Assembly (NCBI RefSeq): GCF_033949435.1
Contig: NZ_JAXARY010000002.1
Coordinates: 257,119 to 297,118, forward strand
Length of the DNA stretch: 40,000 bases
Direction of reading: 5' to 3'
From: Methylomonas defluvii
GTDB taxonomy: Bacteria; Pseudomonadota; Gammaproteobacteria; Methylococcales; Methylomonadaceae
Shown here piece by piece: positions 1-40,000 of this stretch. The notes beneath the pieces were generated by a model, which saw only the letters and a program-made list of their open reading frames with translations, had not been told where the DNA came from and made no database searches. The number at the start of each line of letters is the position of its first letter. Within the stretch, counting starts at the first letter, position 1. Both the position numbers and the translations under genes were made by a program.

Positions 1-2
1 CA

Positions 3-113
3 GAAGCGAAAGGCTTGCGTGATGCAATGGAGTTTTCGACTAAGAAACCCTGGGTTAGGCATGATGAACATTATCACGTCGACTTCAGTGTTCCATGCCA
101 CCCTCTACGCTAA
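3..113 (+). CDS. Possible 3' end of a CDS entering from upstream (partial)
   Basis: Frame 3 is open from the window edge to TAA at 111-113. It translates EAKGLRDAMEFSTKKPWVRHDEHYHVDFSVPCHPLR. The HDEHYHVDF ending resembles the terminal H-x-H metal site of LAS-type cell-wall metallopeptidases. The fragment is too short to be sure. Confidence 0.25.
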   Translation, partial: EAKGLRDAMEFSTKKPWVRHDEHYHVDFSVPCHPLR

Positions 114-430
114 CTTGTCGCTCAAATGGTAGGCTCACGCATAGCTAATCAGTCTGTTAACTATGCGTTAAATGGCTGGTCTGGAGCTTTCACCTGACAT
201 TGATTTGAAAAGAGCGACAGTCGGCAAATGGCCGCAAGCTGTCTATTTACCATCATGTTCCTAAATACCTAAAATAGCCAGCCAGTCGGTTCTGAGCAAT
301 AGGTTTATATTCCCTCGCATATTATCAACGAGACTGCGCAAACGATACACTCGTGGCTCCAGTAGCCATTCGATTCAGTCTGTGAGCGGATGCAATTTTC
401 CAAATTGACTGATTTTCTGGATAGATAGGC

Positions 431-1678
431 CTACTTTTTAATAACTTGATTTTCATTTAAAATACAACTCCAGAATTGATCATCGCGATTAGTTTTATTA
501 GGCTCCAAGTTATTAAGTATATCTGTTAAGTTTATTTTTTGATTTATATCGCTTTCAGCGCCTTTTATTTGTTTGTCTCGCGCAATGATGGCTTCAATTA
601 ATTTCTTTCCCAGTGACTCCCAATGATCTGTATCCGCATTGATAAAAGCCTGGTATTGTTCTTTAGATTTTTCCTTTTGCTTTTTTCCTGGCCTGCCCTT
701 TAATTTTAAATTTGTCGGACACACTCTGTTCAACCAGTCGATTATTAACTCTATTTTACGTTCCTTGAGTTCATGCCATTCCGCTTTACGGTGTTTATAG
801 TATTCTAATTTCTCATCATAGCCTCCCTCGTCATCTTCAAACTTGCAATCCCTAATTAAAAAAAATACTGCATACTCACACAAATCTTTTGGATATATAT
901 CTGGATAGCGTTGCCAGATCATTCTTCCTAAATATGCAGTAGCGGCCATACGATAGTTATCGATTTCATATGCTTTTTTTCTTGGTATTGACAGTTGAGA
1001 AATCTCTTCCTGTAAACAGTTTTCCTCTTCTTGTTCTTGTTCTTGTTCTTGTTCCGGTACCGGTACCAGTTCCAGTTCCAGTTCCAGTTCCGGTTCCGGT
1101 TCCGGTTCCAGGTCCTGTTCTCGATATCTGTTATACATTGAAACCTTGGGAATCGAACGAATTAATTTCGCTGCAAAATCTCGAGTCATAACAATATTTC
1201 TGATATTATCTAGCGCAATAGTAATTTCATCATCCTCGACTATTTCACAAATATCTACGTATATTGGATCATAGTCGGTTTCGCTAGAAAAAACTGGCCA
1301 AAGATTATATCTAAGAATATCTTTTTTACTTGGGTATCTAAAACTTTTTAGCAGTGAAGCCCCCCTTTTCGTCAGGTCAATTAAACATCTATTGGATACA
1401 GGTAGGTATCCGCTGACTCTGATCCAACCAATGATATTATTACCCTCTAATTCCTTATACCGTAACCTTATATTGATTGGCTTTACGTTATAGTAAAACA
1501 CGTAGGACTCTAGTGATTGAGTAGGCTCATTTAAACAAACTATATTCCTTGACACTATTTCATCGATTTCTAGCAATCTTTGACTTCTTTTGTTTATCAA
1601 GTTTTGAATAGTTTCGAAACCTACCAATTCGTTATTCGTCGAGATTTTTTTTTGTTTCTTGTTTTTAATAGTCGTCAT
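431..1678 (-). CDS. Hypothetical protein (415 aa), two domains joined by an acidic EP/EL/VP/EQ dipeptide-repeat linker; no family recognised
   Basis: This is a long uninterrupted ORF in a clearly AT-rich segment, on the opposite strand to the neighbouring island genes. The only competing ORF (970-1191, +) is the mirror image of the repeat tract. Confidence 0.7.
   Translation of the reverse strand: MTTIKNKKQKKISTNNELVGFETIQNLINKRSQRLLEIDEIVSRNIVCLNEPTQSLESYVFYYNVKPINIRLRYKELEGNNIIGWIRVSGYLPVSNRCLIDLTKRGASLLKSFRYPSKKDILRYNLWPVFSSETDYDPIYVDICEIVEDDEITIALDNIRNIVMTRDFAAKLIRSIPKVSMYNRYREQDLEPEPEPELELELELVPVPEQEQEQEQEEENCLQEEISQLSIPRKKAYEIDNYRMAATAYLGRMIWQRYPDIYPKDLCEYAVFFLIRDCKFEDDEGGYDEKLEYYKHRKAEWHELKERKIELIIDWLNRVCPTNLKLKGRPGKKQKEKSKEQYQAFINADTDHWESLGKKLIEAIIARDKQIKGAESDINQKINLTDILNNLEPNKTNRDDQFWSCILNENQVIKK
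1031..1120. repeat. In-frame hexanucleotide tandem array: (TTGTTC)4 (CGGTAC)2 (CAGTTC)4 (CGGTTC)3 CAGGTC CTGTTC
   Basis: Read directly from the sequence: 15 consecutive 6-nt units. On the coding (-) strand they encode EPEPEPELELELELVPVPEQEQEQEQ inside the 415-aa ORF. Confidence 0.95.
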
Positions 1679-1978
1679 TAATCATACTCTTACTAATTGT
1701 TCAAACCTGAAAAACTACCAGCTGATTTTAGTACGATTTACGGATGCAGCCGCAGAAAGCTTAGGTTGGGATAAGTCATTGAATATGTTATACTATATCA
1801 ACAGCGATCCATTTGTTTCGGTCGCTGTTCACACCCTCCGCCCCTCGACGCTTCCATAACATGACTACTATTTTTCATCGGGTTTGATCATCCGCTGCGC
1901 GTTCGTGCGCCTGTCGTTTTGTGTGGGTTAGTCTGAGGTCCGGCGGGATTTTTTTTACTTCATAACAGGAGACATCTG

Positions 1979-2248
1979 ATGTCAATTACCACCCTTGATC
2001 ATGTCAGTCCGTCGCTACAGGTGTTAGCCGACGGTTTAAAAACCGCTTGCCGGGACTACACGCAGACAGTGCAACAGCCCGCGTCTTATGCACTTACCTT
2101 GGAACTGGGCCATACCGTGCGCTATTTAGCCCGCTGTGTCACGCTGGTGTTATGTGCGGCACTGGGTGAGCACGATCCGGATTTAGACGAGTTGGACAAT
2201 CTGAGTCTGACTGACCTCAGCGGTGAAGACGATGACGAACAGGAATAG
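1979..2248 (+). CDS. Hypothetical small acidic protein (89 aa)
   Basis: AGGAGA sits 6 nt upstream of the ATG. It is the first gene of a same-strand GC-rich run of island ORFs. Confidence 0.55.
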   Translation: MSITTLDHVSPSLQVLADGLKTACRDYTQTVQQPASYALTLELGHTVRYLARCVTLVLCAALGEHDPDLDELDNLSLTDLSGEDDDEQE

Positions 2249-2343
2249 GTGCAATCGCATCGGCCAAATGGCGTTCTTGGCCTTGATGCGGCTTACTTTA
2301 AGAGTTAGCCTGTTTTTTCGGTTCGCCTTCGGAGGACTCGGTC

Positions 2344-2694
2344 ATGTCCAGTGATGCCGAGCACGAAGGCACTGTAGTCCAACCGTGTCTGCCGCAGCCG
2401 CGATTCGAGTCTGGGGAGTTAGTGGCGACGCCGGGTGCTTTGGATGTACTGGAACGCTTAGGCATAAGCCCGTTCGATTTACTGCGCCGTCATGTTCGCG
2501 GCGATTGGGGCGATGTCTGTGCCGAGGATGCCAAGGCCAATGAGGACGCCTTACGCAGCGGCTCACGACTACTGTCAGCCTATTACATTCCCACCCCAGC
2601 AGCGAATAGCCCTGCAACGGGGTCAGTCAAGCTCTGGTTGATAAGCGAGGCAGACCGTAGCGTGACCACCATTCTGTTGCCCGAGGAGTATTGA
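2344..2694 (+). CDS. Conserved plasmid/ICE-associated small protein (116 aa), function unknown
   Basis: A GGAGGA Shine-Dalgarno (SD) lies upstream. The core RHVRGDWGDVCAEDAKANEDALRSGSRLLSAYY...WLISEADRSVTTILLPEEY matches a family I recall on plasmids and ICEs, often mis-annotated as a restriction M subunit. This is from memory and was not searched. Confidence 0.7.
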   Translation: MSSDAEHEGTVVQPCLPQPRFESGELVATPGALDVLERLGISPFDLLRRHVRGDWGDVCAEDAKANEDALRSGSRLLSAYYIPTPAANSPATGSVKLWLISEADRSVTTILLPEEY

Positions 2695-2770
2695 ACAACA
2701 TCTGGCTGTTCGTTTTCACTTCCTATTTTTAAATACTGATTGATTTCGTTAATACTTTGGAGAACTTCTC

Positions 2771-3400
2771 ATGACGCAAAAAACTACCCAACCCGCATTA
2801 GATTCTAATACCCCCGCTAAAACCGCTGCTGAGACTGGCCCAACCGATAGTGCAAGTACAGGTACGGCGACTGCGAAAGGCGCGACGACCACTGCCGGTA
2901 AAACTGCGTCGGTCAAACCTGCGAAAAATCAACCGTTGGCAGAGCAAGTCAAGGCGTCGGCTGTGGCTGGCGATGACCTCACTAGCCAAGATAACGACGC
3001 TGGCGTTGGCGTTGGTGCTGGCACGGATGCTGATGCTAATGGTGACGGTGATACTGAGAGTGGTACCGATAATGGTGTCCTTGACGGTGATGGTGATGGT
3101 GATACTGATCAGGCTGAAGTTGACGGTGCGGGTGTTAGTGCCCATGCAACGATTGCCGCAGATGCCGATGCAGATGCCAACATTGGCCGCACACGTGCAC
3201 CGGTAGGCAAAAGCACCGGCAAAACCGCTGACCTTAAGGGTGAGCTTTCGCCGGAAATCGTGGAACTGGTGACGGAGTTGCGCGATACGGTCAAGCAACT
3301 TGCCCCGAATCGGCATACGCCTAAGACCTTGAAACGGGCTTTGTCTAATGTCGCCGCGATTCTGCAGGACATCGACAGCCTCTATCAACAGGCCGAATAA
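2771..3400 (+). CDS. Low-complexity T/A/G/D-rich protein (209 aa) with an ordered C-terminal ~60 aa
   Basis: GGAGAA sits 6 nt upstream of the ATG. It is on the same strand and spacing as its neighbours. The antisense ORFs 2798-3388 and 3109-3372 are mirror artefacts of the repetitive GAT/GGT/GCT codons. Confidence 0.6.
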   Translation: MTQKTTQPALDSNTPAKTAAETGPTDSASTGTATAKGATTTAGKTASVKPAKNQPLAEQVKASAVAGDDLTSQDNDAGVGVGAGTDADANGDGDTESGTDNGVLDGDGDGDTDQAEVDGAGVSAHATIAADADADANIGRTRAPVGKSTGKTADLKGELSPEIVELVTELRDTVKQLAPNRHTPKTLKRALSNVAAILQDIDSLYQQAE

Positions 3401-3536
3401 CCGCTATTCGCCGTGACAAGCGCTTGTCAGTTTTACTAGTTCTGAACTGACGAATTTTTTCTTACCCTCGACGTGACTTTTCCGAATGGGCTTCACCGCT
3501 CAGGCTAAGTCACGCCTGTTGATCGGAGAACACATC

Positions 3537-4031
3537 ATGAATAACCCTTTTCAAGTACACGAACTGCCTGGCCATTTTCTGATACTACGACCCGTTACCG
3601 AAGCGGAAATAGTGGCGATGGCCAAGCATTTAATCGCGCAGCAGTTCATCCGTGGTCAGGCCTTAACCTCCCCTGACGATGCGCGCGAGTTTCTAATGCT
3701 GGAATTAGCCCACTTAGAGCATGAGGTGTTCTATTGCATTTTCCTCGATAACCAACACCGCATTATTGAGGCTGAGGCCTGTTTCCAGGGCACGATAGAT
3801 TGTGCCAATGTCTACCCGCGTGAACTGGTGAAACGGACCTTGCAATTGAATGCCCGCGCGGTGATTTTGGCGCATAACCATCCCTCGGGATTAGCGGAAC
3901 CCAGCGAAGCCGACCGTGCGATTACGCGTAAGTTAATCGATGCCCTCAATCTGGTCGAGGTCCGCGTGCTGGACCATTTCATTATTGCCGGCATCGAGCA
4001 ATTTTCCTTTGCCGAAAGAGGCTTGTTATGA
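3537..4031 (+). CDS. radC: RadC-like JAB/MPN-domain protein
   Basis: It has the JAB metal motif HNHPSG...PSEADRAIT and the C-terminal DHFII pattern. I prefer the start at 3537 (GGAGAA 6 nt upstream) over the track start at 3486. Confidence 0.85.
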   Translation: MNNPFQVHELPGHFLILRPVTEAEIVAMAKHLIAQQFIRGQALTSPDDAREFLMLELAHLEHEVFYCIFLDNQHRIIEAEACFQGTIDCANVYPRELVKRTLQLNARAVILAHNHPSGLAEPSEADRAITRKLIDALNLVEVRVLDHFIIAGIEQFSFAERGLL

Positions 4032-4543
4032 GCGGGAATGCACTATTGGCCGACAGAAAGTTTCGCAGTGTGGTGTTGACCCACTTGACCTGTATCCGCT
4101 TGCCATGGATCGGCGTGAACACCCGTGTTGGTAACAGCCGTGCCGGCAACCCTGAACCAGTCGCCAATTGGCGCCAAACCTTACCCGTAAACCCACGATG
4201 GGGCTTACGGCGTCTGTTGCCGTCATACCTTCGGAAAGCTACACATCATTTAGGCATGTTAATGTGCATTAACATGCCCATGCGGGCATTTATGATCACG
4301 GATGTAGCGATGAATGCGGACATTAGCGACGTGAGCGACATGGCTGTTGCGGACCGGATCGACTTCACTAACATCGGTGTCGTTGATGTCCTTATCAACA
4401 TCTGTTGTGTCGTCGATTTTCTTGGTACCGTTGCGCCCTTTTTTGCCCCTGATGTCCTCAGTGATGTTGATGCCCTTAATGTCATCAACGACATCAATGT
4501 GATTCATCGAGGCGCGGTAGATCACGAGGAGGCTGCGGCATGA
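4028..4543 (+). CDS. Hypothetical protein (171 aa), D/V/I/N-rich C-terminal half
   Basis: ATGA start/stop overlaps occur at both ends (with the radC stop at 4029-4031 and the integrase ATG at 4540), which suggests translational coupling. The composition is odd and competing minus-strand ORFs exist (4259-4627, 4246-4497). Confidence 0.4.
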   Translation: MSGNALLADRKFRSVVLTHLTCIRLPWIGVNTRVGNSRAGNPEPVANWRQTLPVNPRWGLRRLLPSYLRKATHHLGMLMCINMPMRAFMITDVAMNADISDVSDMAVADRIDFTNIGVVDVLINICCVVDFLGTVAPFFAPDVLSDVDALNVINDINVIHRGAVDHEEAAA

Positions 4544-5526
4544 CCAACGACTCGTCATTACCCCTGACACATGATCATGCAGTCTCCAGTCGTGTCGCGC
4601 TGATGGTGTATCTCGATAATCTGGCACCCAGCGGGCGACGTTCGATGCGGTCCTTGTTACAACGCGCGGGTGGATTGCTGACTTGGTCAGGGACGGTGGA
4701 GGACATGCCCTGGCTGTCGTTACGTTTTCAGCAGCTGATGCAGTTACGGTCGGCGCTACGCCAAGCAGAGTTGTCGATCAATACCGTGAATACCTGCCTG
4801 GCGGCGATACGCGGGGTGTTGAAAGCCGGCTTTCTGCTGGGCCACTATCCGGCGGAGGACTGGCAACGGATTCAGGCGCTAAACAGTGTGCGCGGTAAAG
4901 TGTTGCCAGCCGGTCGCCAGTTGGCGACACGGGAAGTCCACCGGCTATTAGCTATTTGTGAACAAGACAAAGCCGCTCTGCTCGGCCAACGCGATGCGGC
5001 GATCCTGGCCTTGTTGGTGTTTGCCGGCCTGCGGCGCAGTGAAGTCGCTAGTCTCCGTGTCAACGATTATACGCCCCGCAACGGCTTGCTGCTAATTCGT
5101 GAAGGTAAAGGTCAGAAGCCGCGTGAATTGCAGTTGCCTGCCCAGGCCAGGCAGGCTTTAAAGCGCTGGTTGCATCAACGCGGCTGTGTGCCGGGGCCGT
5201 TGTTTTGCCAATTGGCGAAAACCCAGCGCAGTTCTGATCAAGATCCTATCCAGCGAAACCGAAGCCGTCAGGGTTGTTTACCGACCGAGCCGATCAACGC
5301 CCACCAAGTGTATGCGCTGCTCAGGCGGCGTTGTCGGCAGGCGAAGCTGAAGCCTTGCACACCACACGATTTACGTCGCACGTTTATCAGCAAGCTGTTG
5401 GAACAAGGCGTGGACTTTAACACCACCCGGCAATTGGCCGGCCATGAGCACATGCAAACCACGGCCTTGTATGATCGCCGCACAGTGAAAACGCAACGAC
5501 AAGCCATGGCGAATTTTCGGTTGTGA
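4540..5526 (+). CDS. Tyrosine recombinase/integrase (XerC/D-like), integrase 1
   Basis: Catalytic signatures are present: AGLRRSEV (Arg I), HDLRRTF (His-x-x-Arg) and GHEHMQTTALY (His...Tyr). Confidence 0.9.
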   Translation: MTNDSSLPLTHDHAVSSRVALMVYLDNLAPSGRRSMRSLLQRAGGLLTWSGTVEDMPWLSLRFQQLMQLRSALRQAELSINTVNTCLAAIRGVLKAGFLLGHYPAEDWQRIQALNSVRGKVLPAGRQLATREVHRLLAICEQDKAALLGQRDAAILALLVFAGLRRSEVASLRVNDYTPRNGLLLIREGKGQKPRELQLPAQARQALKRWLHQRGCVPGPLFCQLAKTQRSSDQDPIQRNRSRQGCLPTEPINAHQVYALLRRRCRQAKLKPCTPHDLRRTFISKLLEQGVDFNTTRQLAGHEHMQTTALYDRRTVKTQRQAMANFRL

Positions 5527-5768
5527 CCCAGCTGGGCGATGGCGGCGTTTCAGTTGTAACAAGCGACCAGCACGAAAACTAATAGCACGTTTCAACACGC
5601 TAGCAGCAAATTGCTAACAGCACACTGCTGATGTGCACGCTGTCAATCAACGTCATTCAGAAACTGTAAATCAATCAACGACACCGGCAGCCGCGCCCAA
5701 TTTGGGCGGGATGCTGTGCACGTTTAATTCACACCACCAAGTTATCCACTTTATCCGGAGGATTATTT

Positions 5769-6185
5769 ATGCCTGTACAAATTGAACACATCGATGCCAT
5801 TGCCCGCCAAAAACAACGGGCGGTGTTGTATCTGGAATTTCATCCGCAATCGGCCTTCGCAGACTCGTCTGTTTACGATTATGAAGCCGATAACAAACGC
5901 CAAGCATTTTTAGGCTGGCTGCAACAACACGGCATCGCCTGGCAGCCTAGCGCGCCGATAGCCTCAGGTTGTGGTTTCGGCGCCTATCTCGGCCAGATCT
6001 ATATCGATTTGCCGATGGACGATGACGATCCACTGTATTGCCGTTTACGTGATCACTTGGAATATCCCGATGGTTCGATGCGCGATCCTAACCAACGTTT
6101 TTTCTATCTGCCGTTGGACATCGCTATGCGGAATGCTCATCACGACGAGCCGGGATTTTGGGACACATGGGCCAAGGATTTTTAG
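5769..6185 (+). CDS. Hypothetical protein (138 aa)
   Basis: GGAGGA sits 6 nt upstream of the ATG. The ORF has ordinary composition. No family was recognised. Confidence 0.6.
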   Translation: MPVQIEHIDAIARQKQRAVLYLEFHPQSAFADSSVYDYEADNKRQAFLGWLQQHGIAWQPSAPIASGCGFGAYLGQIYIDLPMDDDDPLYCRLRDHLEYPDGSMRDPNQRFFYLPLDIAMRNAHHDEPGFWDTWAKDF

Positions 6186-6458
6186 TCACGTTGCAGGTCA
6201 TGCCGTCGCGATTTTTCCGACAAAGTTCATGCAGAAAACCATTTTGCAAAGATAACAAAGTGAGCAATACCGATGCCGTTTTTTCAAATTATTTTTTAAC
6301 CAAAAAGGACACCCAAAAATAACGATTACTACGCAGTGAAAAATGCGCGAATTTTTTTGCAAAAAAACACACTGCAAAAAACACCGCAAAAACGCGGGAA
6401 AAACCGCGATTTTCAAAACTGTAAATGAGTTGCACCTCAACAAACCGTGGTGCCAATC

Positions 6459-6833
6459 ATGTCCGAACAAACCCATTCACAACTGCCATTTGTACCGAGA
6501 TTTATCCGCATTCGCGATGCGCCGTTTTATCTCGGCATGGACAAAAACCGCTTTAACGCAGAGGTCAGACCGGCGCTCACCGAAATCAAAATCGGTACGC
6601 AAGGTATTGCCTTTGATCGCAACGAACTTGATGCCTGGGCCGACGATTACGTGCGTCGTGTCGGTACGCCGGGTAACCAAAAACTGGAGAAAGAAACATG
6701 GCAAAGAAAATCCCTGGCCTCGTCAAACGGGGCGACTGCTGGCACATCGACAAAGTCATCAAAGGCAAACGCATTTGCGAAAGCACTGGCACAGGCGACC
6801 TCGAAGAAGCCCAAAGGTATCTCGCCCGCATAA
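6459..6833 (+). CDS. AlpA/excisionase-like DNA-binding protein
   Basis: The segment FIRIRDAPFYLGMDKNRFNAEVRPALTEIKIGTQGIAFDRNELDAWADDYV has the pattern of small winged-helix excisionase/AlpA regulators, and it lies immediately upstream of an integrase. Its 3' end overlaps the integrase start by 136 nt. Confidence 0.55.
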   Translation: MSEQTHSQLPFVPRFIRIRDAPFYLGMDKNRFNAEVRPALTEIKIGTQGIAFDRNELDAWADDYVRRVGTPGNQKLEKETWQRKSLASSNGATAGTSTKSSKANAFAKALAQATSKKPKGISPA

Positions 6834-7756
6834 TGGAAAGGCATCGTCAAGCCACTGTGTATGGTGTGCGGCCTAAACGCATTTTTCAGGAAGCCGCGAC
6901 AAAATATCTAATGGAGTCGCAGAAGGCGAGTCTTAAGGATGCTGCCTTGCATCTCAAATTGTTGGATGACTATATTGGCGAATTGGCCTTGGAATCGATC
7001 CACATGGGCACCTTGCAAGCCTACATTCAAGATCGCAAAGCACAGGGCGTTAAAAACCGCACCATCAACTATGCCTTGCAATCGGTTCGGCACATCCTGA
7101 ATCTGGCGGCTATGGAATGGATAGACGAATTTGGGCTGACCTGGTTAGCGACCGCGCCTAAAATAAAGTTGTTGCCGCAACTGGATGCGCGTAAGCCAAG
7201 TCCATTAAGTTGGGAGCAACAGGAAAGGTTGTTTGGCGAATTACCCGAGCACTTGGCTAAGATGGCTTTGTTCAAGGTCAACACCGGCTGCCGGGAACAG
7301 GAAGTGTGCTCCTTGCGCTGGGAATGGGAGGAGTTTATCCCCCAGTTGAACGCCAGTGTGTTTACCATTCCAGCGCATGCTGTCAAAAACCGCATGCCGC
7401 GGGTAGTCGTCTTAAATAGCGTGGCAAGAAGTGTTATCGAACAAGTGCGCGGACAGCACCCTGAATATGTGTTTACTTACAAAGGTCATCGCGTCGGGAC
7501 GATGAATAACTCGGGCTGGCAAAAGGCACGGAAACGCGTGGGTTTGCAACAGGTCAGAATTCACGACCTAAAGCACACCTTCGGGCGACGTTTAAGGGCG
7601 GCGAATGTATCGTTTGAAGACCGGCAGGATTTGTTGGGTCATAAATCCAGCCGTATCACCGATCACTATTCGTCGGCAGAACTAGCCAACTTGATCGCGG
7701 CGGCGGAAAAAGTCTGCATAACCAAGTCACGCAAAATTCACGCAACGGAAAATTAA
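6698..7756 (+). CDS. int: Tyrosine integrase (phage-type), integrase 2, adjacent to tRNA-Thr
   Basis: GGAGAA sits 6 nt upstream. Signatures are TGCREQEVCSLRW (Arg I), HDLKHTFGRR (box II, with Lys where Arg is usual) and LLGHKSSRITDHYS (His...Tyr). Confidence 0.9.
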   Translation: MAKKIPGLVKRGDCWHIDKVIKGKRICESTGTGDLEEAQRYLARIMERHRQATVYGVRPKRIFQEAATKYLMESQKASLKDAALHLKLLDDYIGELALESIHMGTLQAYIQDRKAQGVKNRTINYALQSVRHILNLAAMEWIDEFGLTWLATAPKIKLLPQLDARKPSPLSWEQQERLFGELPEHLAKMALFKVNTGCREQEVCSLRWEWEEFIPQLNASVFTIPAHAVKNRMPRVVVLNSVARSVIEQVRGQHPEYVFTYKGHRVGTMNNSGWQKARKRVGLQQVRIHDLKHTFGRRLRAANVSFEDRQDLLGHKSSRITDHYSSAELANLIAAAEKVCITKSRKIHATEN

Positions 7757-7767
7757 AGGCAATAAAA

Positions 7768-7804
7768 AAGGGAATCAATGATGTTGTATGTCATTGATTC
7801 CCTT
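7768..7804. terminator. Perfect 14-bp stem hairpin between the integrase and the tRNA 3' end
   Basis: AAGGGAATCAATGA (7768-7781), a 9-nt loop, then TCATTGATTCCCTT (7791-7804). A/T-rich sequence flanks both sides. Confidence 0.6.
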
Positions 7805-7813
7805 AATTAAATA

Positions 7814-7889
7814 TGGAGCTGGCGATGGGACTCGAACCCGCGACCGGCTGATTACAAATCAGCTGCTCTACCAACTGAGCTACACCAGC
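7814..7889 (-). tRNA. tRNA-Thr (anticodon UGU), CCA encoded
   Basis: The reverse complement folds as a cloverleaf: acceptor GCTGGTG/CGCCAGC, D arm GCTC-AGTTGGTA-GAGC, anticodon arm GCTGA-TTTGTAA-TCAGC, T arm GCGGG-TTCGAGT-CCCAT, then TCCA. Confidence 0.9.
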
Positions 7890-7902
7890 AATTCATTCGC
7901 AC

Positions 7903-7908
7903 ATTATA
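7903..7908 (-). promoter_or_regulatory. Candidate -10 box (TATAAT) for tRNA-Thr
   Basis: A perfect TATAAT on the minus strand lies 12 nt upstream of the mature tRNA 5' end. There is no convincing -35. Confidence 0.3.
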
Positions 7909-7962
7909 CCTGTAATTTCGAACTTTTCCAGCACTAAGTTCGGTCAACTCGCCGAATTGCAA

Positions 7963-8805
7963 TCACACACCTTGAATACTGCTCAGCATGCTGCCGATGT
8001 AATTGAGGGTTTCGTGCAGAAAAACAATTAATTCATCGAGTTTATCCTGCACAAACATCAGAAAATGACTGTGGTTGAAGTTTTGATCTTTGTAAAAACT
8101 CAAACCGTTGTTAATGGTATTGGCCCCCATCAACAACATGATGAACGCCGCCGCCTTCAGCATTAAACCGCGTAATTTCACACTCATTTTGCCGAAGGCG
8201 ACGCTGATAAACAGCATCATCGGTAAAGTCCCTGCACCAAATGCCAACATCAACGCGCCCCCCTCAAGCAAGGTAGCAGCCGTGGTGGCTTTCACAGCCA
8301 TCGCAAACGTCAACATACAGGGCATCAAACCATTCAAGAGACCCGCGATAACCGAACCTAGCAGCGGCCCTTTTTGATTCGCCGCAGCATAGCCTTTGCG
8401 TAACACTTGCATGGGAATCAAGCGTATCGAGCCTTGCCAAGGTATCCAGCCCAATACGCCCAGCGCCAGCACAATGACGACCGCGCCCATCAACATTTGT
8501 AAGATACTTTGGATTTTGCCGAACAAGCCGCTGGATACCAGCACTACGCCCAAAGAAGCAGCCAATACGCCGATCAGGGTATACACGGAAATGCGAGCGG
8601 CTTGATAGGCAATATAAGGTAGATAGCTGCGGGTTTTCCCAGCCCGCATGAAGTAACCGGATACTAGCGCCCCGCACATCCCCAGGCAGTGCCCACTACC
8701 CAAGAATCCGGCAACGAACGCCAGGGAGTAATCGAATCCCGTGGCCGCAGCCATTTCGGTCATGCCGTGCATGGCATGATCCATACCTTCCATATTGTGT
8801 TCCAT
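7963..8805 (-). CDS. Polytopic membrane protein (DsbD_2/TauE-like) with a His/Met-rich N-terminus
   Basis: The N-terminus is MEHNMEGMDHAMHGMTEM. It has a GSGHCLGMCGAL motif and multiple hydrophobic segments. Its ATG directly abuts the ATPase stop (TAAATG). Confidence 0.75.
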   Translation of the reverse strand: MEHNMEGMDHAMHGMTEMAAATGFDYSLAFVAGFLGSGHCLGMCGALVSGYFMRAGKTRSYLPYIAYQAARISVYTLIGVLAASLGVVLVSSGLFGKIQSILQMLMGAVVIVLALGVLGWIPWQGSIRLIPMQVLRKGYAAANQKGPLLGSVIAGLLNGLMPCMLTFAMAVKATTAATLLEGGALMLAFGAGTLPMMLFISVAFGKMSVKLRGLMLKAAAFIMLLMGANTINNGLSFYKDQNFNHSHFLMFVQDKLDELIVFLHETLNYIGSMLSSIQGV

Positions 8806-11256
8806 TTATTTGTTCAATCGAAGTGAATTGACGATGACAGACACCGAGCTCAAGGCCATCGCCGCTGACGCGATCATCGGATTGAGCTTGCCCAACGCCG
8901 CCACCGGAATCGCTATGGTGTTGTAACCGAACGCCCAGAATAGATTTTGTTTGATAACGCGGATGGTAAATGCGCTAAGTTCGATAGTGGCGGTGACCTT
9001 GCCTATATCACCTTGCACCAGCGTCAGATCCGCTGATTCGATGGCAATGTCCGTACCGCTGCCAACTGCAAAGCCAACATTGGCCGCCGCCAGCGCCGGC
9101 GCATCATTGATGCCATCGCCTATCATGCCGACGTTGTGCCCTTCATCCTGCAACTGGCGAATGATTTGCAGCTTTTGCTCGGGCTTGGCATTAGCGACCA
9201 CATCAACTATGCCGACCGTATCCGCGATGCAATAAGCGGTTCTTTCAGTGTCACCAGTGACCATCATGGTTTTAATACCCAAGTCGTGCAGCCGCGCAAT
9301 TGCGGCTGCGGCTTCCGGGCGCGGATTGTCGGCAATCGCAAATATGGCCGCTTCCTTGCCGTTGATCGCCATATAAACTGGAGTTTGCCCTTGATCAGCA
9401 AAATTATCGGCCTGCTCCACTAATCGACTCACGTCAACTTGCTGATTCTCCAGCCAAGCCCGGTTACCCAGCAATAATTTATAACCGTCCACCTCGGCGC
9501 GAATACCGTGACCGGTTTCGCTATAAAAATAGGCGCAATCCTGTAACTCGACACCCGCGTCGCGGGCATAGGCCACCACGGCTTTGCCGAGAAAATGCTC
9601 GGAGTTGTTTTCGGCGGATGCCGCCAACATGATTACCTTGTTTTCAGCCAGACGAGATAATTTATAGACCTTGCTTACCCGGGGTTTGCCCTCGGTGATG
9701 GTGCCGGTCTTATCGAAAACAATGGCGTTCAGTTTACTGGCAATTTCCAGACTTTCGCCGTTGCGGATATACACGCCCTGCTTGGCTGCTTGGCCGGTAC
9801 CGACCATGATTGCCGCCGGCGTCGCCAAGCCCAACGCGCAAGGACAAGCGATCAACAAAACAGTGATGGCATTGCCGAAAGCAAACGCGAACGGCGCGCC
9901 GGCCAGCAGCCAACCCACCAACGTCGCACCGGAAATAGCCATCACTGCCGGGACGAATACCGCGGAAATTTTATCGACCTGTTTCTGAATCGGCAGCTTC
10001 GCGGCCTGGGCTTGATCGACCATATGCACGATGCCCGCCAGCACCGTATCCATGCCTATCGCCGTGGCCTTGATATGCAACACGCCGTTGCCGTTGACAC
10101 AACCGCCAATTACCGCATGACCGACGCTCTTCACCACCGGCATACTTTCGCCGGTGATCATTGCCTCATCAACCGTAGAAAGACCGGATACCACCACGCC
10201 GTCGGTGGGAATTTTTTCACCCGGCCTGACCAGCATCACATCGTCGATCTTAATTTCGTCTACATCGATGCTGCGCTCGCTGCCGTCATCTGCCAGTAAA
10301 GTCGCGGTTTGCGGTTGCAAATCCACCAATTTCCGGATCGCTTCCCCGGCTTTGCCTCTGGCCCGCTCCTCCAGATAACGCCCCAGCAGCACAAAAGTGA
10401 TGATGGCTGCGGCTGCTTCGAAATACACATGCCCGCGCCGCCTGAACAGGGACGGAATACTGTAGCCGTAAGCGGAACCCACGCCCAGCGCGATCAAGCT
10501 ATCCATGTTGGCCGCGCGTTGTTTGGCCAGCCGATACGCCTTGCTGAAAAACTGGCTACCGGTGCCGAATACGACTTGCGTGGTCAGCGCAAACTGCAAC
10601 CAATGCATCCAGGTTCGGCCGCCCATCATCATGGCTATCGTCACCACGGGTGTGGTTAACAGCCCTGCCCATACAAATCGACGCCGGGCCACGTCAATTC
10701 GTTGCAACTCCTTTTCGATAAGCTTCTTCCGCTGCGACAGCGTATCGATGGGCATGGCGCTATATCCCAGTTTTTCGATTTTATCGATCACCTCGGCTTT
10801 GCTAATCTGGCCCTGCACCGTCACGGTTTCGGTGGCAAAATTGACGCCGGCTTTTTTAACCCGTTCGTCGCGGTTCAAGACCATTTCGATCAACAGCGCG
10901 CAGGATGCGCAACTCATGCCTTGCACGGCCAAATCAACTTCTTGCAACGGCCCGTCGAATGCTTTTTTCTTGTCTTTTTTTAACTCAGTCTGCTTTAACG
11001 CGATATTGCCCAACACCGCGTCCAACATGATCAGCAAGTTTTTTGCCGGCAAACGGCTGGAATCGAATTCGATAACTACCGAACCAATTTCAAACACCGA
11101 GCGCACACTTTTAATTTCCGGGCGCTTTTTCAGCAGGATTTCCAGGATATAGCCACGCTCCGGGTCGTTAAGCAACACCGGCGTAATGATCCGAAGCCGA
11201 TTTTTTAGCTGATGTCGAACGGAAAAATGCACGTAATTTAGAGTATCGGTTTCCAT
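8806..11256 (-). CDS. Heavy-metal (Cu-type) translocating P1B-type ATPase
   Basis: Motifs present: GMSCASCA (HMA CxxC), TGES, CPC ([12 protein letters not shown]), DKTGTIT and GDGINDAP. It also has an extra Cys-less N-terminal domain. Confidence 0.92.
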
Positions 11257-11325
11257 GGGCGACTGAGGATTTGATGGGCTAGCGAGCCAACCCTATGGAA
11301 ATCATAGGATTGGCGTTGACAATCT

Positions 11326-11946
11326 CTACTTGGGCCGGCGCGAACGCACTAATAAGAAAAACATATAAAACACAGCCATCCACTCGTAACGATGCACGAT
11401 GGGTTTGACCAACCACTCCTGCGTGATGCGGGTCCAGTGAGTTTTTATCAAATACAAGACCAGCACATCGTTCAAAAAATCTATCGTGGCTTTTTCGGGA
11501 TCTTTAAACAGAGCTTTCGGGCCTTTGGTACTGACCTTACCGATAATTTTGGCCGCCTGTACCGTTTCCTTGCCGGCTTGATATTTATCATTGAACCACC
11601 CGCCAATCCGGGTACCTTTCAATCGCTTTTTGATGCCGAGAACAGACTTTTTAGCCTTCTCCGCTAACGGTTTACTGTCGAAATAACCTTGCTGCTCCAA
11701 TTCGGCAAGGATTTGAAACAACTGTGCCGCCAAACTGGTAAAGCCACAGATAGCCTCATCGTATCTGATTGATAATTTGCCCTGCCCGCGATACAGGCTG
11801 ACGGATTGGACGCCGCTTATCGCACCAAGTCTGGTACTTATCAATGTTGCCACCGTCGGTTGACAAGCTTGCGCGGGCACCTGAAAACGCACATGACCGT
11901 CATGGCGGTAACGTAGTACAAATTCTTTTTGGATAGCCATAGTCAA
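11326..11946 (-). CDS. Hypothetical protein (206 aa): Cys-less HMA-like N-domain plus a C-terminal membrane anchor
   Basis: Its N-terminal ~75 aa parallel the ATPase N-domain (FVLRYRHDGHVRFQVP...VQSVSLYRGQGKLSIRYD versus [16 protein letters not shown]...[18 protein letters not shown]). The C-terminus has a hydrophobic WMAVFYMFFLLV segment. Confidence 0.65.
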   Translation of the reverse strand: MTMAIQKEFVLRYRHDGHVRFQVPAQACQPTVATLISTRLGAISGVQSVSLYRGQGKLSIRYDEAICGFTSLAAQLFQILAELEQQGYFDSKPLAEKAKKSVLGIKKRLKGTRIGGWFNDKYQAGKETVQAAKIIGKVSTKGPKALFKDPEKATIDFLNDVLVLYLIKTHWTRITQEWLVKPIVHRYEWMAVFYMFFLLVRSRRPK

Positions 11947-12030
11947 CAGGGGAAAGTAAAACGGGCGGCCCTGCTTTAGCAGCGACCACCCGTTTCAAGT
12001 TACAGCCAAATGTCCAAGAATCGAACGGGG

Positions 12031-12327
12031 TTAATTGCCTTCTTTCGCTTCGGCAACAATGTCTTCGAGATTTTCTTTTTGATGCAACACAAAATCCTTG
12101 CCGGCATCGATAGTTTTTGTGGCGCTGGAAATAATTTCCTTTCTGTATTTGTAAACAAAATAGCCCGCCACCATGCCTGCACCGAACACCAATAGAGGGT
12201 GCTTCGCTAATTTAGTCATCAATTTTCCTCCAGTGTTTACAGTTGCAGTGGCTAGTGTACCAGCCACCACCTGCTTAGTCATGGATGAATCGTTCGAGCT
12301 CTTCTTTGAATTGTGAACATGGGCCAT
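12031..12327 (-). CDS. Small single-pass membrane protein (98 aa)
   Basis: It has one hydrophobic segment (PLLVFGAGMVAGYFVY) and lies on the same strand as the metal operon. Confidence 0.5.
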   Translation of the reverse strand: MAHVHNSKKSSNDSSMTKQVVAGTLATATVNTGGKLMTKLAKHPLLVFGAGMVAGYFVYKYRKEIISSATKTIDAGKDFVLHQKENLEDIVAEAKEGN

Positions 12328-12345
12328 ATGCGTCCTCGTTGCTGG

Positions 12346-12537
12346 TTAAGACCGGGTCTGGTTTGAATCGTCGGCGTCTTCAGGTAAAACCTGTGCTTCA
12401 TGCAACATTTGATAGATCCCCTTGCAGCCCTCGCAGCAAAAGCGCTTGTCGCCTTGCAGGGTTTTTAATCTAAACCCTTCCACTTCAACGGCTAACCCGC
12501 AAAGATCGCAGCTTTTCTTATTATCATCCATTGTCAC
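12346..12537 (-). CDS. Stand-alone Cys-rich metal-binding domain protein (63 aa), like the N-terminal metal-binding domain of FixI/CcoI-type ATPases
   Basis: It has the pattern CDLCGL...(x19)...FCCEGCKGIY, i.e. CxxC...CCxxC. Confidence 0.65.
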   Translation of the reverse strand: MTMDDNKKSCDLCGLAVEVEGFRLKTLQGDKRFCCEGCKGIYQMLHEAQVLPEDADDSNQTRS

Positions 12538-12706
12538 ACGAACTCACTTATTACCTGTGCACATTGCAGAATTATAGCGCCTAAATAAACCTAGTACACA
12601 CGAGGCGAAAAAACTAAAGCAAGCACCGCCAAGGCCAATACACGTAGGGGATTATCTTTAGTCCTAACGCTTACCAAGCCAGCAACAGGTAGATTTATCT
12701 GTCTGG

Positions 12707-12916
12707 TCATCGTTTGCCGTGTGCGGCTCGGCTAGATGCCTTCATCAACGCAATTCTCAGGGCACCAGTCAAACTCGCGCTCAAACCAAGACGCATCGCC
12801 AAGGCAGGTACCAATATCATTGACGCCACCGCCAAACCTGCCCCCAGCACCAAGCCGGCGGTGTTGATTTGCTGTGCCACGACTTCTTGATTTACAACAA
12901 TTAATTCTTGAGCCAT
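12707..12916 (-). CDS. Small hydrophobic protein (~69 aa)
   Basis: GAGGT sits 6 nt upstream of the second ATG (12916). The sequence is Ala/Leu/Gly-rich and hydrophobic. A competing ORF in another frame (12732-12929) lowers confidence. Confidence 0.35.
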   Translation of the reverse strand: MAQELIVVNQEVVAQQINTAGLVLGAGLAVASMILVPALAMRLGLSASLTGALRIALMKASSRAAHGKR

Positions 12917-13096
12917 TAACATACCTCACGCAGAAAAAATTAAAAATCCACCGGAGGTAAACAGCATAAAAGATGCCAAAATATAATCATTTGATTATAT
13001 TGACTAAAAGCAAAAATGTTTTAAAAAACCAGCAAAAACAAGGGAAATGCCTCGTTATTTTTAAGTTATTTAACATAGTTTTTGTAAAGAGCATTC

Positions 13097-13142
13097 AAAA
13101 AAAATCCCCAGCCTTGTATCTGAATGCGATACAAAAACCGGG
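13097..13142 (-). terminator. Rho-independent terminator downstream of lysC
   Basis: The minus strand reads CCCCGGTTTTTGTATC-gcattca-GATACAAGGCTGGGG followed by ATTTTTTTT, about 50 nt after the lysC stop. Confidence 0.75.
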
Positions 13143-13192
13143 GACTATTGATTGTCTAGCGCTCGCAACGAGCAAAAATCAGCGTGTCAAAA

Positions 13193-14413
13193 CTACTCCT
13201 GATCAAGGCCAAACGCTTTGTGCAATGCGCGCACTGCCAGCTCCAGGTACTTCTCGTCAACCACCACGGAAATCTTGATTTCGGATGTCGAGATCATCTG
13301 GATATTGATACCTTCGTCGGCCAATACTTTGAACATGGTGCTCGCGATGCCCGCGTGCGAACGCATACCGACGCCGACAATCGACACTTTGACGATACTG
13401 TTATCGCCAATGATGGTCGTGTTACCGCCCAAGTCGGCGCGCAAACCTTCCAACACTTTCTGCGCGCGGGCAAAGTCGTTGCGATTCACCGTAAAGGTGA
13501 AATCGGTCGTGCCATGTGCGGAAATGTTCTGCACGATCATGTCCACCTCGATATTCTCGGCGGCGATCGGTCCCAGGATTTTCGACGCCACGCCCGGCAG
13601 ATCAGGCACGCCGGTCAAGGTCAGCTTGGCCTCGTCCCGGTTAAACGCGATGCCTGAAATTAACGCTCTTTCCATTTCTGATTCCTCGTAGGTAATAAGG
13701 GTGCCGTTGCCTTCCATAAACGAAGACAACACGCGCAATTTGACATTGTATTTGCCGGCGAACTCGACCGAACGGATTTGTAAGACTTTCGAGCCCAAGC
13801 TGGCCATTTCCAGCATTTCCTCAAAAGTGATGTGATCCAGGCGGCGGGCTTTCGGCACCACGCGCGGATCGGTGGTATACACGCCGTCCACGTCGGTGTA
13901 GATATGACATTCGTCGGCTTTCAAAGCCGCCGCCAAAGCCACGCCGGTAGTATCCGAACCACCACGGCCCAGGGTAGTGATATTGCCATGCTCGTCCACG
14001 CCCTGAAAACCGGCCACCACGACAACCCTTCCGGCATCCAGATCAGCGCGCATATTCGCTTCATCTATCTCCCGAATCCGCGCTTTGGTGTGCGCGCTAT
14101 CGGTCAGAATACGCACTTGAGCGCCGGTATAGGATCGCGCTTCGCAACCCAACTGATGCAAAGCCATCGACAGCAAGGCGATGGTGACTTGCTCGCCAGT
14201 GGACAGCAACACATCCAGCTCACGGTCGGTCGGCTGTGGCTGCAACTCTTTTGCCAAAGCCACGAGGCGATTGGTTTCGCCGCTCATCGCGGACACCACC
14301 ACCACAATCTGATCGCCCGCATCGCGGGCTTTTTTCACTTTCTCGGCGACCGCCTTGATACGTTCCACCGTACCAACGGAAGTGCCGCCAAATTTATAGA
14401 CGTACAATGCCAT
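13193..14413 (-). CDS. lysC: Aspartate kinase
   Basis: It has the N-terminal YVYKFGGTSVG kinase motif. The length is 406 aa, with a C-terminal ACT-type regulatory region. Confidence 0.95.
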   Translation of the reverse strand: MALYVYKFGGTSVGTVERIKAVAEKVKKARDAGDQIVVVVSAMSGETNRLVALAKELQPQPTDRELDVLLSTGEQVTIALLSMALHQLGCEARSYTGAQVRILTDSAHTKARIREIDEANMRADLDAGRVVVVAGFQGVDEHGNITTLGRGGSDTTGVALAAALKADECHIYTDVDGVYTTDPRVVPKARRLDHITFEEMLEMASLGSKVLQIRSVEFAGKYNVKLRVLSSFMEGNGTLITYEESEMERALISGIAFNRDEAKLTLTGVPDLPGVASKILGPIAAENIEVDMIVQNISAHGTTDFTFTVNRNDFARAQKVLEGLRADLGGNTTIIGDNSIVKVSIVGVGMRSHAGIASTMFKVLADEGINIQMISTSEIKISVVVDEKYLELAVRALHKAFGLDQE

Positions 14414-14452
14414 GCTTTTTTTGACCTTTCTCGGCTATTAGGGCTTTATTGT

Positions 14453-14712
14453 TGTGTCGCTGTCGCGACTGATTAATTTAACGTCGGTTCTCGCACCGAC
14501 AGGCGAGATACTTTCTTTTGCATCGCCAAAAGAAAGTATCCAAAGAAAAGGCGACCCGGACGCCGCTTTAACCCTGCGCGCCTCGCTTTTAGCGGGGGTT
14601 GCCGAAAGGGGCTCCTGCCCCTTCGTCAACGCGATGCATCCCTGCATCGCCCCTTCGGGCTGATCCCGCCAAAAGCTCCGGTGCTCGGCGCGGCATACGG
14701 GACAAAAACCAT
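14453..14712. repeat. Copy A of a ~258-bp structured repeat, inverted relative to copy B
   Basis: Hand alignment to the reverse complement of 16138-16404 gives ~26 differences in ~258 positions. It contains perfect hairpins at 14483-14500, 14507-14540 (14-bp stem), 14607-14622 and 14631-14650. Confidence 0.9.
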
Positions 14713-14751
14713 CCAGGCATTTATTGAAAAACCTATAATATTTCTTTCGCG

Positions 14752-15222
14752 TTAATCAGCCGATTTCCTAGCGATGTTACATATGACAAATGTAACAAGA
14801 AAAATTTGCACCAAGTTATTTATAAAAGACATAAGTAACAAATAGAACGGCAAAGAATTGCTATTTGGAGAAAATCCGTAAACCGATAACGAAGCAGTGA
14901 TTAATAAACAAATTATCGAAAAATAATAGGTAAAGAAAAACGTATCGAGGTATCCATTTCTTTTATAAGCCTCAAAATTAGGCGATTTCGTGAAAACAAA
15001 TAAAATAGTAATTACAGTCACTAGAAAACCAAGCATTGTGTAAGAAAAACCAGCAATCATATTAGCCAGATCTTTCTTGTTTTCGGATAACAACCAAGGA
15101 GAAATCCAGTGAAGCTCAGTCGTTTTCTTGTAGATCAGATAAAGCACTGGACCAGGAACCAGCATCGCAAAACTTAGAAATAGATTCAACATTACCTTGC
15201 TTGATCGCTTCATCCTGCTCAT
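14752..15222 (-). CDS. RexB-like four-TM membrane protein (156 aa)
   Basis: It has four hydrophobic segments (aa ~10-31, 55-77, 92-117, 124-150). The SD GAAGGTGA sits 6 nt upstream of the ATG at 15222. Size, topology and position after a RexA-like gene match lambda RexB (144 aa) as I remember it. Confidence 0.65.
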   Translation of the reverse strand: MSRMKRSSKVMLNLFLSFAMLVPGPVLYLIYKKTTELHWISPWLLSENKKDLANMIAGFSYTMLGFLVTVITILFVFTKSPNFEAYKRNGYLDTFFFTYYFSIICLLITASLSVYGFSPNSNSLPFYLLLMSFINNLVQIFLVTFVICNIARKSAD

Positions 15223-16057
15223 GTTCGATCACCTTCTTTTTGAGAACTGAATTGTTGGTAATTTTCTCCCTAATCTTTGTAGCAATTTCTCTCTCATCCC
15301 GCGTGTTGATATTGTCTGCTACTATCCCATTGCCAGCCAGATATAAATCAATCAAGGATGGGTGAAGATCATCTTTTGCGCGAACAACAAGCTTCTCAAG
15401 ACCTTCATCAGGAATTCTTGCCATCATTTTTTTGACAGCTTTTCCGATATCCTTTCTAGCTTTAGGTTCGATCACAATTTCTAAACTATCAACATCTTCA
15501 AACTCATCAGCGCTACCTCCAAGGTAATTGGCGATATCATCAAAAAAATCATTCGATTTATTTATCTGAATCGTCGATTTCCCAATAAAAGGCATAGACA
15601 TAGCTTCTGCTTTCGTGGCTTGGTGAAGAAATGGTATTAAGTTAAATTGATATTCCGTAATTCCTATCGACGACAAAACGTCATTTATGAAATTACCAAA
15701 CGATGCAAGACGTGGCGCCATCGTTGTAGAAGCAAATCCAAGGTAGCTATCCATGACAAAAACGTAAGATGCAAAACCGAGCATCTCATCCTTATCAAGT
15801 ACATCATAAATTTCACCCACACTAGTATCTTGCGAATTTATCTTTTTGATAACTTCTTTGCTTCGAGTCTGGATAAACAAATACAAGTCACCAGGCCCAT
15901 GCAACAAAAAGATATGTTCTCCATTATGTGTAAATTTGTTTTTATAATTTGGATCTTTAAACTGACAAAAGGCTTGAATGAAGTTCTTAATAGGCATTCT
16001 GTATTTAACGCCAGTTTTTACCTCAGTAAAAACATATCCATAATAGCTCAGTTTCAT
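15116..16057 (-). CDS. RexA-like protein (313 aa)
   Basis: Colinear blocks match lambda RexA from memory: LFIQTRSKEVIKKINS / LFTKTNDKSLVQKINR; LGFASYVFV..GFASTT / LGFPSFLFV..GFARTV; PFIGKSTIQI / HFIGRTTVKV; DSLEIVIEPKARKDIGKAVKKM / DSLDIVIKPKFKRDIKKVAKDI; VRAKDD / LRAKDE. Confidence 0.7.
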   Translation of the reverse strand: MKLSYYGYVFTEVKTGVKYRMPIKNFIQAFCQFKDPNYKNKFTHNGEHIFLLHGPGDLYLFIQTRSKEVIKKINSQDTSVGEIYDVLDKDEMLGFASYVFVMDSYLGFASTTMAPRLASFGNFINDVLSSIGITEYQFNLIPFLHQATKAEAMSMPFIGKSTIQINKSNDFFDDIANYLGGSADEFEDVDSLEIVIEPKARKDIGKAVKKMMARIPDEGLEKLVVRAKDDLHPSLIDLYLAGNGIVADNINTRDEREIATKIREKITNNSVLKKKVIEHEQDEAIKQGNVESISKFCDAGSWSSALSDLQEND

Positions 16058-16137
16058 GTCTGCTTTTTTATCCTAAAAGTTAAATAACCGCTTATCTATG
16101 ACAGTTTTTGTTTACCCGTGCTGAATGCCGCTTCATA

Positions 16138-16404
16138 GGCTGGGGCGGGCTTTATCCCGTATGCCGCGCCGAGCACCGGAGCTTTTGACGGGAACAGCCC
16201 GCAGGGGCGATGCAGGGATGCATCGCGTTGACGAAGGGGCAGGAAGCCCCTTTCGGCAACCCCCGCCAAAAGCGAGGAGCGCAGGGAATAAGCGGCATCC
16301 GGGTCGCCTTTTCTTTGGATACTTTCTTTTGGCGACGCAAAAGAAAGTATCTCGGTCGTCGGTCCGAGAACCGACATTCAAATACCCGTCGCGATAGCGA
16401 CACA
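16138..16404. repeat. Copy B of the ~258-bp structured repeat (inverted relative to copy A)
   Basis: See copy A. The outer ends of both copies read TGTGTCGCT(G/A)TCGCGAC. The ORFs called inside the copies are artefacts of the repeat. Confidence 0.9.
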
Positions 16405-16435
16405 TTTAACCCAAATAGCTTTTAATAAATAAAAA

Positions 16436-16678
16436 CTAAACAACCTCACCCTCTTCATACAAAGTCTCCGGCGCAATATCCGCCCCATTCGGCCAAGAAA
16501 TACTCCAGCCGTCGACAAAAAACTTCTGAAAATATTGCTGATCTTTCAATGGCTCAAAAACCTCGCCATTCAGCCATTTCCAACAATCGGCAATTCGCTT
16601 TTCGCCATTGTCGAAAGTCAGCTTGATTTTATAACCGCTCAAATATTCGGCATCGACGACAACTGGCATGTATTGCAT
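16436..16678 (-). CDS. DUF2442-like small protein (80 aa)
   Basis: The pattern YKIKLTFDNGEKRIAD...W...DIAPETLYE is typical of DUF2442 as I recall it. It starts 2 nt after the hicA stop. Confidence 0.7.
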   Translation of the reverse strand: MQYMPVVVDAEYLSGYKIKLTFDNGEKRIADCWKWLNGEVFEPLKDQQYFQKFFVDGWSISWPNGADIAPETLYEEGEVV

Positions 16679-16680
16679 AG

Positions 16681-16860
16681 CTATTTACCACTCAATTTCT
16701 TGATAATAGTTTTCGCCAGATAATCATTAATTTCACTATGCCTTGGCACAGCTTGAGATTGCCGAGTTTCATCGTTGGTATACCAGTCATGATTACCACC
16801 ATGTCTAGAAAGACGACACCCCATTTCTTCCAAGATTTTCAGCAAATCCCTTCTTTTCAT
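16681..16860 (-). CDS. hicA: HicA-family mRNA interferase toxin
   Basis: The sequence MKRRDLLKILEEMGCRLSRHGGNHDWY...PRHSEI is the YcfA/HicA pattern. Its ATG overlaps the hicB stop (TGATG). Confidence 0.8.
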   Translation of the reverse strand: MKRRDLLKILEEMGCRLSRHGGNHDWYTNDETRQSQAVPRHSEINDYLAKTIIKKLSGK

Positions 16861-17057
16861 CAAGCGACCTGCAAGGTCTCCACTTTGCGAATGAAAGGAA
16901 TTTCTTGAGTTTCAAGATCCTTATACAAATCCAGCAAGTTTCCCTGTAATTCTTGTTTGGTTTCACCTTGTGTCAAATAATCAGGATATTCATTCAAAAA
17001 ACCCAAATAAAAATCGCCGTCTTTCCAGCAAGTATATTCAATCGTTTTCATGGCCAT
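16860..17057 (-). CDS. hicB: HicB-family antitoxin (short form)
   Basis: It has the HicB N-domain pattern (IEYTCWKDGDFYLGFLNEYPDYLTQGETKQEL) and lies upstream of, and overlapping, hicA. Confidence 0.7.
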   Translation of the reverse strand: MAMKTIEYTCWKDGDFYLGFLNEYPDYLTQGETKQELQGNLLDLYKDLETQEIPFIRKVETLQVA

Positions 17058-17099
17058 CTCCCAACAAAAAGCTCAAACCACCCGCCGTAATAATTAATC

Positions 17100-19709
17100 C
17101 TAACCCAACCGCTCCCTCACCCACTCCGGCACCGCCGCCAACGCCGCCGGCAATCCGGCAGGATCATTACCGCCGGCCTGCGCCATGTCCGGCCGGCCAC
17201 CGCCTTTACCACCGACTTGAGTAGCGACAAAATTCACCAACTCGCCGGCTTTGACTTTATCCATCGCATCCTTGGACACGCTGGCGATCAGACTGACTTT
17301 ATCGCCGCTAACAGCCGCCAGAACCAAAGCCGAGCTGCCCAATTTGTTCTTCAACTGATCGGCCAGATCGCGCAAGGCTTTGGGATCGACGTCGTCCAGT
17401 TTCACGGCCAGCACTTTCACGCCGTTGACATCGACGGCTTGGCTGGTCATTTCGTCACCGGCCGAGCTGGCGAATTTGGCTTTGAGTTTTTCCAGTTCTT
17501 TTTCAAGGCCACGAGTTTTTTCCATCAGTTGATGGACTTTGTCGGCGGCTTTGTCCGGTGCTGCTTTCAATAACCCGGCGATGCTGAGCAAGGCTTTTTC
17601 GCGCTGGTCGATCCAATCCAACGCACCTTGACCGGTCACTGCTTCCAGACGTCTGACGCCGGCCGCGACGCCGGTTTCGCCGATGATTTTGAACAAGCCG
17701 ATGTCGCCGGTACGTTGCACGTGGGTGCCACCGCACAATTCGGTGGAAAAATCACCCATCGTCAGTACGCGCACTTCATCGCCGTATTTCTCGCCGAACA
17801 GGGCCATCGCGCCGGCTTTCACCGCATCGTCCTTGGCCATGATTTCGGCAGCAACCGGGTTGTTCAAACGAATCTGTTCGTTGACCAAGCGTTCGACGGC
17901 GGCAATTTCTGCCGGCGTCATCGGTTCGAAATGCGAAAAGTCGAAACGCAAGCGTTCGGAATTAACCTGCGAGCCTTTTTGCTGAACATGCTCGCCCAAG
18001 GTCGCCCGCAGCGCGGCGTGCAGTAAGTGCGTCGCCGAGTGATTGCGTTCGGTCGCTTTGCGGATTTCGGCATCGACGCTGACTTCGCAGGCTTGACCTT
18101 CGCTGAGCGTGCCGCGCAACACTTTACCTTTGTGCAGGAACAAATTACCGCCCTGCTTTTGGGTATCGTGAACCTCGAACACCGCATCGCCGCATTCGAT
18201 TCGGCCGGTATCGCCGACTTGGCCGCCGGACTCGGCATAGAATGGGGTTTGATCCAGAATCACCACGCCGTCGTCGCCGGCTTCCAACGCTTCGACCGGC
18301 TGGCCTTGCTTGAACAAGCCCAGGATTTGCACCGAGCCGTCCAAATGAAAATAACCGGTAAATTCGGTACTGCTGTCGTGTTTGATGTCTTGATCGTAAT
18401 CAGCGGCAAACGTACCGCCGGCCCGCGCCCGATCACGCTGCGCAGCCATTTCCACTTCGAAACCGGCGTGATCGACGCTGAGTTGGTGTTCGCGGGCGAA
18501 GTCGGCGGTCAAATCGACCGGGAAGCCGTAAGTGTCGTACAGCAAGAACACTACATCGCCGGGGATGACATGGCCGTCCATTTTGGCGACGCAGGCTTCC
18601 AGAATTTTCATACCCTGTTCGAGGGTTTCCGCGAAGCGCTCTTCTTCTTTTTTCAGTATCCGCTCGACTTGTTCCTGGGCATTCGCCAGTTCTGGATAAG
18701 CCTCCCCCATTTCCACCACTAGCGGCGCAACCAGTTTGTAGAAGAAGGTATCCTGAATACCCAAGCGGTAACCGTGACGAATCGCCCGGCGGATAATTCG
18801 GCGCAACACGTACCCGCGACCTTCGTTGGACGGCAACACGCCGTCAGCGACCATGAAAGCGCAGGAGCGGATGTGATCGGCGATTACCCGTAACGAGCTA
18901 TTCGCTAAATCGTCGGTGCCGGCTAGTTGCGCGGCGACTTTTAACAGGTTTTGGAACAGGTCGATTTCGTAGTTGCTGTGCACGCCTTGCATCACCGCCG
19001 AAATCCGCTCCAGGCCCATGCCGGTATCGACCGATGGCGCCGGTAGCGGCGTCAAATTACCGTCCTTGTCGCGGTCGTATTGCATGAACACCAAATTCCA
19101 GATTTCGATGTAACGGTCGCCGTCTTCGTCCGGGCTGCCGGGAGGGCCGCCGGCCACGTGTTCGCCGTGGTCGTAGAAAATCTCGGTGCAGGGACCGCAG
19201 GGGCCAACATCGCCCATCGACCAGAAATTGTCCTTGGCGCCGATGCGTGAGAAGCGCTTGGGATCGTGTTTGACGTCTTCCAACCAGATCGCTTCGGCTT
19301 CGGAATCTTCATCAAATACCGTCACCCACAGCCTTTCTTTGGGAATGCCCAGCTCCTTGGTCAGGAAGTCCCAGGCAAAATGAATCGCATCGCGCTTGAA
19401 ATAATCGCCGAAACTGAAATTACCCAGCATCTCGAAGAAGGTGTGATGGCGCGCCGTATAACCGACGTTTTCCAAATCGTTATGCTTGCCGCCGGCCCGC
19501 ACGCAGCGTTGGCTGGTGGCGGCACGGGTGAAATCGAGCTTTTCCCGCCCCAGGAATACGTCTTTGAATTGCACCATCCCGGCGTTGGTAAACAACAAGG
19601 TCGGATCATTACCCGGCACCAGCGAACTGGAGGGACGCACGGCGTGGCCGTGTTGGCGAAAGAATTCCAAAAAGGCGGCCCGCAATTCGGCGCTGGTCAT
19701 TTTTTTCAT
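17100..19709 (-). CDS. alaS: Alanine--tRNA ligase
   Basis: The length is 869 aa. The N-terminus [14 protein letters not shown]...PSSSLVP...[11 protein letters not shown] and the editing-domain [12 protein letters not shown] are classic AlaRS features. Confidence 0.97.
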
Positions 19710-19818
19710 GGTGGTTAATCAATGTTTTGTGTTAACAAATATTTGTGACACACCATCACGGCAATGGCGCACCGGTCGAAATTGCTGAGATCAATATACT
19801 CCGTGAATCCCAAGGTTA

Positions 19819-20145
19819 TTAGAGCCAGTCACTCCATCGCCTAATTCGCTCATTTTCCAAACGAGCTTTAATATTTATAGGGTCTTGCCGACAATCCATC
19901 ACGGCATAAACAGAAACAAATTCATCATCGACAGTGTAATAAATCGCATACGGAAAGCTTCTTGCTAACAGCCGATGAAAGTCAGCAAACTTTTGGGGAT
20001 GAATGCCGGCATAAAGAGCCAGCGAATCAATATCCGCATAAAGAGAGTCCAAAAAATAACGGCCGACGCCCTCTTGTTGCCGCTCGTAAAACTCAAAGCC
20101 ATCCAGCAAATCAAATTTCGCGCTGTCAAAAATTCGAATTTTCAT
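19819..20145 (-). CDS. ParE/RelE-family toxin
   Basis: The length is 108 aa. The pattern ARSFPYAIYYTVDDEFVSVYAVMDCRQDP is typical of plasmid-stabilisation ParE-type toxins. It has a 4-nt overlap with the upstream antitoxin. Confidence 0.75.
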   Translation of the reverse strand: MKIRIFDSAKFDLLDGFEFYERQQEGVGRYFLDSLYADIDSLALYAGIHPQKFADFHRLLARSFPYAIYYTVDDEFVSVYAVMDCRQDPINIKARLENERIRRWSDWL

Positions 20146-20360
20146 CGAATCCTATCTTGAATTTCCCGCTTTGCTGCTTCCCAATCCGTAAAACCAATCT
20201 CACCCGACTCCGCCAGGCGCTTTCTTTCCGCCAACAAATGACCATGCCAATCAGGTGATGAATAGTCAGCTGCTCGAGTGGATAAATCGTTCCATAGCTC
20301 TTCCATCATGCCAATTTTCTCGGCAACCGACATTTCTTTTAGCGGCAGTGTAACTTTCAT
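20142..20360 (-). CDS. Addiction-module antitoxin component (Unstab_antitox-like)
   Basis: The sequence is MKVTLPLKEMSVAEKIGMMEELWNDL...SPDWHGHLLAERKRL. I prefer the internal start at 20360 over the track start at 20435. Confidence 0.7.
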   Translation of the reverse strand: MKVTLPLKEMSVAEKIGMMEELWNDLSTRAADYSSPDWHGHLLAERKRLAESGEIGFTDWEAAKREIQDRIR

Positions 20361-20441
20361 AAATTCGCTCCCGAAAGGCCTAGCAGGAAACCGAGGCGGA
20401 TCGCGGAATGCACGATTGGGTCCGCCAAATGCCAACTTAGT

Positions 20442-20957
20442 TTACTTTGCATGCGTATTGGCATCCGCTCTAGCCAATTTTATTTTCAATTCCGCAAACA
20501 AGCGCTTGATCATCTCGCCGCTGAAGCCGCGTTGCTGTAAAAAGCGACTGCGCTTCAACCATTCGTTTTGGGTCAGCGATTTTTCGTCGTCGTATTTACG
20601 CGAATACACATCCAGCAGCACATTTTGCCAGCCGCCTTGCTCCTCGGCCTGTGCATCCAGATCGGCGTCGTTGATACCGCGCTGTTGCAGTTCGTAGCGA
20701 ATTCGCATCGGGCCATAGCCATTCTGGATACGTTGTCGGACATAGCACTCGGCATAACGTGCATCGTTTTGCCAGTTCTGCTCGGCTATCTGATCGATAA
20801 CCGGTTCAACGTCTTCGCGGTCAAAACCGCGCAAGGCCAGTTTATCCAGCAGTTCCCGGCGGCTATGTTCGCGCCGGGCCAACAACCTCAGGCAAATGGC
20901 TTCGATCTGTTGCCGGCGCTCAATCGCCGTCGACAAACTCGGCGTCGTCGTCTTCAC
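20442..20957 (-). CDS. recX: RecA regulator RecX
   Basis: It lies directly after recA. The repeated helical [16 protein letters not shown] pattern is RecX-like. It overlaps the recA 3' end by 38 nt if the track start is used. Confidence 0.85.
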
Positions 20958-21972
20958 TGACTGCTGCCGGCGCGTTCGCTAGTTTGGCAAAGGCTTTCTC
21001 GCGGATGGCCTTTTCCAATTCGGCGGCCTTATCCGGGTTATCGCGTAAAAACTGCTTGGCGTTATCCTTGCCCTGGCCGATTTTCTCGTTGTTGTAGGCA
21101 TACCAGGAACCGGATTTTTGCACGAAGCCGAATTCCACACCCAAGTCGACCAACTCGCCGAAGAACGATACGCCTTCACCGTAGAGGATTTCGAAATCGG
21201 CTTGCTTGAACGGCGGAGCCACTTTGTTTTTGACCACTTTGACGCGGGTTTCGTTACCGATCACCTCGTCGCCTTTCTTGATTGCGCCGATGCGGCGAAT
21301 ATCCAGACGCACCGAGGCATAAAACTTCAGCGCATTACCGCCGGTAGTGGTTTCCGGGTTGCCGAACATCACCCCAATTTTCATCCGCAACTGGTTGATG
21401 AAAATCACCAAAGTGTTGGAACGTTTGATATTGGCGGTCAGTTTGCGCAAGGCTTGCGACATCAAGCGCGCTTGCAAACCCATGTGCGAGTCGCCCATAT
21501 CGCCTTCGATTTCGGCCTTGGGTGTTAAAGCGGCCACCGAGTCGACCACCACGATGTCGACCGCGCCTGAGCGCACCAGCATATCGGTGATCTCCAGGGC
21601 TTGCTCGCCGGTATCCGGCTGCGAAACCAACAAATCGTCGATATTGACGCCGATTTTTTGCGCATAGATCGGATCCAGCGCGTGTTCGGCATCGACGAAT
21701 GCCGCCGTGCCGCCCAACTTTTGCATCTGGGCGATGGTTTGCAGCGTCAAGGTGGTTTTACCCGACGACTCCGGCCCGTAAATTTCGATGATCCGGCCGC
21801 GCGGCAAACCGCCGACACCCAGCGCAATATCCAAGGACAGCGAGCCGGTTGATACGACTTCGATGTCGCGGCTGGCGGCGACATCGCCCATCCGCATCAC
21901 GGAGCCCTTGCCGAATTGCTTTTCGATCTGCATCAACGCGGCGCCCAGCGCCTTTTTTTTGTTTTCGTCCAT
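20920..21972 (-). CDS. recA: Recombinase RecA
   Basis: It has the sequence [12 protein letters not shown], the Walker [11 protein letters not shown], and full-length RecA colinearity. Confidence 0.98.
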
Positions 21973-22060
21973 TTGAGTACCTGCTGTTGTCTGGCCGGTG
22001 AAAGCCGCGCATTATCCCATAGACCCTGGCTGTGAAACAGTTTTAATCGTTCTGCAAAGC

Positions 22061-23353
22061 CTAGAAAAAACCGGCAGCAAGTTGCGGGTTGAAAGGAAAA
22101 TACAGGTGCAGGTAAGAGGCTTGCAGCGAGCCACTACGAAAAAATCCTTCGCCATGACCAAAGCTGCGTTGCGGCGAGGAAACCGCAATCGGCTCCAGCG
22201 TGGTTTCCAGCTTGGAAAAATGAAAACTGTGACCGCGAATCTCGCCCTGCGCCAATTGCAGACTGTGCATACCCAAATTGGCCAAGCGGGTTTGCATGAC
22301 TGCGCTGCCGGGTAACAAGCCTACCATCGCCGCTCGCTGGCCTTCTTTATCAGCCAGACTATCCAGCAAATACAAAAAGCCGCCGCATTCGGCATAGATG
22401 GCTTTGCCGACCTGATGATGCTCGGTTAAAGCCTGCTTCATCGCCAAGTTGTCGGCTAAAGCTTGCAGATGCAGTTCCGGGTAGCCGCCCGGCAAGTAAA
22501 CGCTATCGGCCTCCGGCAAAGCACTATCAGCCAACGGCGAGAAGAACAACAGCTCCGCCCCCATCGCTCGCAAACAATCCAAATTGGCTTGATAAATAAA
22601 CGAAAATGCCGCGTCGCGCGCCACCGCGATGCGTTTACCCTGCAACAACCGTGGCGGCAGATTGGTAGAAACGTCCGCAAAGGTAACTGGCTCGGGCAAA
22701 ACACAGGGCGTAAAGCTGTTCAATAATTCCGCAGCCCGCGCCAGCCGAGCATCCAGATCGCCGATTTCATCCGCCTGCAGCAAGCCCAAATGCCGGGAAG
22801 GCAAGCCGACTGCCTCGTCTCGACTCATCGCCGCCAACAAAGGCATGCCGACCGGCAAGGCTTCTTGCAACATCCTGGCGTGACCCGCGCTACCGACCTT
22901 GTTGGCTATCGCGCCCGCGAACGCCAAACCCGGCCGATAGTTTGCCAAACCGAATGCGACTGCGGCAAAGGTTTGCGCCATCCCTTGCGCATCAATCACC
23001 GCCGCCACCGGCACCGCCAAGGCTTGGGCCAAATCGGCGCTGCTACTGTCGCCATCGAACAAGCCCATCACGCCTTCGATCAAGATCAGATCTGCTTCGC
23101 CGGCGGCGCGATACAGCAATTCCCGGCAATGCACCTCGCCCATCATCCATAAATCCAGTTGATAAACCGGCTGCCCGCTGGCGTAAGCCAAAATCTGCGG
23201 ATCGATGAAATCCGGGCCGGTCTTGAATACCCGAACCCGACGGCCTTGCTGTCTATGATAGTAAGCCAGCGCGGCGGTGACGGTGGTTTTGCCTTGCCCG
23301 GAAGCCGGGGCGCTGATTAACATGGCCGGACAACAGCGCGGGTTGGTCGTCAT
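22061..23353 (-). CDS. cobB: Cobyrinate a,c-diamide synthase (CobB/CbiA family)
   Basis: It has the P-loop SGQGKTTVTAAL, the KTGPDFIDP motif, and a C-terminal amidotransferase region (YAECGGFLYL, GHSFHFS). The start at 23353 (MTTNPR) avoids overlap with the upstream gene. Confidence 0.85.
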   Translation of the reverse strand: MTTNPRCCPAMLISAPASGQGKTTVTAALAYYHRQQGRRVRVFKTGPDFIDPQILAYASGQPVYQLDLWMMGEVHCRELLYRAAGEADLILIEGVMGLFDGDSSSADLAQALAVPVAAVIDAQGMAQTFAAVAFGLANYRPGLAFAGAIANKVGSAGHARMLQEALPVGMPLLAAMSRDEAVGLPSRHLGLLQADEIGDLDARLARAAELLNSFTPCVLPEPVTFADVSTNLPPRLLQGKRIAVARDAAFSFIYQANLDCLRAMGAELLFFSPLADSALPEADSVYLPGGYPELHLQALADNLAMKQALTEHHQVGKAIYAECGGFLYLLDSLADKEGQRAAMVGLLPGSAVMQTRLANLGMHSLQLAQGEIRGHSFHFSKLETTLEPIAVSSPQRSFGHGEGFFRSGSLQASYLHLYFPFNPQLAAGFF

Positions 23354-23381
23354 GGATGAAACGGGAGAAACAGTCAAAACA

Positions 23382-24134
23382 TCAGTCCTTTCGGTAAAAC
23401 CACATTTGATAAACACTCATTAATATTTGGACGCCCATCGATAAGCCCATCAACGCACCGCTAAGCACTACCACATAGGCAAATTCGGAAATATGCTTGG
23501 TGACAAACCAGGACACCACGTCCAATAGCATTGCAAAAAACGGAATCACCAGCGCCACCCGCTTGACGTAGATATTCATATCGCAGAGCAGAAAAATTTT
23601 GCCAATGAAAAACAGGATGAAGGCAATGCCGAATAAATGAATATGCGACACCCTGACCAGCGCCGGCGTCGACGCCCCGCCTTTATGCGCCACTTCCGCG
23701 ACACCTTCGTAATGCGTCAGATTGGGCAGGCTCGGGTTGGCGGCCGGGTTATGACAGTGGATGCAATCGCGGTTCAAAATCGGCGCGATCTGTTGCTCGT
23801 AAGCCGGTTGCTCCGCGCCATCCTGAATCCATTTCAAGATCACTTCCTTATCGCTTTTGTATTTCAGATTCGGCTCCATGATGCCGTTGACTGCCGCGCC
23901 AAGCCTAGATTGAGTGGTCGAACCGTGGTACATGATGACAATGTCGTCTATCGACAGACCGCGCTTACCATCGCGGCCCTGATGGGTGTAATACAAATTC
24001 ACCAGGGCCATCAGATAGCCCAGCCCGATGGTCAACAGGAAGACAGTATTTAATATTTTCTCGCTGGTGGATATATCTCGAAAACGGCGATATTGCTTCG
24101 GCATAGGCAATTTAGAAAAAGGCAAAGTGGGCAC
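23382..24134 (-). CDS. Membrane protein with a single c-type haem motif (CIHCH)
   Basis: It has an N-terminal TM segment, a soluble segment containing NRDCIHCHNP, and three C-terminal hydrophobic segments. Confidence 0.7.
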   Translation of the reverse strand: MPTLPFSKLPMPKQYRRFRDISTSEKILNTVFLLTIGLGYLMALVNLYYTHQGRDGKRGLSIDDIVIMYHGSTTQSRLGAAVNGIMEPNLKYKSDKEVILKWIQDGAEQPAYEQQIAPILNRDCIHCHNPAANPSLPNLTHYEGVAEVAHKGGASTPALVRVSHIHLFGIAFILFFIGKIFLLCDMNIYVKRVALVIPFFAMLLDVVSWFVTKHISEFAYVVVLSGALMGLSMGVQILMSVYQMWFYRKD

Positions 24135-24463
24135 GATCCATGGCGCTAGACTGGTGCTGCGGAAGCTTCTGACAAGCCAAATCGGCTCCCCAGCGGCTCA
24201 ATGGCATCAAACTGCTTTTAGAATAATCGATATGTAAATATTGATCTATGCCAAGTTCGCGGAAAAATCCTACCGGCGATTTTTATTTTTATCGCATAAT
24301 CGACCATAGTTAAGCGCCAAGAGTGCTTCAAGCTCTCAGAACAGCACGTTCTGGTTTTGAATGAATTTTTCCAACGTCCACGTTTGCTAATACCGCAAAA
24401 ACAACGATGAAACCATCCCCAGCGCTTTAAGTCATTGGGGGATCCAACACAGCAGGAGAACAT

Positions 24464-24937
24464 ATGCGTACTTTATTACTTTCCTTACTTGCCGCTACCA
24501 CCTTTTACAGCAGCTTATCAACCGCTCAAGCCCAAGATTCCGCTAGCGTGGCAATTCCGGATAAAGTCAGGGCGAATATTTTGAAACGACACCCGCAAGC
24601 GCAGGACCTGAAAGCGACTCAGGAAACCCACTTTGGTCAACAGCTACTGGAAGTCAGCTTTAAGGATACGGAAGACGAATTGAAGCATGAGTTATTTAGA
24701 ACCGACGGCGCGTTGTTTGCGAACGAAATCCTGCTGGACAACGGTCTAGAAATATCACCTGACGTGACCAAAGTGCTGGCCGATAACTTCCCCGGCTATA
24801 AGCTGCATAAGGCGGAATTGGTGATTAATCCGAACGGCGTGGGCGAAGAATACGAATTGTTTATTGAGGTGGGTGGCAGCAAATGGAAGGTGGCGGTCAA
24901 CGACAAGGGCAAAATCACGGATAAAGATGCTTATTAA
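24464..24937 (+). CDS. Secreted PepSY-like protein (157 aa)
   Basis: It has a signal peptide (MRTLLLSLLAATTFYSSLSTAQA) and two similar halves. AGGAGA sits upstream of the ATG. Confidence 0.7.
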   Translation: MRTLLLSLLAATTFYSSLSTAQAQDSASVAIPDKVRANILKRHPQAQDLKATQETHFGQQLLEVSFKDTEDELKHELFRTDGALFANEILLDNGLEISPDVTKVLADNFPGYKLHKAELVINPNGVGEEYELFIEVGGSKWKVAVNDKGKITDKDAY

Positions 24938-25020
24938 TGGCTGTCTCCCCAGGCACTTAATGCTAAGAATCTTAGAATTTCCTGCCTGTTAATCGGACAC
25001 TTAAATTTCCCTGCTCCGTC

Positions 25021-25040
25021 ATTCCCGCGTAAGCGGGAAT
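25021..25040. repeat. REP-like hairpin ATTCCCGC-gtaa-GCGGGAAT
   Basis: This is a perfect 8-bp stem in an intergenic region. The motif is of the ATTCCC...GGGAAT kind seen as dispersed repeats in several proteobacteria. Only one copy is in this window. Confidence 0.5.
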
Positions 25041-25315
25041 CCATCTTGAAAACTCGGCCTTAGCATAAGCGTGAGCGACTTTATTGAGGGCCGGTTTAAT
25101 AAATCCGGCCATACTTGAGTGGTTTTCTTACTGCCTGAGTAGGCTGCTTGAGAGTGTCCTGAATTTTGCCCAATAGCTTTGCCCGTATAGACACTCGGGG
25201 AACGCGGACAGGTAAAGCGCGCCGCTAGCCGTTTAATCTGACGCCTGGATTCGAACCCCAAGTTTCAGGAAATTCCCTATTTTCCGCCCCACCTCGCTAG
25301 TCTTACAATATTGGT

Positions 25316-27430
25316 ATGACTCAAAATAATTCTTCCGTCACCGAACTGTTTCCCGGGTTTTCAGACGCCGATAGCTTACAGATAAGCCACGCGCTGAAGC
25401 TGGTCGAGCAACTTTCGGCAAACTGCAAGGACACTCTCCGCCCCAAAGGCGTCGATGTCGCCTCGATTTTAATGAGTGTGCATATCGATCTGGAAACTAT
25501 TCTGGCGGCGCTGCTCAGTGATTCACGTGTTGCCGGGAAACTCAGCGACTCGACAATACGCGAGCAATTCGGACCGGTAGTCGCCGACTTAGTTAAAGAC
25601 GTGAGCTGGTTGAATAATGTCAGCATTTACAGTACCGACATGGCAAACCAGCCCAATCAAGCTGAGATATTGCGACGCATGCTGCTGGCAATGACCCATG
25701 ACGTGCGGGCGGTGCTGATTAAATTGGCTTTTCGCATTCAGCGGCTGCGCGGACTCCAACACGAGCAAGAAAATATCCGCCGCTTCATTGCCAGGGAAAC
25801 CCTGGATATTTATGCGCCGCTCGCCAATCGCCTGGGTATTAATCAATTCAAATGGGAATTGGAAGACCTGGCGTTTCGTTATGCCGATCCTGAGCATTAC
25901 CGCTTTGTCACCGACTCATTGGCTGTCAATCGGGAACAACGCCAAGCCTTTATTGAGCGGTTTTTAGCGGCACTTCAAGACCGTTTAAACCAGGAAGGCA
26001 TACAGGCCAAGGTCTACGGTAGGCCCAAGCATATCTATAGCATCTGGAACAAGATGCGCCGCAAGCAACTGGCGATAAACGAACTGTACGACTTATTGGC
26101 AGTGCGCGTGGTGGTGGACAGTTTGTCGGCCTGCTACATGGTGCTAGGCTTGGCGCACAGCCATTGGCAGCATATTCCGCGGGAATTCGACGATTACATC
26201 GCCAACCCTAAGGAAAACGGCTATCAGTCCCTGCATACCGTAGTTTTGGATGAAGACGGCAACCGTATCGAAATTCAAATCCGTACCAAAGCCATGCACG
26301 ACTTTGCAGAGCTGGGTGTGGCGGCGCACTGGCGTTATAAAGAGGGCAGCAAGTTCAACGCCGCCACCGAGAAGAACATCGCCTCGCTCCGACAACTGCT
26401 GGAAGACAAAGATAACACTGACGGCTTGCTGGAAAACTTTCATACCGAGCTGTTCTCCGACCGGGTATTCGTGCTGACGCCTGCCGGCAAATTGATCGAC
26501 CTGGTCAAGGGCGCTACGCCACTGGATTTTGCTTATGCGATCCATACCGAGGTGGGTCACAGTTGCCGCGGCGCAAAAGTTAACGGCCAGATCAAGCCCT
26601 TGACTTACAAGCTGTGCTCTGGGGAGCAGGTGGAAATCATCACCGTTAAAAACGGTCAACCCAATCACAACTGGCTGAATCCCAATCTCGGTTACCTAAA
26701 AACCCCGCGAGCCATCAGCAAGGTAAAAAGCTGGTTCAAACAACAGCAGCAGGCCGAAAATATTGCGGCCGGCAAATTGCTGCTGGATAAGGAAAGCAAG
26801 CGGCTAGGCTTGAAAACCGTCGATATCAACGAATTGTTAAGGCATTTTAAATTCGCGGATACAGAACATTTTTATGAAGCGCTAGGCCACGGCGACATCA
26901 ACAACCGGCAATTGGCCGGCGCGTTGAAAATTCCGGAATTGGAACCAACACCGATCAAATTGGTGCCTAGCAAATCCTCTACGCAATCAGCGATTACTAT
27001 CGATGACATTGATAATGTAGTGACCACGCTGGCCCATTGCTGCTCGCCGGTAAAGGGTGACGAGATTATCGGCTTTATCTCGCATAAACGCGGTATCACT
27101 ATTCATCGCCGCGACTGCGAGAATATTCGGCATCTATCGCCCGAGCAGCAATTGCAATTGTTGAAAGCCGATTGGAGTGGTCAACAAACTGTACATCACA
27201 GCGTACCGATTTTGATTCATGCCTTTAACGCGCAAAATTTGCTGAACGACGTTTCTCAGGTATTAGCCGCCGGGAAAGTACATATCAGCAACGCCTCGTT
27301 GAAGACCCACGACGATTTGTCCGCGATTCTGAATATGACAATTCAAATCGAAAATACCGAGCAACTTAGTTTGGTGCTGGCACGTATCAGCCATTTGCCA
27401 AATATTATTGAAGTGAGAAGGAAAGTCTGA
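25316..27430 (+). CDS. relA: GTP pyrophosphokinase, RelA-type (p)ppGpp synthetase
   Basis: It has the RelA/SpoT synthetase core (YGRPKHIYSIWNKM, GYQSLHTVV, EIQIRT) plus TGS and ACT-like C-terminal domains. The N-terminal HD hydrolase motif is not evident. Confidence 0.9.
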   Translation: MTQNNSSVTELFPGFSDADSLQISHALKLVEQLSANCKDTLRPKGVDVASILMSVHIDLETILAALLSDSRVAGKLSDSTIREQFGPVVADLVKDVSWLNNVSIYSTDMANQPNQAEILRRMLLAMTHDVRAVLIKLAFRIQRLRGLQHEQENIRRFIARETLDIYAPLANRLGINQFKWELEDLAFRYADPEHYRFVTDSLAVNREQRQAFIERFLAALQDRLNQEGIQAKVYGRPKHIYSIWNKMRRKQLAINELYDLLAVRVVVDSLSACYMVLGLAHSHWQHIPREFDDYIANPKENGYQSLHTVVLDEDGNRIEIQIRTKAMHDFAELGVAAHWRYKEGSKFNAATEKNIASLRQLLEDKDNTDGLLENFHTELFSDRVFVLTPAGKLIDLVKGATPLDFAYAIHTEVGHSCRGAKVNGQIKPLTYKLCSGEQVEIITVKNGQPNHNWLNPNLGYLKTPRAISKVKSWFKQQQQAENIAAGKLLLDKESKRLGLKTVDINELLRHFKFADTEHFYEALGHGDINNRQLAGALKIPELEPTPIKLVPSKSSTQSAITIDDIDNVVTTLAHCCSPVKGDEIIGFISHKRGITIHRRDCENIRHLSPEQQLQLLKADWSGQQTVHHSVPILIHAFNAQNLLNDVSQVLAAGKVHISNASLKTHDDLSAILNMTIQIENTEQLSLVLARISHLPNIIEVRRKV

Positions 27431-27532
27431 CGCGCCCTGTATCAGCACTAATTCAACTATCCGGGAGACTTTTTTAGCGGCTCGGCAGAGGATTCATGCT
27501 AACATAGGCGTTTTAAATTTAGAGCTTTGACT

Positions 27533-27751
27533 ATGGCAAAAGAAGATCAGATTGAAATGGATGGCAAGGTTATCGATACCCTGCCCAACACTATGTTTCG
27601 CGTCGAATTGGAAAATGGTCACATCGTTACCGCCCACATCTCCGGCAAAATGCGCAAACACTACATCCGCATCCTGACTGGCGATAAAGTCCGCGTAGAA
27701 ATGACACCTTACGACTTGACCAAAGGCCGGATTACTTTCCGCAATCGCTAA
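27533..27751 (+). CDS. infA: Translation initiation factor IF-1
   Basis: The sequence [30 protein letters not shown]...ITFR is near-canonical IF-1. The ATG at 27533 is preferred to the TTG at 27527. Confidence 0.97.
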
Positions 27752-27760
27752 CCCTCCCCC

Positions 27761-27779
27761 GGGAAAGCGATTGCTTCCC
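27761..27779. terminator. Weak hairpin between convergent infA and clpA
   Basis: The hairpin is GGGAAAGC-gatt-GCTTCCC (one bulge). The T-run is poor. Confidence 0.3.
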
Positions 27780-27784
27780 TCGCT

Positions 27785-30061
27785 TTATACGACTTGATTC
27801 AATTCCGAAACGATTAGTTGTTTGCTCTCGATGGCAAAAGCCAACGCATCGTTCTCGACATGCACTCGCACGTGACCGCCATTCGCTAAACGACCGAACA
27901 ATAAATCTTCTGCCAGCGGTTTTTTGATCTTTTCCTGAATCAATCGCGCCATCGGCCGCGCACCCATTTTTGGATCGCAACCATGTTCGGCCAGCCACGC
28001 TCTCGCCGCAGGCTCTAAAGTCAATGTGACATTTTTGTCCGCCAATATGGCTTCCAGCTCGAAAATAAACTTATCGACAACACTACCCACCACCGCCAAA
28101 TCCAGCGGTTTGAATTGCACAATCGCGTCCAGACGATTCCGGAATTCCGGCGAAAACCCTCGCTCGATCACTTTCATACTATCGGAAGCATGATTTTGCT
28201 GGGTAAAGCCGATAGATGCCCGGCTGCTTTCTTCCGCGCCGGCATTGGTCGTCATGATCAAAATGATATTTCTAAAATCCGCTTTGCGACCGTTGTTGTC
28301 GGTCAATGTGCCGTGATCCATAACCTGTAGTAACAGGTTGAACACATCCGGGTGCGCTTTTTCCAACTCGTCCAGCAACAACACGGCATGGGGATGTTTG
28401 GTCACCGCTTCGGTCAGCAATCCGCCCTGATCGAACCCGACATACCCCGGAGGCGCGCCGATCAAGCGTGATACAGTATGCCGCTCCATGTACTCAGACA
28501 TATCGAAGCGAATCAACTCTATGCCCAATACTTTGGCTAGCTGCCGAGTCACTTCGGTTTTACCGACACCGGTAGGACCGGCAAACAGGAACGAACCGAT
28601 CGTTTTAGTGGTATCGCGCAAACCCGCTCGCGATAGCTTAATTGCCGACGCCAGCTCTGAAATGGCTTCGTCTTGGCCAAACACCAGCATCTTCAGGTTT
28701 TTTTCCAAGCTCGACAATTTATCAATGTCGTTTGACGATACCGATTGTGCCGGAACCCTGGCAATTTTGGCGACGATTTCTTCTATCTCGGCAGTATCGA
28801 TCAGATCCTTGCGATCAATACCGGCAAACAACCGCTGCCTGGCCCCGGCTTCGTCGATCACATCAATGGCTTTGTCAGGCAAATGCCTGTCTGTGATATA
28901 GCGCGCTGATAATTCCACCGCCAGTCGCAATGCTTCTTGGGTGTATTTCAGGCCATGATGCTCTTCAAAGCGCGACTTCAAGCCCTTCAAGATTAATACA
29001 GTATCTTCTATCGATGGCTCTATCACATCGATTTTCTGGAAGCGCCGAGCCAGAGCGTGGTCTTTTTCGAAAATACCCCGATATTCTTGATACGTAGTGG
29101 ACCCAATACAACGCAATTGTCCGGATGCCAACACCGGTTTGATCAAGTTAGAGGCATCCATCACCCCACCGGAAGCGGAACCCGCACCAATAATGGTATG
29201 AATTTCGTCAATAAATAAAATCGAGTCCGGTTCTTTTTTTAGTTGGCTAATTAAAGCCTTGAGTCGTTTTTCAAAGTCACCGCGATACTTGGTACCGGCC
29301 ACCAGTGCGCCCATATCTAGTGAATAAATCACACTATTCAACAAAATATCCGGCACTTGTTCTTCAACAATTCGTTTCGCCAAACCTTCGGCTATAGCGG
29401 TTTTACCGACACCAGCCTCCCCTACCAATAGCGGATTATTTTTGCGGCGGCGGCAAAGCACCTGAATGGTTCTTTCCACTTCCAGCTCGCGGCCGATTAA
29501 AGGATCGATGTTGCCTTTCAGGGCTTCTTCGTTCAAGTTGGTTGCGTATTTTTCCAATGGGCTGGACAAAGCTTCATTGCTGCCGCGCTCGGATTCTGAT
29601 TCTTCGTTATTTTCTTTTCTGAACTGCTCGATTTTGGAAACCCCGTGCGCCAAATAATTCACCACATCCAGACGGGTGATGTCTTGCTTGTTCAACAGAT
29701 AAACAGCGTGCGAATCCTGCTCACTAAACAAGGCTACAAATAAATTAGCGCCGGTGACTTCTTTTTTGTCGGAAGCCTGGACATGAAATACGGCGCGCTG
29801 TAAAACACGCTGAAAACCCAAAGTGGGTTGCGTTTCGCGCTGTATGCCTTCCGGAATCAAGGAAATGGTTTCATCTATAAATCGGGTTAGTTCGGCCCGC
29901 AGTGCATTAACATTGCAGCCGCAAGCGATCAAAATCGGTATCGTCGTGACATTGTCCAACAAGGCCAGCAACAAATGCTCGACCGTGATGAATTCGTGTC
30001 TTTTGGCATGAGCTCCGGTAAAAGCAGCATTCAATGTCACTTCAAGTTCTTTACTTAGCAT
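27785..30061 (-). CDS. clpA: ATP-dependent Clp protease ATP-binding subunit ClpA
   Basis: The length is 758 aa with two AAA+ modules (GEAGVGKT and GPTGVGKT). It lies downstream of clpS. Confidence 0.97.
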
Positions 30062-30070
30062 GGTTACCCC

Positions 30071-30394
30071 TCACGCCTCTTCCATCGTGCACATCAGCGG
30101 GTGATGGTGCTCACGGGAATATTCATTAACAATATGTACTTTGGTTTCAGCCACGTCTTTGGTGTAGGTACCACAAACGCCGACACCCTGCGTATGCACT
30201 TGCAACATCACCTGCGTTGCTTTCTCTTGGCTCATGTTAAAAAAATCAGTCAATATCTCGACGACAAAATCCATCGGCGTAAAGTCGTCATTAAGCAACA
30301 TAACCTTATATAGTGGCGGTCTTTTCAGCTGCGGCTTGGCTTCTTGCAGCGCGGTGTTACCGTCACCATCTTTCAAGGGTTCAAAATCTGACAT
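30071..30394 (-). CDS. clpS: Clp protease adaptor ClpS
   Basis: The sequence [20 protein letters not shown]...VH..G...CG is the ClpS core. Confidence 0.95.
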
Positions 30395-30519
30395 AATCTT
30401 TGGTGCTGTGAATCATTGTGGTCTTAAAAATAGCGTCTTAAACATTAAATTTCAATCTTTAGGCACATAAAAAACATTTCTAGTAAAATGCGCGCCTTTT
30501 ACCGTTTTCTATCAATATC

Positions 30520-30975
30520 ATGGTTTGGAAACCTCACGTCACCGTCGCCGCCGTGATCGAAAAAGACGGTCGCTTTCTGCTGGTTGAGGAGACAACGGCA
30601 CGAGGCCTTGCGTTCAATCAGCCCGCTGGTCATTTGGAAGAAGGTGAAGATTTAATCAGTGCCGTCAAACGCGAAGTTTGCGAGGAAACAGCTTGGCAAT
30701 TTGAACCGGAGGCATTAATCGCCACACAGTTATGGCGCAGAAATCCGCATATGCCCAGCTTTGTTCGCTTCTGTTTTTCCGGCACAGTCAACAACCACAA
30801 TCCAGAACAAGCTCTCGACGACGGCATTATCGACACTCACTGGTTAAGCCGCAATGAAATTTACGCAAAACGCCAGCAATTGCGCAGCCCTTTGGTATTG
30901 ACCACTGTGGACGAATACCTGAAAGGTCACCGCTACCCGCTTAGCATCTTACAGTCTTTTATCGATTTAGAATGA
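30520..30975 (+). CDS. NUDIX hydrolase (NudJ-like)
   Basis: It has the Nudix box [22 protein letters not shown] and a 4-nt overlap with mnmA. Confidence 0.85.
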
Positions 30976-32072
30976 GCAAACACATCATCGTCGGCATGTC
31001 CGGCGGCGTCGATTCTTCCGTTACCGCTCTAGCCCTGCAAGAACAAGGCCATAAGGTCACCGGCTTGTTCATGAAAAATTGGGAGGAAGACGACGGCACC
31101 GAATATTGCACCGCGATGCAAGACTTGGCCGACGCACAGCAGGTTTGCGACAAACTCGGCATAGAGCTTAAGACCGTCAACTTCGCCTCTGAATATTGGG
31201 ACGAGGTATTTGAAGTGTTTTTGTCGGAGTTTAAGGCCGGCCGCACTCCCAATCCCGACATACTTTGTAACAAACACGTCAAATTCAAAGCGTTTCTGGA
31301 TTACGCCATCGAAGACTTGGGCGCCGAATATATTGCCACCGGCCACTATGCCCGTGTTCGCGAACAAGACGGCGAATTCCAGTTATTAAAAGGCTTGGAT
31401 CCCAACAAAGAGCAAAGCTATTTTCTCTACGCAATGGGGCAGAAAGCCTTGTCTCGTACCCTGTTTCCAATAGGCCACCTGCACAAGCCGGAAATCCGCG
31501 CAATGGCCGACAGAGCCGGCTTTGCCAACAGCCGGAAGAAAGACAGCACCGGCATTTGCTTCATCGGCGAACGCAAATTCAAGGAATTTCTGCAACGCTA
31601 TTTGCCGCACCAACCTGGTGAAATGCGCACCCCGGAAGGGCAATATATCGGCAAGCATCATGGCTTGATGTATTACACGCTGGGCCAGCGCCAAGGTTTA
31701 GGGATTGGCGGCGTCAAGGACGCGCCGGACGAACCTTGGTTCGTGCTGGACAAAGACCTGGACAATAACGTGCTGATTGTCGGCCAGGGCCACAACCACC
31801 CGTTAATGCTGCACAACACCCTGGAAGCCGGCCAACTAGACTGGTGCGGCAGCCAGCCTTTGACTGAAAATATTCGTTGCGCCGCCAAGACCCGCTACCG
31901 CCAAGCCGACCAGGGATGCATAGTCGAACCAATCGACGGCGGCAGCCGCGTCAAAGTCCGCTTCGACGAACAACAACGAGCGATTACGCCGGGGCAGTCG
32001 GTGGTGTTTTATCAGGGCGAGGTTTGTTTGGGCGGGGGGATTATTGAGTGTAAATATAATGAACCGGATTGA
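30972..32072 (+). CDS. mnmA: tRNA 2-thiouridine(34) synthase MnmA
   Basis: It has the PP-loop [11 protein letters not shown], the segment NPDILCN, and full-length colinearity with MnmA. Confidence 0.95.
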
Positions 32073-32316
32073 ATGGCAGCCCAAAGCGGTCAAACAACTG
32101 CGTAAAATTGCCGACAAAAGATTGCGCGAACATGTTTACGATTCGGCTCAGATTTTGAAAGACTTTCCTGAGTGCGCCAATATCAAAAAATTGACCAAAC
32201 ATGAATACAGCTACCGTTTGCGCGTGGGTGCTTATCGGGTATTCTTTGAGTTTGACGGCATCGTCAAGGTTGTTTCCATTGAAGAGGTGAAAAAACGCGA
32301 TGAGCGCACATACTAA
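32059..32316 (+). CDS. RelE/ParE-superfamily toxin (HigB-like gene order)
   Basis: The sequence is [17 protein letters not shown]...[27 protein letters not shown]. The start lies inside the last 14 nt of mnmA. The toxin gene precedes the antitoxin gene. Confidence 0.8.
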
Positions 32317-32629
32317 TATTCAAATTATCAATGGTCTCGACGGCAACCCGGCTTTTGTGGTGATTCCTTATGCCGACTATCTAAAAGAACACTCGGTTGA
32401 CAATGCCACTATTCCTAACGAAGTGGTCGGCGCCGTTATTAAACAAGACATTACGCCCATTAAAGCTTGGCGGGAATATTTGCATTTATCGACAGCCGAG
32501 CTAGCCACACGCTTAGGCGTTTCTGAAGCGGAATATATTGATATAGAAAATCAAGAAAAACCTCATAAACAATTGCTAAAAAAAATGGCAGCCGCGCTAA
32601 ACATTAAGATTGATCAATTAAATTTTTGA
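32300..32629 (+). CDS. HTH (XRE-type) antitoxin
   Basis: It has a C-terminal helix-turn-helix (LSTAELATRLGVSEAEYIDIE) and overlaps the toxin gene by 17 nt. Confidence 0.75.
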   Translation: MSAHTNIQIINGLDGNPAFVVIPYADYLKEHSVDNATIPNEVVGAVIKQDITPIKAWREYLHLSTAELATRLGVSEAEYIDIENQEKPHKQLLKKMAAALNIKIDQLNF

Positions 32630-32693
32630 TAAAAACATTTTTCTCGTCTTTTCAGTGCAGCGCCTAAAATCAAATATACAACAAGAGTAAAAA

Positions 32694-33860
32694 ATGCTAA
32701 CCAATTTACGCATTAAAAATTTCCGCATGTTAGAGGATTTGGAAATTCCAAAGCTTGGCCGCGTAAATTTAATTGTTGGAAAAAACAATAGCGGAAAAAG
32801 CACGATTTTGGAGGCATTAAGAATATATGCAGGAAAAGCCCACCCTGAACTACTGGGAAATATTATAATAGATCATGATGAGTCATTCAAACTAGACCAG
32901 GAAGACAGACCCACCGACACCAACACCCTTTATGGCCTAAAGAATCTATTTCCTGGTAGAGTATTTCCAACAGATGACAATAACTTCATACAGATAGAAT
33001 CAAATTCAAACTTAGTTAAAATTGAATACGTATTTTATTATATGGAAGAATTTGTTACAAAATCTGAAGATGGATTAACCACGGAAACCACACAAAGAAA
33101 AGTAGTCGTAAAAAAATCCAACCTATCCAACAATGACAAAAAATTCCCTGCTATCCCCGCCATCCGAATTGGACGAAACACATTAATTGAATTAAATGTA
33201 GATCCTAAATTATCAAGCCTACATCCTCACTTATTCTGGAATATTGATAACCGTGAAACACTAAAATTCAGCTTAGTTTCAACAAACTTTATAACACCCG
33301 AGAAACTTGCCCAACTTTGGGATAAAATTGCTGCAAGTTCTAGCGAAGAAATTGTTTATCGTGCACTACAAATAGTTGACCCAACCATAGAAAAGCTCGC
33401 TTTTATCAATGGAAATACCGATTCCTCTTTACAAAACGAGAAAAATTTTAGACGAATAGCCATTGTCAAACTCAAAAACTCGGAGATTCGTGCCCCTCTT
33501 AACAGCATGGGAGACGGCATGACCCGTATTTTGCAACTGATACTTTCTGTATTTCCCGCAAAGGATGGAATTTTATTAATTGACGAATTCGAAAACGGCC
33601 TGCACTACAGTGTTCAAGAAGAAGTCTGGCGCATCATTTTCCAATTAGCGAAAGAGCTCAATATTCAAGTCTTTGCAACAACACATAGCTGGGATTGCAT
33701 CGAGAGTTTTACTAAAGCAGCAGTTGAAAGCCCGGAAGAAGGCGTTTTGCTGAAAGTATCCAGAAGCAAACTCACCAGCGATCATGGAAAAGTAATCGCT
33801 ACCGTTTACGATGAGACCGAGTTAGAAACGATAACCGCATCAGAGCTTGAGATTAGATAG
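32694..33860 (+). CDS. ABC/OLD-type AAA ATPase (388 aa)
   Basis: It has Walker A GKNNSGKST (K35), signature-like NSMGDGMTRIL, Walker B/D-loop ILLIDEFENGLH and H-loop ATTHS. The N-terminus LRIKNFRMLEDLEI is typical of AAA_15/AAA_21 conflict-system ATPases. Confidence 0.85.
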   Translation: MLTNLRIKNFRMLEDLEIPKLGRVNLIVGKNNSGKSTILEALRIYAGKAHPELLGNIIIDHDESFKLDQEDRPTDTNTLYGLKNLFPGRVFPTDDNNFIQIESNSNLVKIEYVFYYMEEFVTKSEDGLTTETTQRKVVVKKSNLSNNDKKFPAIPAIRIGRNTLIELNVDPKLSSLHPHLFWNIDNRETLKFSLVSTNFITPEKLAQLWDKIAASSSEEIVYRALQIVDPTIEKLAFINGNTDSSLQNEKNFRRIAIVKLKNSEIRAPLNSMGDGMTRILQLILSVFPAKDGILLIDEFENGLHYSVQEEVWRIIFQLAKELNIQVFATTHSWDCIESFTKAAVESPEEGVLLKVSRSKLTSDHGKVIATVYDETELETITASELEIR

Positions 33861-34552
33861 TGTCTAAAAAGATATTATTGGTCGAAGGCAATAATGACCG
33901 AGCCTTCTTCAGAGCATTCTGTAAAAAACTCGATCTCAAAGATGTCGATGTGCCAGAAATAACCATCGTCACGCCGAAGGATATAGGCGCACAAAGAAAC
34001 GGCTGGACCAACCTTATTGATCATTTACCAACAGAAATTAAGCGATTACGGAATGGTGATATTGATAAATTAGCGATTGTGATAGACGCAGATTTTGAGC
34101 CCGACAACTATGGTGGAGTTACTTCAAGGCGAAGTTTGATTACCAAGAAAATAAACGATTTTTTACAAAAACAAAATTACGGCCTCTACGAAATATCAGA
34201 TCAGCCTAATTACAAAACAGGCGATATTTTCAAGCACACAAACGGCTTACCTGATATTGGCTTATGGATCATGCCCGATCATCAAAATGACGGAATGATT
34301 GAAAATTTTGTCGAGCAAATGATTTCAGCCAGCGCCGAACAACAATCGCTATTAGCTCACGCAAACTTCTCAATAAATAACTTACCGACCAAGCTATTTA
34401 AAGACATTCATTTGTCGAAAGCCAGAATCTATACATGGCGAGCTTGGCAAAAAGAGCCTGGCATAAGATTGCCGGATGCGTTGTCCGAAAACCTATTAAC
34501 TATCGAAGCCGCTGCTAATTTCAGCAACTGGTTAGTCTCGGTTTTTAAATAA
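33860..34552 (+). CDS. Toprim-like partner protein (230 aa; DUF4276/DUF3226/DUF4435-like)
   Basis: Its GTG start shares one nucleotide with the ATPase stop (TAGTG). It has the N-terminal ILLVEGNND (Toprim Glu, E9) and the IVIDAD DxD motif (D76/D78). Confidence 0.7.
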   Translation: MSKKILLVEGNNDRAFFRAFCKKLDLKDVDVPEITIVTPKDIGAQRNGWTNLIDHLPTEIKRLRNGDIDKLAIVIDADFEPDNYGGVTSRRSLITKKINDFLQKQNYGLYEISDQPNYKTGDIFKHTNGLPDIGLWIMPDHQNDGMIENFVEQMISASAEQQSLLAHANFSINNLPTKLFKDIHLSKARIYTWRAWQKEPGIRLPDALSENLLTIEAAANFSNWLVSVFK

Positions 34553-34571
34553 TTATCCAAATATTTTCTAA

Positions 34572-35942
<1,371 letters not shown>

Positions 35943-35955
35943 ACATTAGGACAGG

Positions 35956-37188
35956 TTGTTGCTGAACTTCATCTGGATATTCTTCTTCCTGACCGCCTTC
36001 GCCACCGCCGCCTTCAAGCTGTTGGTGCTGGGCGATACCCAGGTGTTTTCCGAGTTGATGAATGCGATGTTCAGCCTATCCAAGACCGCGTTCGAGATTT
36101 CGTTGGGGCTTAGCGGCGTGCTGGCCTTATGGCTGGGCATCATGAAAATCGGCGAGCATAGCGGTTTCATCGATTTGTTGACCAAGGCGCTGAATCCATT
36201 GTTCACCCGGCTGATGCCGGAAATACCGAAGGATCATCCGGCGCTCGGGGCGATGGTGATGAATATCGCCGCCAACATGTTGGGGCTGGATAACGCCGCA
36301 ACGCCGATGGGCATCAAGGCGATGCAGGAAATGCAGACCTTGAATCCGCATCCCGACAAAGCCAGCGATGCGCAGATTTTGTTTCTGGTGATCAACACCT
36401 CCTCGGTGACGCTGTTTCCGGTGACGATCTTTGCTTACCGAGCCCAGCTCGGCGCCGCCAATCCCACCGATGTGTTCATCCCGATCCTGGTCGCTACCTA
36501 TATGTCGACGCTGACCGGCTTGCTGGCGGTGGCCGCCGTGCAGAAGATCAATTTGCTGGACAAGGTGGTGATGGCTTATCTGGGCGGCATCACCATCTTG
36601 GTCGGCGGCATACTGGCTTATTTCGCCGGCTTGGATCAGGCAGAAATGCTCAAGCAATCGGCTCTGGTCAGCCATGTGATTTTGTTCGGCCTGGTGGTGT
36701 CGTTCATCGCTGCCGCTGCCTGCAAAGGTCTGAACGCCTACGAATTGTTCGTCGAAGGCGCCAAGCACGGTTTCCAGACCGCGATCACCATCATTCCTTA
36801 TCTGGTGGCGATGCTAGTGGCCTTCGGCGTGTTCCGGGCCAGCGGCGCGTTGGAATTGATCACCGATGGCGTGCGACTATTGGTCAATTTTTTCGGTATC
36901 GACAACCGTTTCATCGACGGCCTGCCGACTGCACTGATGAAACCGTTCAGCGGTAGCGGTGCGCGGGCGATGATGATAGACACCATGCAAACTCAAGGCG
37001 CCGATTCCTTCGCGGGAAGGCTGGCATCGGTGGTGCAAGGCAGTACCGAAACGACTTTTTATGTGTTGGCGGTGTATTTCGGTGCGGTCAACATCAAGCA
37101 GATACGTCACGCTGCCGCCTGCGGCATCGTGGCGGACCTCGGCGGGATTATTTCCGCGATTCTGGTGACTTATTGGTTTTTTGGTTAA
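35956..37188 (+). CDS. Nucleoside-recognition (Gate) domain membrane protein, SpmA/SpmB-like fusion
   Basis: It is polytopic, with the segment ANMLGLDNAATPMGIKAM typical of this family. It uses a TTG start. Confidence 0.75.
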   Translation: MLLNFIWIFFFLTAFATAAFKLLVLGDTQVFSELMNAMFSLSKTAFEISLGLSGVLALWLGIMKIGEHSGFIDLLTKALNPLFTRLMPEIPKDHPALGAMVMNIAANMLGLDNAATPMGIKAMQEMQTLNPHPDKASDAQILFLVINTSSVTLFPVTIFAYRAQLGAANPTDVFIPILVATYMSTLTGLLAVAAVQKINLLDKVVMAYLGGITILVGGILAYFAGLDQAEMLKQSALVSHVILFGLVVSFIAAAACKGLNAYELFVEGAKHGFQTAITIIPYLVAMLVAFGVFRASGALELITDGVRLLVNFFGIDNRFIDGLPTALMKPFSGSGARAMMIDTMQTQGADSFAGRLASVVQGSTETTFYVLAVYFGAVNIKQIRHAAACGIVADLGGIISAILVTYWFFG

Positions 37189-37264
37189 TTTTTTTCAAGT
37201 GGACGGCGCATTACGCAACGCTCATGCGCCCTACACATTATCGATCTAACGTTTTTACAGCAAA

Positions 37265-38551
37265 ATGCAAATTCATTTAAAAACCCTGGGCTGCCGCCTC
37301 AACGAAGCAGAACTGGAAACCTGGGCGCAAGCCTTTCAGGCTAAAGGCCATAGCATCACCCGCAACTTGAGCGACGCGCAATTGGTGATCATCAATTCCT
37401 GCGCGGTCACCCAAGACGCGGTGAAAAAATCCAAGCAAATGATACGCCGCATTCACCGTGACAATCCGCAAGCCAAGCTGGTGGTCAGCGGTTGTTACGC
37501 GACACTGAACGAGGAAGAAGCCGCGCAATTGATGGGCGTGGATTTGATCGTCGGCAACCAGGACAAAAACCAGCTGGTGGAGAAAACCCTGGCCGAACTG
37601 AATCTGGACAGTATGCCGGCGATGTCGACCGAACCCGGCGAAGTGTCGCTGTTCAGCCGTGGCCGCCAGCGCGCCTTCGTCAAGGTACAGGACGGCTGCC
37701 GCTACCGCTGCACCTTCTGCATCGTCACCGTTGCTCGCGGCGAGGAAAGCAGCCGGCCGATTCAAGCAGTCATTGACGAGATCAACGCGCTGCACGCTCA
37801 AGGCATCAACGAAGCCATCATCACCGGTGTGCATTTGGGCGGTTACGGCAGTGACATCAACAGTAATTTGGTCGAATTGGTTAGCGAAATCCTGGCTAAG
37901 ACGGAGATTCCACGCCTGCGCATGGGCTCTCTGGAACCTTGGGAATTGCCGGATGGTTTCTTCGAGTTGTTCAAAAATTCAAGGCTGATGCCACATCTGC
38001 ATTTACCCTTGCAGAGCGGCAGCGACAGCGTACTACGGCGCATGGCCAGGCGCTGTAAAACGGAGGAATTCGGCCAGATCGTTAAACTGGCCCGAGCGAC
38101 GATTCCGCATTTCAATATCACTACCGACATCATCGTCGGCTTTCCTGGCGAAACCGAACTGGAATGGCAGGAAAGTTTTGATTACATCAAAAGCCTGGGT
38201 TTTGGTCATATTCACATTTTCAGCTATTCGCCTCGGGAAGGCACCAAAGCCGCGGGTTTGCCAGATCAAGTGGGGCAGAACACAAAGAAACTGCGCAGCA
38301 AGCAATTGCATGAATTAGCCGACACAATGAAGCATAGGTTCATTGCCGAAAACCTCGGCGAACAGGCCAACATCTTATGGGAAGGGCAAAAAGAAGCTCA
38401 GAAAGATGGCGTGGTCCGCCATTTCGGCTACACACCGAACTATCTAAGGGTAGCCTGCGATGTGGCACCCGACCTTATTCTGGAAAATAAGATAATGTCG
38501 GGAGTACTGATAGAAGCGAAACCGGATTTCGTGCTCGTCCGCTTGGATTGA
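37265..38551 (+). CDS. mtaB: Radical-SAM methylthiotransferase, MtaB-like
   Basis: It has the N-terminal MTTase domain (LKTLGCRLNEAE), the radical-SAM cluster motif CRYRCTFC, and a C-terminal TRAM-like end. Confidence 0.85.
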   Translation: MQIHLKTLGCRLNEAELETWAQAFQAKGHSITRNLSDAQLVIINSCAVTQDAVKKSKQMIRRIHRDNPQAKLVVSGCYATLNEEEAAQLMGVDLIVGNQDKNQLVEKTLAELNLDSMPAMSTEPGEVSLFSRGRQRAFVKVQDGCRYRCTFCIVTVARGEESSRPIQAVIDEINALHAQGINEAIITGVHLGGYGSDINSNLVELVSEILAKTEIPRLRMGSLEPWELPDGFFELFKNSRLMPHLHLPLQSGSDSVLRRMARRCKTEEFGQIVKLARATIPHFNITTDIIVGFPGETELEWQESFDYIKSLGFGHIHIFSYSPREGTKAAGLPDQVGQNTKKLRSKQLHELADTMKHRFIAENLGEQANILWEGQKEAQKDGVVRHFGYTPNYLRVACDVAPDLILENKIMSGVLIEAKPDFVLVRLD

Positions 38552-38563
38552 AGCAATAAAAAA

Positions 38564-38594
38564 GCCGCAAAGCTATTTGCTTTACGGCCTTTTA
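38564..38594. terminator. Bidirectional terminator between convergent mtaB and mlaA
   Basis: The hairpin is GCCGCAAAGC-tattt-GCTTTACGGC, flanked by AAAAA upstream and CTTTT downstream. Confidence 0.65.
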
Positions 38595-38616
38595 CATAAG
38601 AGTGGAACAGTTTAAA

Positions 38617-39399
38617 TCAATACGGATTCGGATCGAGCGGTCCACGCCCACCGCCCTGCATTTCGTCGAATTTCAACACATCTTCGTCTGGAACCTTGCC
38701 ATCGTGAACCAGGTAATTACGTCTCGAAAGATAGGCATTTTTAAAAAACTCGTAACGATCCAGTGCCGCCTCTGTAGCGACTTTTTCCATACCCAACAGA
38801 TCTGAGCGCGCGTCGATGACTTTCAATGCACCAGGACCAATCGAAACCGCCGCGCCAATCCAATTTGGATTTATGTAGATACCGGCATAAGTAAACGGAT
38901 TCATCGCGGCATCGCCAACCAACCCGAACACGCCACGTGGCGAACTGGGTCCGAAAAACGGCAGGACCAAGTAAGGGCCGGTAGGTATTCCCCAATAGCC
39001 TAAGGTTTGATCAAAATCTTCATTATGCTTCGGCAAATCGATCATCGTCCCAACATCGATAAGCCCGGCGACACCGATGGTGGTGTTCACCAAGAAACGC
39101 GCGCCGTCCTGACCCGATTGCAGGAGTTTTCCTTGCAAAACATCGTTGGTACAAACACCTATGTCATCGACATTGCTGAAAAAATTAGTAACCGCTTGGT
39201 CCGCAAAATCGGGCATCACCCAATCGTAGCCTTTGGCAACCGGTTTCATGACATAATCGTCCACGCCGTCATTAAATGATTGCACGCCTCTGTTCCAGCC
39301 CTCCCAAGGATCTTTAGGATCGACACCGCGGGTCGTGGCACAACCGTTTAATACGGTCAGTAACCCTAAGATAACCCAACCTTTTTTCCGATCTTGCAT
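38617..39399 (-). CDS. mlaA: MlaA/VacJ-family outer-membrane lipoprotein
   Basis: It has the lipobox LTVLNGC, the DPWEGWNR motif, and full-length MlaA-like sequence. Confidence 0.9.
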   Translation of the reverse strand: MQDRKKGWVILGLLTVLNGCATTRGVDPKDPWEGWNRGVQSFNDGVDDYVMKPVAKGYDWVMPDFADQAVTNFFSNVDDIGVCTNDVLQGKLLQSGQDGARFLVNTTIGVAGLIDVGTMIDLPKHNEDFDQTLGYWGIPTGPYLVLPFFGPSSPRGVFGLVGDAAMNPFTYAGIYINPNWIGAAVSIGPGALKVIDARSDLLGMEKVATEAALDRYEFFKNAYLSRRNYLVHDGKVPDEDVLKFDEMQGGGRGPLDPNPY

Positions 39400-39489
39400 A
39401 ACTTCACCTCACCAATTGAATATTGTTTATACCTATCCAAAACTCACGTAACATAACGCACAACCGACTTTTTTAGCCCATCAAACTCA

Positions 39490-40000
39490 ATGGAAATAAA
39501 CCTAAATCCGTTAGGCAACCGTTTCAGAGGTTACCTTCCTGTTATTGTCGATATAGAGACCGCCGGCTTTAATTCAAAAAAAAATCCACTATTGGAAATC
39601 GCCGCCGTAATAGTCGAACCAGACACTGATGGATGGCTGCATGTCACCGAAAAACATCACTGCAATATCATTCCTTTCAAAAACTCAGAGCTGGATGACG
39701 CAGCGCTCAAATTTACCGGTATCGATCCATACCATCCTTTCCGCATGGCTATAGAAGAGAAGGATGCGCTTACCAAGCTGTTTACCCCTATCAAAGCCGC
39801 TGTAAAACGTAACGAATGCAAGAGAGCTATTTTGGTTGGTCACAACCCAGCTTTCGATATCAATTTTTTGAACGCCGCTATTGAACGAACCAACTACAAA
39901 CGAAGCCCGTTTCATCCATTCAGTAGTTTCGATACCGCCACACTCGGAGGGCTAATGTACGGACAAACAGTTTTAGCAAAAATTGCTCAAGCTGCCGGAA
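39490..40000 (+). CDS. rnt: Ribonuclease T (partial; runs off the window)
   Basis: This ORF is not in the supplied track because it has no stop in the window. It translates MEINLNPLGNRFRGYLPVIVDIETAGFN...LVGHNPAFDINFL...FHPFSSFDTATL, which is colinear with E. coli RNase T (DEDDh motifs). Confidence 0.9.
   Translation, partial: MEINLNPLGNRFRGYLPVIVDIETAGFNSKKNPLLEIAAVIVEPDTDGWLHVTEKHHCNIIPFKNSELDDAALKFTGIDPYHPFRMAIEEKDALTKLFTPIKAAVKRNECKRAILVGHNPAFDINFLNAAIERTNYKRSPFHPFSSFDTATLGGLMYGQTVLAKIAQAAG

Follow-up and report, generated by a model that had tools for sequence, protein, structure and literature searches.

The gap between alaS and lysC in Methylomonas sp. OY6 holds homologues of the phage lambda genes rexA and rexB, both on the (-) strand, with no cI, cro or phage structural genes near them. 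This raises the question of what a Rex pair does in such a place, and of how it came to be there. We analysed a 40,000-nt stretch of DNA around the pair (the window), for which an original prediction, made from the letters alone, had proposed an orphan RexA/RexB-like exclusion pair. It is probable, in our judgement, that the two genes form a functional, non-prophage RexA-RexB phage-exclusion module, carried as the cargo of an arm-bounded cassette of ~2 kb in an alaS-lysC hotspot.

The rexA and rexB homologues

The features of the locus, in window coordinates, are:

13193-14413, lysC, flanking gene of the rexAB cassette
14453..16408, complete cassette (arm-rexA-rexB-arm), 1956 nt, AT-rich; the same arms hold other cargo at this site in four Methylomonas species
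14453..14729 (+), lysC-side arm, the same repeat as the alaS-side arm, inverted; its outer end and the lysC start codon are 40 nt apart
14752..15222 (-), rexB homologue, 156 aa; predicted four-helix inner-membrane effector
15116..15222 (-), overlap of the rexA 3' end and the rexB 5' end, 107 nt, out-of-frame, dual-coding
15230..15236 (-), Shine-Dalgarno-like AAGGTG for rexB, inside rexA; motif kept in homologous loci
15116..16057 (-), rexA homologue, 313 aa; predicted cytoplasmic sensor and DNA-binding component
16128..16408 (-), alaS-side arm, read outer to inner; structured repeat of ~275 nt, nhmmer score 299
16436-16678 (-), DUF2442 gene, outside the cassette (Pfam DUF2442, 2.7e-14)
16681-16863 (-), HicA toxin gene, outside the cassette (Pfam HicA_toxin, 2e-12)
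16860-17057 (-), HicB-like ORF, outside the cassette
17100-19709, alaS, flanking gene on the opposite side of the cassette from lysC

The G+C content is 0.33-0.39 over 14.6-16.2 kb, as against 0.53-0.60 in the flanks, in agreement with the earlier description of an AT-rich pair between alaS and lysC. Also as described, the pair has no cI, cro or other phage gene around it: no phage gene, integrase or repressor was found within 7 kb of rexAB. The closest mobile-element markers are two tyrosine integrases (4540-5526 and 6698-7756) beside tRNA-Thr, both at least 7 kb away, with a DsbD-like gene, a copper ATPase and lysC in between. The small accessory set of DUF2442, HicA and HicB-like genes (16436..17057, (-)) differs in composition between species.

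The two open reading frames are exactly as originally described, and the alignment of the larger product to lambda RexA, which had been made by eye, was reproduced by BLASTP (33% identity over 207 residues, E 2e-32). Profile comparison, proposed in the original prediction as its test, was positive throughout for RexA, with matches to Pfam PF15969 (E 1.4e-65, 221.7 bits against a cut-off of 25, positions 1-230 of 235), the PADLOC RexA model (7.3e-63, positions 1-263 of 267), the PHROG RexA-like family (7e-35) and, by sequence in phmmer, the lambda RexA structure PDB 8TWQ (E 2.4e-28). An AF2 model of the monomer (pLDDT 82) has 8TWQ as its sole fold match at E <= 0.001 (Foldseek E 1.3e-18, TM 0.58-0.63) and shows the two-domain lambda RexA fold, with a split globular domain, a dimerisation domain, and hinge and swivel loops. 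Residues 242-246, the only segment of at least three residues with pLDDT <50, align to the lambda swivel loop.

R219 and K221 of lambda RexA are basic residues required for DNA binding and exclusion. R219-A220-K221 aligns with R226-A227-K228 of the OY6 protein; across 16 aligned RexA sequences, lambda among them, A227 never varies and K228 is conserved at 90% or more. Beyond the end of lambda RexA there is a C-terminal extension of ~34-35 aa which carries an invariant Trp, W302. A rexAB orthologue (L211), 83% identical, occupies the same alaS-lysC site in another lineage; dN/dS against it is 0.10 for rexA and 0.15 for rexB, and both genes are under purifying selection.

For RexB the profile comparison was mixed. 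The PADLOC model PDLC02340 matches almost the whole protein (4.1e-16, residues 9-153 of 156 against model positions 3-140 of 141), whereas the Pfam RexB model gave no match to it at E <= 1. Direct similarity to lambda RexB is weak (BLASTP, 19% identity over 77 residues, E 3e-5), and BLASTP aligns the very block in which a local resemblance had been noticed, IAGFSYTMLGFL.../NGYLDT with lambda LSSYAGTMIAIL.../YGYMTS. Comparison of the RexB family profile with lambda RexB by hhalign is weak but colinear (probability 65%, E 6e-5), and overall identity is 17-19%. The four hydrophobic helices of the original prediction are seen both in hydropathy (about 10-31, 55-78, 94-116 and 124-150) and in an AF2 model (pLDDT 82, four long helices). 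Lys and Arg residues at the N-terminus, in the TM2-3 loop and at the C-terminus follow the positive-inside rule, in a pattern like that of lambda RexB. The protein has the size and topology of the family, which is inner-membrane, ~145-155 aa and has four TM helices. A BFVD fold search with the model gave no match at E <= 0.001.

The rexB gene lies directly downstream of rexA on the same strand, and this lambda gene order is kept in seven homologous loci. In lambda, rexA and rexB are separated by a 15-nt gap, with no overlap, and exclusion depends on the RexA:RexB ratio. In all seven homologous loci, however, rexB begins at an ATG 88-112 nt before the rexA stop, and an AAGGT/GAGG motif precedes this conserved ATG by 5-8 nt (7/7). 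Within the overlap dS is 0.25-0.30, compared with about 0.93 outside it, and is depressed in both frames. The conserved overlap of ~100 nt and the internal Shine-Dalgarno motif probably couple translation of rexB to that of rexA, which would in turn probably fix the RexA:RexB ratio. The overlap provides a handle on how this critical stoichiometry is set. The original description of the locus had included neither the 107-nt overlap nor the inverted structured repeats and the turnover of what lies between them.

Inverted structured arms and their cargo

Inverted structured repeats, and the turnover of cargo between them, define the rexAB locus. The two arms are inverted repeats of ~255-275 nt that are ~90% complementary to each other; the outer end of the alaS-side arm is TGTGTCGCTATCGCGAC, and M. 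methanica and M. rivi have an orthologous outer junction on the lysC side. The repeat has 12 helices, with 98.4% of cells paired compared with 41-46% when the partners are slid, and 31 of its 73 pairs covary, the observed values being reached by 0 of 500 shuffles. As single-stranded DNA, the alaS-side arm folds at -73 kcal/mol (z -7.1). Compensation is nearly all from one Watson-Crick pair to another with very few one-sided G-U intermediates, which suggests a constraint on both strands or on DNA.

Each arm, in either reading direction, contains terminator-like hairpins followed by T-rich tails, and these hairpins are the terminator-like matches returned by a promoter/terminator scan; the same scan recognised no usable sigma-70 promoter upstream of rexA. 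Searches of Rfam at gathering and E-value thresholds gave no family for the arms (the lone match, Pseudomon-Rho at E 0.25, is at chance level). No target-site duplication was found at 92 arm outer junctions, which show T-rich flanks only. The arms are also absent from IMG/VR (viral) and PLSDB (plasmid), which fits vertical inheritance.

The same arms are found at the alaS-lysC site with different cargo in M. fluvii, M. methanica, M. rosea and M. rivi, the alternatives including HNH, DUF4062 and SLFN proteins. PADLOC assigned no known system to these four cargos, so the 'defence' label there rests on the domains. Within Methylomonas the arms persist at the site while the cargo changes. In Methylobacter the DUF2442/lysC junction is empty, and an armless empty site was found in that other genus only. 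The hotspot varies outside the arms too, with TA-like genes that differ between species.

This arrangement is not confined to alaS-lysC. An nhmmer profile search gave 214 arm matches in 123 loci; among adjacent copies <4 kb apart, 53 were convergent, 13 tandem and 1 divergent, and solo copies and tandem or odd arrangements are also present. Arm doublets enclose 0.6-3.7 kb of coding cargo, and metagenomes contain the arm-cargo-arm architecture at roughly 20 or more loci. In five more locus groups (six with alaS-lysC) the same flanks and arms enclose differing cargo or none, and empty arm pairs with 72-225-nt spacers occur at sites where related strains have cargo. These turnover claims rest on explicit same-flank comparisons, which were used because blastn clustering of flanks and cargo chained unrelated elements via shared repeat fragments; that clustering gave no convincing case of the same cargo at two different loci. 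Cargo at other arm loci includes dCTP deaminase (2.8e-163), NsnA/PD-T4-2_A (1.5e-64) with a HEPN partner, a type IV REase, PDC-S31 and PDC-S05.

One slot holds a REP-associated tyrosine transposase (RAYT; NCBIfam NF047646, 1.3e-27, above cut-off). In three Methylomonas genomes, complete or draft, RAYT genes lie among the arms; L111 and L218/L219 have the gene within an arm pair, and L216 has it next to arms. All of these cases are one syntenic locus and therefore count as a single observation. In length, the arms exceed canonical REPs about tenfold.

Origin and role of the cassette

How the pair reached this site can be read in more than one way. It could be all that is left of a decayed lambdoid prophage, an immunity region stranded on its own: its composition is AT-rich and foreign, and the closest characterised arrangement is cI-rexA-rexB. 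In addition, one RexA, 60% identical, directly follows a cI-like S24 repressor on the contig of a lambdoid phage. An immunity-region arrangement, with an adjacent cI-like repressor in a temperate phage, is seen in relatives but not in OY6. Relatives 41-70% identical show the pair as a module: they are found in a lambdoid phage, in a Mu-like phage and free-standing on chromosomal contigs, with more distant ones (29-36% identical) on small Acinetobacter plasmids. Here the boundaries are sharp and fall at inverted structured repeats, not at att sites, and phage genes, integrase and repressor are absent for 7 kb. Between the same arms at this site, sister species carry cargo that is unrelated and not of phage type, and both OY6 genes are intact and selectively maintained, with the 83%-identical copy at this site in another lineage, all of which makes a prophage remnant highly improbable. 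It is also very unlikely that the arms are unrelated to the cargo, as two independent MITE- or REP-like insertions that happen to bracket an acquired pair. Such a coincidence would suit the solo copies, the tandem and odd arrangements, the variability of the hotspot outside the arms and the failure to see a target-site duplication or recombinase tied to rexAB. However, it does not account for the 53 to 1 ratio of convergent to divergent neighbours, for the retention of arms around replaced DNA in six locus groups, or for the 'empty' pairs at sites where related strains have cargo. Other mobile formats were also considered. An integron gene cassette was rejected, the arms being inverted and ~275 nt long and the window's two integrases lying at least 7 kb off beside a tRNA, and so was a pdif module. 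As to a MITE or mobile insertion cassette, target-site duplications were seen at 0/92 junctions, and the armless empty site comes from another genus only.

The roles of the genes and of the arms raise two further alternatives. A true RexAB might serve a purpose other than defence, with RexB as an 'anti-death' factor that shields TA antitoxins from Clp, or RexA as a general DNA-binding or RdgC-like protein. HicAB and DUF2442 genes immediately upstream of rexAB are in keeping with this, as is the DUF4160-DUF2442 pair that precedes rexAB in another, unrelated locus. Yet the great majority of the other between-arm cargos are recognised defence genes, an indication that defence is what the slot is selected for; moreover, rexA and rexB always occur together with their overlap conserved, and Sucellos, a RexAB-like integron cassette, required both genes for anti-phage activity. 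We regard a non-defence role as quite unlikely. The arms themselves might be a structured ncRNA, either regulatory or a bidirectional terminator or insulator, their pairing serving transcriptional insulation. The 12 helices with strong covariation and the terminator-like hairpins in both directions agree with this, and the highly expressed alaS-lysC operon would need shielding from AT-rich cargo. Against it stand the Watson-Crick compensation with so few G-U intermediates, the absence of an Rfam family and the presence in one slot of a RAYT, an ssDNA-hairpin enzyme. Insulation alone also leaves cargo replacement unexplained, and we consider this reading unlikely.

If rexAB is a functional exclusion module, as we favour, its action can be sketched by analogy with lambda. 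Cytoplasmic, dimeric RexA would detect an infection-associated signal and engage the four-TM inner-membrane protein RexB, which may then collapse membrane potential and ATP, so that the infected cell would no longer support phage growth. We know of no phage of this host. A complete RexAB pair that lacks cI/cro and is kept by purifying selection outside the enteric bacteria amounts to a clean natural experiment: it indicates that RexAB can be selected for a function separate from the lysogeny switch. For lambda this is still a matter of debate.

Cassette arrival, and replacement in sister species, may proceed by exchange within or between the conserved arms, a mechanism which is weakly constrained. 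The leading candidates are homologous recombination, in which the arms would supply portable homology, and/or processing of ssDNA hairpins by the RAYT found in one slot. We put forward tentatively, as a reading with somewhat less in its favour than would be needed to prefer it, that the arms are undescribed, Methylomonas-wide cassette slots, REPIN-like and RAYT-associated, which capture as well as exchange small defence modules at many fixed loci. If this is true, the slots would be an integron-like defence 'biobank' (RexAB, dCTP deaminase, PD-T4-2/Nsn, type IV restriction and PDC candidates) on a different recombination principle, and RAYT/REPIN-type elements, usually seen as gene-free, could, if this is confirmed, organise defence-gene exchange. 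The arms may matter more than the cargo for genome biology, and on the same condition they would give a ready query with which to look for new small defence systems in methanotrophs.

Comparison with known systems

RexAB is already catalogued as a defence type, and non-prophage homologues are already in print. The original prediction was fair in calling a free-standing Rex under-characterised, although Rex outside prophages had been published (PMC11077077) and a RexAB-like integron cassette had been tested. What is unexpected is the setting, with rexAB bracketed by inverted structured repeats between which cargo turns over.

The OY6 pair shares with lambda RexA/RexB (PADLOC/DefenseFinder type 'Rex') two genes in the order rexA then rexB, the RexA fold, the conserved R219/K221, and a four-TM RexB of ~150 aa with the same charge distribution. 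It differs in lying away from cI/cro, outside a prophage and in a methanotroph host, in its longer RexA with the conserved W302 extension, in a rexB that starts ~100 nt inside rexA, and in identities of 33% (RexA) and 19% (RexB). It has been argued that T4rII exclusion by lambda may be a by-product and that lambda RexA modulates the switch (Adams et al., PMC11077077); such a switch-modulating role cannot apply to OY6 RexA. RexA homologues outside prophages have been reported in Shewanella and Salinisphaera, and orphan homologues are said to lack an adjacent RexB and/or prophage context (PMC11077077), whereas the OY6 pair is complete. The Rex-like pairs of actinophages (Sbash gp30/31, CarolAnn, Toast) are diverged, exclude phages and are prophage-borne (PMC11077077).

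Sucellos (SclAB), from the Vibrio cholerae superintegron, is RexAB-like and has been tested, with both genes required (bioRxiv 10.1101/2024.07.02.601686). Like the OY6 locus, it is a Rex-like two-gene defence in a small, promoter-poor cassette within a chromosomal array of exchangeable defence genes. Unlike OY6 RexA, which matches Pfam strongly, Sucellos was recognised by structure only, without a Pfam match, and it is flanked by attC sites in direct orientation on which IntI acts, whereas the OY6 arms are inverted, ~275 nt long and have no integron integrase in view.

With REPIN-RAYT systems (Bertels and Rainey; PMC3116915, PMC3337134) the arms share their nature as dispersed palindromic repeats, mostly in inverted doublets with a short spacer, a RAYT among them at one locus, a constraint on hairpins rather than on sequence, and absence from the viral and plasmid collections searched. 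In contrast to the single REP hairpin of 20-40 nt, the arm unit measures ~275 nt with 12 helices; many arm doublets enclose 0.6-3.7 kb of protein-coding cargo, and the RAYT-arm association is found at one syntenic locus only. To our knowledge, gene cargo inside doublets is not among the described properties of REPINs.

Mobile insertion cassettes and MITE composites (MIC231 of Bacillus cereus, MITE-flanked Acinetobacter integrons) also have inverted non-coding ends around passenger genes and are transposase-free, as is the interior of the OY6 cassette. The ends of those elements are IS-derived TIRs with target-site duplications, and the whole unit transposes, whereas no such duplications were found at the Methylomonas arms, which stay at fixed orthologous sites while their cargo changes.

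Identity and setting of the rexAB pair

The pair lies on the minus strand between two inverted, structured repeats of about 275 nt, here called arms; the DNA between them is referred to as cargo.

13193-14413: lysC, aspartokinase (AA_kinase and ACT domains)
14453-14729, plus strand: lysC-side arm, inverted repeat
14752-15222, minus strand: rexB, 156 aa
15116-16057, minus strand: rexA, 313 aa
16128-16408, minus strand: alaS-side arm, inverted repeat
17100-19709: alaS, flanking gene (recX and recA further on)

The 313-aa protein is RexA. It matches Pfam PF15969 (E 1.4e-65, model positions 1-230 of 235), the PADLOC RexA model (E 7e-63) and the PHROG 'RexA-like exclusion protein' (E 7e-35), and the alignment to phage lambda RexA that the original prediction had made by eye holds in pairwise comparison (33% identity, E 2e-32) and by sequence against the lambda RexA structure 8TWQ (E 2.4e-28). 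With 33 homologues as input, AlphaFold gave a model (pLDDT 82) whose only PDB match at E <= 0.001 is 8TWQ (1.3e-18, TM 0.58-0.63); its sole stretch of at least three residues with pLDDT <50, residues 242-246, coincides with the lambda swivel loop. Lambda RexA needs R219 and K221 for DNA binding and T4rII exclusion (PMC11077077), and R226 and K228 align with them.

The local resemblance proposed between the 156-aa protein and lambda RexB is present but weak (BLASTP E 3e-5, 19% identity; hhalign probability 65%), and a Pfam search returned no RexB-model match. The case for RexB membership therefore comes from profile, topology and synteny rather than from identity at the level of lambda: it matches the PADLOC RexB model end to end (E 4e-16), its four hydrophobic spans, as first described, carry the positive-inside charge pattern of lambda RexB, and its model consists of four long helices (pLDDT 82).

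G+C is 0.33-0.39 over the two ORFs versus 0.53-0.60 either side in the window, which together with the ORF calls bears out the description of an AT-rich pair with GC-rich flanks between alaS and lysC. alaS is separated from rexAB by a HicB-like ORF, HicA and DUF2442, all of them small accessory genes. Small TA-like genes (ParE-like, HicB-like, HicA, DUF2442) are scattered through the recA-recX-alaS-lysC cluster (16436-17057, 19819-20145), a set that varies among Methylomonas species and makes the hotspot variable outside the arms too; a free-standing rexAB locus unrelated to this one (L212) also has DUF4160-DUF2442 upstream. A hypothetical protein from Methylomonas sp. OY6 has the same sequence as RexA (100% identity). 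Short-read Logan contigs of the same strain (L002, L003; SRR32663835/803) break exactly ~30 nt inside each arm, so that rexAB stands alone on a contig of 1.5 kb; where assemblies are fragmented, arm-bounded cassettes will appear context-free.

As originally stated, the proteins are longer than and divergent from those of lambda, RexA in this subfamily having ~307-318 aa versus 279. The additional ~35 C-terminal residues are conserved (W302 invariant), and rexB starts within this extension. The rexB ATG, preceded by AAGGT/GAGG, lies 88-112 nt upstream of the rexA stop in 7/7 homologous loci, whereas the lambda genes are separated by a 15-nt gap. A second Methylomonas-like assembly (L211) has an orthologous pair downstream of alaS (83% nucleotide identity), and comparison with it gives dN/dS values of 0.10 (rexA) and 0.15 (rexB). 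Synonymous divergence drops from ~0.93 to 0.25-0.30 within the overlap in both frames, the pattern expected of genuine dual coding, and translational coupling may set the RexA:RexB ratio.

The arm family and its cargo

The two arms bracketing rexAB are ~90% complementary. A LysC scan of genomes followed by blastn placed both arms between alaS and lysC also in M. fluvii, M. methanica, M. rosea and M. rivi, with different inter-arm DNA in each of these four species. Alternative cargos encode a 534-aa HNH protein, a 183-aa protein of unknown role, a 355-aa DUF4062 protein and a 462-aa Schlafen/AlbA_2 protein. Two Methylobacter assemblies have no arms at this place, and DUF2442 and lysC are neighbours there, 36-57 nt apart. 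Arm identities at this site track neither species relationships nor side, a pattern that recombination between arms could produce. Spurious 60-90-aa ORFs arise from the arms on both strands (14438-14663 and 16096-16425; e.g. ...LSFASPKESIQRKGDPDAA...) and will probably be entered as hypothetical proteins when genomes of this group are annotated.

The invariant 19-nt arm core occurs in at least 120 metagenome stretches; a search of IMG/VR found no core, and the arm is absent from PLSDB. A profile search gave 214 copies at 123 loci. Adjacent copies <4 kb apart were convergent, outer-to-inner ends facing, in 53 cases (13 tandem, 1 divergent), with gaps from 72 nt ('empty' doublets of two facing arms) up to 3.7 kb. 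Five further locus groups share flanks and arms among contigs with cargo different or missing, and one doublet is a solo copy at the counterpart site elsewhere. The cargo is diverse and defence-rich, including dCTP deaminase (PADLOC 2.8e-163), NsnA/PD-T4-2_A (PADLOC 1.5e-64) alongside a HEPN partner, type IV restriction (3.4e-23), the PADLOC candidates PDC-S31 and PDC-S05, and DUF4238, DUF2971 and HNH proteins; some cargo encodes lipoproteins or membrane proteins with no assigned role.

RNAalifold on 85 non-identical arm copies yielded 73 pairs in 12 helices, with compensatory changes at 31 pairs. The share of cells that pair was 98.4% versus 41-46% with partners slid 1-3 columns, double-change cells numbered 508 versus 5-41 in the slid controls, and 0/500 shuffles reached the observed values. 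One-sided G-U intermediates are almost lacking, which would fit constraint on DNA or on both strands. As ssDNA, a single arm folds at -73 kcal/mol (z -7.1) and an empty doublet folds back into a single giant hairpin (z -26). Arm boundaries are sharp: T-rich flanks adjoin the outer end, (T)GTGTCGCTATCGCGAC, and a small, semi-conserved hairpin comes after the inner end, ...GGCATACGGGA. No target-site duplication was found at outer junctions, and Rfam holds no such family.

One cargo encodes a 178-aa REP-associated tyrosine transposase (RAYT; NCBIfam NF047646, 96.5 bits versus a cut-off of 80) that weakly resembles E. coli TnpA-REP 4ER8. RAYT-annotated orthologues in Methylomonas sp. MK1, M. rhizoryzae and EFPC1/LW13 lie inside or beside arm pairs, at one syntenic locus. 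RAYT is a candidate enzyme for the arms. At the RAYT locus (contigs L216 2446-7284 and L218/L219 3212-7090; MK1, EFPC1, LW13) the arms are rearranged and one is partial, suggesting inversions or recombination between arms; EFPC1/LW13 carry two tandem RAYT copies, and MK1 a truncated amino-acid permease and an IS200-like Y1 transposase.

The window holds another defence-type, AbiLi/AriA-like module (32300-34552, plus strand), with no flanking arms in the window.

32300-32629, plus strand: HTH gene, upstream of the following pair
32694-33860, plus strand: ATPase, 388 aa (PADLOC PDC-M38A/B candidate system, 3e-137)
33860-34552, plus strand: DUF3226 protein, 230 aa (same candidate system, 6e-69)

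Origin, role and known systems

Mobile-element markers in the window are limited to two tyrosine integrases and RadC beside tRNA-Thr.

3486-4031: RadC gene
4540-5526: tyrosine integrase 1
6698-7756: tyrosine integrase 2
7814-7889: tRNA-Thr

These lie at least 7 kb from rexAB, past a DsbD-like gene, a copper ATPase and lysC, in agreement with the original prediction that no phage gene surrounds the pair; 3486-7889 is probably an integrative island unrelated to the cassette. Among RexA relatives, one (60% identical) directly follows an S24 cI-like repressor on a lambdoid phage contig and one (66%) lies in a Mu-like phage; others (41-70%) are free-standing among housekeeping genes, and the best match in deposited phage genomes is just 29-33% identical. 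Small Acinetobacter plasmids in PLSDB, of a sort known for pdif modules, carry full-length homologues including the C-terminal extension (29-36% identity), annotated merely 'hypothetical protein' (H16-H24, e.g. NZ_CP027248.1 5503-6366). The Rex module is thus portable, as its relatives show, and it is very unlikely that rexAB is a prophage remnant.

On the best-supported reading, rexAB is a functional abortive-infection module that occupies the space between structured inverted arms as replaceable cargo. By homology with lambda, RexA would sense infection and RexB would depolarise the membrane; cargo exchange might proceed by RecA-mediated crossover in the arms and/or by RAYT acting on ssDNA hairpins. 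The pair could instead serve outside defence, for instance by inhibiting Clp for adjacent TA modules, although the other cargos found in such cassettes speak against this. Chance MITE insertions are likewise a disfavoured source of the arms, given the orientation bias of the copies and the cargo turnover inside retained arms. An RNA or insulator role of the arms is possible and could coexist with one at the DNA level.

RexAB is a catalogued defence type found by existing profiles, RexA homologues outside prophages have been mentioned (Adams et al., 2024; PMC11077077), and Sucellos, a RexAB-like pair in integron cassettes, requires both genes (bioRxiv 10.1101/2024.07.02.601686); the pair therefore belongs to a known kind. 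Particular to this subfamily are the C-terminal extension and the gene overlap, and novelty, where any, may sit in the cassette architecture. Our literature search found no paper tying RAYT/REPIN to defence cargo and no description of such repeats in Methylomonas. That the architecture is a genuine RAYT/REPIN-like defence-cassette system is a tentative proposal, somewhat short of an even chance. REPINs consist of REP sequences in inverted doublets, for which mobilisation by RAYTs has been proposed (PMC3337134, PMC3116915); the arms resemble them in architecture only, and the units here are ~10x larger and carry genes.

What the first reader, a model, noticed from the sequence alone, without database searches (positions are those of the whole stretch)
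32694..34552. AT-rich, translationally coupled ABC-ATPase + Toprim-like pair (OLD/PARIS-like architecture) between mnmA and purB
The 388-aa protein has all the ABC/OLD-type ATPase motifs:
- Walker A GKNNSGKST
- signature-like NSMGDGMTRIL
- Walker B ILLIDEFENGLH
- H-loop ATTHS

The 230-aa partner starts with GTG sharing a base with the ATPase stop (TAGTG). It carries the two hallmark Toprim elements: ILLVEGNND (catalytic Glu) and IVIDAD (DxD).

Split ATPase plus Toprim pairs are the architecture of PARIS (AriA/AriB), and they mirror the fused OLD and GajA nucleases. This partner is shorter than AriB as I recall it, so its family (DUF4276, DUF3226 or DUF4435-like) is unclear.

The pair is clearly AT-rich relative to mnmA and purB and sits next to a toxin-antitoxin pair, which is a defence-islet context.
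Basis: partly seen in the sequence, partly recalled or inferred. Interest (0 to 1): 0.72.

Follow-up and report, generated by a model that had tools for sequence, protein, structure and literature searches.

The report
ABC ATPase plus DUF3226 Toprim-like pair
This is a real two-gene module, an ABC-type ATPase coupled to a small Toprim-like nuclease, that belongs to a catalogued but untested candidate anti-phage family (PADLOC PDC-M38); it resembles PARIS and AbiL without being a member of either, and its ATPase carries a swappable hypervariable middle segment.

Summary

The partner is Pfam DUF3226. The pair matches PADLOC candidate PDC-M38 A and B full-length, one of 145 untested "guilt-by-embedding" candidates. 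Toprim affinity is supported by sequence and profile evidence, including 92.9% HHalign probability to AriB over the catalytic-Glu segment. It was not confirmed at fold level. It fails the PARIS test (no DUF4435) and the AbiL test (no RloB).

The operon is strict: the ATPase lies directly upstream in 79 of 80 loci across bacteria and archaea. Relatives sit inside BREX and Hma operons, on small plasmids, and between adjacent housekeeping genes.

In Methylomonas the pair is a long-term resident next to purB, not a recent islet. The ParE/HTH pair is a separate, lineage-specific insertion. A ~660-nt cassette inside the ATPase gene is hypervariable (22-55% identity where flanks are 81-97%).

Most likely it is a PARIS-like sensor plus nuclease. 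No function has been tested.

The parts
32694..33860 (+). ABC (SMC/Rad50-head type) ATPase, 388 aa; PADLOC PDC-M38A. Walker A G29-S36 (K35), signature S271/G273/D274, Walker B D297/E298, H-loop H331, invariant C-terminal R388.
   Evidence: AAA_15 5.7e-31, AAA_21 1e-21; PDC-M38A 3.1e-137 full length; AbiLi 3.2e-59; invariant columns; AF2 pLDDT 86.8; Foldseek: SMC/Rad50/PtuA/GajA heads, E about 1e-11; C-terminal Arg in 85 of 86 loci.
32810..33470 (+). Hypervariable cassette inside the ATPase gene (about residues 45-265, between the Walker A helix and the signature motif; largely beta-strand in the model). Candidate sensor or specificity module. Boundaries are approximate.
   Evidence: vs DH-1: about 50% DNA identity here, 73-96% on either side. 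(residues 61-253 are 22-55% identical among alleles whose ATPase ends are 66-98% and flanking genes 81-97%). (vs Kb3: 98% at the gene start, 30-63% across about 32814-33468, then 85-90%).
33856..33862 (+). Gene junction A-TAG-TG: 1-nt stop/start overlap (translational coupling), preceded by the invariant Arg codon.
   Evidence: 65 of 77 related loci have a junction between -4 and +2 nt, and 30 have the same 1-nt overlap.
33860..34552 (+). DUF3226 protein, 230 aa; PADLOC PDC-M38B; Toprim-like putative metal-dependent nuclease. Invariant E9, D13, D76, D78, W136, P139, E148, K187, W193, W196, W224; D140 nearly invariant.
   Evidence: DUF3226 2.5e-48; OLD-like_TOPRIM 4.9e-5; PDC-M38B 6.2e-69; invariants; AF2 pLDDT 94.2: beta1-E, alpha, beta2, alpha, beta3-DxD, alpha, beta-hairpin, helical C-terminal half; AriB as top PDB sequence hits; HHalign 92.9% to the AriB family.
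32059..32316 (+). Adjacent but separate module: ParE/RelE-fold toxin-like gene. The ATG at 32059 overlaps the mnmA 3' end by 14 nt; the ORF listing starts the ORF at TTG 32044.
   Evidence: (ParE_toxin 3e-8). 87.5% identical in DH-1. Absent from M. montana, M. fluvii and Kb3 and from all 80 distant loci.
32300..32629 (+). Adjacent but separate module: HTH_3 (Xre/HigA-like) antitoxin-like gene, overlapping the toxin gene by 17 nt.
   Evidence: HTH_3 1.1e-8; 81% identical in DH-1; no homologue in the 80 loci.

Best explanation
This is a two-gene conflict (most likely anti-phage) module of the ABC-ATPase plus Toprim-nuclease kind. It belongs to the DUF3226 / PADLOC PDC-M38 family.

Proposed mechanism, by analogy with PARIS:
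- The ATPase dimerises or oligomerises through its ABC head and acts as an ATP-dependent sensor.
- Its exchangeable, hypervariable middle segment (residues about 45-265) recognises an infection cue.
- The translationally coupled DUF3226 protein is a metal-dependent Toprim-type nuclease, with acidic residues E9, D13, D76, D78, D140 and E148 plus K187.
- The nuclease is held inactive or licensed by the ATPase. Once triggered it cuts nucleic acid (tRNA or DNA), stopping growth and phage production.

Shown here: domain identities, invariant catalytic-type residues, a strict A-then-B operon with coupled junctions, embedding in BREX and Hma systems, plasmid carriage, and the hypervariable cassette.

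Inferred, not shown: nuclease activity, substrate, A-B binding, the sensing role of the insert, and any phage phenotype.
For: Family assignment: PDC-M38A 3.1e-137 and PDC-M38B 6.2e-69, both full length; DUF3226 2.5e-48.

Full ABC catalytic set invariant in 47 homologues; SMC/Rad50/PtuA/GajA-type head by Foldseek at probability 1.0.

Toprim link: OLD-like_TOPRIM above the curated cut-off; AriB as the two best PDB sequence hits to the family profile, with E9 aligned to AriB E26, the residue whose E26A mutant is non-toxic (PMC11464382); HHalign 92.9%, E 3.6e-7; E and DxD at the ends of beta1 and beta3 in a pLDDT 94 model.

Obligate partnership: ATPase directly upstream in 79 of 80 loci from many bacterial phyla and archaea; junction -4 to +2 nt in 65 of 77.

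Conflict-system signatures:
- Embedded between PglX and PglZ-BrxL of BREX, and between an SNF2-helicase/NOV_C protein and a DUF1156 methylase (Hma-type).
- Most of the cargo of a 6.4-kb mobilizable plasmid.
- GC below the flanks in 98% of 65 loci.
- A cassette-like hypervariable ATPase segment and discrete effector allele classes within one genus.
Against: - No member of DUF3226 or PDC-M38 has been tested. PDCs are explicitly untested candidates, and the related ATPase+Toprim candidate HEC-01 gave no defence in its original assay, although a homologue did protect in another study.
- HHalign covers only 42 columns.
- Many loci, including this one, lie among housekeeping genes with no other defence gene nearby.
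- The ATPase insert is beta-rich, unlike the helical AriA inserts, so the PARIS assembly may not apply.
- Effector alleles assort independently of ATPase-insert alleles, so the insert is unlikely to be the effector-docking surface.
Confidence: 0.6

Rival explanations
1. OLD/Gabija-like constitutive complex. The two proteins form a standing ATP-regulated DNA endonuclease that cuts invading DNA directly. Activity is gated by nucleotide binding or nucleotide pool size rather than by release of a sequestered toxin.
For: PADLOC GajA and Old models hit the ATPase (about 1e-15 to 1e-17) and weakly the Toprim segment of the partner (E 0.016-0.02). GajA is among the structural neighbours. OLD-like_TOPRIM is the only Toprim Pfam hit. 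Repeated placement in nucleotide or PRPP-linked operons (purH|purD, before purB, after guaA, hisG|hisD, trpG|trpD) would fit a nucleotide-linked signal.
Against: The proteins are always separate: all top 150 family representatives are stand-alone proteins of 204-254 aa. No GajB-like helicase partner is present. The best profile matches of the effector are to AriB, a tRNA nuclease, not to OLD or GajA. The metabolic-operon association is not statistically established.
Confidence: 0.2
2. Addiction or toxin-antitoxin module without an immune role. The Toprim protein is a toxin neutralised by the ATPase, and the pair simply stabilises plasmids or the operons in which it is lodged.
For: AAA-ATPase-neutralised TOPRIM_OLD toxins were validated as toxin-antitoxin pairs in toxicity-neutralisation assays (PMC10440598). 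The pair is most of the cargo of small plasmids. It is stably retained between essential housekeeping genes across a genus.
Against: The authors of that study themselves interpret such pairs as abortive-infection systems. Embedding within BREX and Hma operons and a hypervariable ATPase segment are not expected for pure addiction. A full, invariant ATP-hydrolysis site is more than a passive antitoxin needs.
Confidence: 0.1
3. Housekeeping RNA or DNA processing factor linked to the biosynthetic operons that host it, for example a Toprim RNase of the RNase M5 type with an ATPase partner.
For: The pair is co-directional and tightly packed inside conserved operons (28 of 68 loci have both neighbours on the same strand within 200 nt). 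There is no promoter or terminator signal above chance, and only 31 nt separate the effector stop from the purB start. It is conserved next to purB across Methylomonas.
Against: The host operons differ between lineages and have no common function. The pair is AT-rich relative to its flanks in 98% of loci, occurs on plasmids and inside BREX and Hma, and shows allele replacement at 22-55% identity within one genus. None of this fits a housekeeping enzyme.
Confidence: 0.05

Closest known systems
PADLOC PDC-M38 (phage defence candidate, Payne et al. 2024, bioRxiv 10.1101/2024.01.29.577857)
   Same: Both proteins match the PDC-M38A and PDC-M38B models end to end (3.1e-137, 6.2e-69), with the same gene order. 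Relatives found here are embedded in BREX and Hma systems, which is how PDCs were defined.
   Different: Nothing differs in composition; this locus is a member. PDC-M38 is only a computational candidate: untested, with no mechanism, no mention in the searchable literature, and pooled from at least two cassette families.
PARIS (AriA ABC ATPase + AriB DUF4435 Toprim nuclease)
   Same: A two-gene ABC ATPase followed by a separate Toprim-type protein. The PARIS-like pair in L091 has the same 1-nt overlapping junction. The N-terminal Toprim Glu motif is homologous (HHalign 92.9%; E9 aligned to AriB E26). AriA acting as ATP-dependent sensor and AriB as released tRNA nuclease (PMC11464382) is the best mechanistic template.
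   Different: - Effector is DUF3226, not DUF4435: no Pfam DUF4435 hit, and PADLOC AriB only E 0.013.
- 230 aa vs 308-316 aa, and only 42 columns alignable.
- ATPase is 388 aa with a beta-rich insert, vs the 55-kDa AriA with helical IS1/IS2.
- Essentially absent from phages and viral contigs, whereas PARIS is often virus- or satellite-encoded.
AbiL (AbiLi ATPase + AbiLii RloB/Toprim) and RloAB
   Same: The ATPase matches the PADLOC AbiLi model over its full length (3.2e-59). Same two-gene ATPase plus Toprim-like layout, and plasmid-borne in some hosts.
   Different: The partner gives no hit to any AbiLii or RloB model at E up to 1. The AbiL mechanism is itself unknown.
OLD family nucleases and Gabija GajA
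   Same: ABC ATPase and Toprim chemistry. The OLD-like_TOPRIM Pfam hit lies on the Glu motif. GajA, Old and PtuA are sequence and structural neighbours of the ATPase.
   Different: OLD and GajA are single fused polypeptides; here the domains are always on separate proteins. There is no GajB helicase. The Toprim match covers only residues 2-37.
HEC-01 and MADS MAD3-MAD4 (other split ABC ATPase + Toprim-like pairs)
   Same: Same architecture and same embedding behaviour. Weak model hits: HEC-01A 1.3e-15, mad3 1.2e-17, mad4 6e-4.
   Different: These are different families by score, with far weaker hits than PDC-M38. No HEC-01B hit for the partner.

Membership tests
PADLOC PDC-M38 candidate system | Protein A matches a PDC-M38A model | tested here: met
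   PDLC04611 E 3.1e-137, residues 1-388 on 1-383 of 383.
PADLOC PDC-M38 candidate system | Protein B matches a PDC-M38B model and is adjacent to A | tested here: met
   PDLC04623 E 6.2e-69, residues 1-230 on 1-219 of 219. The genes overlap by 1 nt.
PADLOC PDC-M38 candidate system | Anti-phage activity | not testable with these tools
   PDCs are stated to be untested. No paper mentions PDC-M38 or DUF3226.
PARIS (AriA/AriB) | Effector is an AriB, DUF4435 (PF14491) protein | tested here: not met
   No DUF4435 hit at E up to 1 in Pfam. PADLOC AriB E 0.013. HHalign to an AriB family alignment covers only 42 N-terminal columns.
PARIS (AriA/AriB) | AriA-type ATPase (about 55 kDa, helical IS1/IS2 inserts forming a coiled-coil bundle) | tested here: not met
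   388 aa. The insert is modelled as mainly beta-strands (E99-166). The PADLOC AriA hits (1e-30, 9e-27) align with the same coordinates as the generic AAA_15 and AAA_21 Pfam models. No PARIS chain appears among the top 50 Foldseek hits.
PARIS (AriA/AriB) | Catalytic Toprim glutamate (AriB E26) | tested here: met
   E9 aligns with AriB E26 and is invariant in 49 homologues.
PARIS (AriA/AriB) | AriA6:AriB3 complex, trigger-induced release, tRNA-Lys cleavage | not testable with these tools
   Biochemical and structural properties (PMC11464382). No multimer prediction tool was available.
AbiL (AbiLi/AbiLii) | AbiLi-type ATPase | tested here: met
   PADLOC AbiLi PDLC02336 E 3.2e-59, full length.
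AbiL (AbiLi/AbiLii) | AbiLii / RloB (PF13707) partner | tested here: not met
   No RloB or AbiLii hit at E up to 1 in Pfam or PADLOC.
OLD / Gabija GajA | ATPase and Toprim fused in one polypeptide | tested here: not met
   Separate genes here and in 79 of 80 loci. The top 150 DUF3226 representatives are 204-254 aa stand-alone proteins.
Toprim superfamily | Conserved Glu after strand 1 and DxD after strand 3 | tested here: met
   E9 (after strand 4-7) and D76-A-D78 (end of strand 70-76) in the model. E9, D76 and D78 are invariant across 49 homologues. OLD-like_TOPRIM scores 24.2 bits against a cut-off of 23.2.
Toprim superfamily | Fold-level match to a solved Toprim domain | tested here: inconclusive
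Type II toxin-antitoxin (neighbouring pair 32059-32629) | RelE/ParE-fold toxin next to an HTH antitoxin in an overlapping bicistron | tested here: met
   ParE_toxin 3e-8 and HTH_3 1.1e-8, with a 17-nt overlap. Activity not tested.

The most novel reading that the evidence does not exclude
The pair may be a promoterless immune cassette that lodges co-directionally between adjacent genes of conserved operons, both defence operons (BREX, Hma) and biosynthetic ones (purH|purD, hisG|hisD, trpG|trpD, cinA|recA, mnmA|purB), and so borrows their transcription. Its specificity would be re-programmed by recombinational exchange of a ~660-nt sensor cassette inside the ATPase gene, much as target-recognition domains are shuffled in type I R-M hsdS. 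Whole-effector allele swaps would occur independently. DUF3226 would then be a new Toprim nuclease clade with its own substrate.
Probability: 0.25. Interest if true: 0.7.

Novelty: new member of a known kind. Interest (0 to 1): 0.45.

Why it matters
ABC ATPase plus Toprim systems (OLD, Gabija, PARIS, AbiL, retron effectors) are among the commonest bacterial immune modules, yet only PARIS among the split systems has a worked-out mechanism. Reviews state that whether the other split systems work the same way is open.

DUF3226/PDC-M38 is a sizeable branch: about 4,757 clusters at 50% identity, spread across bacteria and archaea. It was not among the partner families used in the published tree of AAA15/21 defence ATPases.

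The Methylomonas alleles offer a natural experiment. The locus and ATPase core are the same, but the middle cassettes differ and there are two effector classes. That could map which part senses and which part kills.

For this window alone the practical value is modest. It correctly annotates two 'hypothetical/AAA family' genes as a candidate defence operon.

Tried and rejected
1. I guessed from neighbour sizes that relatives were embedded in type I R-M operons (hsdM/hsdS). This was wrong: the recurrent neighbours were purH and purD.
2. A purine-specific association was considered. Further neighbours (trpG|trpD, cinA|recA, hisG|hisD, hom) show the pattern is 'between adjacent genes of conserved operons' rather than purine-specific. 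With few independent events it cannot be tested statistically.
3. Co-variation of the ATPase insert with the effector, as a sign of a docking surface, was rejected. Window vs Kb3 has the effector at 95% but the insert at 42%.
4. Recent mobile insertion was considered. There are no flanking direct repeats or att-like sites, and the pair occupies the same site across the genus.
5. The promoter and terminator scan found counts equal to shuffled controls.
7. Single-sequence PDB search with the effector gave no relevant hit.
8. NCBIfam has no model for the effector, and only sub-threshold hits for the ATPase.
9. Literature searches for 'DUF3226' and 'PDC-M38' returned zero papers.
10. The ParE/HTH pair as a third and fourth component of the system was rejected. 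It has no homologue in any of the 80 distant loci and is absent from three Methylomonas genomes.
Full report
**1. The observation.**
The junction reads AGA-TAG-TG, so the stop and start share one base. Every quoted motif is present, and K35, E9 and D76/D78 are numbered correctly.

The pair is AT-rich: GC 0.34-0.42 in sliding windows against 0.50-0.58 in the flanks, and 0.385 against 0.503 for the rest of the window. The window comes from Methylomonas; a 100% identical DUF3226 protein is recorded from Methylomonas sp. OY6.

The flanking genes are mnmA and purB. Upstream lies a ParE/RelE-like toxin gene (ParE_toxin 3e-8) followed by an HTH_3 gene (1e-8). The likely ATG of the toxin gene (32059) overlaps the end of mnmA by 14 nt.

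**2. What the proteins are.**

*ATPase.* It matches AAA_15 (5.7e-31) and AAA_21 (1e-21). In 47 homologues the whole ABC catalytic set is invariant or nearly so: Walker A G29..K35-S36, signature S271/G273/D274, Walker B D297/E298 and H-loop H331. The AlphaFold2 model (pLDDT 86.8) hits SMC, cohesin and Rad50 heads, and the defence ATPases PtuA, GajA and retron Eco8, at E about 1e-11 to 1e-9.

*Partner.* It is Pfam DUF3226 over its full length (2.5e-48). It has a short hit to OLD-like_TOPRIM just above the curated cut-off (24.2 vs 23.2 bits, residues 2-37). All 49 aligned homologues are DUF3226, and 4 of 49 reach OLD-like_TOPRIM on their own.

*Conserved residues of the partner.* Invariant residues are E9, G10, D13, D76, D78, G134, W136, P139, G145, E148, K187, W193, W196, P200 and W224, with D140 nearly invariant. 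The model (pLDDT 94.2, pTM 0.90) has the order strand-Glu, helix, strand, helices, strand-DxD, helix, beta-hairpin, then a helical C-terminal half. That is the Toprim order of elements as I know it from established descriptions of the domain.

*Link to AriB.* The family profile's two best PDB sequence matches are AriB (E 0.0029 and 0.0044). They align LLVEGxxD to AriB residues 23-30 and DAD to AriB D-R-E. I built an AriB/DUF4435 family alignment from a PARIS-like pair on a Pseudoalteromonas plasmid. HHalign against it gave 92.9% probability (E 3.6e-7), but over only 42 columns. E9 therefore corresponds to AriB E26, whose E26A mutant is non-toxic (PMC11464382).

**3. Family assignment.**
In PADLOC the two proteins match PDC-M38A (3.1e-137) and PDC-M38B (6.2e-69) end to end. 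PDCs are 145 untested candidates defined by 'guilt-by-embedding' in BREX, DISARM, type I R-M and Hma loci. PDC-M38 was assigned from two cassette families. Neither 'PDC-M38' nor 'DUF3226' occurs in the searchable literature.

The ATPase also matches the AbiLi model strongly (3.2e-59), but the partner matches no AbiLii or RloB model. AriB scores only 0.013 and DUF4435 not at all. So this is neither PARIS nor AbiL by membership, although it shares their architecture. The published tree of AAA15/21 defence ATPases annotated partners as TOPRIM-Old, DUF4435, RloB or DUF4276, and did not include DUF3226.

**4. Comparative genomics.**

*Spread.* A scan of one genome per species confirmed at least 543 relatives. 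The 80 loci kept span many bacterial phyla plus ANME-2 and Methanosarcinaceae archaea. The profile finds 4,757 clusters at 50% identity; the top 150 are all stand-alone proteins of 204-254 aa.

*Operon structure.* The ATPase gene lies directly upstream on the same strand in 79 of 80 loci; the exception is cut by a contig end. The junction is between -4 and +2 nt in 65 of 77 loci, and 30 have the same 1-nt overlap. The ATPase ends in Arg in 85 of 86 loci.

*Composition.* The pair has lower GC than its flanks in 98% of 65 loci, by 8.5 points on average.

*Mobility.* It is absent from 50,697 phage records and present on 1 of 2.9 million viral contigs. It occurs on 10 plasmids, including a 6.4-kb ColE/MOBQ Citrobacter plasmid where it is most of the non-backbone cargo.

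*Contexts of relatives*:
- Inside BREX, between PglX and PglZ-BrxL, in four gammaproteobacterial loci.
- Next to a DUF1156 methylase in nine loci, three of them with an SNF2-helicase/NOV_C protein on the other side (the Hma arrangement).
- Between genes that are normally adjacent in housekeeping operons: purH|purD (five Betaproteobacteria), hisG|hisD (three Methylobacter), trpG|trpD, cinA|recA, and after guaA.

Of 68 loci with both neighbours called, 42 have both on the same strand as the pair, and 28 of those have both gaps under 200 nt.

**5. The Methylomonas locus.**
In DH-1, M. montana, M. fluvii and sp. Kb3, in two Methylococcales MAGs and on one short metagenomic contig, the pair sits directly upstream of purB. 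mnmA lies upstream wherever the contig reaches that far.

The ParE/HTH pair is present only in the window strain and DH-1 (87.5% and 81% identity). M. montana, M. fluvii, Kb3 and L009 have the ATPase gene 10 nt after mnmA. No ParE/HTH homologue occurs in the 80 distant loci. The TA-like pair is therefore a separate, later insertion, and the ATPase-DUF3226 pair is a long-term resident rather than a recent islet.

No flanking repeats and no promoter or terminator signals above chance were found. Only 31 nt separate the effector stop from the purB start. Co-transcription with the mnmA-purB array is likely, but this is inferred.

**6. Mosaic variation (new here).**
Identity among the eight alleles:

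| Region | Identity |
|---|---|
| mnmA | 87-96% |
| purB | 81-97% |
| ATPase residues 1-60 | 70-98% |
| ATPase residues 254-388 | 66-95% |
| ATPase residues 61-253 | 22-55% in every pair except montana-Kb3 (94%) |

The effector forms discrete allele classes. Window, montana, Kb3, L090 and L089 are 76-95% identical to one another; DH-1 and fluvii are 84% identical to each other; identity between the classes is about 48%.

At DNA level, window vs Kb3 runs 98% at the start of the ATPase gene, 30-63% across about 32814-33468, and 85-90% afterwards. It then reaches 100% for the six consecutive 60-nt windows from 34248 to 34607, spanning the end of the effector gene into purB. Such sharp edges indicate recombinational cassette replacement rather than gradual divergence.

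Insert alleles and effector alleles assort independently: window vs Kb3 has the effector at 95% and the insert at 42%. So the insert is unlikely to be the effector-docking surface. It is a good candidate for the sensing or specificity element, in line with the proposal that remodelled ABC inserts act as phage sensors.

**7. Mechanism.**
The best-supported reading is a PARIS-like sensor-effector pair. An ATP-dependent ABC sensor controls a Toprim-type metal-dependent nuclease, and a trigger leads to nucleic-acid cleavage and growth arrest.

Shown: domains, invariant residues, obligate coupling, defence-system embedding, plasmid carriage, hypervariability. Inferred: everything biochemical.

Rivals are a Gabija/OLD-like standing DNA nuclease complex, a pure addiction module, and a housekeeping nuclease. 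They are weighed in the structured fields.

**8. Verdict.**
The unclear family is resolved as DUF3226 / PDC-M38. The system type is already catalogued as an untested candidate, so the locus is a new member of a known kind. The hypervariable ATPase cassette, the independent effector allele classes and the habit of lodging inside conserved operons are the features worth following up.

Noticed in passing
window 32810-33470 (inside the ATPase gene); compare L001, L086-L090, L009: A ~660-nt segment of the ATPase gene is replaced by unalignable sequence between congeneric strains whose flanking DNA is 80-100% identical. Nearly every strain has its own allele.
   Followed up: yes
window 34248-34607 vs L088 (Methylomonas sp. 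Kb3): Six consecutive 60-nt windows of 100% DNA identity span the 3' end of the DUF3226 gene and the start of purB, while neighbouring stretches are 75-97%. This suggests a recent recombination tract ending inside purB.
   Followed up: partly
window 32059-32629; L001 6259-6790: The ParE/RelE-like plus HTH pair lies between mnmA and the ATPase gene only in the window strain and DH-1. The toxin's likely ATG (32059) overlaps the last 14 nt of mnmA. The DH-1 gene call is 13 codons shorter (72 aa).
   Followed up: partly
L006-L008, L010, L032 (purH|purD); L026, L027, L036 (hisG|hisD); L029 (trpG|trpD); L015 (cinA|recA); L071 (after guaA): The pair repeatedly sits co-directionally between genes that are normally adjacent in conserved biosynthetic or repair operons. 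Many of these use PRPP or nucleotides. Whether this reflects an insertion preference, borrowed transcription or a metabolic link is unexplained.
   Followed up: partly
window 33855-33857 (codon for R388) and 85 of 86 related loci: The ATPase almost always ends in an arginine immediately before the stop codon that overlaps or abuts the effector start. This is either a functional C-terminal residue or a constraint of the coupling site.
   Followed up: partly
L059 6662-8514 and L078 6668-8496 (Latescibacterota): A second AAA_21/AAA_15 ATPase (about 410 aa) followed by a ~200-aa ORF lies immediately downstream of the pair, giving two ATPase-plus-small-protein modules in tandem.
   Followed up: no
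L092 (Citrobacter plasmid NZ_CP055541.1) 2429-3010: A 193-aa gene annotated 'tRNA modification GTPase' lies co-directionally just upstream of the ATPase-DUF3226 pair on a 6.4-kb mobilizable plasmid. It could be a third component there.
   Followed up: no
L011 1368-2891 (Candidatus Marithrix MAG): A single-subunit, phage-type DNA-dependent RNA polymerase gene (Pfam RNA_pol 2e-51) lies next to the pair on the opposite strand, and an adenylate/guanylate cyclase gene lies downstream.
   Followed up: no
L001 10445-12172 vs window 35942-35956: DH-1 has a malic-enzyme gene between purB and the 'Gate'-domain transporter gene. It is absent from the window, where the two genes are 13 nt apart.
   Followed up: no
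L091 1574-3888 (Pseudoalteromonas plasmid NZ_CP045419.1): A PARIS-like AAA ATPase (460 aa) plus DUF4435 (310 aa) pair with a 1-nt overlapping junction. A 55%-identical DUF4435 protein is recorded from Methylomonas lenta (P0280), so true PARIS-type effectors also occur in this genus.
   Followed up: no
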